A model generated the notes under the pieces. That model was given only the letters and a program-made list of their open reading frames with translations, ran no database searches and had not been told where the DNA came from. This document shows positions 1 to 37,804 of a DNA stretch of 37,804 nucleotides, one piece after another. The stretch spans positions 1 to 37,804 of the IMG/VR virus record IMGVR_UViG_3300016657_000052; one strand, 5' to 3'. Within the stretch, counting starts at the first letter, position 1, and each line of letters opens with the position of its first letter. Source of the stretch: a virus. Its lineage: Duplodnaviria; Caudoviricetes. The translations under genes were made by a program, and so were the position numbers.

Positions 1-896
1 CCACACCGGCAGGTACATCGGCAGTGATATAGAACTTGATGCAGGCCGTATCCAGCAGCAGTGGGTTACCATCTGCACGGAAGCCTTCGTCGACACTACC
101 ACTAAACCGTTTCTTCCCTGAAGAAGTCAGGCGTTTCCCCAACTGGCGATCCGAGTAATCAGCCAATTGACGCAGGCTGGCACTCATGTCTTCTTTATCG
201 CCGTGGTAGAAAATCTCCATGCGTTCCAGTTTCCCAGTAAAGCAGGAAGTCGGTGCTTGAGAGCCCATGACTTTCAGGGTTTCCAAACTCTCCTCATCGA
301 AGAGCTTGTTATCCGAAGTGATAGCATCTTCGATTATACATAGGATATCGCCCTCGGTTAGATCCGCACCTGGCTTAACCATACGGTGAATGTGCTGTTT
401 GAAGTCCACCACTACCGTTTTGATCTTCGTCATTTTGGTGCGAAGCAGCTCTGCAGTCTCTTTCGAAATTGCCGAGGAGTCTTCCAATGTTACCGGTGCT
501 TCCATCAGAACTACGTTGGTCAGTACACCTGCTTTCATTACCACATTGCTGGGGTTAAGCAGATCCTTCTCAAAGAAGCCATCATTGAAAGCCAGTACAT
601 CACCAGCTTTAAACTTCTCACCAACTTGCAGCCCTGTAACTACGGAGTGCGGAATAGTCAGACCACCAGCAGCACCATAGCGACGACCCAGTTCGATACC
701 CTTACGAGTACCGTCAGCATATTCAACGATAATCCCTTCATCGGAGATGGAGATCACTTTACCGTCTTGACGTGCTGTAGTACAGAACAGATCACCAGTA
801 CGATGACCAATCACTTGTTCATACCCAGTACGCACTGCTGCTTGAGTGTAACCTGCACATGGCACAACGTGCCGCTGTTGAATGCCGATAAAATTG
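1..896 (-). CDS. rpoB: Virion RNA polymerase beta subunit (phiKZ gp178-like), exon 3; continues past the window start
   Basis: Not in the ORF track because it has no start codon. Manual translation of the open minus frame gives NFIGIQQRHVVPCAGYTQAAVRTGYE...LEDSSAIS...FYITADVPAGV, matching RNAP beta motifs (TGxE, EDS, lead-in to GDK). C896 completes the GTC (Val) codon split by intron 2. Confidence 0.9.
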
Positions 897-1536
897 CCTA
901 TTGTCCACTTGATCCGTTGTGCAATGCACGCTCTATCAAGCCGGTGCGCTTCCTGGCACCCGCCCACGGCTTTCCCGTGGGAGCAGACTATATCTTCTTC
1001 CCTTAGGAAGCTTCCTGTTTCGCTTTAAAGGCTTTCGCCTACCACTTGGCGCTACGAGCCGACGCTCTAGTCGTTGAACCTTTCCCATGCCTTTCGGTTT
1101 AGGGACTTGGCTGCTATAGGAGTCCTTAGGACTCACGGTTACCCAATCCGCTTCGTTTTTAGACCATCGCGCCCATCCTTTCGGATCACGTTGTGGTGAA
1201 GCAGCTCTAAGGGACTTCCAGCAATTAAAGAAGTTATTCGACTATTTTTTCAAATAGAAGGGGCAATTTGTATAATTGAAAGTATTCGAGTATCGATGTT
1301 TGAAAAAGACAATACTTCGTCTTTGTATTTAACCTGCGTTCCGTCATCAAACATTTTCTGCCCCCGATGTTTTAATCGGTAGTTCAAGGTGGTTGCCAGC
1401 ATACCGAGAGCATCAGCGCATTCTTTAGCACTAGAGTACTCGGTAATGGACCCCGTTTTATTGTCCTTGACCAAAACAGGTTTAACGCGCAACGTATTTA
1501 AGATAGCGAACACTTTACAACAATACAAAAACATTT
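897..1536 (-). mobile_element. Group I self-splicing intron 2 (IA-like, 640 nt) in the vRNAP beta gene
   Basis: Minus-strand core elements: P AATTGCTGGAA (1226-1216), Q AGCAGCCAAG (1115-1106), R TCAACGACTA (1077-1068), S GAAGATATAGTCT (997-985), and P3 CUUCUU/AGGAAG. The 5' exon ends in U (CGGGU) and the intron ends in G (897). IGS GCCC (1264-1261) gives the U.G pair. Splicing restores KRVNFIG in frame. Confidence 0.92.
1250..1534 (-). CDS. Intron-encoded NUMOD1-like HTH DNA-binding mini-protein, probable homing endonuclease remnant without a nuclease domain
   Basis: 94 aa. KPVLVKDNKTGSITEYSSAKECADALG resembles the NUMOD1/IENR1 motif of intron endonucleases. No GIY-YIG or HNH motif is visible. 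Lies in the P1 loop of intron 2. Confidence 0.6.
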   Translation of the reverse strand: MFLYCCKVFAILNTLRVKPVLVKDNKTGSITEYSSAKECADALGMLATTLNYRLKHRGQKMFDDGTQVKYKDEVLSFSNIDTRILSIIQIAPSI

Positions 1537-2981
1537 ACCCGTTTAGGATCGTCTCGATCAGACCCAGGTGAGAGTAGTGCCGAAGTGGACAACAGAGAAG
1601 ATGTTTCAATCTCCGATGGATCTTGTGGTTGACTTACACCACGAATAGACGTAAAGGTCGGGTTAGCAGAAGTGTAGATGTTAATTGCCACATCACCACT
1701 ATCCACAGTCGATTCAGAAATCGTACCCATCTCGTTTTTATGGTAAATACGAGTACTCTTAGTCATGGAGCGACCAGAGCGACCACCTACACCACTATAG
1801 GTTACGGCTTCCACTTCTTTAAGGTTCTGTACCGGGTTGATATCCTCTACTAGCGATACCGATGGATCCTGACTAATTGTCCGCCATACTGCGTGCGGGT
1901 TCAGTTCGATGGATTGGCGCGCGCGGTCTGAGCGACTGTTGTGAGATTTAACAGCAGTCACCAGTTCGCGATAGGCGATGCCAGCGAGTCGTTCGTAACC
2001 TTTGATGCGCATGTACTGCGGATCCATTTCTTCCGGATGGTAATCCAGCAGCAACAGTTCCGAGGCCCGGATCAATAGGCCACGCCAGTCAGTGGGTTCT
2101 TTCATGTCCACCAACAGTTCAAACGTAATTGGATCAACGAACAGCTTATCGACGATATCGAGTTCGCGCAGCTGACGAACACCACCGCCTTTGATACTTT
2201 CCACCACGTTCAGGTAAACGCCAGGCTTATTGAATTCATGAGCACTGAAGTGACGCGTTGCCTCTTCCATGTCATAGAACCCACCCATCACCATAGCGGC
2301 TACACCATCTTCCCGACTAAAGATGTGGGTTTCATCAGCAAAGACTACCGGGAACTCTTCCGGTGCCAATTGCAAACGTTGCCCTGCCGGAACGACACGT
2401 GGTTGTACTTTCAGGATCTGACAAAGTTTGTCGTAGCCGTAGTAGTACGCCAGAATAATGCCAATTGGTAGCTTTTTACCAGAGACTTTCATCTCGGCAA
2501 ATTCCACCGGTCGCTTAGCCAATATGAGCCCAGCCTGTTCTTCAAACGACGGCAATTCTGAAACGATACCATTCGAAACCGAATACAGCCCGCCCAACTT
2601 GTCCATCAGCATCTTATCGCCGTTCTTATTAATAGCGACGACGATAGTGCCATCCTTCTCATGTTCCTTCAGGAACTCAGCACCAAACAAAGTTTCCCTT
2701 GCCGTGTGATCCAGCATCCAAGTCCAGCCATTGATGGTGACCGAACGGAAAGCTTGCGCTAGGACACTGTACAGACGCGGTGCTTTGAACTTGTTATCGA
2801 ACACATTGCTTGGATGGATGTCCACCACATTGGTGTTCTGTGCGTCCAGGCCAGCCGCCATCAGAGCGTTGTTAATCCATGTCGTGTAGTTGGCCGTCCG
2901 CTTATCAGACCGTTTGATAAACATCTTACCATAGTAGCTAGTCAACGCTACAGTGTCAGTATTCGTTTTACGAATGGGTAG
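1537..2981 (-). CDS. rpoB: Virion RNA polymerase beta subunit, exon 2
   Basis: Core of ORF 1515..2990: LPIRK...TSYYGK...GGRSGRSM...GTISESTVDSGDVAIN...DRDDPKRV, which are RNAP beta-like motifs. The annotated MGM start and NVFVLL tail are intron sequence. Confidence 0.9.
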
Positions 2982-3375
2982 CATCCCCATTCAAAATGGA
3001 CCATATCACCACCCTACATTCTTTGCAGAATAATCGGGCGCCTACCGTTTCGGGGTTGATTCACATCAATGCCCTACTCTACTTGCTTTAATCGTTTTAG
3101 AAACGACCACCACATTGGATAATGGTGTCATTACCCCCGTCGCCGGGGTGTAGCTTTCGATGGCCTCTGAACACACCCCATATCCCTTAGGACTTAGAGG
3201 CTTCGTTGCGTCGGTTATGTCTCTCAAGGACGTTTTCACCATGCCTGTTTGGAACATTACCCTACAGGTATTACACTGTATTTCTACGTGTAAGTGGTAG
3301 ACCATGAGATTATAGACGTTTTCCCGCAGTTAGGTAGGTTTTCTTGTACCGTATTACTACGGTACGGGGACCGTT

Positions 3376-3402
3376 ATGGTCAAGGCTACTTATTTAAAAA
3401 GA
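3376..3402. repeat. 27-bp inverted repeat, copy A (pairs with 4834-4860)
   Basis: atggtcaaggctacttatttaaaaaga versus the reverse complement of 4834-4860, atggacaaggctacttatttaaacaga: 25/27 identical. Confidence 0.9.
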
Positions 3403-4869
3403 TTTGAATAGGACTTTAAAGCCCTCAACTACTTTTTTGATCTCAATCTCTAGCTTGCGAATTGGTACATTGCTTGGTATGTTGAAGTGCTTGTATACAT
3501 CTAAGATCGATGAGAAAGCCGTAGCCTTGTCGTTGACAGCACACCAAACTTTATACTTCTTCCGGAGCCGAGAAACCAACGTATTTTCTACAGAACCATC
3601 GCTCAAGTTCAGGTATGTGAGTACGATCAAATCACCGCCATGTTGTTTGACAAGTAATTTTTTCTTTTTGTCTCTTTCCTGAACCTTAACAAAAGCATTG
3701 TGACCACCGAATATGTCCACGGGCTTGTAATGCTGCTGTCCGTTGAACTCGATGTAAATATTGAGTTCAGGTAGATAGAAATCAAATCTGAAAAGATACG
3801 GTTTAATCCGATATTCTCGGATGTAGTTGATGCCGTATTTCTTCAAGAAAATTTCAACAGCCTTTTCGCCCTTTGATTCTTGGCAGAGTTGGCAACCATT
3901 ACCCGAACTGGTGTGGGTGTTTGGTTTCTGCCAGAAAGAACCATGTTTTGGACAAACGATTTCAACTTTGTGTTTGTTGCCATGGTAAACGACTTTACTA
4001 TAGTCGTAACTATCACCATGGATTTGACGAGCATTTCTGATAAACTCTTCCGTAGATAGCTTATTTTCTTCCAAGAAACATTTCTTACACTTACAGCCAG
4101 CTAAATGCGATGCTGCTCTTTGGGTGAAGTCACCATGTTTTGGACAAGTGATCGTAACTTTAGAGGCATTAGTAACATACTCGACTTTACTATAATCGTA
4201 CTTATCTCCATGCGCTATACGTGCTTTGGAGATAAAATCAGCAAGTGATAATCTATCGGCGCCGCTCGAGCAGTTAGGGCAACCACTGCCTTTTTCAGCG
4301 TGGTCGTAAACGCTTTGCCAGAATGATCCATGTACCGGACAACCGATTTCCATCTTGTCGGTTGCATTGCCTACAGTAACTTTACTGTAGTCGTACTTGT
4401 TGTTGTGGATCTTTTTAGCCTTTTCGAGTTGCTTCTGGTTTCTTATCTGTCGAGGTATTTCATAGTCGCATTTAGGACATCCATGTTTGAAAATGAAGTG
4501 TTGTGGCGGACTTGTTACAAAGTCCCCGTGAGCAGGACATGTTATCGTCACATCAACTTCTTTTCTCACATATTTGGTTTTAAGATATCTAAACTTATCA
4601 CCAAACTTGGATCTGGATCTCTGAATGAATTCTTCAGTTGTAAGTGCTCTATTGTTGTCGGATTTGATACGACCACATTCAGGACAACCGCACCCAGTGT
4701 AGTGTGCTGTTGCTTTCTGTGAAAACATGCCGTGTAAAAGACATGTTATCTGGATCCTATCCGTAGTGACAAATGTTTCTGGTATGAGATCGTAGTTGTA
4801 TGTTTCTTGGTTTGCTGGAAACCGTGAAAACAGTCTGTTTAAATAAGTAGCCTTGTCCATTTTCTTCAC
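3394..4869 (-). CDS. Intron-encoded homing endonuclease: five CxxHG..H..CxxC zinc-finger repeats (DUF723/CapR-like) plus a C-terminal Vsr/DUF559-like (EDxHD-type) nuclease
   Basis: Repeats CLLHG, CPAHG, CPVHG, CPKHG and CPKHG are each followed by CxxC, with HGDKYDYSKVEY-type linkers. The C-terminus reads SKGE...FRFDFYLPELNIYIEFNGQQHY...RD. The true start may be ATG 4860 (MDKATYL). Confidence 0.85.
   Translation of the reverse strand: MKKMDKATYLNRLFSRFPANQETYNYDLIPETFVTTDRIQITCLLHGMFSQKATAHYTGCGCPECGRIKSDNNRALTTEEFIQRSRSKFGDKFRYLKTKYVRKEVDVTITCPAHGDFVTSPPQHFIFKHGCPKCDYEIPRQIRNQKQLEKAKKIHNNKYDYSKVTVGNATDKMEIGCPVHGSFWQSVYDHAEKGSGCPNCSSGADRLSLADFISKARIAHGDKYDYSKVEYVTNASKVTITCPKHGDFTQRAASHLAGCKCKKCFLEENKLSTEEFIRNARQIHGDSYDYSKVVYHGNKHKVEIVCPKHGSFWQKPNTHTSSGNGCQLCQESKGEKAVEIFLKKYGINYIREYRIKPYLFRFDFYLPELNIYIEFNGQQHYKPVDIFGGHNAFVKVQERDKKKKLLVKQHGGDLIVLTYLNLSDGSVENTLVSRLRKKYKVWCAVNDKATAFSSILDVYKHFNIPSNVPIRKLEIEIKKVVEGFKVLFKSF
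4834..4860. repeat. 27-bp inverted repeat, copy B (first codons of the endonuclease from ATG 4860)
   Basis: Reverse complement of 3376-3402 with 2 mismatches. Confidence 0.9.
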
Positions 4870-4903
4870 CCCATGCTAACTTCACATAGGATAAGGAATT
4901 TTA

Positions 4904-6835
4904 ATCCCCTCTTTGTTTACGGATACGATATTTCACGCCATTGGCACGGTAGGTGCCGTCTTCCTGCACTGCTGGTAGACGGAATCGAACAGTGGAGGGC
5001 GTACCAATTACTGGATTCAGTCGGATCACGACATCATCGTAACTACCAGTAACATCCTCAACTCGCTCAACGTTGTAGTCGGTAACGGCAATACCTGCCT
5101 TTTGCAAGTTTACCACCATACCAGCCACATCACGATGCAGCACTTTAGTGACGTAATGTTCATCGAAGGTCAATAGTGACGACTTCAGCATCGATTTATC
5201 AGGAACAGTGTTAATGTCCTTAATCATCGGTGTCTGATTAATAACGGTCAGTTCTTTAGGAATGGTGATGTATTCCGCCAGAGACACTTCAGCACCGTTA
5301 TAGTCCGTTACTTTGATCTTCTTGTAGGATTCAGCTAGCGCCTGATACCGTTTGTATTCTGCTGCTGACAAAGAACCTTCGTCTGCCAAACGATCAAGTA
5401 CGGCAATCACACCTTGCTCAGGTGTCTTGATTGCCGACTCTTCCATAACGACATCAAGCTTTTGTGCTGTAACAGAAGCCGTCATTTCAGTGAGCTTCTT
5501 CAGCTCAGCCTCAATCGACTCCTCATCCAGCCCTTTCTTCTCGACGTCCTCAGCCGAATCCTGCTGTTGATCTTTAAGTGAGATCTGGTTCACTACCGTG
5601 GTGGTAGTGGTACCGTCCGTGGAATCCACAGACACGTGGCCAGTTTCAACACGCTCATGTAGATCCTGTACCAGATCAGTAGCATCTTGCGCGATCTCTT
5701 CCGGGTGAGTAGCTACAGTGCCTAGTTCAAATACGCGGATAAAGAACTTCATCAGACGAATTTGAATGTCACGTGGATCCAGACCTTTCTGAATGATCGG
5801 GACATATTTCGGTTCCGGATCAGGAATAGGCAGGTCTTCGTCCTCTAGCCACATTGGAATAGCTAGGTGCTCACCGTTAGGTGTTTTACGCCAGCTATCC
5901 AGTACACCCAGATTCAATACCGTCCAGTACATGCCATTGCGGAAGATCAAGTTGATTTTGTCGTAGTGACCCGTCAACAAAGTGATCATGCTGTCATGGC
6001 GATTCTTACCCAGCCATTTCCAGAGTTCCGCTACCATAAAGCCTTGCGGTCCCGGTACCCGACGAATCAGGCTAGCACCCAGTGCTTCCATACCCACGGC
6101 CAAGGTATCGTTCTCAAACTTAATCACTGCTGATTTGTTTTCGAACAAGACTTCGTGGTTCTCGGTGGCAATCCGATAGAAGGTATTGTCAGACAAACCG
6201 AAAGACTGACCACTTAGGTAGTCTTCCATCCCCAATGCTTCTTTGGTGGACAGTTCTTCTGGCGAAATGACATTGCTGCCAGTCGACTCCATCATGCGCA
6301 GCGTGCCGATATCCGGTAGACGCGCTGGTAGAGTCATCTCCAAGAAGATATTGCGGTCCGTCTGGGTACAGAGTTTGGCAATGGTGGTCAACGTAGTGTG
6401 AAAACCGTTATACCACTTATTGTACTCGGTATAGATGTTGCGGATGTATTTGTAACGCCGCTGCATCAAAGCCATATTGACAACATAAGGTACCAGAGGA
6501 TCTCGTACGGCTTGTTCGAAGCCACGCGAACGACGATACTTCTTATTCTGAATATGGTACTTACGGATGACGTTTTCAATCATCGCGTTGTTAGGGCGAG
6601 GATTCCCGTTCAGTGCCGACAGTTTGATGATGTGTGCCATCATCACCGGACGAGTCACTCGTTTCAAGTAGAGGTCGTCCAAACCCGGCCCGTCCTCCAC
6701 TTCACTGGAGGGCTGATAAATGTACACGCTTTCACGTGGCAACATCAACCTGTCCAGTTTAGTGAAAACAGGATTCTGTAGATGCTCTACTTTTCTAACG
6801 CCAAAGCGTCGGAAAAAGTCAGCGTAGATCAACAT
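4904..6835 (-). CDS. rpoB: Virion RNA polymerase beta subunit (phiKZ gp178-like), exon 1
   Basis: 644 codons ending ...NGVKYRIRKQRGD, the RNAP beta NG..R...Q motif. The TAA that follows is the first 3 nt of intron 1. Starts 6 nt downstream of the beta' gene. Confidence 0.9.
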
Positions 6836-6841
6836 TGCTGA

Positions 6842-8458
6842 TTACTCCACAGTGAGGTTATGGAAAATAAGGGCCAAGGTAGAAACGTCAATACTAGCCA
6901 GTGGTCTGCCGTCTGTACCGATATAGGCTTTCTTACTTGCCATGAATGCACGATTCTCCTCCACTGCGTCATCAGAGTAGACACATGGACCAGAGGCGGT
7001 GTCGCCGTCAAAGTCAGCGTCTAGCAGAGCCAGTCGAGACGAGTGAGGGATCATGCTGTTAACAAAGGCTTCGCCAACGATAGGGAATTGATGAGCAATG
7101 AACTCATCGTTTTGCGGACCCCAATCGTCATCCAGTTCGCGTAGTGCTTTGGCCTTCACCGTTGTCCGTAGGTAAACCAAGGACGGGTAGATAGAACCAG
7201 CACCCGTTACGGGGTAGCGTGTCAGCAACAACGGATACTTACCAACTACTCGGTAGAGGGAGATATACACCAACTCAGCCAAGGTAATTGGGAAGACATT
7301 CTTACGATCAAAGCCATCAGGCAAATCTTCGATATCGTAGAACACCTTAAAATAAGCATCGTCTTTATAAACAAGCGCTAAGTAACGACCATTGATTTCA
7401 ACGGGACGATGTCGAGCACTCTCGTTAGCCAAAGTACTGATGACTTTCTCAATACCTTCATCAGAACCCCAGTAGTCAAAGATCTCAGGCTTGACCCAGA
7501 CTTCTTCACGGCGTAGTGTTTTCTTGTCAATCAGATATACTGGTCGATCAATCGTAACAAACACGTCATGAAGAATACCATTGCGCATGTGGAATTGCGT
7601 AACCGGCAGCAAGTTCTTAGCTGCTTGGTAGATACCGATCTGCGTATGGTTAAAGCCTACTTCACCAGGACCATTGAGTTCTTTGGCATCGTTAAGCATT
7701 GCCGTAATTACGTTACGGGTACCGTTATACGTAGCACGAGTAGCCCACTTACCCATCAACAGCTTGTGCTTACCTTCAACGAGCTTTTCAATGTAGTTGT
7801 AAAGATCATTAAAAGTGCACTGCAAATTGTAGCGAGCACGGTTAATGGCACTGGGGCTCAACTTAACGGCCATATCGGCAATGGCGTTAGAGGTCGATAG
7901 CAGGCGCTTATAGAAACCGTTAATGTCCACTTCCCGAATACGACCATTCTCGTATTCCAGATCACGATAGCCAGCTGGCATAACGACAATCTTGGAAGTC
8001 AACGCCACATCACGATAACGTTCAATCAGCTTGATGGTCTGATCACGCGAAACAGTATCGGTGTCTTGGATATTGATGTCTTTCCAATGCGAGATAAAGA
8101 AATCAAAACCTGTTTCACCTTCTAGCGGACTAGCCCGTTCAAAGTCACGAGTATCGGGATTCCATTTAGCGTACTCGTTACCACTCATGATCTCTTGGTA
8201 AAGAGTCCGCATGCGAATCAAGCGGCGATAGATGATGGGATGGAAAATCTCTACTTTAATATCGATGTAAGAGAAAGCCATCTTGCGACGCTTATCACCT
8301 ACCTTACCGAAGATTTCTGTAGAGTAAAGACCATCAGGATGGAAATTATTGGTAGCCCCTTCTGTGATGTCCAGAGAGCGAACGGGTCGCAAATTCCGAA
8401 GCTTATCAGGCGAAAGTACCAATAGCGTAATATTAAAAGGAATGTCGAGGCGGTTCAT
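6842..8458 (-). CDS. rpoC: Virion RNA polymerase beta' subunit, catalytic part (phiKZ gp180-like)
   Basis: 538 aa with PDGLYSTEIFG, LMGKW...RNVI, TRYP and the catalytic DADFDGD motif. Confidence 0.93.
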   Translation of the reverse strand: MNRLDIPFNITLLVLSPDKLRNLRPVRSLDITEGATNNFHPDGLYSTEIFGKVGDKRRKMAFSYIDIKVEIFHPIIYRRLIRMRTLYQEIMSGNEYAKWNPDTRDFERASPLEGETGFDFFISHWKDINIQDTDTVSRDQTIKLIERYRDVALTSKIVVMPAGYRDLEYENGRIREVDINGFYKRLLSTSNAIADMAVKLSPSAINRARYNLQCTFNDLYNYIEKLVEGKHKLLMGKWATRATYNGTRNVITAMLNDAKELNGPGEVGFNHTQIGIYQAAKNLLPVTQFHMRNGILHDVFVTIDRPVYLIDKKTLRREEVWVKPEIFDYWGSDEGIEKVISTLANESARHRPVEINGRYLALVYKDDAYFKVFYDIEDLPDGFDRKNVFPITLAELVYISLYRVVGKYPLLLTRYPVTGAGSIYPSLVYLRTTVKAKALRELDDDWGPQNDEFIAHQFPIVGEAFVNSMIPHSSRLALLDADFDGDTASGPCVYSDDAVEENRAFMASKKAYIGTDGRPLASIDVSTLALIFHNLTVE

Positions 8459-8518
8459 TGCTAAACCCTATGAACGTAATTGTATACCAGTTTCAATTTA
8501 TACGGGAGCCAAGACAAC

Positions 8519-11500
8519 ATGGCTAAGCAAAAGAAACTTCAAATTGATGACCTGGGTGCTGATGATCTTGATTTTGACATGGGCGATTTCGATTTCGATC
8601 TTAACCCTGAAAAAGATAATCGTAATCCCGCTATGCGTGCTGCATCTGCAGCATTGCTTAGCATCAAAGGTGGTGTCAGCGAACCTAGCTTTATAGCAAA
8701 ACTAGTCAAGAATGCCTTGCCGTCAGAGTTCGGCACAGCACTCGATATGACTGATCAGGCAGCTAGCGGTCTTCGGGATCTATACAATACCGCTGCTACT
8801 GAACTTAAGCCGGTTGTGCGTGATGTAAAGCGCACCACTGAAAAGCTAATGTCGGTAGTTGGCGATAAGCTTCCGGGCCCAGTGACAAAGCGTCTAACGG
8901 AGTGGAGTCGCAGCGAAACTGTAAACTCTTATAAGAAGTTTGATGCTCAGGAAAGTATGATCAATACGACCCTGGCACAGATCTTCAAGACGCAACAAGA
9001 AGTAGAACAGCTCCGGGAAAACGAACACCGTGTAAACGATGCTGTTCGGGATACCATTGAGCTGGGTCGGTTTAAAGCCAACTTCTCTCAACTGAATGAA
9101 ATTCGGATGGGGGTAACAGCGCTTACGGCATACCAACAAAATATTGGTGCTAACTTCCAACGTAAGTCATTGGAACTGCAGTACCGTCAGTATTTTGTTT
9201 TGGCTGAATTGTTGGCCAACACTAAGAACAATAATGAACGCATGCGCGATGAGATGAAGGCACTTATCGAGAATACTGATAAGCCTGAGTTCATTAAGCA
9301 AGAAAATCCAGAGTACCTGAAAATTGCACGTCGCAATCAATTCATGGGTACGATTAAGAAAAGCCTATTCGGTCGTGATGGCGATTTCATTAAGAACCTT
9401 ACTGACGATCTAGTAAAGCGTGGTAAGGAAAAGCTGGGTGAGTTTAAGAACACTGCCTTTGACATGATCGGTGCGGCCGACATGGGTCTTGACCAATACA
9501 AGATGGCACAAGATCTGGGTATGGATCAAGATGTTGACCCATATGCCGTCGGTGGTTCCATGGGCGGGATGCTGTTGTTGGACCGTTATGGTCCTAAGTT
9601 CTCTGCATGGGTAAAGAAGAAGCTGGAAGATAACCCCCAAATCATGAAGGGGGCAAATAAAACAGCTTACATCGCAGCTAACCTGCCACGTCTACTCAAA
9701 GAGTACGCTACATCTGAAACCAAAGACCCACTCAGCTGGAAGGGTAAGATCTTGGGTGGTGCTAAAGAAATCTTGGCAGCACAATTTGGTCGCTCCAGTA
9801 AGATGCAGGTGGACTCAGCAGAGACACTACAAGAAGGTAGTATCTTCACGCGTCAATCGAATCGTACTTTGAATGAAGTGATCCCTGGCTATCTTGCTAG
9901 GATCTTCCGTGAGCTGCAGGTGATGCGTACGGGTAACGATAAGATTGATCTAACTACCTTTGACCACGATGCTGGTCGGTTCAGTAAGTCGGCTGATATG
10001 AAGTCATCGATCATCGGCGGCATGTTTGGTTCATCGCAACGGCAACGTTTGGATGACCAACGTGATAACTTGATCAGCATGATTGACCCGAACGGCAAAA
10101 AGCTGTCAAAAGAAGATCGGGAAGAATTGTTCCGTTTCCTGCTTCGGGACAATATGGACCTGAACCAGATGAGTCGGGAACGTCTGTCCAATAAGAGTAC
10201 CTTTAAGGGCATGGACGCTAAGCAGGCTGAGAAGTTTGCTACCGTCTTTAGCGAACACTTTAGTGACGACGACAGCGGCAAGAAACAGCTGGACTTTAGT
10301 ATACAGGCTAACTCAATTGGCGATGGCTTGACTGTCGACTATGAACGTATTCAAAACCTAATTAACTTGGGCTATGGTTCGTTCCTGGTGGATGCAGGAC
10401 TCATTGATTCTGAAGGTAGTGTCAATGAGAAGGCCATCTTACAGATGTATCTGGATGGCGAAAAAGAGTACGCAGGTGATTACGGTCTTCCTGGGTCGCG
10501 AGGTATGGGCGGTAATGTACGCACTACTGTCACGAATGACATCGTGAGTCACGTGATCATGAATGGTCCGCGCGGTAAACAGAAAAGTCGTCGCAAAGTC
10601 AAGATGAATCGTGGTGCTAATCGCCATACACCTAAGACTGCTGGCGCCGATGCGGTTAATTCATTTGTTCCGCAAACACAAGCATCTCCAGTAGCGCCTC
10701 CACCCAGCGCTCCAGTATTGTACGCTGCCGGCGGTGCTAGCAGCGTCCAAAGCGATGCTCGTAACTTTAAAGACAATAACTGCGAATGCTTCGATGACAT
10801 TGTTAAAGCTATTGAAAAGAATAGTGTCAAAGAAGAGACCATGCAAATCCGCGATATGATCGGTGCGATTGGCATGATGTTGAATCGTGGTATCCGTACG
10901 TATACTGCCGGTGAAGCGGGTGGTGTAGGTGAGGAAGACATTCCTTGGTATGATCAGACGTTGTCTCAATTGTTCCGCAGTGGCGTACGTGGCGGTGCAC
11001 GAGCAATGGGTAAAGCATTCCAGTGGGTGGGTAAGAAACGTCAACAAGTTACTGAGCTGGCTAAAGATGCACTTGGTGCAGCTGGCGCATTAGGCAAGCA
11101 AGGTCTCGAGAAAGCAGTCAAGTTTGGTAAGTTCCTGCGTAAGCGTGGGGCTGATATCATGATTGAAGGTCGTATGTCGGCAATCATGACTGCTGACATG
11201 ATTCGGAATGGCGAATATATCGACGTCAATACTGGCAAGATTATTAAAGACATTACCGATATCACTGGCGAGGTGCGTAACCGGGCCGGTGAGATTATCA
11301 TGACGGCAGAACAAGCCAAACGGGCCTATGTTCGTGGGACGATTGGTGTTAAGCTGCTTCGTGGTTTGACCAAGTTGAAAGACGCTGCCGGTGAAATGGC
11401 AGATCGCGTTAGGGGCGGTGCAGGTATCGCACTGAGTATCGCCCGCCATGGCCTGAGTAAGGGTAAGGAATTGCTCTTTGACGCGCTGGATCGTCCGATT

Positions 11501-14500
11501 GATATTTACGTGAAAGGCGATCTTGAAACCCCAGTAATGACAGCTATTCAGATGCGAGGCGGTAATTATGTCTCGCGGACATCTGGGCGAAAAGTGACTA
11601 AACCATCGATGATTGATGGTGTTATTGAAAACCTAGATGGTGAAGTAGTGCTGTCTGAAGAGCAGATCAAGAAAGGTATTGTCGATCGTAATGGTCGGCC
11701 TATCCGAACCGGTCTTCCCAAGCTTGCCGAGTTGGTAGGTCGTGGTCTGCTTTACATGGGCGGTAAACTGCGCAATGGCCTGAAACGCATGTCTAATGCC
11801 GTGGGTTCTATCTTTGGTGGACTTGGTGATTTCTTTAAAGGTTGGTTTAGTCCTGATGGGATTATCTTCGCTGGCGGTAAGAAAATGCTTAGCGCAGTTG
11901 AAGAGATTCGTGACATCCTGAAAGAACGTCTACCTGAGCATCGTAGGATTCGTAAAGGTAGTGTGGAAGATCAGGAAAATCGCCGGAAGGAAAAGAAGGC
12001 TGAAGAAGAACGTAAGAGTGGCGATAAGTCGGAGACTGCTAAAACAGGTGGTATCCTCGCTGGTCTGAAAGGGCTCTTTAGTCTCAACAAAGATAAGGAA
12101 AAGGATGATGAAGATGAAGAAGATGGTGATAGCAAGTTTTCTATACTTGGCGACGCACTTGACTACCTTGGCGACACGAAAATCGGGCGTGGTGCTAGGA
12201 AGCTTGGTCGAGGTGCCAAGGCCGTTGCAAAAGGCGGGCTAAAAGCCGGTAAGTATGCGGGTAAGAGTGTACTTGGCGCTGGTAAGATGGGTGTCAAAGG
12301 TGCCGTGGGTGCTGGTAAGATGGGTCTTGGTCTAGCCAGTAAAGTCGGACTGGGTGCAGGGGCAAAACTTCTAGGTGGTGCAGGCGCTGCGTATGGTGCT
12401 TACGAAACCTACAATGATATCCGTGAAGGCAATTACGGTGATGCTGTCATTGATGGTGGTTTGACCCTGGCTGGTTTGGGTATGACTGGTCTAACCCTAG
12501 GTGGCCTTTCGGCTACCGGTATCATGGGTGGCGTGGCTGCAGGTATTGGCGCAGCATTGAGCGCACCTGTTCTATTAGGTGCGGCTGCCGTAGCTGCAGT
12601 TGGCTATGGTGGTTACAAGCTCTATAAGAACTTCTCCAATAAGCTAGGTTTGTTTGACAAACTTCGCTATGCTCAATACGGTTTCCTACCGGATGAGAAC
12701 GAGTACTATGCTCGTATTCGGAAATTGGAAGATGCTTGTTATGCGTCACTGGATGTGGATGGTGAACGTGCAGCCATTACCGAGAAGAACCTGAAGATTA
12801 AGGATATCGCCGATAGCTTTAATGTGGACTTGAATGATGAGAAACAAGTTACTCAATTCATCGACTGGTTCCGTAAACGCTTTAAGCCAGTATTCTTGAC
12901 TCACGTCACTGCATTGCTGAAGATTAGGCCGGAAGTAAAACTTACTGAAGTTGAAAGTAAGCTAACGCCGACTGAACAACTGAAGTACTTGCAGTTGGTG
13001 CGTTTCGGTGAAGGTCCGTACAGCTACCTCGTACCTCCTACTCCTGACATGAAAGAACTCAAGGCCAATGGTAAAACAGTGGAAGCTGTTTACCAAGAAA
13101 TTCAGGCAGAGCTTAAGAAGCGTCAGGATAAAGAAGGCAAAAAAGAAGTCGGTGCTCCGGCAAGCGCTGCGCCTGCTAAGGCGGCAGCGGCTGGTGCAGC
13201 GGCTGGGGCTGCTACGGTAGCAGCTAAGAAACCACCCTTGGCAAATACCACTCTTGCCGACACACTCAATGCCCAAACTGGTAAAGGCAGCAATGACTAC
13301 AGCACTATTGGTGCAGATGGCTTTAAAGCTACGAGTGCCTTGCTGGTAGTAGCTGGTAGTGCAGAGCCATTGGTCCAAACTGCTAATGGTCGAATTGATG
13401 CGCTGACCGCCATTCGTTTCAAAGCGTATGGTCTCATTGAAATGGAAGCCACGAAGATTCAAGCGTTGGCTGCTTTGGAAAATGAGGTACAAAAGTCAGT
13501 TAAGCTTAACTCGGCTAAGAAAGCAGAATGGTCTGGTGTAGGTGAAGAAATCGCCATGAAGATGGCGACTAGCTTTGGGGTAGACGTTACCAATAAGGCT
13601 AAGTTGGGTATGTGGTCTCGCTGGTTGCAACTGCGTTTCCTGCCTACATATTTGAACTTTGTCACACTCGTATCTTCACTGACCAATAAGTTGGATCCTG
13701 TTATCGGCACCAAAGGTATGAAAGCCGAGAATATGGTAAGCGTGGCAATGGGTATCATTGCAACTACCAACGGTCAAGGCACGCCTGTATGGGCAGTGTC
13801 GTTTAGTCCATGGCCTGGTTATACCCTTAACAAGACCATCTCGTCGACTGATGAAAACCTAAGCGGTTTGAAAAAGCAGATGAGTTCTGAGACGAAGACC
13901 GAAGAGAAGAGTAAGACAGGTAATGCCAAGGACGATCAAAAGTCGAAATTGGAAGGTACCGGTGGGGGTTCGGCTGAAGAGAAGAAAGAGCTGTCTATAA
14001 TGGACCGCGTCTCGAATGGTCTTAAGTCTGGTTGGGATGCAGTCAAGTCTGGTATTAGTAAAGCCGGTGATATGGTAAGCAATGCCGCTAGTGCAGTTAA
14101 AGATGGAGTAACTAGCGCAGGCAAAGCTGTATTGACAGAGTACTCTAATATCACGGCACCAAATGGTGCTGGTGCAGCTGCTATCAAAGCGTTCCTTGAG
14201 AATTTCGCACCAAAAACTAAAGGACCGATTAAACCAACTAGAGCTGATAGAAACAATAACCCTGGTAACGTCATCTCTAATAAATGGACAGCCGGGCTAC
14301 CTGGTTACAAAGGTAGCGACGGTCGTTTTGCTATTTTTGATACACCAGAACATGGCTTCGATGCGCAGGTGAAAGTTCTTACCGGTTACCTTAAAAAGGG
14401 TATTAATACACTTCGTACGATTATTTCGAAGTACGCGCCGGCGTTTGAGAACGATACATCAGGTTATATCAATGGTGTTGCTAAAAAGATTGGTATTGGG

Positions 14501-15196
14501 CCTGATGATTTAGTTAGACCAGAACTGCTGCCTAAAATCGCAGCAGCAATGTCGACTATTGAAGGTTTCCATGGTCTTAATCTAAGACCTGGGTCTGGCG
14601 GTGCGGCAGCACCCAAGTCTGCTTCTCAGCCAGCCAAGCCAACGACGCCTCCTGCACAGCAAGCTCAATCGGCTAAGAAAACAGCACCACCTACTTCCCA
14701 ATTGGTGGAGTCTAAACCACCAGTTGGTGCTGTTCCGGCAGCTACTACTCCGGCAGCTAAACCGCCGGTAGCAGTCGCTCCAGCCAGTACGGCAAGCAAA
14801 ACACCTGCTAAAGCACCCGCTGTGGCTGCTCCGCCGCCCGCTGCGCCATCTTTGGGTAACTCATCTGACGTTGGCTATGCTCCAGCGACGGCGCCCGTAG
14901 CGGCCGTTTCTGCGGCAAAGAGGACTAATGATGGAACTGGCCTTGGTCAAGTGACAGATCTGTTAAGTCAGTCTGTTAATGTACAAACAGCGGCACACAA
15001 GACACTTGTGAGTATTCTGAATGTACTGATGAAAGCGACCAATCTGCCATCTGTAGGGGAACAAAAAAGAGGCACCAACACGCCGGTTAATGGCAATGCC
15101 AATGAGGCACCGCCAGCAGCGCAAGGTAAGTCGATTAAACGTAACCCACAGACGCTACCTAAAGCACCCGTAGATGTGTCTAAAACGGAATTTTAA
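8519..15196 (+). CDS. Large tail-associated peptidoglycan hydrolase / tape-measure-like protein (phiKZ gp181-like)
   Basis: About 2,225 aa from ATG 8519 (GGGAG RBS upstream), divergent from beta' as in phiKZ-like phages. Has a coiled-coil N-terminus, a Gly/Ala-rich hydrophobic segment, an RNNNPGN...YAP..EN...IEG lysozyme-like domain and a Pro/Ala-rich tail. Confidence 0.8.
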   Translation: MAKQKKLQIDDLGADDLDFDMGDFDFDLNPEKDNRNPAMRAASAALLSIKGGVSEPSFIAKLVKNALPSEFGTALDMTDQAASGLRDLYNTAATELKPVVRDVKRTTEKLMSVVGDKLPGPVTKRLTEWSRSETVNSYKKFDAQESMINTTLAQIFKTQQEVEQLRENEHRVNDAVRDTIELGRFKANFSQLNEIRMGVTALTAYQQNIGANFQRKSLELQYRQYFVLAELLANTKNNNERMRDEMKALIENTDKPEFIKQENPEYLKIARRNQFMGTIKKSLFGRDGDFIKNLTDDLVKRGKEKLGEFKNTAFDMIGAADMGLDQYKMAQDLGMDQDVDPYAVGGSMGGMLLLDRYGPKFSAWVKKKLEDNPQIMKGANKTAYIAANLPRLLKEYATSETKDPLSWKGKILGGAKEILAAQFGRSSKMQVDSAETLQEGSIFTRQSNRTLNEVIPGYLARIFRELQVMRTGNDKIDLTTFDHDAGRFSKSADMKSSIIGGMFGSSQRQRLDDQRDNLISMIDPNGKKLSKEDREELFRFLLRDNMDLNQMSRERLSNKSTFKGMDAKQAEKFATVFSEHFSDDDSGKKQLDFSIQANSIGDGLTVDYERIQNLINLGYGSFLVDAGLIDSEGSVNEKAILQMYLDGEKEYAGDYGLPGSRGMGGNVRTTVTNDIVSHVIMNGPRGKQKSRRKVKMNRGANRHTPKTAGADAVNSFVPQTQASPVAPPPSAPVLYAAGGASSVQSDARNFKDNNCECFDDIVKAIEKNSVKEETMQIRDMIGAIGMMLNRGIRTYTAGEAGGVGEEDIPWYDQTLSQLFRSGVRGGARAMGKAFQWVGKKRQQVTELAKDALGAAGALGKQGLEKAVKFGKFLRKRGADIMIEGRMSAIMTADMIRNGEYIDVNTGKIIKDITDITGEVRNRAGEIIMTAEQAKRAYVRGTIGVKLLRGLTKLKDAAGEMADRVRGGAGIALSIARHGLSKGKELLFDALDRPIDIYVKGDLETPVMTAIQMRGGNYVSRTSGRKVTKPSMIDGVIENLDGEVVLSEEQIKKGIVDRNGRPIRTGLPKLAELVGRGLLYMGGKLRNGLKRMSNAVGSIFGGLGDFFKGWFSPDGIIFAGGKKMLSAVEEIRDILKERLPEHRRIRKGSVEDQENRRKEKKAEEERKSGDKSETAKTGGILAGLKGLFSLNKDKEKDDEDEEDGDSKFSILGDALDYLGDTKIGRGARKLGRGAKAVAKGGLKAGKYAGKSVLGAGKMGVKGAVGAGKMGLGLASKVGLGAGAKLLGGAGAAYGAYETYNDIREGNYGDAVIDGGLTLAGLGMTGLTLGGLSATGIMGGVAAGIGAALSAPVLLGAAAVAAVGYGGYKLYKNFSNKLGLFDKLRYAQYGFLPDENEYYARIRKLEDACYASLDVDGERAAITEKNLKIKDIADSFNVDLNDEKQVTQFIDWFRKRFKPVFLTHVTALLKIRPEVKLTEVESKLTPTEQLKYLQLVRFGEGPYSYLVPPTPDMKELKANGKTVEAVYQEIQAELKKRQDKEGKKEVGAPASAAPAKAAAAGAAAGAATVAAKKPPLANTTLADTLNAQTGKGSNDYSTIGADGFKATSALLVVAGSAEPLVQTANGRIDALTAIRFKAYGLIEMEATKIQALAALENEVQKSVKLNSAKKAEWSGVGEEIAMKMATSFGVDVTNKAKLGMWSRWLQLRFLPTYLNFVTLVSSLTNKLDPVIGTKGMKAENMVSVAMGIIATTNGQGTPVWAVSFSPWPGYTLNKTISSTDENLSGLKKQMSSETKTEEKSKTGNAKDDQKSKLEGTGGGSAEEKKELSIMDRVSNGLKSGWDAVKSGISKAGDMVSNAASAVKDGVTSAGKAVLTEYSNITAPNGAGAAAIKAFLENFAPKTKGPIKPTRADRNNNPGNVISNKWTAGLPGYKGSDGRFAIFDTPEHGFDAQVKVLTGYLKKGINTLRTIISKYAPAFENDTSGYINGVAKKIGIGPDDLVRPELLPKIAAAMSTIEGFHGLNLRPGSGGAAAPKSASQPAKPTTPPAQQAQSAKKTAPPTSQLVESKPPVGAVPAATTPAAKPPVAVAPASTASKTPAKAPAVAAPPPAAPSLGNSSDVGYAPATAPVAAVSAAKRTNDGTGLGQVTDLLSQSVNVQTAAHKTLVSILNVLMKATNLPSVGEQKRGTNTPVNGNANEAPPAAQGKSIKRNPQTLPKAPVDVSKTEF

Positions 15197-15202
15197 TGTA
15201 TA

Positions 15203-15226
15203 GCCCCAGGGGGAAACCTCTGGGGC
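15203..15226 (+). terminator. GC-rich hairpin / putative intrinsic terminator or processing site
   Basis: GCCCCAGGGG-GAAA-CCTCTGGGGC right after the stop codon, with a weak pyrimidine tail. Confidence 0.55.
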
Positions 15227-15247
15227 CTCTTCTTTAAAGAGGTTTCT

Positions 15248-17302
15248 ATGTCTACTGCAATTGCGCGGGCAATCAGGGACCGGGATTGGGTGAAACGTTC
15301 TTTTCTGGTTGCGAATAGAGACTTGGATCCCAAGGATAACAAGTATCGTTTCTTCAGTACAGCCGCAATGAAGTTTACCGATACAACACCCGGCGGCAAC
15401 TTTGAAATTAACCCACTACCGCAGTTCACTAAGTATTGTGATTTGCCACCCCCAACCAATAGTCGTTTGATTGGCAGTCAGGGTATGGGGCGTTTCTATA
15501 GTGAAGTCTTTGATGACAACAGCCAACGTATTCACATGCGTTTTGGCGTACCCCAATTCAATAGCCTGACCACATTCTTCACAGGCTTTTATAACATCAA
15601 TGCTGGCCGGCTGGCACGGACCGGTCGTTCTCCTGGCCTGGCATTTACCTTGGGTAAGTTGGCTGGCATGGCTGTGCCGTTCTTCTTTCCCCAATTGCTT
15701 GTAATTGGTTTAGTAGGTGCCGGTGCTCGCATGGCCTTGGATAAACCTAGTAGTAAGTACTACTTTTTGAAACCTACTATGCCTTTGTATTGGCATGCTG
15801 TCCAGACCATGGTTAACAACATCGCCGTAAATACGGGTATTGTGCCACGGTTGTTGGGGGTAGATGCAGCCAAGAAGTTTAACCCCAATTATCAGTTCGG
15901 TGGTCCAGAGAGTCCGGAAGCACAAAAACTACACAACCTCCTGCCTGATATTTTTACTAAAGGCGGTACCATCAATGTGTACGCCATGGCTAACCGGGCA
16001 GCACGTTTGGCAGAAGCGCAAGAAAAAGTAATGGCTGCGGCTTCTGATACTGATTCGCCACTAGACAGTCTCATCAAGGTATTCTCCCCAACCAACTATG
16101 TCTCGGCCAAACCTGCAGATTGGGATCGATACATGCAGTCTTGGATAAATGGGGCGACATTTGGTAAAGATTCAGGACCTGGTTCTAGTCTAGGTGATCT
16201 GAAAAAACCAAATGCCGATCTTGATGGTCAAGAAAGCTGGGGTCGGGAAGCAAAAGAAGAGGCAAAGAAGGATCCAGGCTTCTTGGATTTCTTTAAAGCT
16301 GAAGCTGATGATGGCTCTGCTTTTGCCACCTTCCGAGTGAACTACACCGGTCCAATGAACGAAAGCTTCACCAATACGGCGGGTGATTCGGAAATTGCCG
16401 GCAAGATTAACGGCATGGCCTCTCAAGGTCGTCAGACTAACTTCACATTCGGCGGTGGTAACCTAGGTGATGCTGCAGATGGTCCCCTTGGTGCTGTTAT
16501 GTCGATCCTAGAAGGGGTCATGGGTACAGCCAAGGATTTCTTGTCCGGTGTTGGTGAAGGTCTTGGTGTTGCTGGTTTGGGTGTTTTGGCTGGCGGTGCG
16601 TTTGTTGATATTCCGAAGTATTGGCAAAGTTCCACTGCACAGTTACCCCGTGCTAACTACACCATCAACTTGTCTACTCCGTATAACAATCCGATCTCTC
16701 GTCTGATCAACATCCATATCCCATTGTGTATGTTGTTGGCAGGTGCATTGCCATTGTCCACTGGTCGTCAGTCTTACACAAGTCCCTTTTTGTGTGAGAT
16801 CTATGACAAGGGTCGTTGCCAGACGCGCCTTGGCATGATCGATAGTATCTCTATTACTCGTGGTACAGGTAATACGGGATTTAACGCTGACGGCATGGCA
16901 ATGGGTGTGGACGTTACCTTCTCGGTGTTGGATTTATCCTCGGTATTGCATATGCCGATCACCGCTGCCTTTAACCATCAGTATACTGATGCATTGGGTT
17001 CCCTTGACCCTACAGGGGCGTTGACCACAGCAGGTATGTTGATGGATACTGCCGCTGGCGCAGTTAGTGGTATTGGTAGTCTGTTTGACGATGAGACTGC
17101 GTTTAGTGATTACATGGCAGTACTGAGTAGTATGGGCTTGCGTGATCAGACTTATGGCTGGCCTAAGTTCAAACTGCGCATGACTCGCCTAGCAACTCAA
17201 TGGGAAACTTGGTTGAGTCCCGCCCATTACGCTAGTGTGATGGGTGACGCTATTCCTGGTCGTATGTTGTCATTGCTTTACGCAGGTACTGTTCGTAACT
17301 AA
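15248..17302 (+). CDS. Virion tail/baseplate protein (phiKZ gp182-like)
   Basis: 684 aa with a GAGG RBS. Motifs KFTDTTPGGN...INPLPQFT, RFGVPQFNSL and YTSPFLC..YDKGR are recalled from the conserved gene that follows gp181 homologues. Confidence 0.7.
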   Translation: MSTAIARAIRDRDWVKRSFLVANRDLDPKDNKYRFFSTAAMKFTDTTPGGNFEINPLPQFTKYCDLPPPTNSRLIGSQGMGRFYSEVFDDNSQRIHMRFGVPQFNSLTTFFTGFYNINAGRLARTGRSPGLAFTLGKLAGMAVPFFFPQLLVIGLVGAGARMALDKPSSKYYFLKPTMPLYWHAVQTMVNNIAVNTGIVPRLLGVDAAKKFNPNYQFGGPESPEAQKLHNLLPDIFTKGGTINVYAMANRAARLAEAQEKVMAAASDTDSPLDSLIKVFSPTNYVSAKPADWDRYMQSWINGATFGKDSGPGSSLGDLKKPNADLDGQESWGREAKEEAKKDPGFLDFFKAEADDGSAFATFRVNYTGPMNESFTNTAGDSEIAGKINGMASQGRQTNFTFGGGNLGDAADGPLGAVMSILEGVMGTAKDFLSGVGEGLGVAGLGVLAGGAFVDIPKYWQSSTAQLPRANYTINLSTPYNNPISRLINIHIPLCMLLAGALPLSTGRQSYTSPFLCEIYDKGRCQTRLGMIDSISITRGTGNTGFNADGMAMGVDVTFSVLDLSSVLHMPITAAFNHQYTDALGSLDPTGALTTAGMLMDTAAGAVSGIGSLFDDETAFSDYMAVLSSMGLRDQTYGWPKFKLRMTRLATQWETWLSPAHYASVMGDAIPGRMLSLLYAGTVRN

Positions 17303-17304
17303 CG

Positions 17305-17342
17305 GCATATCGCCAGCAGGGGAAACCCCTGCTGGCTTTATG
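17305..17342. terminator. Bidirectional hairpin terminator, CATA/TATG family; near-identical inverted copy at 35017-35053
   Basis: gcatatc-GCCAGCAGGGG-aaa-CCCCTGCTGGC-tttatg between convergent genes. Confidence 0.75.
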
Positions 17343-18677
17343 TCAGGCTGCTAGGTAAAGCGGATTGGTTACACTGTTCTGATTAGCAACATTGTTATTA
17401 ATAACCGTCATCGGGAACTGCTTGCGCAATTCAGCCAATACCGTAGTTGGTTGGAACATGGTGATAAACCCAAGTAGTCGATCGTCGTCAGTAAAACGTT
17501 TAACGTCTTCTGCCATTAGATTCATTGAGCCGTATTTAATCAGCTCTTTAAAATCAGGACTACTGCGAAGCAAAGTACTGATGTCGATCGTGTCGCTACC
17601 ACCTACCGTACTGCGACACCAGTTCTGATTAACAGAACTGAAAGTACTCAAAGTAGAACTATAACGACTGTTCCTATCGATGGAATCGCTGAAGAAAGGT
17701 TTATTGTAGTATTTAGAAATGTCCTCAATTACATTGGGGCAGATCTTCCGTAACTCGTCATTATTCAAAGCCTTGTTAAGATCATTCAAGGCTTCGATGT
17801 CACCAGCACTAATTACCGTAGGTAAGGTACCACCAACTACTTGGTTGATTGGGCTATTGGGTCCGAGCAGATTCAGTACCGATGGAATGGAATTAGGTAC
17901 CCCATTCTTAACACAGGCATTGATCACTGCGCAAGCTTTAGCGGTATCTGCACCGAGGTCAGCTAACTTGAATACTTCGTTGTCGCCAGTATATGTCTTA
18001 AGTAGGTTGCCTACCGCATTGACGTTCTTGAAGTTGGTGGTGGAGACACTACGGTACACAGTACCCACCTTAGCCGTCATGGTAGCAACTTCACCAAGCG
18101 TCTCAAGCGTACTTGGCTCCAAAGTAACGCCAACAGCATTCAATGCATTACCTAGCGCTTTATTGGCTCCCAGTGCCCTTTCCATGATATTGCCATTACC
18201 ACTTGTGATAGCACTTGCTACCCCTTTAATGGCACTGACTGCACCAGTTACGGTTTTAACTGTATTACGTACGGAACGAATGGTGCTTGCTGCGCTTTTA
18301 ACAGCAGCGGATAATGTTTTCAGGCCATTAGAGAAATTATTCTTCAAACTATCGAAGGTGGTTGGCTTAGGCAGGGCATTGCTGATTACATCTTTTTCAG
18401 GGCCGTTATAAACATCTTTGGTGGCGAGCTTATCGTCGGCCCCGCCAACCCAAAGGTTGTTTACAAAGTTAGGTACCTTTTCACTATCGGCACTGTTTTT
18501 GTTGTTACTCCCGCTACTTAGGAGATTACTCAAGGCATCAGCAGTGGCATTATAAGCAGTGGTTACTGCCATTCGCGCTGAGGCTACTCCAGAGTTAATA
18601 GCAGCAGACACTGCGTTCTGTGTGGTACCTACCGAATTGGCGATCGCCTTGGGTGTTTTAGTAGGAAGAATCGACAT
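17343..18677 (-). CDS. Putative virion structural protein
   Basis: 444-aa Ala/Ser/Asn-rich ORF. The GGADDKLATKDVY motif and position resemble conserved phiKZ-like structural proteins. Confidence 0.55.
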   Translation of the reverse strand: MSILPTKTPKAIANSVGTTQNAVSAAINSGVASARMAVTTAYNATADALSNLLSSGSNNKNSADSEKVPNFVNNLWVGGADDKLATKDVYNGPEKDVISNALPKPTTFDSLKNNFSNGLKTLSAAVKSAASTIRSVRNTVKTVTGAVSAIKGVASAITSGNGNIMERALGANKALGNALNAVGVTLEPSTLETLGEVATMTAKVGTVYRSVSTTNFKNVNAVGNLLKTYTGDNEVFKLADLGADTAKACAVINACVKNGVPNSIPSVLNLLGPNSPINQVVGGTLPTVISAGDIEALNDLNKALNNDELRKICPNVIEDISKYYNKPFFSDSIDRNSRYSSTLSTFSSVNQNWCRSTVGGSDTIDISTLLRSSPDFKELIKYGSMNLMAEDVKRFTDDDRLLGFITMFQPTTVLAELRKQFPMTVINNNVANQNSVTNPLYLAA

Positions 18678-18694
18678 TTTCTAGTATCTCTCGC

Positions 18695-18727
18695 AAAAAA
18701 AAAAGAGCCCGGTGAGGGGCTCTTTTT
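18695..18727. terminator. Rho-independent terminator (strong on the minus strand)
   Basis: A10-GAGCCC-ggtgag-GGGCTC-T5. On the minus strand the hairpin is followed by U10, just after the stop of 18746..19324. Confidence 0.75.
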
Positions 18728-18745
18728 CGCTCTGCGAAACAGACA

Positions 18746-19324
18746 CTATTGTGCCTGCTGCAGAAGCTTACCGTAATCAACTTCGGGATACGGCTTGTCG
18801 TCCCGAATCAGCTGGATGACTTTCTCCACCAATGGCAGATACCACTGATGGTGTCGTTGGCGTTGAACAATGGCAGACACAACCTTACCACTTTCATCTT
18901 TACCGTAATGGATGTAATACATATCCAACGGCAGTTCATTGTCGAGGATCAGTTGCAATCGATCATCAGGCAGTTGGCAAAGCATGATGTAAATGCCTTC
19001 ACCGATGATCTCTTGGAAGTTCTCGATCTTTTCAGTAGGTTGATTGCCGAAACGGCGACGACCGTAACCTTCATTACTGGTGCGTACCTTGGTATCCTGA
19101 CAGCCACTACGGATGTAATACCAGAAACCTTCGAGGGAATCAAAGCTACCGAATACAGGGTGGGTGAAGCGGTTGGGTGCTTCCATTGATAACAGTCGAC
19201 CAACTTCAGTTTGGCCGAACGTTTTCATATTGATGTGGGTGATGCCGTCATTTACTGCGTAAGGGTTGATCGGCAGTTCCGGGTTATTTTGATCTTTGAG
19301 TTCCATGGTCAATCCTTCATTCAT
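18746..19324 (-). CDS. Conserved jumbo-phage protein, weakly NADAR/T4 gp30.3-like
   Basis: 192 aa with DGITHIN...GRLLS...F.HP.FGSFDSLEGFWYY. Start overlaps the upstream gene's stop. Confidence 0.6.
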   Translation of the reverse strand: MNEGLTMELKDQNNPELPINPYAVNDGITHINMKTFGQTEVGRLLSMEAPNRFTHPVFGSFDSLEGFWYYIRSGCQDTKVRTSNEGYGRRRFGNQPTEKIENFQEIIGEGIYIMLCQLPDDRLQLILDNELPLDMYYIHYGKDESGKVVSAIVQRQRHHQWYLPLVEKVIQLIRDDKPYPEVDYGKLLQQAQ

Positions 19325-19871
19325 CTTTATTCTGAGACGCGTCCTGCATCTCGGAGTCTTCCTTCAGTTCGTTAGCGTTGTCTTTGGTGGCGATCTCAGA
19401 CAAGAAAGTCTCGTCATCATTCCGTGAGAAATGAAGCGTCTTTTCATGGTCTGTTGATTTGCCATCCCAAGTATAGACACGGAAACGAACATCGATACGT
19501 GCAATCTGCAAGAAGCGCATGGCTGAGCAGAACACGTTCCAAGTCATCTTCGGTGATGACAGTTGTTTCTGAATGTTGCCACGCACGCTGTTCTTGTCAG
19601 GAACGTTAATGGTGACTTCACCCTTACCGCTTTGCTGCATCTTGTTAAACCGGATACGTTCCAGTTTCTTGATGTATTGATTCAGCAAGCTGTACCAGCG
19701 CAACTGGCCATTGGTCTTTTCAGCCAAGCCATGCGACCAAGCGATACTAGAAAACATCTTGGCCAAGAACACATCGGCGCCGGAGCGACGGTTCTCTTCG
19801 TTCTCCAACCGATGATGGAGCCGTAATATCGGGTTAGACCGCTTACGGTTACGGTCCCGTGTATCATACAT
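19317..19871 (-). CDS. Hypothetical protein (conserved in phiKZ-like phages)
   Basis: 184-aa ORF in a tightly packed operon, with RGN...L..PKMTW.VF...MRFL motif. Confidence 0.65.
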   Translation of the reverse strand: MYDTRDRNRKRSNPILRLHHRLENEENRRSGADVFLAKMFSSIAWSHGLAEKTNGQLRWYSLLNQYIKKLERIRFNKMQQSGKGEVTINVPDKNSVRGNIQKQLSSPKMTWNVFCSAMRFLQIARIDVRFRVYTWDGKSTDHEKTLHFSRNDDETFLSEIATKDNANELKEDSEMQDASQNKDE

Positions 19872-19876
19872 AGCGT

Positions 19877-20455
19877 TTAATCCTCTTCATTGTAGCATTT
19901 CATTAACGACACTAATGCCTCTTCCAGCACTACGATATACCGTTGAGTTAGACGCATTGTGTGAATCGACTCAATGGCATCTCCATCCTGATGTTCCAGT
20001 AACGCTTTACAAAACTCAAGGTTCGCCGAGACGAACGTTTGAAGGTTTGTTTCTACGCTACTGTCACCCTCAGTGAAGAAGGAGTAGAACACCTGATCTG
20101 TGTCAGAGATAAAGCTATCCAACACATTGGCTTCATTCCGAACCAATCCCCCATTGGTTCTAGTTTGTTTGGTGAGATGGCGGATCATGTAAACGTAGTT
20201 ACCAAAGCTTAGATGAGTTAATCTAGTCTGGTAGAACATCAGTCCTTGTCCATCGACATCGCTTTCGCGTAGCGTGTGAAGAATATCCAGTAGTACCACA
20301 CAGCGATCAAGAGAAGTCAAGTTAGGTTGAGTATTTATAATTTCAGTACGTTCTTTACGTAAACGTTTCTGCCACCATGCTTCAATTTTGTGCATTAGCT
20401 TGGTTATCACGTTTATTTCCGTTTTATTAGGTTGAACATCTTGGATACTGATCAC
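19877..20455 (-). CDS. Hypothetical protein
   Basis: 192-aa ORF heading the operon. The true start may be GTG 20410 or ATG 20395, because the annotated GTG lies inside a promoter-like motif. Confidence 0.6.
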   Translation of the reverse strand: MISIQDVQPNKTEINVITKLMHKIEAWWQKRLRKERTEIINTQPNLTSLDRCVVLLDILHTLRESDVDGQGLMFYQTRLTHLSFGNYVYMIRHLTKQTRTNGGLVRNEANVLDSFISDTDQVFYSFFTEGDSSVETNLQTFVSANLEFCKALLEHQDGDAIESIHTMRLTQRYIVVLEEALVSLMKCYNEED

Positions 20456-20482
20456 CTAGATGATATATATCTGAGATATTTT
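20452..20482 (-). promoter_or_regulatory. Putative phage RNAP promoter (motif shared with 31394-31424)
   Basis: Minus strand AAAATATCTCAGATATATATCATCTAGGTGA at the head of a minus-strand operon. Confidence 0.55.
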
Positions 20483-20497
20483 TAAGCGAGGTTCACA

Positions 20498-20950
20498 ATG
20501 TCGAAAATCAACATCCCAGTGGCACCTGTCGATCTCGAGGACGATGGTGGTATTCTTAATTTTGCTATCGGACAGCGGCTTGGTATTGCTGCCCAGATGG
20601 TGCAGGACGCCAATGGCAACTTACCGCAAAGCGAAGAGCGTCTAAACATTTACATGCAGAACTTGAATGGCATCGAAAAGATTGCCTTGTCTCGCATGAA
20701 GATCAAGTCTGATGAACGTAACAATCAGACTAGCGCTGAAGCAACGGCAGCCATCGTGGCCGCAGTTCTTAAGAACATCCAACCAAACGATAATCCATAC
20801 GTGGTTATCGACAACCCACCACAGCGTGAAGCCCCCATGTTACCAGCAGACATCATCGATGTTGAGCCAGTACCAGGTCAAATGGTAATTGGCAATGAGT
20901 CGCAAATGGATATCGATACCTTTATGGCATCATTTGAAAAAGACGAGTAG
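20498..20950 (+). CDS. Hypothetical protein
   Basis: 150-aa acidic ORF with a GAGG RBS, followed by a hairpin. Confidence 0.7.
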   Translation: MSKINIPVAPVDLEDDGGILNFAIGQRLGIAAQMVQDANGNLPQSEERLNIYMQNLNGIEKIALSRMKIKSDERNNQTSAEATAAIVAAVLKNIQPNDNPYVVIDNPPQREAPMLPADIIDVEPVPGQMVIGNESQMDIDTFMASFEKDE

Positions 20951-20953
20951 GCG

Positions 20954-20992
20954 GACATAGAGCTGAGGGGAACCCCCTCAGCTCTTTATGCC
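20954..20992. terminator. Bidirectional hairpin terminator, CATA/TATG family
   Basis: gacata-GAGCTGAGGGG-aac-CCCCTCAGCTC-tttatgcc between convergent genes. Confidence 0.75.
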
Positions 20993-21723
20993 TTCGGCAT
21001 CTTAACTGTCGGATCAGGCAAACTAAAGAAACGAATATCGATCAACTGTAGTGTGACCAATACCGAAGCTACCATTTCCATTGCTTCTAACGGATGTGGC
21101 AATTTCTCGCGTTTGATCTGATCAAGTTCATCTTGCGATGGCGGTTCTTTAAAGAAGATTGCTGGGGCCCATAAATAAACCGATGGCATCAGGCGCTTCT
21201 TAAAAGCTTCCACATGGTGGTTCCACCAGTTATCGTAGTCATACATAAACAAGCCAATGTAGTTCTCCACACAGAAGTCTGGTGTTAGTTGCTCCATTGG
21301 AATGTTTACCAGACGAATACTGTCAGCAAATTGAATCCAGTTACCGATTGCTAAGCAGATCTGATTTTGAGTTTCTTCGTCCAGCTGATAGGGGTAGATA
21401 TTGATTTCAAGATCTACCTTATCATGATACGGGCGGTCAATTGCTTGACGCCGTAGTTGCTTGACGATTTCTGCTAACCCAGAGATACCTTCAGTTACAG
21501 TACTCAGCGCTAACGTTTCTTCGTCGCGACTAGCATAGGCCTTATCGAATTCTTCTTTGGTATAACCCTCGAAGATATCGCAGTTCCGAGTATGGTACTT
21601 GCCGCTCTCTAGTACTTTTGCTGCTCGCACCGGGTCAATCTTAGCTAGTGTACCTAGTCGGGTGTCTAAGATGCAATCTAGCATTACCATGATGCGAGCT
21701 GAGATATTGTTACCAGTACCCAT
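20986..21723 (-). CDS. Conserved hypothetical protein, possible HAD-like fold
   Basis: 245 aa with N-terminal VMLDCILDTRLG and an INIYPY motif. Confidence 0.65.
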   Translation of the reverse strand: MGTGNNISARIMVMLDCILDTRLGTLAKIDPVRAAKVLESGKYHTRNCDIFEGYTKEEFDKAYASRDEETLALSTVTEGISGLAEIVKQLRRQAIDRPYHDKVDLEINIYPYQLDEETQNQICLAIGNWIQFADSIRLVNIPMEQLTPDFCVENYIGLFMYDYDNWWNHHVEAFKKRLMPSVYLWAPAIFFKEPPSQDELDQIKREKLPHPLEAMEMVASVLVTLQLIDIRFFSLPDPTVKMPKA

Positions 21724-21725
21724 GA

Positions 21726-22238
21726 TTACATACTCGTTTTAGCACGCTCGAAAGCTTCTTCCAACTGTGCGGTGTTGTAGTACACAATGTAGGCACAGAG
21801 CATGAGTAACCAAGTGTTGTTGGTCAAAACGTCTCTGACATCTTCTTGATCCACTGTGAAATTGACAATGTCACGTGGAAGTAGATTTGCCTTAGCATGT
21901 ACCGAGCAAGCCGCAGCAAGTGTATTGATCAACCGTGGGATGATGATGTCCGAAGTATTCAAATTGGCAACAAACCGAACAGTCATGTCTTCGATGCAAT
22001 GTCGATACGGCTCTCGCGACATGTAAGTGTCTAGCAAAGTTCGAATGTTCCCTGGTACTAGGAAGTAAGTCAACTTGCTCGTAACGAACATATCAATCAG
22101 GAAATGGGAAACCCCTTCCATTTCATCCTTAGTTACCGTACGCAGGATTGCATCCACTGCTTCATTTAGTGCCTCGCGGATGTAATCAATGTCGTCAGTA
22201 GTCAAGCGAGAAGTATTTATCGGTTGTTCGTACATCAT
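21726..22238 (-). CDS. Hypothetical protein
   Basis: 170-aa ORF with an AGGGG RBS, within an operon. Confidence 0.65.
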   Translation of the reverse strand: MMYEQPINTSRLTTDDIDYIREALNEAVDAILRTVTKDEMEGVSHFLIDMFVTSKLTYFLVPGNIRTLLDTYMSREPYRHCIEDMTVRFVANLNTSDIIIPRLINTLAAACSVHAKANLLPRDIVNFTVDQEDVRDVLTNNTWLLMLCAYIVYYNTAQLEEAFERAKTSM

Positions 22239-22259
22239 GCATCCCTTTAGTTAGTCATG

Positions 22260-22943
22260 TTAGATCAAGCCCTCAGCAGATAAGTGCATAGAGGTAAGAA
22301 AAACATGTAACGTCTTAGTTGACTCAACACCAGTAGCGGCCGCCTGAATGGTATCTAGGCGTACACCACCTGTTTTGTTGATACTGTTGTTCATGGCATT
22401 GAAGCCACCCAAGTCACCACCTCGATACTTCAGGAGTTCGGCCAGTGTCTTGTCAAGGTTCAGTGCCGCCAGTACCTGTAGTTCTGGATACGAAAGCTTA
22501 CTGCCTTTTGATGCACCAGTTGGTTGACCAGTGAAATGATCAACGGAATGGTTGTCTTCAGGAATTTGGATCTTCTTAACCAAGTGCTGTGCTTGTCGAC
22601 GTAGCGGTAGTTTAATGACCAGATATGGAATCGGGGTCATGTAGCCAGGGCGTCCCTCAGTGGGTCCGAACACAATACGTTGGAAAAAATTGTGACCTAG
22701 CTCTTCCGCAACTTTGAAGTTACGCTTGATGTCGAGCTTGGGTCCGTGTAGGTTTGGCGCAATGATCGATAGGATCTGCTTACCATCTTTCAGATCGTGC
22801 ATGAACTGTTCAAACTGAGCATCATTCATGCGCGGGAATACGTTCTTCTCGTAATAGAGGCGATTGTCAGAGCCGGGTAACAGCTTATCAATGTATTCGA
22901 GGATAAACTGTTCGGCCTCTTTTCTCTTAGCGGGTGTAGTCAT
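22260..22943 (-). CDS. Virion RNA polymerase beta subunit, C-terminal fragment (phiKZ gp149-like)
   Basis: 227 aa. LRRQAQHLVKK...FTGQPTGASKGSKLSYPE...ELLKYRGGD matches the C-terminal conserved region of RNAP beta (TQQP.GG...GQRFGEME..E.LT.KSDD). Confidence 0.85.
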   Translation of the reverse strand: MTTPAKRKEAEQFILEYIDKLLPGSDNRLYYEKNVFPRMNDAQFEQFMHDLKDGKQILSIIAPNLHGPKLDIKRNFKVAEELGHNFFQRIVFGPTEGRPGYMTPIPYLVIKLPLRRQAQHLVKKIQIPEDNHSVDHFTGQPTGASKGSKLSYPELQVLAALNLDKTLAELLKYRGGDLGGFNAMNNSINKTGGVRLDTIQAAATGVESTKTLHVFLTSMHLSAEGLI

Positions 22944-23035
22944 GTTCTGCTACCGTAAGCGAGTGGTTAAGGGTGATGGGTGCGTATACACCCATCATCC
23001 ATTGTCTGCAGACATATAAGTGGTCCATTGTGGAC

Positions 23036-23344
23036 TTAGAGGCAATACAGCACCATTGTATCAGCGATCTCGCGCTCGAACAGAGTGCTCCATTGTTCCA
23101 GCGGACCATCGTCGATCAGGCAGAAGCGCTCACGCGAGGTATCAGCCGAGCAAGCGCCCAGCACCAAACGCAGATGCTGATTCACCAGCTTACGTTGCGA
23201 TACGTAGGGGAGTTTACTGATCCCAGTTACGTTGATACCGTCTTGCCATTTGGTTGGCTTAATGTGGCCTTTCTTGGCCAGGATGTCGCTAACGACAGAG
23301 AACAGGTTGATGTTTTCGTTCATGATGTATCTCGGTATTTCCAC
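23036..23344 (-). CDS. Hypothetical protein
   Basis: 102-aa ORF collinear with its neighbours, directly upstream of the RNAP fragment. Confidence 0.55.
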   Translation of the reverse strand: MEIPRYIMNENINLFSVVSDILAKKGHIKPTKWQDGINVTGISKLPYVSQRKLVNQHLRLVLGACSADTSRERFCLIDDGPLEQWSTLFEREIADTMVLYCL

Positions 23345-23363
23345 ATATAGGCTCTTGCCATAT

Positions 23364-25145
23364 TTAAATTTTGATTAACTTGCCAATCGTGTCGAAATAA
23401 CAAGTAATCGCTGCGGGACGCCATGCATTCTGGGTCGCCAATAGACGACGACGGCCAACTACTTCAATCGGCCATTCTGTCAGAAGTGCCCAAATACCTG
23501 AGTCGTATCCATAGACGCTGTTACCTTCAACTACAAAAACAAAATCGTACGGTTTAGGTATTTGAGAATTCATGTATCCAGTTGCCTGGGCCTTGGTCTC
23601 ATATATTTCAACCGTCAGATCAGGGAGTGAGCCACCACCGTTAACCAGATTTAACATCTGATCAAAACTAGTGGACTGCTCAACTTTAGCCCTCTCCACT
23701 GGGGAGATTTTTGTTAAGTAAGATTTGCGTAGTCCAGTTAAAGTAACGGACGTTATGCCCTGCGCAGAGCGCAAAGCATTAGTGTAGGCTGTCCTAGTTA
23801 CCGAGTTAGGTTTAGCCATTTTCGGTCTGACCGCACTAATGGTTTTTGTGTATGTAAAAGGCTCAGTTACCATTACCGTAAACACATCGCCATCATAACA
23901 ATCAACAATGTCGCTACCGTTGGCGAAACGCAAAGTAGTAACATTGTTGATTGCTTCAAAACCACCCACTCTTTTACCGTTCCTTAGGATACGTCCACGA
24001 ACTGTACCTAAGTTAGTCGTTGTGATGTTAAGAGTGAACTGACTAGGAGCCACTATTGTGCTTGAATCATTTACTACATCGGCACCATCAGCTTTCTTTT
24101 TAAAGAACAAGAAATCACCAGACTGGATATAGTAAACTAAACGAGCGGTCAGTATATTTCCTAATGAATCCTTAGTGAGTAACTGAACGGTATTTTGTCC
24201 TACGTTACTAACTGAGATAGTAGGGAAGTTCACCCTACTATAGAGTGTGGGGTTGGTTATTAGTACTCGACTTTCAGAGCCCCCTGCAGCAATGCTATCG
24301 GAATCCTCCATATTGGCATACAGTGGGTGGTCGCCGTAAGTCGCACGTAGAAACCCTACATTCACTGGGGTACGATCGTAGTTGCCACTAAACCATGCGC
24401 CAAAACGCGTCACCAGTTTATTAGCACACCCGAAAAACCCATCTTTGTTTGCGATCGCCGCATCGATCGTATTAAAAACAGCACCGTGGTCAGTCACAAC
24501 AATCAACCCACCGTAAGTTTCGCGATAACTCACTAGGTCATTTACAGCTTGACTACTTAGGTAATTCCAGCCCCCAATAGACCGGGTTGAAAGTAGCATT
24601 ACTGCATTATACTGCTGTAGCTCACTTAATGTTGGATTTAAGACGCCTGCATAGTCGTTGGCATCTTTGATAACAATGTCAAAATTGCCAGCGGCCGCCA
24701 ATCTTGTTAGCGTGGTGTAGAAATCAGTATTGGCTGTGCCCTTTACCCAATAGGAGACACCGGAAACTGCGTCTCCTAATACCAGCACTTTTTTCTTAGT
24801 GAGGTTGATATTGGGATTACTTACATAGTTAACTGCATTTACAATGTACTTGTGGGCTGCAGATAACTGATCGTAAGTAGCACCGGCTGCTGGACTATAC
24901 GTGTTGTATAGTTTTGGGAAACCGCCGTCATACACTACTGGTCCCCGACCATCCTCGGATACCGCAATAAACGGATTAGCAGGCGTCAGTGTATCGTAAG
25001 CAATGTACTTTGAGATCGTGGGCGGTGCTCCGTTAACAGAGTAAGCCACGGTCTCTGTATTGGCAGAGAAAATAAACGAGAGAATTTGTGACTCGAGGTA
25101 ATAACCAGGCGCTTTCGACGGGGTAATGCTCAAAGGAGTTGCCAT
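23364..25145 (-). CDS. Putative virion structural / tail fibre-like protein with a GATase-like (DUF4350/ThuA-type) alpha/beta domain
   Basis: 593 aa with an AGGGGG RBS. Contains VVYDGGFPKLYN and LQQYNAVMLLS...AVNDLVSY...GGLIVVTDH, and a beta-rich C-terminal half. Confidence 0.55.
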   Translation of the reverse strand: MATPLSITPSKAPGYYLESQILSFIFSANTETVAYSVNGAPPTISKYIAYDTLTPANPFIAVSEDGRGPVVYDGGFPKLYNTYSPAAGATYDQLSAAHKYIVNAVNYVSNPNINLTKKKVLVLGDAVSGVSYWVKGTANTDFYTTLTRLAAAGNFDIVIKDANDYAGVLNPTLSELQQYNAVMLLSTRSIGGWNYLSSQAVNDLVSYRETYGGLIVVTDHGAVFNTIDAAIANKDGFFGCANKLVTRFGAWFSGNYDRTPVNVGFLRATYGDHPLYANMEDSDSIAAGGSESRVLITNPTLYSRVNFPTISVSNVGQNTVQLLTKDSLGNILTARLVYYIQSGDFLFFKKKADGADVVNDSSTIVAPSQFTLNITTTNLGTVRGRILRNGKRVGGFEAINNVTTLRFANGSDIVDCYDGDVFTVMVTEPFTYTKTISAVRPKMAKPNSVTRTAYTNALRSAQGITSVTLTGLRKSYLTKISPVERAKVEQSTSFDQMLNLVNGGGSLPDLTVEIYETKAQATGYMNSQIPKPYDFVFVVEGNSVYGYDSGIWALLTEWPIEVVGRRRLLATQNAWRPAAITCYFDTIGKLIKI

Positions 25146-25157
25146 TATAACCCCCTA

Positions 25158-25517
25158 TTAACGGCGATTAAATGACGCAGTAAGTATGTAATCCAACGCG
25201 ATGGTGTGTTCGTTTTTAATAACTAATCCAGTTGACGTAACTGAGTAAAGAATAACGGCGCCACCATCTACATAAACAGCATTTTCCCCAGTTGATTGCT
25301 CGGGATCTTTTACGAGTATAGTGACGATCGGATGATTGGTGAAGTAATCACTGGCACGATTACTCATGAAATCAGAAAAGATAAACGTATCCGATTCATT
25401 TACCGCCAAGGTACCTTCAGTTTTAAAAACAAAATCGTCACGATAATCTTTAATAGCAGCTCCATAGTCGTGGATAGCATCTACTAGATTTTGTGTTCTA
25501 GTACTAATGACTGACAT
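25158..25517 (-). CDS. Small putative virion protein
   Basis: 119 aa from ATG 25517 (GGGGG RBS), beta-rich, directly upstream of the 593-aa gene. Confidence 0.55.
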   Translation of the reverse strand: MSVISTRTQNLVDAIHDYGAAIKDYRDDFVFKTEGTLAVNESDTFIFSDFMSNRASDYFTNHPIVTILVKDPEQSTGENAVYVDGGAVILYSVTSTGLVIKNEHTIALDYILTASFNRR

Positions 25518-25545
25518 AGTAAACCCCCAATTATTAAATAGACCG

Positions 25546-25592
25546 CTGTGACCAAGCATCTTTTTTTTTTCAGATGTCGGTCACAGTATGTC
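25546..25592. repeat. Hairpin related to 26861-26904, flanking the glycosyltransferase gene
   Basis: CTGTGACC..CATCT-T-run-AGATG..GGTCACAG-tatgtc. Confidence 0.6.
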
Positions 25593-25606
25593 CGCGATTG
25601 AACCGC

Positions 25607-26824
25607 CTATGAAGTGGCGTACTCTTTGTGAAGTTGTTCAGCAATACGAATTACTGCATTGACAGAAGCCCCAACAGGGTAGTTATTAAACTTTGTACCA
25701 AGCGCATCCATAGGGTTTTTCTCACGCCCTAATCGCGCAGCAGTGGCGATCTGGGCACGCATGCTATGAATTCCTAACTTTGAATCCATGGTTTGGAAAG
25801 ACTCTCCCCCAGCCACAGAACACAGTAGTTGATGTTCAGTTGAACTTGGAAGGACGATCGTGGGTATGCCATGCATGGCTATATGACTAGTCAATGAAGG
25901 TCCGCCATTACCAACAAACAAATCCATCCTAGGTAATAGGTTGGCCATACTAACTGGATGATTAGTTAGTTTGATTTGTGACGGTTTAAACAATGCGCGC
26001 AGTACACCTAGATACCGATCATCAACATTGATGCTACAAATCACATCGGCATTCAGACTAGCCAAAGCAGTAAGTAGCGTACTGGTAGCTTCATTCTTAG
26101 CATCGATATGGCAGAAGATCTTCTTATCATCAGAGTCTTTCCACTGCATGATGCTACCAGCACTACGGTGATAAATAGGACCAATGTATTCACGTTTAGT
26201 AATTACTGAGAATGGATCAAGATCCTCCCAAGTAGTGTGTACATCGTAATCAGTGAAGATGTCCCGTATATCAATCAACCGGAAAGTACCAGTTGCCGCT
26301 AGTGCATCATTGATGTTCTTAAGTAATGTCCGCTCAGCATAATGTAATCGGTCAGGATGGACATCGTCATGTTGCAGATATTTCGGTAGCGGTTCAACCA
26401 GTGGTGGCAATGTAAAGCTGCTACCTATATGGAAGTACGGAATTGTTTTTGCACCATACGACATCAGCGCCAAGGCCAAAGTAGGAGAGTGGTCCAAGAC
26501 AACCACATCGGGTTTGGTCTTCTTGATTAACTGGTGCCATTTACGAATAGCAATCCCTAATGCCTGACTATCCGAAAGTCCTGATTCCAATAGTAGTTCT
26601 GCATAAGAACAGGGCGGCTTATTCCTATGTCCCTTAGTGCGAATCTTTGGGGCAAGATGCCACTCTACCGATTCGTCAATAAAACAATGCTCAATAGGCT
26701 CTAGTTTCCGAGAGGTGAAGGTCACATGGTGACCATTATTTAACAGGCCGTCGATAACTGCTCCGCAGCGCGAGGCGTATTCGTAGCCTTTACCCAGCTC
26801 GGAGGCGATCAATATTCTTGCCAT
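25607..26824 (-). CDS. GT-B fold glycosyltransferase (GT1/GT28-like), with divergent motifs
   Basis: 405 aa from ATG 26824. MARILIASELGKG...GHHVTF, KPDVVVLDHSP and LLPRMDLFVGNGG...GIPTIVLP...EH are classic GT-B elements. Confidence 0.8.
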   Translation of the reverse strand: MARILIASELGKGYEYASRCGAVIDGLLNNGHHVTFTSRKLEPIEHCFIDESVEWHLAPKIRTKGHRNKPPCSYAELLLESGLSDSQALGIAIRKWHQLIKKTKPDVVVLDHSPTLALALMSYGAKTIPYFHIGSSFTLPPLVEPLPKYLQHDDVHPDRLHYAERTLLKNINDALAATGTFRLIDIRDIFTDYDVHTTWEDLDPFSVITKREYIGPIYHRSAGSIMQWKDSDDKKIFCHIDAKNEATSTLLTALASLNADVICSINVDDRYLGVLRALFKPSQIKLTNHPVSMANLLPRMDLFVGNGGPSLTSHIAMHGIPTIVLPSSTEHQLLCSVAGGESFQTMDSKLGIHSMRAQIATAARLGREKNPMDALGTKFNNYPVGASVNAVIRIAEQLHKEYATS

Positions 26825-26860
26825 TCTTTTATATCGCTCTAAAACGTTAATAAAAAAGAC

Positions 26861-26904
26861 TACTGTGACTGGGTATCCAATTAAGGACCCAGTCACAGTA
26901 TGTC
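26861..26904. repeat. Hairpin related to 25546-25592
   Basis: TACTGTGACTGGGT-loop-ACCCAGTCACAGTA-tgtc, a 14-bp perfect stem. Confidence 0.7.
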
Positions 26905-26926
26905 TCTCGTCATTTAGCAGTAAAGC

Positions 26927-27100
26927 TTAAGAATCAGATTCTCGTACTTTAGTTGACTCACCACGGGTAACATGCGTGTGATTGATTTGAATAATCCCTC
27001 GCAGATTTGATGCAGTAGTTGGAATTATTGCTATCAGTAGCAATGTGCCTAAGTAATACCAGACATCAGAAAAGATAAACTTGAGTATCTCGAGCATCAT
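26927..27100 (-). CDS. Small single-pass membrane protein (57 aa; not in the ORF track)
   Basis: MMLEILKFIFSDVWYYLGTLLLIAIIPTTAS...; AGGAG RBS; ATGA overlap with the upstream stop. Confidence 0.6.
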   Translation of the reverse strand: MMLEILKFIFSDVWYYLGTLLLIAIIPTTASNLRGIIQINHTHVTRGESTKVRESDS

Positions 27101-27420
27101 TCACTCTCCTTGCGATTTTCCGCACTAAACGATTTACGCATAGCAATGGCATGGTTAATATCATCACTACCCTGCCCCCAGAGATCGATATAAACAGTGC
27201 GACCTTTAGTCGTTGCAGCAGTGTAGTCACCATCGCCAATAGCAAGTCCAGCATCGATCAGATCTTCACGACTCGACATCACCGGGATGTTATCGCAATG
27301 TACTGGACCACGTTCAACCAAAGCATTCAGAGTACAGAGCATGCCTTCAGTCAGTTGGAAACACGTACCTTCCTCATCATGATAGAAAGCGACAATTCGC
27401 TCTCGACTTACTATGGACAT
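27097..27420 (-). CDS. Hypothetical protein
   Basis: 107-aa ORF starting 1 nt after the UvsX-like stop, with a GGAAGG RBS. Confidence 0.6.
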   Translation of the reverse strand: MSIVSRERIVAFYHDEEGTCFQLTEGMLCTLNALVERGPVHCDNIPVMSSREDLIDAGLAIGDGDYTAATTKGRTVYIDLWGQGSDDINHAIAMRKSFSAENRKESE

Positions 27421-27421
27421 G

Positions 27422-28882
27422 TTAACCTTCCTTACGTGCCTTAGCCTTGCTCAGGTCAATAGCGGCCTTTTGTTCGGCAGTGAACCAGAACGGTACGTAT
27501 TCACCCAGACGCATTAGCAGAAGATCCCAAGTAGACAAGAACGGCGGCAGACCTTCTTCGTTTTCCAGAGTGGTCCACCAGCCACGGGTCGCCAGAAGAA
27601 CTTTCCAGTCGTAACCCATTGCTTTCAGATCTTCATACAGTTCTTTCGGCGTACACATTACCGGCTTAGCATCATGCCACAGATACGAGATCTGACACAT
27701 TTCTGAAGTGATGTTCAGAGCACGACGAAGTTCTTCGTTCTCTTCGATCTTAGCGCGGATAGTGGTGCGCCCCAGCTTTACGTCTGGCAACAGGTTCAAT
27801 GCATAGCTGATGTTGCTACCTTCAATACCGTAGTTGCCCATTTCTTTGATATGGTGGAATTCGGTCAACGATGGCAGTACACCTTCAGATTGCGAAACGA
27901 TGATGGTCATGGCCATACCAGATGGACCAGACTTACAACGCAGGTTACGTACCTTCAGCTCGTTCAGGTCGGTATCCAGTTGTAGGTCGTCATCGGCACT
28001 GCGCGGATACATCGGCGTTTTGGTCGCTTGGTTGAGGAACGGCTTAGCGTCGTAGCAATGCCAGCACGAATGTGTGATAAAGGTAAACTTGTCAGTAGTG
28101 CCCTTGATCTTGTCGCCATTCTTCAGGTGCTTCAGTTTCACGATCGGTACTTGGCCAGCCGGGCCAGCATTCTGCATGGTGGTTTCTTTACCAATGTGTG
28201 CGGTCATCATGGCAAAGTTGTAAGCACCACCATTCAAACCAGGCGCATCCATCAGCAGACGTAGCTTAGACAAACCTTGACGCATGTGCATGGTGTTTGC
28301 ACCGCTATCACCCAGTTCGTTCTTGTTGTTCATCTCCTCCACGTCATCCGTTTGGAATTCAGTGAACGAGTCGATCTGACTGAAGGTCGGCAGAATCATC
28401 TTCAGCGGACCAGTCTTTTCACGGTTCCAGAACGGACTGTCTACTTCCCATGCCTTCTGCTTACGCTTGTTCATCAGGAAGTCTTTATGATGCTTGTACC
28501 ATTCGTTACCAGCATACACGGTGCGATCGGTAATCTTCCAGCGGCCAGTTTCGATCAGATCCTCGCCAGCATATTCAGCAATGCGGTTGTAGAAGTTCTT
28601 CAGGTGCCATTCCTGAATGTTAACTTCAGTATCGTAAGTTTCAGCTGCGCATGACTTGTTCATTCGCGACATAGCAGTCAGCGTAAAGAAATGCATCAGC
28701 GTCGATTTAAAGTTGTTACCAATACCAACTACACCAACTACGGCAGCATGACCGCCATTCAGGATATGTTCACCACGTGTGCCTGGCAGAAACTTACCAG
28801 TAATGATGTCAAATCCTGCCCCCACATTAATGGAAATCTTTACCGGCGGAGCCGCGTTTGTATTTGGGTTAATCAGAAGCAT
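27422..28882 (-). CDS. uvsX: UvsX/RecA-like recombination ATPase (phiKZ gp152-like)
   Basis: Walker A variant GIGNNFKST, YDTE, Walker B IDSFT, TAH, and LRCKSGP. The likely start is ATG 28882. Confidence 0.82.
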   Translation of the reverse strand: MLLINPNTNAAPPVKISINVGAGFDIITGKFLPGTRGEHILNGGHAAVVGVVGIGNNFKSTLMHFFTLTAMSRMNKSCAAETYDTEVNIQEWHLKNFYNRIAEYAGEDLIETGRWKITDRTVYAGNEWYKHHKDFLMNKRKQKAWEVDSPFWNREKTGPLKMILPTFSQIDSFTEFQTDDVEEMNNKNELGDSGANTMHMRQGLSKLRLLMDAPGLNGGAYNFAMMTAHIGKETTMQNAGPAGQVPIVKLKHLKNGDKIKGTTDKFTFITHSCWHCYDAKPFLNQATKTPMYPRSADDDLQLDTDLNELKVRNLRCKSGPSGMAMTIIVSQSEGVLPSLTEFHHIKEMGNYGIEGSNISYALNLLPDVKLGRTTIRAKIEENEELRRALNITSEMCQISYLWHDAKPVMCTPKELYEDLKAMGYDWKVLLATRGWWTTLENEEGLPPFLSTWDLLLMRLGEYVPFWFTAEQKAAIDLSKAKARKEG

Positions 28883-29037
28883 TTTTGATCTTTCTCGTAG
28901 TTGTTTCCACACAAGATGTATTACGTTCACAGTATCAGAAAAGGTGGTTTATTTTTATCCATATGACTGGCCGTGTTAACCGATGCATAATCGGACACGT
29001 TAACCCATTTCCTTATCATGCTTACTAGGACTACCAC

Positions 29038-29868
29038 ATGAATAAAGAACTGTATCTGGCCCACCAAGTGGTGGCCATGGAGGCAGATAATGCACTCATC
29101 CCGGCAATGGAGTTGTTTGGTCGTGTAGGCCCTGCTCTGCGTCATGGTTTTAACGACGTGCTGGACAAGCTGAATTCGTTTTTCACACTACAGCGGGCGA
29201 TTCCGCTATCCAATGAGCACAAGAAAGCACGTGACTCTTTGAGTCGCATGAACTACGCCAGTATCCTGGATGTACCCATGCCAGTCCCGGAAGGCTTCAA
29301 AGGTGATCTGGCTGGTTATGCTGACTACCTGAGTTCCTGCCTCGACATCTTGGCCGGTACCAATAAGGCACTGGGTGAAACTGCTAAGGCGCTGGCAGTT
29401 GCGGTTTCCAGCCCTGACCAACCGATGGAGTCCATCACTGCTGATTACATCAAGTCGCTTGCAAAGAGCAAAGATGAAGCAGTTAGTGGTGCCGACCAAT
29501 ATCTGGATGCTCATTCCAGTTCGGCTAGCGTTCCGTTCGGTAAGCTGGTGAAGCGTAACAATGATTGGGCAGAAGTGATCACTTCTGCTGATAAGCTGAA
29601 ACAATCGCTGGCTACGCTGGATAAGAAAGACACTATCACCAAAGCAAATGAAGTTGATCGTTTGCTGGATCGTGTGATTACCCAGCATACCAAGGGCATC
29701 CGCAAAGAAGTTGATTCTCAGTGGATCCGCTCTCTGTCGGAAAGCGTCTATCAACTGGCTGTATTGCTGGAGTTCTATTCGGTTACTTATTACCGCGCAT
29801 TGGCCTACTTGCAATCCGTTGAAGATATCAGCAAAAAGCTGATTGAAATGGGCAAAGAAGACCAATAA
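29038..29868 (+). CDS. Putative internal head / virion protein (phiKZ gp153-like)
   Basis: 276 aa, divergent from uvsX. Has N-terminal A-M-E motifs (prohead-protease-like sites) and VPEGFKG. Confidence 0.65.
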   Translation: MNKELYLAHQVVAMEADNALIPAMELFGRVGPALRHGFNDVLDKLNSFFTLQRAIPLSNEHKKARDSLSRMNYASILDVPMPVPEGFKGDLAGYADYLSSCLDILAGTNKALGETAKALAVAVSSPDQPMESITADYIKSLAKSKDEAVSGADQYLDAHSSSASVPFGKLVKRNNDWAEVITSADKLKQSLATLDKKDTITKANEVDRLLDRVITQHTKGIRKEVDSQWIRSLSESVYQLAVLLEFYSVTYYRALAYLQSVEDISKKLIEMGKEDQ

Positions 29869-29879
29869 AAAAAAGAAGT

Positions 29880-29922
29880 GACATAAAGCTAGGGGACCCG
29901 AAGGCCCCCTAGCTTTTATGCC
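29880..29922. terminator. Bidirectional hairpin terminator, CATA/TATG family
   Basis: gacataAAGCTAGGGG-acc-cgaa-ggc-CCCCTAGCTTttatgcc between convergent genes. Confidence 0.75.
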
Positions 29923-29923
29923 G

Positions 29924-30370
29924 TTAGTTGTAAAACCCCTTAAAGAACTGCCAGCAATTCTCGATAAAGGTTTTCTTATTCGAGAACGCCTGAGATCCAA
30001 CTACGGTCACCTTGCGCATCATGCCGATGATGCATCGCGTGTGGTATTCCAACACTACAGCAGTCAGGTTGCCGCCAGTAACTTCAGCCCGGACCGCAAG
30101 CATTGGATATGGAATCGTTTCACCATTCAGCAGGAAGTGGTTATTCTTCCATTCCAGAATGTAGTAACGGCGATCAACGTCGCTCATCGCCTCGACCAAG
30201 AGAAAGATGGATTCGGTACAGCGCGATTGTCCAAGACCAGGATCATGGTAGGCGTAAGCCAGAATCTCAAATAGCTGCGGCTTATGGTTGTGTTCAGTAA
30301 CACAGTTGAACAACCAACGCGAAGCGGTGGTCGGTACAAGTTTTGCAAATTCAGCATTGAACATGGTCAT
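29924..30370 (-). CDS. Hypothetical protein
   Basis: 148-aa ORF with an AAGGA RBS. Confidence 0.65.
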   Translation of the reverse strand: MTMFNAEFAKLVPTTASRWLFNCVTEHNHKPQLFEILAYAYHDPGLGQSRCTESIFLLVEAMSDVDRRYYILEWKNNHFLLNGETIPYPMLAVRAEVTGGNLTAVVLEYHTRCIIGMMRKVTVVGSQAFSNKKTFIENCWQFFKGFYN

Positions 30371-30388
30371 TTCCTTTATCGACAGTTA

Positions 30389-30700
30389 TTAAATCCATTC
30401 AGCCGTACGGCAATCCTGAATCAGGGTGGCCTTATATTCTTCCTCTGAGAGGTTGGAGTAGAAGTCATGATAATCGGTCAGCTTGATCCGCTCACCTTTC
30501 TCATAAATGGCCTTCCAACGAGCCAGTGTGCCGACAAACACGGTAGCATCGGGCATCATGAGACTGAGCTTCTTGGCATCAGCATCGGCCCGATCGGCAG
30601 TAGTCCAGAAGGACACTTCACTATTTCCTTGCCTGACTTTTATTTCAAATACAGGTAGGAGGTAAGTAGGGTTGTCACGTCTCGATAGCTGATAGCTCAT
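30389..30700 (-). CDS. Hypothetical protein
   Basis: 103-aa ORF with an AAGGA RBS. Confidence 0.65.
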   Translation of the reverse strand: MSYQLSRRDNPTYLLPVFEIKVRQGNSEVSFWTTADRADADAKKLSLMMPDATVFVGTLARWKAIYEKGERIKLTDYHDFYSNLSEEEYKATLIQDCRTAEWI

Positions 30701-30703
30701 TTG

Positions 30704-30904
30704 CTATTCCTTTTTATCGGTAGATTCAATGTAAGAGAGACCGACCAGCATGAACAGTGCATTCGATGCTTGCTGTGCTTGGATGGCAGCTGCCTTCAGC
30801 TCTGTGTATTCAAGCACTGCGCTTTGATCAGTACCAATCAGATCAGAAGCTTGCTTAATAGAACGAATGGCATCTCGCATAAGTGATTCGCTAGAGCGCA
30901 TCAT
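30704..30904 (-). CDS. Small hypothetical protein (66 aa)
   Basis: Restarted at ATG 30904 behind an AAGGAG RBS, which removes the overlap with the upstream ORF. Confidence 0.6.
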   Translation of the reverse strand: MMRSSESLMRDAIRSIKQASDLIGTDQSAVLEYTELKAAAIQAQQASNALFMLVGLSYIESTDKKE

Positions 30905-30914
30905 TTCAACTCCT

Positions 30915-31166
30915 TTATTTACGTCGACCAATTTGTCGATTGGCAGCCACTTGGCGTTTGTTGAGTTCGCTGTTAGCACGTGCAGTATCGGCATCGCCAT
31001 AGCAGTGTGCTTTGTACAGGCGGAACGGATCGCGGTCATCGCCCATGAGTACGTACTCATCACCTTCTATGGCCAGTACGCCATAGAGCCCAGTGCCATA
31101 GCCATGCCCACTAACGATCTTGACGTACTTCTTAACGTCGTTGTAACCTTCTTTACGCGTAGTCAT
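30915..31166 (-). CDS. Small hypothetical protein (~83 aa)
   Basis: MTTRKEGYNDVKKYVKIV... with GAGGA upstream; tiles between its neighbours. Confidence 0.55.
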   Translation of the reverse strand: MTTRKEGYNDVKKYVKIVSGHGYGTGLYGVLAIEGDEYVLMGDDRDPFRLYKAHCYGDADTARANSELNKRQVAANRQIGRRK

Positions 31167-31350
31167 CTTCATTATCCTCATAGGACTGGCATTTAGCGCA
31201 GGTGGTATAACTGATGGCGTACTCGATTCCTTTCTCTTGCGAGAACTCAAGATCAAATTCGTCAAGCAGGGTTTGAAAAACGTCTTCAGTTACTTCTTTG
31301 TCCATAGCAACACAGTTACAGACTTTACACAGTTTGCGATGAGTAAACAT
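31153..31350 (-). CDS. Small putative zinc-binding protein (65 aa)
   Basis: CKVCNC...CAKC; AGAGGA RBS; first gene after a promoter-like motif. Confidence 0.6.
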   Translation of the reverse strand: MFTHRKLCKVCNCVAMDKEVTEDVFQTLLDEFDLEFSQEKGIEYAISYTTCAKCQSYEDNEDDYA

Positions 31351-31393
31351 GATGTATTCCTCTTTGTTAGGAGCGAGGCTTATTCCTCTTAGC

Positions 31394-31424
31394 TCACCAA
31401 TGTAATATGGGTCTGAAATTATTT
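31394..31424 (-). promoter_or_regulatory. Putative early (virion RNAP) promoter
   Basis: Minus strand AAATAATTTCAGACCCATATTACATTGGTGA. CATATTAC is one mismatch from the phiKZ early consensus TATATTAC. Lies between a terminator and a small-gene cluster. Confidence 0.6.
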
Positions 31425-31432
31425 AGGATCAG

Positions 31433-31472
31433 GCATAACTGTCCGGAGACCGAAGTCCCCGGACAGTTATGC
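31433..31472. terminator. Hairpin terminator, CATA/TATG family, overlapping the SbcC stop
   Basis: GCATAACTGTCCGGaGAC-cgaa-GTCcCCGGACAGTTATGC; the loop reads UUCG on the minus strand. Confidence 0.75.
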
Positions 31473-33995
31473 GAAAGTCACATGTTCATTTACAACCACA
31501 TCGCTAGGAAGAGTGATGTTCTTAGGACAAATCACACAGACCTGAGGATTAGACAGCGCTCCGTATTGATGCGGATCGTGACTCACCATGAACAACTGAC
31601 TGAAACCCTCTTGATCCAGCAGAGACTTAATCATGTCAGTAGCATTGGACTTATGTGCCTCGTCCATGGTCTTGGCAAACTCATCAAGAGCCAATGGATA
31701 ACCACCTAATCCCAAGTACTTCATGGCAGTAATACGGTAAGCAAGATTGACTACCTCTTGCATGCCAGCGCTACCTTCACTTACGTCATCTACCGGCTTA
31801 CGGGTTTTCGACTGAATCATCATCGGAAACTTGTAGTCGATGTCATCCTTCATTTCCGTTTTGATTACCAACGGATACGCCCAGATCTTGCGGATCATGG
31901 TGTTCATCTGGCGAATGTACGCATTAATGAACCCCATCAGTCCATCAGCAATCAGACCTTCAGTTGGTGACATGTGTGACACCATCAGTTCCAATAGCTT
32001 CTTGTCCTGTTCCAGACCCTCAATCTTTCGAGTGATATCATCAATGATCCCTTGTTGCATATGTGCATTGGTTACCTTTTCAGTTACCATGGACAAAGCA
32101 ATTTGCGTATCATTGATCTTCTGCCATACTGCGGCATTAAGTTTTGCCAATACCAGTTCAGCTGATGATTGATAACACTCTTGAAGGAGTTGGTCATACT
32201 GGACGGCACCACGTTCGATCATACCTAAACGTGCTAAGTGTGCCCGCAGATCTTGCACCGTCTTGTTCGACACCAGTACATAGCCGTTGTACTCGAAGAT
32301 GAGATTGTGTAGTTTATCAATCCGCTCCTTAAGTTCATCTGCATTGTACGCTTCTGTATCGCGACTAATAGCCACTAAACGATCAATCTCTTTTAGCCGA
32401 TCAGACAGTACTTCATCTTCCACGGCAAGATTGAGGTCATGTTCAATATCGCTTACTTGAATAGCCAAACGTTTAGGTGCACTGCGAATCTCGTCGATTG
32501 GAAACAGTGCCTGCCAAGCGTCACCAAAGTACTGCTGGTTAAGCGTGCGCCCTGCTTGGAACAACCTAATGAACAGATCTGCATAGATACGGTTAGCTTC
32601 GATATCTTCACTGAGTGCTGCCACTTTCTTATCGAGCTGGCTCATGATGTCATCGTTGACTATATCCTGCAATTCCTTCTCGTACTGAGCAATCGTGTTG
32701 CTAGCATCGCTCAGGCTCCAAGAGTGCTCGCAACTTGGGCACACCACAGTACCGTCACGATGCTGACACTTAGCCTGCTCAATGTAGTTACGTAGTACAC
32801 TAGCACGGTTGTTGCGATGCTGAATTTCACTACGTACCCCTTCAAGCTGGCTTTCCAGCCGAATCATTACAGGCTTACCATAAGTGCCTTCAGTGTTAAG
32901 TGGTAACTGATTCAAGACTTCAACCAGTTCATCTTTCACTTGAGCAAAGTTGGCCTGTGCTGCTGCTGCCGAACCTGATAGATACTGACGGATGCTAGTA
33001 CGGAAAGCATTCTCCAGATATTGCTTACGTACCGTGATCTCATCATGCTGGATACCAAGAGATTGTAACGTCTCCTGACCACGCTGCATCAGTAGATCGT
33101 ATTTCTTAGTCAGGTCTTCCAACTCCCGGCTATGTGATTCCACCAGAGCAGTATACTTACTGTACTGTGCCTGATGGTACACGATAGCGTCATCGGTAGT
33201 CTGACGATCCAACTTGATACCCTGTTCACCAGATTCCAATGCCCGCATGATGGGTGATAGCTTTTTATTAAGCTGATCCAACTCACCTAACGATTGCTGC
33301 AATGCATTAGCCGGTACACTAGTCCCGTTGTTGGGCTTAGAGATGCTGAACAGTTTGTTAAGCAACTCCTGTAGCTCAGACTGTCGTAGCTTCAACTCAG
33401 TCAGTTCTTTCTCAGAGACTAGCTTACGGGTTTCTTCTACCAGATACTTCTTCTGTATCTTAATCGCACCAGAAGTGTCACGCAGCCGTTCTTTCAGTTT
33501 ATTGAACACGGCAATGGCAAAGTCGTAACTTACTTCCGACAGCTTAGTAAACCATTCACGACGACGTGCTGGTGACATCGTAGTAAAGTCTTCCTTGCCT
33601 GAGATCAGATCAATGATGTCCTGAGTCAGACCAAACTCTTGCCATACCAGTTCTTTCTGAACCATGCCAGTACCACCTGGGTTCAGTTCTTCGCCATCAT
33701 CTTTAACAAAGCTGTGACGCATAGAGGAACCGGTCTTGGTCGATGTCAGGCAATATGTATGACCATTTTTAGCAACGACGATACGTTTAAAACCACCGTC
33801 GTCAAAATCCGAAGGCTTAGGTGGCATTGGCCATAGCTCAGCTAGCATGGACGATTTGCCACAACCGTTAGTCCCCAAGATTAATTGGAGTCGATCTTTG
33901 GGTTTAAAAGTAAAACCCTTTACGTCATTTAGACGCATCCGGTTATACCCAACCAACTCCAATGAAATAATGTACATCTCCGCCGATGGTATCAT
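31467..33995 (-). CDS. sbcC: SbcC/Rad50-like SMC ATPase (phiKZ gp165-like)
   Basis: Walker A GTNGCGKSS, coiled coils, central zinc hook CPSC, signature SEGSAG, Walker B LALDE, H-loop VSH. Confidence 0.9.
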   Translation of the reverse strand: MIPSAEMYIISLELVGYNRMRLNDVKGFTFKPKDRLQLILGTNGCGKSSMLAELWPMPPKPSDFDDGGFKRIVVAKNGHTYCLTSTKTGSSMRHSFVKDDGEELNPGGTGMVQKELVWQEFGLTQDIIDLISGKEDFTTMSPARRREWFTKLSEVSYDFAIAVFNKLKERLRDTSGAIKIQKKYLVEETRKLVSEKELTELKLRQSELQELLNKLFSISKPNNGTSVPANALQQSLGELDQLNKKLSPIMRALESGEQGIKLDRQTTDDAIVYHQAQYSKYTALVESHSRELEDLTKKYDLLMQRGQETLQSLGIQHDEITVRKQYLENAFRTSIRQYLSGSAAAAQANFAQVKDELVEVLNQLPLNTEGTYGKPVMIRLESQLEGVRSEIQHRNNRASVLRNYIEQAKCQHRDGTVVCPSCEHSWSLSDASNTIAQYEKELQDIVNDDIMSQLDKKVAALSEDIEANRIYADLFIRLFQAGRTLNQQYFGDAWQALFPIDEIRSAPKRLAIQVSDIEHDLNLAVEDEVLSDRLKEIDRLVAISRDTEAYNADELKERIDKLHNLIFEYNGYVLVSNKTVQDLRAHLARLGMIERGAVQYDQLLQECYQSSAELVLAKLNAAVWQKINDTQIALSMVTEKVTNAHMQQGIIDDITRKIEGLEQDKKLLELMVSHMSPTEGLIADGLMGFINAYIRQMNTMIRKIWAYPLVIKTEMKDDIDYKFPMMIQSKTRKPVDDVSEGSAGMQEVVNLAYRITAMKYLGLGGYPLALDEFAKTMDEAHKSNATDMIKSLLDQEGFSQLFMVSHDPHQYGALSNPQVCVICPKNITLPSDVVVNEHVTFA

Positions 33996-34068
33996 TTTTG
34001 CGGGACTCCCTAATTGTTCTCAAAGTATTGATGCCCGCAGTTAGTTTTTACTCTTAAGGAACGAAGTC

Positions 34069-35013
34069 ATGCAGCAAGTTTCCAAAATGAATGCTGTATC
34101 CGTTGGTCATGTGGCCGCTAATAAACCATTGAATTCTGCCAACGTCGAAGTAATCCCCATTGAAGCGATGCCAATCCAAAGTGGTGAACTGGCTGATAAC
34201 GCCTCAGAATACACCGCTAAGGCCACCGATAAGGATGGGGCAGCCTACGAGGCCTCGGCTGTTATGAAGTCCACTGTGGTGGCTGAATGGATCCCTATTG
34301 GGGATTCTAATCGCATGACGCCGCCCGATGTGCGTCGTGGTGAGTTGGTAATGCTCTATCAGTTTGCAGATAGTGACAAGTATTACTGGAACACACTGAA
34401 AAATGATCTAAGTTTCCGTAAACTAGAGACGGTGGTATATGCGTTCAGTGCAACTCCCGATGAAAAGGCCAAGCCTAATCATAACAACTGCTACTTCATC
34501 GAAGTGTCGACACATAAAGGGCGTATCCATATTCACACCACTCAAGCTAATGGTGAGCCGTATGGGTACGATATTCTTTTGAATACCAAAGAAGGTAACT
34601 TCAGTATTACCGATACCATTGGTAACCAGTTCTTAATTGACTCGTCCGAATCACGGATTCTATTAAAGAACGACAAAGGCTCGTTCATCGATCTGGATAA
34701 GTTAATCCTTACCATGCAGACAGGTGACCAGATTAACCTTAATACCAAGGTATACACGCTTAAGTCTGAACAGAGCACCGTACAGACTACTACAAGCACA
34801 CTTACTGCCTCTACCCACAGCGTGACAGCAGAAACCTCAGTGTCAGGCACTCTGTCGCAAGGTGGTGGTAATGGGGCGAAGTTTGCTGGCACTATGGATG
34901 TCGTTGGTAGAATCACGGGCGAAGCAGAAATTCATGCTCGTCTGGTTACTGCTGATGAAATCCATGGCGGTCATGTTACTTCGGATTCTTCGATTACCGC
35001 ACCTAACGTTTAA
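34069..35013 (+). CDS. Baseplate central spike-like protein (phiKZ gp164-like)
   Basis: 314 aa. OB-fold-like N-terminus (AEW...NRMTPPDVRRGE.V), then short beta-strand repeats and a His-containing tip. Confidence 0.7.
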   Translation: MQQVSKMNAVSVGHVAANKPLNSANVEVIPIEAMPIQSGELADNASEYTAKATDKDGAAYEASAVMKSTVVAEWIPIGDSNRMTPPDVRRGELVMLYQFADSDKYYWNTLKNDLSFRKLETVVYAFSATPDEKAKPNHNNCYFIEVSTHKGRIHIHTTQANGEPYGYDILLNTKEGNFSITDTIGNQFLIDSSESRILLKNDKGSFIDLDKLILTMQTGDQINLNTKVYTLKSEQSTVQTTTSTLTASTHSVTAETSVSGTLSQGGGNGAKFAGTMDVVGRITGEAEIHARLVTADEIHGGHVTSDSSITAPNV

Positions 35014-35016
35014 CGT

Positions 35017-35053
35017 CATAAAGCCAGCAGGGTTTCCCCTGCTGGCGATATGC
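35017..35053. terminator. Bidirectional hairpin terminator; inverted near-copy of 17305-17342
   Basis: The reverse complement gcatatcgccagcaggggaaaccctgctggctttatg differs from the 17305 element by a single C. Confidence 0.75.
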
Positions 35054-35058
35054 GGCAA

Positions 35059-35682
35059 TTACGGTTTCTTCGTGTTAAGAATGTAGCGTTCCAGTTGCTC
35101 GTTCTTTGCTTTGAGCAAAGCAACTTGTTGCTCCAGTCGAATCCGTGCAGCGCGATCAGTTTCACGATTAGTGATTTTGGCTTGTCGTGCAGCCAGTAGT
35201 GCACTATGTGAATCGTAATCGATCAACGCATCAGGACTTAACGTCAGCATGTGAATTGCTGCATTCTCCACCCCGAGCGTACCTAATACCAGATCTTGCA
35301 TCTGAGTCTTGAGATAACTCAAATCCATCGACTTCGGAATAGCCGACAAGTTAATTGCCAATGCTACCGTAGTGTATGGGATACCACCACCTTTAGGGAA
35401 GCTCTTAATGTAAGTGCTGGGGACACGGATGATATCGCCAGATGGTGACATCAATGAAACAATGCAGGCCCCAATAGCTACATCAGCCTGATACCGTTCA
35501 GCAGGAATTGCAAAAGGTTCGTCATAGTAACGTTCCTTGGGATTAATTCCCGCTGCGATGATGTCCGACAATTCCCGCACTGCAACACAAGTGTAAGGAA
35601 CGTCAGTTACCATCAAAGTATCAAACGGCGATTCCAGTGTAAAGATACCAGCCGAATTGATATCCGGTATCATGTTGTTCAT
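35059..35682 (-). CDS. Conserved hypothetical / virion-associated protein
   Basis: 207 aa with an AGGAG RBS, G.FTL..PF, YTCVAVR and VPSTYI..P motifs, and a C-terminal coiled coil. Confidence 0.65.
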   Translation of the reverse strand: MNNMIPDINSAGIFTLESPFDTLMVTDVPYTCVAVRELSDIIAAGINPKERYYDEPFAIPAERYQADVAIGACIVSLMSPSGDIIRVPSTYIKSFPKGGGIPYTTVALAINLSAIPKSMDLSYLKTQMQDLVLGTLGVENAAIHMLTLSPDALIDYDSHSALLAARQAKITNRETDRAARIRLEQQVALLKAKNEQLERYILNTKKP

Positions 35683-35700
35683 GCTTATCTCCTATCGCTA

Positions 35701-37026
35701 TCACACCATATTGGATTTGGCTGTTACCAAGTAATGCACATTGTCATAGTTCGCCACAACGTACAGAATGTCGTCGCGTACCAAACGGGTCATGCCAGCT
35801 GGAATGTCGCTGTAACGATCCATCGACTCAGCCACCAATACCATGTTAGAAACCAATTCAGAAAAAGCACGAGTCTTTTCGCTCATGCGGTTAAAGTCTT
35901 GGCTGCTAGTAGATACTGCGATGTAGTCCGGGAAGTAATCAGACAGCAAGAACTTGTCGTCACGGTTCTCTTCACTGGAGCAGGCAAAAATATTCAGTGA
36001 CTTATACGGGAAGTCAAAAGTCGTAGAATGATTAGACCGATGATATGCATTGTAAGACGGAGCATACTGGTCTACCAGTTGTTGCGCGTTTACCAATGTG
36101 TTAATCGGCGAATAGATACCGGCCTGGGTAATGCGTTCAGGAATGGCATAGTTAGACCAATCCGGTACCATAGTGAATTCTGTCCGACGGAAAATGTCAG
36201 GAAGGATTCGTACCCATTCGTCACGAGTATGCGTGCTGTTAGTCAGAATGTATTTCTGCAGCGCGTCTTTAATCGAGTCGATGTTATTACCGGCTTCACC
36301 ATATACCAGAACAATCCAAGGTGACGGCACAATACGCGCAGCATTGATTGGATCATGGTAGTCAAACAGATCAGCCCGCATGTAGGTCTCAGGTTTCGAG
36401 TCCCGTACGATGGCAGCTTTCTGCAGGGTTTGACTGATGTTGATGTTGGTCAGCAAGGTTTGCACCTCACCGCCGGTTTTAAAGAAGTCGTCGATATTGT
36501 CCATCGGGCCCGAGATAGCAATCTCAAATTCGTCGTAGGTATGACGGAAGCTTGTATCCGAAAACCAAATACGAACAAAGGCATCTGTGGGCTTATCGTA
36601 CCATGACAGCCAAGTAGGTGCCCAGTGGGAACCGTCATTAGCCATTGTGCCAGACAGTAGATCGCGAATATCATCCGGGAAAGCCTGAATGAGTTGCATC
36701 ACGATCTGGTCAGCGAACAATTCACCCGAAGTAGTAAGGGTGTTATTATACACCCAGTCAATGATCTTGATAACACGTTCTTTCAGATCACTATCAGGCA
36801 ATACAAACTCACCGCCCTGCTTAGTGAGGAAAGTATTCAGAGTGATATCGGGATGTGCTGCTGAGAAGTATTCTCCGATTTCACGGGAATAGGTCTTGGC
36901 GATTGCAGATAGCTCACCGATGGGATTGGTTACGCCCTGTTGGTTATTTACAAAGAGCGAGTGGGCACCAAACCCTTTGAGGACGTAGACATTAGCTGGA
37001 GCGGCAGTAGGATTCACGGTAGCCAT
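35701..37026 (-). CDS. Virion structural protein (phiKZ gp157-like)
   Basis: 441 aa with YVLKGF, IGELS...TYS, LPDIFRRTEF..VPDW and FPDYIAV....DFNRMS motifs; synteny with the spike and sbcC genes. Confidence 0.68.
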   Translation of the reverse strand: MATVNPTAAPANVYVLKGFGAHSLFVNNQQGVTNPIGELSAIAKTYSREIGEYFSAAHPDITLNTFLTKQGGEFVLPDSDLKERVIKIIDWVYNNTLTTSGELFADQIVMQLIQAFPDDIRDLLSGTMANDGSHWAPTWLSWYDKPTDAFVRIWFSDTSFRHTYDEFEIAISGPMDNIDDFFKTGGEVQTLLTNINISQTLQKAAIVRDSKPETYMRADLFDYHDPINAARIVPSPWIVLVYGEAGNNIDSIKDALQKYILTNSTHTRDEWVRILPDIFRRTEFTMVPDWSNYAIPERITQAGIYSPINTLVNAQQLVDQYAPSYNAYHRSNHSTTFDFPYKSLNIFACSSEENRDDKFLLSDYFPDYIAVSTSSQDFNRMSEKTRAFSELVSNMVLVAESMDRYSDIPAGMTRLVRDDILYVVANYDNVHYLVTAKSNMV

Positions 37027-37150
37027 GGTTTACCTTGGTATCAATGTCAATAAAAAGTAGCGAATAATGCTTGACAATGTAGTTAAGCTCCGCTATACTT
37101 AGTCGTACTTAAGAAGAGATCTATAAAATGTTGTGAGAAGGAAGAAGAAA

Positions 37151-37507
37151 ATGACTCTATTGAAATTTTTGTGGCCGTTTATTTGGGAGGTTGTGTTAGG
37201 TAAGCAGACGTTTATCGAGGCTGTACAGACCAACAAACGTAAACTTGGTATTTTTTTCCTCATTATTGGCCTAATCTTTACCAATACCTGGACCCTGTCT
37301 CGTTTTATTCCAGTGGCTAAAGAATACAGCAGACTTAAAAAAGAATGCACTGCTCCATTTGTGGTTACATCTACTAAGGATACTCAACCTAAGGTGGAAT
37401 TGCCAAAACACCCACCTAGCCAAGTACCTACTGAAGATAGCAGCGATCAAGCTGTTAAAGACCAATTGATGCAAGCACTAACACACATCAACAGAACGGA
37501 GCATTAG
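37151..37507 (+). CDS. Membrane protein, putative i-spanin (Rz-like)
   Basis: Basic residues, then a TM segment (LGIFFLIIGLIFTNTWTL) and a periplasmic helical/Pro-rich tail with a Cys; directly upstream of a lipoprotein. Confidence 0.55.
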   Translation: MTLLKFLWPFIWEVVLGKQTFIEAVQTNKRKLGIFFLIIGLIFTNTWTLSRFIPVAKEYSRLKKECTAPFVVTSTKDTQPKVELPKHPPSQVPTEDSSDQAVKDQLMQALTHINRTEH

Positions 37508-37511
37508 TAAC

Positions 37512-37804
37512 ATGAAAGGAACGACATGGCTGAGTAGCCTTCTGTGCGTGGCGGCCATCTCGGCCGTTCTTTCATCCTGTACGGTGACAAATTTGAATTA
37601 CCGTTATAATGGAAGTCAACATCCAACTAATTGGAAGAACGTTGAACGCGCAGAATCTGTCCCGCCAATTAAACAACCAACCGCTAGAAGTATCCAGGAG
37701 CCTGCTCCTAAAGTAGCTAAGAAAATCATCGTAAAAGGTACTGGTTGTAAAGGAGTGCCGTTTCCAGAGCTTACTAAATTGCCAGATGTACCACTGCAAG
37801 AATT
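37512..37804 (+). CDS. Lipoprotein, putative o-spanin (Rz1-like), truncated by the window end
   Basis: Not in the ORF track. MKGTTWLSSLLCVAAISAVLSSC has an LSSC lipobox, followed by a Pro-rich mature region; open to the window end. Confidence 0.65.
   Translation, partial: MKGTTWLSSLLCVAAISAVLSSCTVTNLNYRYNGSQHPTNWKNVERAESVPPIKQPTARSIQEPAPKVAKKIIVKGTGCKGVPFPELTKLPDVPLQE

Follow-up and report, generated by a model that had tools for sequence, protein, structure and literature searches.

Two probable group I introns, one with a putative homing endonuclease gene, in a virion RNA polymerase beta gene on a phiKZ-like phage fragment

Does the end of this phage DNA hold a broken RNA polymerase gene, a naturally split one, or a single gene whose pieces are rejoined in the RNA? 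The window analysed here is the whole 37,804-nucleotide stretch of IMG/VR record IMGVR_UViG_3300016657_000052, a single metagenomic contig and a 37.8-kb fragment with a completeness of ~14%. With a probability of roughly 0.88, it carries a virion RNAP beta gene interrupted by two unrelated group I introns, likely self-splicing, of which one is likely mobile, having an intact nuclease gene, and the other retains a nuclease remnant. The reading frames of the exons, the positions of the cuts, the location of the P1 guides behind the ORFs, and the conserved cores can all be read from the DNA itself and from its relatives. The parts of the locus are as follows.

6842..8458, minus strand: upstream gene for an RNAP subunit, uninterrupted and carrying the catalytic DFDGD motif, PHROG 2986, in the position of phiKZ gp180
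4904..6835, minus strand: exon 1, codons 1-644; PHROG 3148 positions 1-574, E 2e-121
2982..4903, minus strand: intron 1, 1,922 nt, phase 0, site A, group I
1537..2981, minus strand: exon 2, 1,445 nt; PHROG 3148 positions 575-1056
897..1536, minus strand: intron 2, 640 nt, phase 2, site C, group I
1..896, minus strand: exon 3, PHROG 3148 positions 1055-1351; open at the contig end

When 4903-2982 and 1536-897 are removed, as the earlier note had proposed, at least 1,424 codons with zero stops are obtained, and residues 1-1424 of this one-piece protein align with the intronless gp40 of FLC9 at 45.9% identity; the alignment to phiKZ gp178, named beforehand as a check, gives 38.9% identity over residues 489-1424. 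The three exon frames tile the PHROG 3148 profile, which has a length of 1424, and exon 2 alone has matches in 312 phage records. The identity of the product as the N-terminal RNAP beta subunit of the phiKZ gp178 family is borne out both by PHROG 3148 and by its place behind a gp180-type gene, and the gene order around it is that of phiPA3 and 201phi2-1. The host-gene profile also matches bacterial RpoB; site A, which falls between phiKZ gp178 residues 594 and 595 in the alignment, obtained no placement on bacterial RpoB by profile, and a PDB sequence search with FLC9 gp40 returned no match. Judging from its homologues, the product is likely the RNA polymerase beta subunit that a phiKZ-like jumbo phage packages in the virion. 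Among 24 frames of this fragmentary record compared with PHROGs, no match bore the name chimallin. The gene runs off the contig, and therefore three exons are a minimum; exon 3 ends 5 nt short of site D, a fourth intron site that is filled in relatives. A contig of run X1 continues for a further 11.3 kb past position 1.

The cut points were recovered by a blind search, in which all pairs of cuts with U before the 5' splice site and G as the last intron base were scored against FLC9 and precisely the two junctions predicted earlier came out, each with U before the 5' splice site and with the terminal G at 2982 in intron 1 and 897 in intron 2. Junctions without these two marks were inspected by eye, and no frame with both features was found. 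The same marks are present in 40 of 40 introns mapped in the RNAP beta gene, U and G being a condition of the automatic search; the junctions of phiPA3, phiKp_32, and relatives L047/L053, together with the double introns of L041 and L067, were set by hand from the sequence. That both introns have to go, as previously argued, also holds, given that the unspliced message encodes only a 644-aa fragment, with the first codon of intron 1 being a stop right after the 644 codons of exon 1. If only intron 1 is taken out, translation stops after 1,132 aa, ahead of the conserved region, and the skipping of exon 2 shifts the frame. In phiKZ, the loss of gp178 blocks capsid assembly, according to the relevant part of PMC11620839, and by this analogy both removals would be needed here for virion formation; the splicing of both introns is what the sequence leads us to expect.

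Could the gene instead be broken or naturally split, its pieces made as separate proteins and its inserts being free-standing nuclease elements? RNAP subunits of jumbo phages are known to be naturally split (PMC7598289), and an in-frame ATG upstream of exon 2 opens a 491-aa ORF, but that ATG sits within the tail of intron 1, the frame is broken by intron 2 in the best-conserved motif, the gene runs through both points without a gap in most relatives, and the inserts hold complete ribozyme cores with covarying guides; we regard this explanation as very improbable. Even less probable is an assembly artefact: the sequence is one incomplete metagenomic contig, but the intron 1/exon 2 border is bridged by contigs of runs X2 and X3 and the intron 2/exon 3 border by one X2 contig, with one of the border-bridging contigs of other runs coming from a second study, and many other phages carry introns at these very sites, which together refute the idea. 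An intron-less join was found in none of the DNA contigs of four runs.

The guides and cores of the two ribozymes lie at these positions.

3366..3371, minus strand: internal guide of intron 1, complementary to the six bases at the 3' end of exon 1 (4909-4904) and forming U-G at the splice site
2999..3365, minus strand: ribozyme core of intron 1, with P2 3365-3346, P3 3338-3333/3046-3041, P4 3328-3325/3210-3207, P7 3165-3161/3003-2999
1261..1264, minus strand: internal guide of intron 2, pairing with exon bases 1540-1537
943..1257, minus strand: ribozyme core of intron 2, with P2 1257-1242, P7 1072-1068/990-986, P8 1010-997, P9 981-963, P9.1 960-943

Both intervals match the Rfam model RF00028, and nothing else in the window does, intron 2 at 963-1278 (E 1.5e-8, 45.3 bits) and intron 1 at 2970-3397 (E 5e-8, 43.6 bits). 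Neither reaches the gathering score of 50 bits, which is a search cut-off and not a biological criterion; the introns of relatives at the same sites score 37.8-77.5 bits. Both alignments are full-length and take in the pseudoknot core of P3 and P7 as well as P4-P6, with the P/Q/R/S elements. Behind the 5' strand of P7 the two introns have insertions of about 110 and 48 nt; subgroup IA, marked by additional helices between P7 and P3, is a possible assignment. P2, P3, P4, and P7 were found to pair in intron 1, and P2, P7, P8, P9, and P9.1 in intron 2, for which P3 and P4 are taken from the Rfam alignment. P3, P4, and P7 are paired in 10 of 10 site-A introns, and 96.5% of the cells of the site-A core helices are paired vs. 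29-42% when slid.

We ruled out guides located at the introns' 5' ends, where no U-G pair is formed. The P1 guides covary with their exons across relatives, with 60/60 Watson-Crick cells in 12 introns at site A (shuffled mean 50.8, p 5e-5) and 21/21 in 7 introns at site C (shuffled mean 14.7, p 0.001), from guide positions partly chosen by complementarity and with permutation tests that ignore relatedness. In 10 aligned site-A introns, the guide occupies a single alignment column; P1 of intron 2 has four contiguous pairs only.

The two ribozymes differ at the 3' end, where a P9 hairpin follows P7 in intron 2, with no P9.0 evident, whereas intron 1 has no P9 hairpin and ends in a tail of 17 nt that is predicted to pair with the exon behind it, the two showing compensatory changes.

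2972..2998, minus strand: P9-less 3' end of intron 1, in which P9.0 is formed by 2997-2996 with 2984-2983
2992-2986 with exon 2 bases 2978-2972, minus strand: tail-exon helix of intron 1, 7 bp, with the 3' splice site in its loop

The sequence after P7 measures 14-17 nt in 10 of 12 site-A introns vs. 68-89 nt at sites B, C, and D, where one D intron was not measurable. Pairing of tail and exon at site A exceeds that with shuffled partners (p < 5e-5, from a permutation test that likewise ignores relatedness), an effect not seen at B, C, or D, and the tail of intron 1 folds at -0.9 kcal/mol alone vs. -11.1 kcal/mol with the exon. A local hairpin at 2999-2987 was considered as P9 of intron 1 and discarded, as it takes a P7 base and the tail alone folds so weakly. 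The helix is broken or gapped in some site-A introns (L041, L048).

A somewhat doubtful alternative, although the most serious one, accepts the introns as real and places the tail-exon helix outside the splicing fold, either as the relic of a duplicated target or as a structure holding back the 3' splice site or translation. In its favor, the pairing hides the terminal G inside a loop of 7 nt, a real hairpin of their own after P7 is retained by two Vibrio site-A introns, and two-sided changes occur at only 2 of 7 pairs. Against this, the two pairs that change fall on third codon positions, in the Pro and Ile codons, which the intron tail tracks, 10 of 12 site-A introns have no room for another P9, and the adjacent P9.0 covaries perfectly (U-A 6, C-G 4; n = 10 introns).

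The large loop of P1 in intron 1 is filled by a putative nuclease gene with candidate control elements.

3394..4860, minus strand: putative homing endonuclease gene, intact, 488 aa, inside the P1 loop of intron 1
4862..4898, minus strand: predicted hairpin over the ribosome-binding site of the nuclease gene, -14.6 kcal/mol, z -3.4 vs. shuffles
4888-4885, minus strand: TATG late-promoter-like motif, in the 5' arm of that hairpin

The protein, which matches Pfam PF05265, has five CxxHG zinc-finger repeats (DUF723/CapR-like) followed by an EDxHD/Vsr-like nuclease domain, and E332, D360, E371, and H377 are invariant in 60 relatives. A PDB sequence search gave no match, and scanning viral contigs with the nuclease alignment brought up mostly distant family members. 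In the structural model (pLDDT 88.8), Foldseek relates the nuclease domain to I-Bth0305I (3r3p; TM 0.73 by target, E 1.5e-3) and to Vsr, the best E-value belonging to a mitoribosomal protein. The C-terminal catalytic domain shares the fold of these enzymes, but with 18% identity, other DNA-binding modules, and an extra 50-residue C-terminal domain. The 488-aa protein is likely a DNA-cutting homing endonuclease, and the hairpin is predicted to hide its ribosome-binding site. Of 18 nuclease leaders, 9 have TATG at 20-27 nt ahead of the start codon, where 2.3 would be expected, and the other 9, phiPA3 included, lack it.

In intron 2, only a remnant of another nuclease is left. Neither this ORF nor the nuclease gene of intron 1 figures in the earlier note, and the same goes for the missing P9 and the closeness to the phiPA3 site.

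1250..1534, minus strand: remnant ORF of 94 aa, corresponding to the final DNA-binding (NUMOD-like) repeat in HNH nucleases of the gp210 type

This remnant matches residues 271-336 of phiPA3 gp210 (E 6e-10), the C-termini of other site-B nucleases, and, weakly, Pfam PF22083; no HNH nuclease domain was found in it by Pfam or by comparison with gp210. Site C follows the phiPA3 gp210 site (site B) at a distance of 11 nt downstream, and intron 2 splits the codon after the conserved Arg (Thermus RpoB R557, by profile alignment). One may ask whether intron 2 is kept as a shield that breaks the neighboring gp210-type target, which we hold to be unlikely: gp210 targets the Asp-Asp codons just upstream of site C, according to the part of PMC11620839 concerned, and site B is the most often filled of all, mostly with intact HNH-type ORFs, but L041 and L067 hold introns at B and C at once, leaving an 11-nt exon between them, so that an intron can be present at site B even when site C is filled.

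Of 77 viral relatives, 9 have an intron at site A, 11 at B, and 6 at C. The site-A introns form one group (support 92/96) and are scattered on the host-gene tree, with 9 changes, 6 of them forced, a patchy pattern that fits repeated loss as well as homing. By size, they range from 388-563 nt without an ORF, through 1,321 nt with a broken one, to 1,491-1,950 nt with an intact one, which may be read as a decay series.

The published introns in the RNAP beta gene are those of phiPA3 and 201phi2-1, which represent one site and one nuclease; no description of sites A and C was found in the published literature searched. The group I intron in the gp178-family gene of phiPA3 (gp211/gp210/gp209; Birkholz et al. 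2024, PMC11620839, in the part concerned) shares with ours the host gene, the group, and an ORF right after the 5' splice site, and its best BLAST match is the intron 2 core. Neither of our introns, however, is at its site, intron 2 being downstream and in phase 2 and intron 1 ~480 codons upstream, and here there are two introns instead of one, with an intron 1 nuclease of an unrelated family. For gp273/274 of 201phi2-1, annotated as a GenBank join, two spliced reads show splicing in vivo, according to the portion of PMC11512511 that treats it; the gene is the same, but that intron is single, short, and at the phiPA3 site. Putative homing endonucleases with 3-5 CapR/DUF723 zinc-finger-like repeats and an EDxHD/Vsr-like domain are described from introns of virion RNAP genes (PMC12350094); our protein shows this pattern, with its repeat number, Vsr-like domain, and acidic and His residues intact, but for those enzymes the introns, of group II and group I, interrupt the beta-prime N-terminal gene rather than the beta gene at site A. 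Essential phage genes with two or three self-splicing group I introns are known from Twort, where exon skipping was reported (as relayed in part through PMC3073962), and from the polymerase and terminase genes of Bastillevirinae (PMC11878797, in the part concerned), but in other genes and hosts, and skipping would be out of frame here. In phiKZ, the phage's own predicted introns showed no splicing in one long-read study (PMC10914365), which counts against the two-intron reading. Vibrio phages pir03 and Yong XC31 contain unannotated site-A introns with the same guide logic, nuclease family, and intron group, unlike intron 1 in their short hairpin after P7; their gene pieces are annotated as separate ORFs, and the word "intron" is absent from the pir03 paper.

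We give even odds to a bolder proposal, in which intron 1 represents an undescribed P9-less group I lineage whose last helix is supplied by the exon, with the 3' splice site clamped in a small pseudoknot and silent codon positions working within the ribozyme, and in which its nuclease is a second, unrelated weapon against the essential gene that phiPA3 gp210 also attacks, so that four sites of one gene are fought over and some phages splice an 11-base exon. Under the two-intron reading, each guide would pair with the 5' exon across a loop occupied by an ORF (1.5 kb long in intron 1), and splicing driven by guanosine would restore the RNAP beta frame, with the 3' splice site of intron 1 presented by P9.0 and the helix of tail and exon 2 in place of P9. 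The hairpin over the ribosome-binding site would keep the nuclease off in the long transcript, and the enzyme would be made from the internal late TATG start. It could then cut intron-less site-A alleles in co-infecting relatives, by which intron 1 would spread by homing or, as with phiPA3 gp210, harm a rival. Intron 2 would be in the decay phase of the homing cycle, persisting since only precise removal is tolerated.

If true, an exon-codon-dependent 3' end of the ribozyme would tie homing success to the exon sequence of the recipient, and would offer a natural, compact case of 3' splice site choice. If the phage forms a nucleus, one may ask in which place and at what time its messages splice, given a long-range P1 that spans a 1.5-kb ORF; T4 introns reportedly depend on translation, going by the title of a cited paper. 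With four sites and two nuclease families in one gene, the question of weapon vs. selfish element becomes testable beyond phiPA3. For annotation, records such as those of pir03, Yong XC31, EL, and phiKp_32 list the pieces of this gene and its relatives as separate ORFs.

The virion RNA polymerase (RNAP) beta gene, of the phiKZ gp178 family, lies on the minus strand in three exons, whose frames are collinear with the PHROG 3148 profile and match it in order:

6835-4904, minus strand: exon 1, a 644-codon ORF (profile positions 1-574 of 1424)
2981-1537, minus strand: exon 2, the middle frame (profile positions 575-1056 of 1424)
896-1, minus strand: exon 3, frame open at the contig end (profile positions 1055-1351 of 1424)

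Once 4903-2982 (intron 1) and 1536-897 (intron 2) are taken out, 1,424 stop-free codons remain, and this joined frame aligns in one piece with the uninterrupted gp40 of Burkholderia phage FLC9 (45.9%), and likewise with RP12 and with phiKZ gp178. When every cut pair having U in front and G at the end was scored, with FLC9 as the sole reference, both junctions proposed in the earlier note were recovered. The two group I introns claimed there were also found by Rfam RF00028, which matches both inserts across the full model with 45.3 and 43.6 bits, just below the 50-bit cut-off. Contigs from other DNA runs (freshwater and drinking-water metagenomes) span two intron-exon borders, and the split gene is a real and well-supported observation. 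Judged from sequence, both introns most likely self-splice. According to the frame analysis, retention of intron 1 leaves a 644-aa fragment, retention of intron 2 ends the protein at 1,132 aa, and skipping of exon 2 is out of frame. In phiKZ, loss of gp178 halts capsid assembly (PMC11620839), and by analogy virion production would need both splicing reactions.

We label the insertion sites A (intron 1), B (phiPA3, whose intron encodes the HNH homing endonuclease gp210), C (intron 2), and D (a fourth site). The parts of intron 1 are arranged as follows:

4860-3394, minus strand: ORF of 488 aa, between the leader hairpin and the guide
3371-3366, minus strand: guide, pairing with the last six exon 1 bases, with U-G at the cut

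Since the guide comes only after the ORF, the entire ORF sits in the P1 loop. The site-A guide tracks the exon in 60/60 Watson-Crick cells (12 introns, four exon variants); guide positions were chosen partly by complementarity, yet they fall in one shared column in 10 aligned site-A introns. Across these 10, P2, P3, P4, and P7 are kept, with 96.5% of 283 cells paired vs. 29-42% when slid. Intron 1 has only 17 nt past P7, which is insufficient for P9, and this post-P7 length is 14-17 nt in 10 of the 12 site-A introns, compared with 68-89 nt at the other sites. Its tail (2992-2986) is complementary to exon 2 bases 2978-2972; site-A tails with their own exons average -10.0 kcal/mol vs. -7.2 with shuffled partners (p < 5e-5, in a test that ignores relatedness), an effect not seen by the same test for introns at sites B, C, and D. 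Two pairs of the tail-exon helix have changes on both sides, these being third codon positions, and the adjoining P9.0 covaries (U-A in 6/10, C-G in 4/10); P9.0 and the helix would together enclose the terminal G in a small pseudoknot. Against the helix as a P9 substitute, however, two Vibrio introns retain their own hairpin, and pairing is weaker in two loci of relatives (L041 and L048).

The 488-aa ORF contains five CxxHG repeats (DUF723), and E332, D360, E371, and H377 are invariant across 60 relatives, taken from 120 among the matches listed. Its predicted model (pLDDT 88.8) matches the catalytic domain of the homing endonuclease I-Bth0305I (E 1.5e-3, TM 0.73 by target) and also Vsr; ranked by E-value, the top hit was a mitoribosomal protein that fitted poorly. 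The ORF belongs to a nuclease family already described: PMC12350094 reports it as a large, unrecognised outgroup of the EDxHD/Vsr nucleases that carries CapR-like repeats. At least dozens of relatives of ~485 aa share 46-76% identity over full length with the protein of 4860-3394; these are probably site-A nucleases, and therefore site A may be far commoner than the fetched loci indicate. The first 43 nt of intron 1 are predicted to form a hairpin covering the ribosome-binding site (fold, z -3.4), and within its 5' arm lies TATG, the phiKZ late-promoter motif (PMC7598289). Of 18 nuclease leaders, 9 have TATG at -20 to -27 (2.3 expected); two duplicates and an ORF lacking a start were excluded from this count. 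An internal transcript made late would miss the 5' arm and might free the ribosome-binding site, as for T4 I-TevI, for which PMC3073962 describes a hairpin over this site and cites a reference whose title indicates late timing.

Intron 2 splits a codon behind its second base; this codon follows a conserved Arg, which corresponds to Thermus RpoB R557 in the alignment. The insertion point is 11 nt downstream of the phiPA3 site, and the latter directly follows an Asp-Asp pair (PMC11620839). Its guide is:

1264-1261, minus strand: intron 2 guide, four pairs with the exon

The site-C guide tracks the exon in 21/21 cells (7 introns), and P9 and P9.1 are both normal. Inside the P1 loop is a 94-aa remnant, which matches the final repeat of gp210-type nucleases and has no HNH domain. 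On sequence grounds, intron 2 appears stranded; intron 1 has probably kept its mobility at site A. Short stretches of the intron 2 core (1052-1079 and 1204-1260) are shared with other contigs in four further DNA sequencing runs (X1-X4), which suggests that these samples contain related introns in other places.

The best 80 of 113 relatives confirmed in viral contigs gave 77 loci (63 clusters at 95%), of which 57 are empty and 5 have two or more introns; site A is filled in 9, B in 11, C in 6, and D in 3, with D coverage checked in part of the loci. Named isolates are distributed thus:

site A: pir03, Yong XC31
site B: phiPA3, 201phi2-1, EL, 2050HW, ParM-25
1 nt before site C, phase 1: phiKp_32 (L009:6562-7995), Aeromonas phage PS2 (L017:6770-7160)
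site D: AgentSmith

The phiKp_32 and PS2 intron cores group together, and the phiKp_32 intron has an intact HNH-type ORF. The window's contig stops (1-30) 5 nt short of site D, which is filled in L005, L041, L084, and AgentSmith; a run X1 contig continues 11.3 kb past position 1. L048 carries the same A and C pair as the window, L067 carries A, B, and C, and L041 all four; in the last two, an 11-nt exon (L041:7766-7776, L067:8555-8565) separates two Rfam-positive introns at the phiPA3 site and site C, and the joined frames remain open.

Site-A cores form one group (92/96), whereas B, C, and D cores are intermingled. On a quick exon 2 protein tree, site A (10 positive rows of 65) requires 9 changes, no fewer than with shuffled labels; this patchy distribution fits homing and decay, and loss alone would also fit. 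L039 and L040 have nearly identical exon 2 proteins and a phiPA3-site intron in just one; comparable sister pairs at site A are L018/L019, L038/L037/L046, and L049/L048. In a run X2 contig (window 2830-3158, depth 2.9), all 8 differences fall in exon 2 (2838-2940), and two of them also occur in run X4; the adjoining 218 nt (41 exon and 177 intron 1 bases) have none, a weak hint of recent transfer.

An intron in the RNAP beta gene has already been published for phiPA3 and 201phi2-1 (PMC11620839, PMC11512511), and single phage genes carrying several introns are also known. In the literature searched, which covered few subscription papers, we found no description of sites A, C, or D, of the P9-less intron end, or of the 11-nt exon.

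The record is a 37.8-kb fragment whose gene neighbourhood is of the phiKZ-like jumbo phage type: upstream lies an uninterrupted RNAP subunit gene with a DFDGD motif and, beyond it on the opposite strand, a large tail gene. In many relatives, group I introns lie in or at this upstream RNAP gene:

L005:966-2665, L041:2852-3572, L067:3224-3553, L084:3854-4164
L007:1993-2314, L013:3798-4204, L014:4989-5383

Further genes of the window are:

8480-15196, plus strand: tail protein, 2,238 aa (PHROGs 3201, 873, 7182), lytic domain at the C-terminus
22260-22943, minus strand: small further RNAP subunit gene (PHROG 3233), uninterrupted
25607-26896, minus strand: ORF of 405-429 aa without a PHROG match, glycosyltransferase-like by eye

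Follow-up and report, generated by a model that had tools for sequence, protein, structure and literature searches.

In a 37,804-nt stretch of viral DNA (IMG/VR record IMGVR_UViG_3300016657_000052, hereafter the window), the virion RNA polymerase beta gene of a phiKZ-like jumbo phage is, as read from its sequence, split by a group I intron whose P1 loop holds a putative homing endonuclease gene. We hold with moderate confidence that two conserved, covarying 27-nt arms likely latch this 1.5-kb loop so that P1 can form with a distant internal guide sequence (IGS), that the same stem, by prediction, buries the endonuclease start codon, and that the nuclease would be made mainly from a class of RNA started at a TATG motif. 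The features are as follows.

4904..6835, minus strand: exon 1 of the virion RNA polymerase beta gene (phiKZ gp178-like), with the C-terminal end ...RKQRGD (phrog_3148 positions 1-574, E 2e-121)
1537..2981, minus strand: exon 2 of the same gene, starting LPIRK (phrog_3148 positions 575-1056, E 2e-181)
2982..4903, minus strand: group I intron 1, 1,922 nt, with an in-frame UAA at 4903-4901 and a terminal G at 2982 (Rfam RF00028)
4904..4909, minus strand: 5' strand of P1, exon end GGGGAU, with 6/6 pairs to the IGS; the 5' splice site follows U4904
3366..3371, minus strand: IGS GUCCCC, from covariation with the exon end
3346..3365, minus strand: P2 hairpin with a GUAA tetraloop (sequence and Rfam alignment)
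2982..3345, minus strand: ribozyme core, including P4-P6, a large P7 insertion, P8 and P9 (Rfam alignment and direct sequence reading, as for the next two)
3338-3333 / 3046-3041, minus strand: core P3
3167-3161 / 3003-2998, minus strand: core P7, with the bulged A and the G-C site
3394..4860, minus strand: 488-aa putative homing endonuclease (PF05265, E 1e-15; phrog_559/681)
4834..4860, minus strand: 5' arm of the long-range stem, endonuclease codons 1-9 (inverted-repeat search, duplex energy, covariation)
3376..3402, minus strand: 3' arm of the long-range stem, the last two codons and stop (3402-3394), then 18 non-coding nt (inverted-repeat search)
4862..4898, minus strand: P1a, a local hairpin predicted to bury the Shine-Dalgarno-like GGGGUG at 4872-4867 (leader fold -14.6 kcal/mol)
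4885..4888, minus strand: TATG in the 5' arm of P1a, a candidate phiKZ-type late promoter; G4885 would be +1, 25 nt before the AUG

The full-length RF00028 model matched intron 1 with an E value of 2.8e-9 and 43.6 bits. An Rfam scan of the window at the gathering threshold gave no match; the score lies below the RF00028 gathering score of 50, which is a curation cut-off and not a mechanistic feature, and the alignment has two large insertions. The core shows P3-P7 with the P, Q, R and S elements, the G-binding pair and a terminal G, and this G2982 precedes exon 2, which restores the reading frame. The exon junction (D/L) agrees with that of intron-less alleles, and exon 1 and exon 2 are continuous in 31 of 39 related viral loci. 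By these sequence features, intron 1 is of the self-splicing type.

At the 5' splice site, the U.G pair is U4904.G3371, and the six pairs of P1 close a loop of 1,532 nt between the IGS and the exon end, with the endonuclease ORF inside. The earlier note had taken the distant GUCCCC (3371-3366) as the P1 partner of GGGGAU (4909-4904), and covariation confirms this choice: of 42 distinct introns at the same site, 41 have an IGS with all six pairs to the exon end, with 10 different exon hexamers represented, and in 39 of the 42 the IGS lies 28-32 nt upstream of the P3 motif. The alternative that P1 is a local hairpin spanning the 5' splice site (4910-4904 with 4899-4893) was rejected; such a hairpin offers U-A rather than U.G, and its probability is 0 in the full precursor. 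The long stem described below is absent in the short-loop introns L004, L096, L161 and L192 (loops of 13-32 nt), and in some relatives the nuclease gene has been deleted from the loop interior, leaving the arms or remnants of the stem. The 42 introns thus form a well-sampled natural series, at one site, of a ribozyme with a 1.2-1.6 kb gene inside its splice-site helix, and the series also shows gene loss and a likely silencing of the gene.

An inverted-repeat search of window positions 1-12000 returned two 27-nt arms (3376-3402 and 4834-4860) that are 25/27 (93%) complementary, with A.A and C.U as the two mismatches; among the 25 longest inverted repeats listed, this pair alone was above 90% and longer than 16 nt. 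The duplex energy is -32.5 kcal/mol (z -7.3), and 0 of 200 dinucleotide shuffles were as low, which bears out the complementarity between the start and stop regions of the ORF that had been described before (z about -7). Besides the endonuclease ORF, none of the 25 window ORFs of at least 140 aa shows a start/stop complementarity with z under -3. The 3' arm stops 4 nt before the IGS with the whole ORF in between, also as claimed. The description of the stem as a clamp written into the first and last codons stands in part: the 5' arm does coincide with codons 1-9, but in the 3' arm just 9 nt out of 27 belong to the ORF, and in six of the eight introns with the strongest stems (relatives plus the window) none of the 27 partner bases falls within the ORF. 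In four DNA runs of thin coverage, neither a variant of the arms nor a joint across the intron was seen; the public runs listed included no RNA run that carries the intron.

When both arms were compared among related introns, a check proposed in the earlier note, pairing was kept despite sequence change. For 24 nuclease-bearing introns, the duplex with the intron's own partner averages -24.1 kcal/mol, versus -11.8 kcal/mol for swapped partners. With automatically picked starts, an AUG-anchored stem was matched by at most 10 of 200 shuffles in 18 of the 24; once four starts had been chosen anew by eye and the pairing window moved, the stem was significant in 21, and at least two bases of the AUG are paired in it in 21. 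The stem is weak or non-significant in three to six of the 24, depending on the test (L001, L002, L028, L094, L098, L112, L152), so a near-perfect stem is not required. The eight strongest stems, all from one 11-member nuclease clade (quick tree, L028 left out) and chosen after the energies were seen, show at least two Watson-Crick pair types at 21 of 30 positions, and 153 Watson-Crick and 6 G.U pairs among the 168 at positions 4-24, in registers fitted to maximise pairing; the mean identity of the arms is 63% and 50%. A gapped register was used, since an ungapped one put members with bulges out of alignment. G.U and A.C occur 48 versus 44 times among the mismatches (p 0.75), and in 11 of 24 introns the sense strand exceeds the antisense strand in stability, so these tests do not show RNA-level over DNA-level selection. 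A search of related endonuclease genes, likewise proposed, found no comparable start/stop stem in 40 free-standing ORFs: their mean z is +0.12, none reaches -18 kcal/mol, and the one with z below -3 has only -9.3 kcal/mol. This result counts against the earlier suggestion of a portable cassette with terminal inverted repeats.

The endonuclease is the only long ORF in the P1 loop, which holds no transposase. Five CxxHG/CxxC zinc-finger-like repeats (DUF723) are followed by a C-terminal Vsr-like EDxHD-type domain, in which E332, D360, N373, H377 and D397 align with E170, D196, N208, H213 and D222 of I-Bth0305I (pairwise, E 4.1, not significant alone). A profile of 19 family members matches I-Bth0305I with an E value of 4e-5 in a one-sequence search, and a phmmer search of the nuclease domain against the PDB returned no match. 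With catalytic residues in the C-terminal domain and repeated DNA-binding modules in the N-terminal part, the protein is a putative EDxHD (Vsr-like) homing endonuclease, presumably active. Like PhiPA3 gp210, whose intron interrupts this essential gene elsewhere, it is a candidate weapon in competition.

In the predicted fold of the full 2,018-nt precursor, P1 has a probability of 0.96-0.99. Scrambling the 3' arm lowered it to 0.42, 0.02 and 0.00 and raised a local decoy hairpin over the splice site from 0 to 0.23-0.41, in equilibrium folds of three scrambles only, without tertiary contacts. Together with the covariation, this predicted collapse makes it likely that the stem zips the loop so that P1 can form, as first proposed. 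A ribosome on the endonuclease start would have to open the stem. With the 3' arm present, opening the start region is predicted to cost 32.8 kcal/mol in the precursor, 32.0 kcal/mol in an excised-type RNA and 25.5 kcal/mol in a TATG-start RNA; for RNAs cut at 4300, before the 3' arm, the values are 12.6, 13.5 and 7.4 kcal/mol. Burial of the AUG thus holds as a prediction from folding and opening energies. The further claim, that splicing and translation are mutually exclusive conformations, does not: the intron contains both arms, so the predicted cost changes little on excision and the AUG would stay buried after splicing.

The hairpin P1a over the Shine-Dalgarno-like sequence, with TATG in its 5' arm, had been overlooked in the first reading. 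A leader hairpin was predicted in all 22 leaders folded, and in the predicted precursor the Shine-Dalgarno-like sequence has an unpaired probability of 0.01; folds and opening energies thus predict a hairpin of the T4 type, which hides the ribosome-binding site on long transcripts. TATG is a late-promoter motif of phiKZ (PMC4666361). At a fixed distance (G at AUG-23..-34) it occurs in 14 of 23 leaders versus 2.5 in shuffles, and unanchored in 15 of 22 versus 7.25; upstream of other window ORFs it is found at the same distance in 3 of 25, a count that does not show whether the phage uses TATG. Two cultured carriers of the same-site intron, Vibrio phage vB_pir03 and vB_VmeM-Yong XC31, have weaker stems, and their leaders show no clear TATG. 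For the three intron nucleases of phiKZ, the entries available from the phiKZ start-site tables (PMC10914365) begin at the first base of the intron or upstream, with no separate internal promoter among them. Release of the ORF from the excised intron through a cyclisation site was rejected: cryptic IGS-complementary sites that would free the ORF occur in 4 of 24 leaders versus 1.9 shuffled (33 of 300 shuffles were as high) and before the IGS in 1 of 24, with no enrichment over shuffles.

Taken together, these results are consistent with the following course of events. On the polymerase precursor, started upstream, ribosomes would halt at the UAA of intron bases 1-3, and P1a would conceal the Shine-Dalgarno-like sequence of the nuclease until the 3' arm is made. 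The stem would then latch, P1 would outcompete the local decoy hairpin, and the intron would splice and remain latched after excision. The nuclease would come mainly from a second RNA class started at TATG inside P1a, lacking the 5' exon and most of the 5' arm of P1a; without the 5' exon this RNA could not splice, and ribosomes would have to be loaded onto it while its 3' arm is still unable to pair. As in T4 introns, splicing and translation would be assigned to separate RNA classes by promoter choice and timing, with the stem as a second lock. It is likely that promoter choice and timing, rather than a two-state switch, decide translation.

A purely structural stem, which only joins P1 and overlaps the AUG incidentally because the ORF starts close to the splice site, with the nuclease arising by leak or from a processed RNA, seems doubtful to us. 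Such loop closure would fit the stronger stems seen with longer loops (Spearman -0.61 for energy in 24 introns, a correlation confounded by kinship), the short-loop introns without a stem, the long closing stems of phiKZ gp72 and gp56, which lie mainly upstream of the AUG, and the phiKZ units in the available part of PMC10914365, which match excised introns with the whole ORF. However, in most members the stem begins at or a few bases from the AUG despite very different sequences, and its 25-33 bp exceed what weaker relatives use. We also consider it quite unlikely that a single precursor toggles between a latched, splicing form and an open, translated form, with ribosomes that end exon 1 re-initiating 43 nt on and holding the stem open. 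The AUG lies inside the stem in 21 of 24 introns, a scrambled arm destroys the predicted P1, the stop of exon 1 is 43 nt before the AUG, and in T4 early nuclease translation impairs splicing, according to the available part of PMC2988022; yet some 32 kcal/mol is needed for opening whether the exon is present or not, which makes an equilibrium toggle unlikely, P1a hides the Shine-Dalgarno sequence too, and the conserved TATG gives another route. Very improbable is a DNA-level inverted repeat, homogenised by template switching or forming the ends of a mobile cassette with RNA pairing as a by-product, for although the Watson-Crick predominance, the lack of a sense-strand bias and deletions that take the loop interior and spare the arms would suit it, it is absent in the 40 free-standing relatives, the position of the 3' arm directly ahead of the IGS hardly varies, the arms lack the sequence conservation expected of ends bound by a transposase, and no transposase is present. 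Under RNA-level selection, template switching may still contribute to making the arms perfect.

The favoured reading, a latch with translation from TATG-start RNA, poses a puzzle for nucleus-forming phages: how a start codon in a 25-bp stem gets translated with transcription and translation apart. In these phages the two are described as strictly uncoupled (PMC12908238), which makes ribosome loading before latch closure hard to picture. The chimallin gene was found in six of nine intron-bearing records searched; it did not turn up in a first look at two complete Vibrio phage genomes or in one 58% complete contig. One idea, which we regard as rather unlikely, is that the stem is a kinetic latch reporting mRNA exit from the phage nucleus. 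Late RNA would pass through the shell (reported pores of ~1.4 nm) as an unfolded strand with its 5' end leading, and ribosomes would load onto it ahead of the exit of its 3' arm; precursor RNA would latch and splice inside the phage nucleus, with the start codon locked by ~25-30 kcal/mol. If so, export timing would let the intron divide its RNAs into a spliced and a translated class, the non-coding arm would evolve as a tracking antisense copy of the first nine codons of the gene, and the latch could act as a built-in reporter of mRNA export. The latch may also represent a design rule for large cargo in P1 of group I introns.

The layout is a tighter form of a known one; endonucleases in P1 loops have already been published. 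In the available parts of PMC2677866 and PMC3239194, the recA group I introns of Bacillus phage 0305phi8-36 (I-Bth0305I) and B. cereus likewise bring together a Vsr-like/EDxHD nuclease, a group I intron and a protein gene, with a hairpin upstream of the ORF as here; the ORF is placed in the P1 loop by the former and in P5 by the latter. I-Bth0305I has NUMOD repeats, whereas the window nuclease has five DUF723 zinc-finger repeats; its host gene (recA) differs, and, unlike the window, it has no significant start/stop stem (-15.9 kcal/mol, z +0.6). T4 is not known to form a phage nucleus. The available parts of PMC2988022 and PMC3073962 describe its td, nrdB and nrdD introns (I-TevI/II/III) as having a hairpin that, like P1a, hides the nuclease ribosome-binding site on long transcripts, and, as here, an in-frame stop after the 5' splice site and ORF ends that double as intron structure; a late promoter, for which TATG is the candidate here, is placed so that late RNA cannot form the hairpin, and hairpin removal impairs splicing. 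In these same parts, I-TevI lies in the P6 loop with its 3' end overlapping the core, whereas the window nuclease lies in P1, and, unlike in the window, no long-range stem over the start codon is described. The nuclear S1389 group I introns likewise carry a nuclease gene, of the His-Cys family, as a P1 extension; according to the available part of PMC8395846, they differ from the window in their eukaryotic rRNA host, nuclease family and lack of Shine-Dalgarno control. Within the same phage group, the introns of PhiPA3 gp210 and phiKZ gp56, gp72 and gp179 interrupt chimallivirus RNA polymerase genes, and in the available parts of PMC11620839 and PMC10914365 their ORFs are placed before the ribozyme core, as here, and closing stems are predicted for them; their nucleases are HNH enzymes, their insertion sites are others, and their stems are shorter or not anchored at the AUG. 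The closing stems are predicted at z -4.5 for gp72, -1.2 for gp56 and -1.7 for gp210, where an 11-bp stem follows just after the AUG; a wide-window stem scan, which mis-picked starts for several members and diluted z-scores, was used only for phiKZ and PhiPA3. The gp210 intron interrupts the same gene as the window intron, according to the available part of PMC11620839, and PhiPA3 and 201phi2-1 are uninterrupted at the window's site and split ~480 codons later.

The 37.8-kb window comes from the genome of a phiKZ-like jumbo phage. The gene for the virion RNA polymerase beta subunit is split twice in it, since three minus-strand ORFs match successive stretches of a single PHROG profile for this subunit (phrog_3148 positions 1-574, 575-1056 and 1055-1351). 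The features discussed are as follows.

4860-3394, minus: nuclease ORF, 488 aa, in the first gap of the beta gene and followed by a group I core
4903 to G2982, minus: intron 1, whose removal joins RKQRGD-LPIRK
4898-4862, minus: P1a, a predicted leader hairpin that pairs the SD-like GGGGUG
897-1536, minus: second group I intron of the same gene (RF00028, E 3e-10; junction RV-NFI)

The core 3' of the nuclease ORF matches RF00028 with an E-value of 2.8e-9 and 43.6 bits, which is below the gathering score. Among 39 related viral loci, 31 have a continuous RKQRGD-LPIRK junction and 7 are interrupted at this position; the remaining 1 is unclear. Intron 1 opens with an in-frame UAA (bases 1-3). A classical P10 adjoining the internal guide sequence (IGS) was not evident in intron 1. 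The intron end and the first bases of exon 2 can form a 7-bp hairpin spanning the 3' splice site (2994-2972, minus), and similar pairing was seen by eye in several relatives; the last hexamer of intron 1 is also the last hexamer of exon 1. The second intron lies a few codons downstream of the PhiPA3 gp210 site, and its P1 loop contains the degenerate remains of an ORF (1534-1253) and, by prediction, a long-range stem of ~25 bp with interruptions. The nuclease has five CxxHG/CxxC repeats (DUF723, a module found in phage homing endonucleases; PMC10448857) and then an EDxHD-like domain, in which E332, D360, N373, H377 and D397 match the I-Bth0305I pattern (PMC3239194) with weak pairwise support (profile E 4e-5); by sequence, it is a putative EDxHD-type endonuclease.

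The earlier note had proposed that P1 forms between the end of exon 1 (GGGGAU, 4909-4904) and a distant IGS beyond the ORF (GUCCCC, 3371-3366). Searching with a 21-base core pattern yielded 45 viral and 59 metagenome matches; once the window and the loci found before were added, the pattern was present in 114 loci, 77 of them distinct. We kept 42 distinct same-site introns in which the exon end and the IGS are both present, leaving out 29 that lie at other sites or have no match to a polymerase exon, 4 in which exon 1 was not matched, and 2 near-duplicates. When the partner was located by searching a 55-base window, the exon hexamer paired 6/6 with a G-initiated hexamer in 41 of the 42 introns, over 10 different exon hexamers, which bears out the distant IGS. 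In 39 of 42 introns the partner lies 28-32 nt ahead of the P3 motif; in 3 introns without P2 this distance is 9 nt. The same-site intron is present in two cultured phages, whose feature tables annotate no intron.

L001 2846-3934: same-site intron locus, Vibrio phage vB_VmeM-Yong XC31, without P2
L002 2983-4071: same-site intron locus, Vibrio phage vB_pir03, without P2

Each of these loci has a further upstream intron with an HNH-type ORF preceding the core, and the XC31 nuclease annotation begins at an internal start. Introns elsewhere than at this site also have the core motif (29 distinct loci, e.g. L092, L093, L099, L101 and L102), several directly 3' of a ~490-aa ORF, 2.4 kb upstream of the beta exon; their host is probably the neighbouring polymerase subunit gene.

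The nuclease ORF was also said to be closed by a 27-bp clamp made of its own first and last codons. The inverted repeat is present, with 25 of 27 positions complementary between the 5' arm (4860-4834) and the 3' arm (3402-3376), and none of 200 shuffles was as low as its -32.5 kcal/mol. The 5' arm is indeed codons 1-9, but just 9 bases of the 3' arm lie within the ORF. Conservation was assessed in the 24 of 42 introns whose loops (942-1,566 nt) carry a related nuclease gene. The mean duplex energy was -24.1 kcal/mol with the own partner versus -11.8 kcal/mol with a swapped partner, and the stem beat shuffles at 10/200 or better in 18 of 24. After four start codons were re-picked by eye and the tested window was shifted, it beat shuffles in 21 of 24 and paired at least two AUG bases in 21 of 24. 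Eight stems were below -30 kcal/mol, and a quick tree of the nucleases places all eight in a single clade of 11 members. In these eight, which were selected after the fact and whose register was fitted by arm alignment, so that counts are biased towards pairing, at least two Watson-Crick pair types occur at 21 of 30 positions, third codon positions included. Positions 4-24 (n=168) comprise 153 Watson-Crick pairs, 6 G.U pairs and 9 unpaired positions. The 27 partner bases are entirely non-coding in 6 of the 8: a dedicated stretch tracks changes in the first nuclease codons. In contrast, G.U (48) and A.C (44) mismatches are equally frequent over all 24, and just 11 of 24 have a sense strand more stable than the antisense, which counts against a clean RNA-level reading. 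At L028 (3736-4596), the number of repeats in the same-site nuclease is lower, its original frame is cut short by a stop at codon 19, and the stem is weakened. Taken together, the stem is real and conserved, and most likely functional.

In the predicted fold of the full 2,018-nt precursor, P1 has a probability of 0.96-0.99, and that of the stem is 0.82-1.0. In three trials with a scrambled 3' arm, predicted P1 fell to 0.42, 0.02 and 0.00, and a local hairpin hiding the splice site rose to 0.23-0.41. The earlier note had further proposed splicing and nuclease translation as mutually exclusive conformations. The predicted cost of opening the ribosome footprint is 32.8 kcal/mol in the precursor, 32.0 in RNA starting at the first intron base and 25.5 in RNA starting at G4885, so excision would not free the start; for RNAs that end at 4300, short of the 3' arm, the corresponding values are 12.6, 13.5 and 7.4 kcal/mol. 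Therefore time, not splicing, would unlock the nuclease gene. This conflicts with nucleus-forming phages, in which transcription is described as strictly uncoupled from translation and shell pores as near 1.4 nm (PMC12908238). Of 9 other intron-bearing records searched, 6 have chimallin, and we infer that the window phage builds a nucleus. Either very little nuclease is made, or the stem is unwound by a helicase or nuclease, or the RNA meets ribosomes during export, which would be a novel case.

A portable cassette with terminal inverted repeats, as also suggested earlier, is not what the relatives show. Among 50 loci of nuclease relatives, 45 were tested and 5 apparent duplicates left out, giving 40 complete distinct free-standing ORFs, none followed by the core motif. 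Start/stop stems in these 40 had a mean z of +0.12 and a best energy of -17.6 kcal/mol; one ORF reached z -3.6 at just -9.3 kcal/mol. The start/stop stem of I-Bth0305I was not significant. The lack of a comparable stem in the 40 relatives ties the stem to the intron setting and not to the nuclease family. Short loops (13-317 nt) occur in 18 of the 42 same-site introns, five of which (L121, L156, L159, L169 and L177) still have an N-terminus that scores as nuclease-like beyond the 99th percentile of shuffles; often it can fold back on the former 3' arm as a hairpin. In L121, the first 128 nt (94%) and the last 44 nt (98%) match L187; L169 and L154 share stretches of 74 and 133 nt, and their cores are 99.7% identical; and L096, with a core 98% identical to that of L187, keeps just 18 and 14 nt of the loop ends. 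By these alignments, the gene has been deleted from within the loop, after which the stem can linger and then disappear, in keeping with a stem that serves to close a large loop.

Between the splice site and the AUG, the leader hairpin was predicted in 22 of 22 leaders folded, a modelled element overlooked in the earlier note. TATG occurs in 15 of 22 leaders (7.25 in shuffles), and with its G 23-34 nt upstream of the AUG in 14 of 23 (versus 2.5), a distance window picked after the unanchored count. In phiKZ, TATG with its G at +1 is the motif of late promoters, which require it but need more than it (PMC4666361). The leader would thus repeat the design of T4 introns, in which a late promoter disrupts an RBS hairpin and hairpin loss impairs splicing (PMC2988022, PMC3073962), with TATG as a candidate promoter. 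However, the start-site rows returned for the intron nucleases of phiKZ itself include no separate internal start, which speaks against this promoter reading. Nuclease leaders of later-site introns (L010 4849-4909, L031 2901-2961 and L199, PhiPA3 gp210) have, by eye, a local hairpin over GGAG, which in L031 contains TATG.

Three phiKZ transcription units (NC_004629 49168-50539, 64454-65671 and 187788-186346; L197, L201) listed in the supplement of PMC10914365 coincide exactly, first base to terminal G, with the group I introns of gp56, gp72 and gp179, whose joined exons read PN-ADFDGDQ, HGG-KGVIC and GAD-FDGD. These units are likely GTP-capped excised introns, although PMC10914365 reports no phiKZ splicing. 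At L197 5194-5199 (phiKZ 50194-50199), CCCAAU, complementary to the gp56 intron guide GUUGGG and 6 nt ahead of the end of the gp56 stop codon, is followed by the mapped RNA 3' end T026; ribozyme cleavage there possibly severs the gp56 nuclease mRNA from the core.

ORFs in intron loops are generally known (PMC3984707, PMC11878797); published cases include recA introns with a Vsr-like ORF in the P1 loop (PMC2677866) and introns that carry a His-Cys gene in P1 (PMC8395846). PhiPA3 gp210 (PMC11620839) and the spliced intron of 201phi2-1 (PMC11512511) lie in the same gene as the window intron, both at a later site, and closing stems are also predicted in the HNH introns of phiKZ and PhiPA3. The full-text literature searched, with few subscription papers and no bioRxiv supplements, gave no description of the insertion site, an AUG-anchored long-range stem or stem remnants. 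Taken together, the layout of a nuclease in P1, a closing stem, an RBS hairpin and a late promoter is built from known parts, and what is new is the near-perfect AUG-anchored stem, whose non-coding arm tracks the coding one, together with the loss series and the tension with uncoupled expression.
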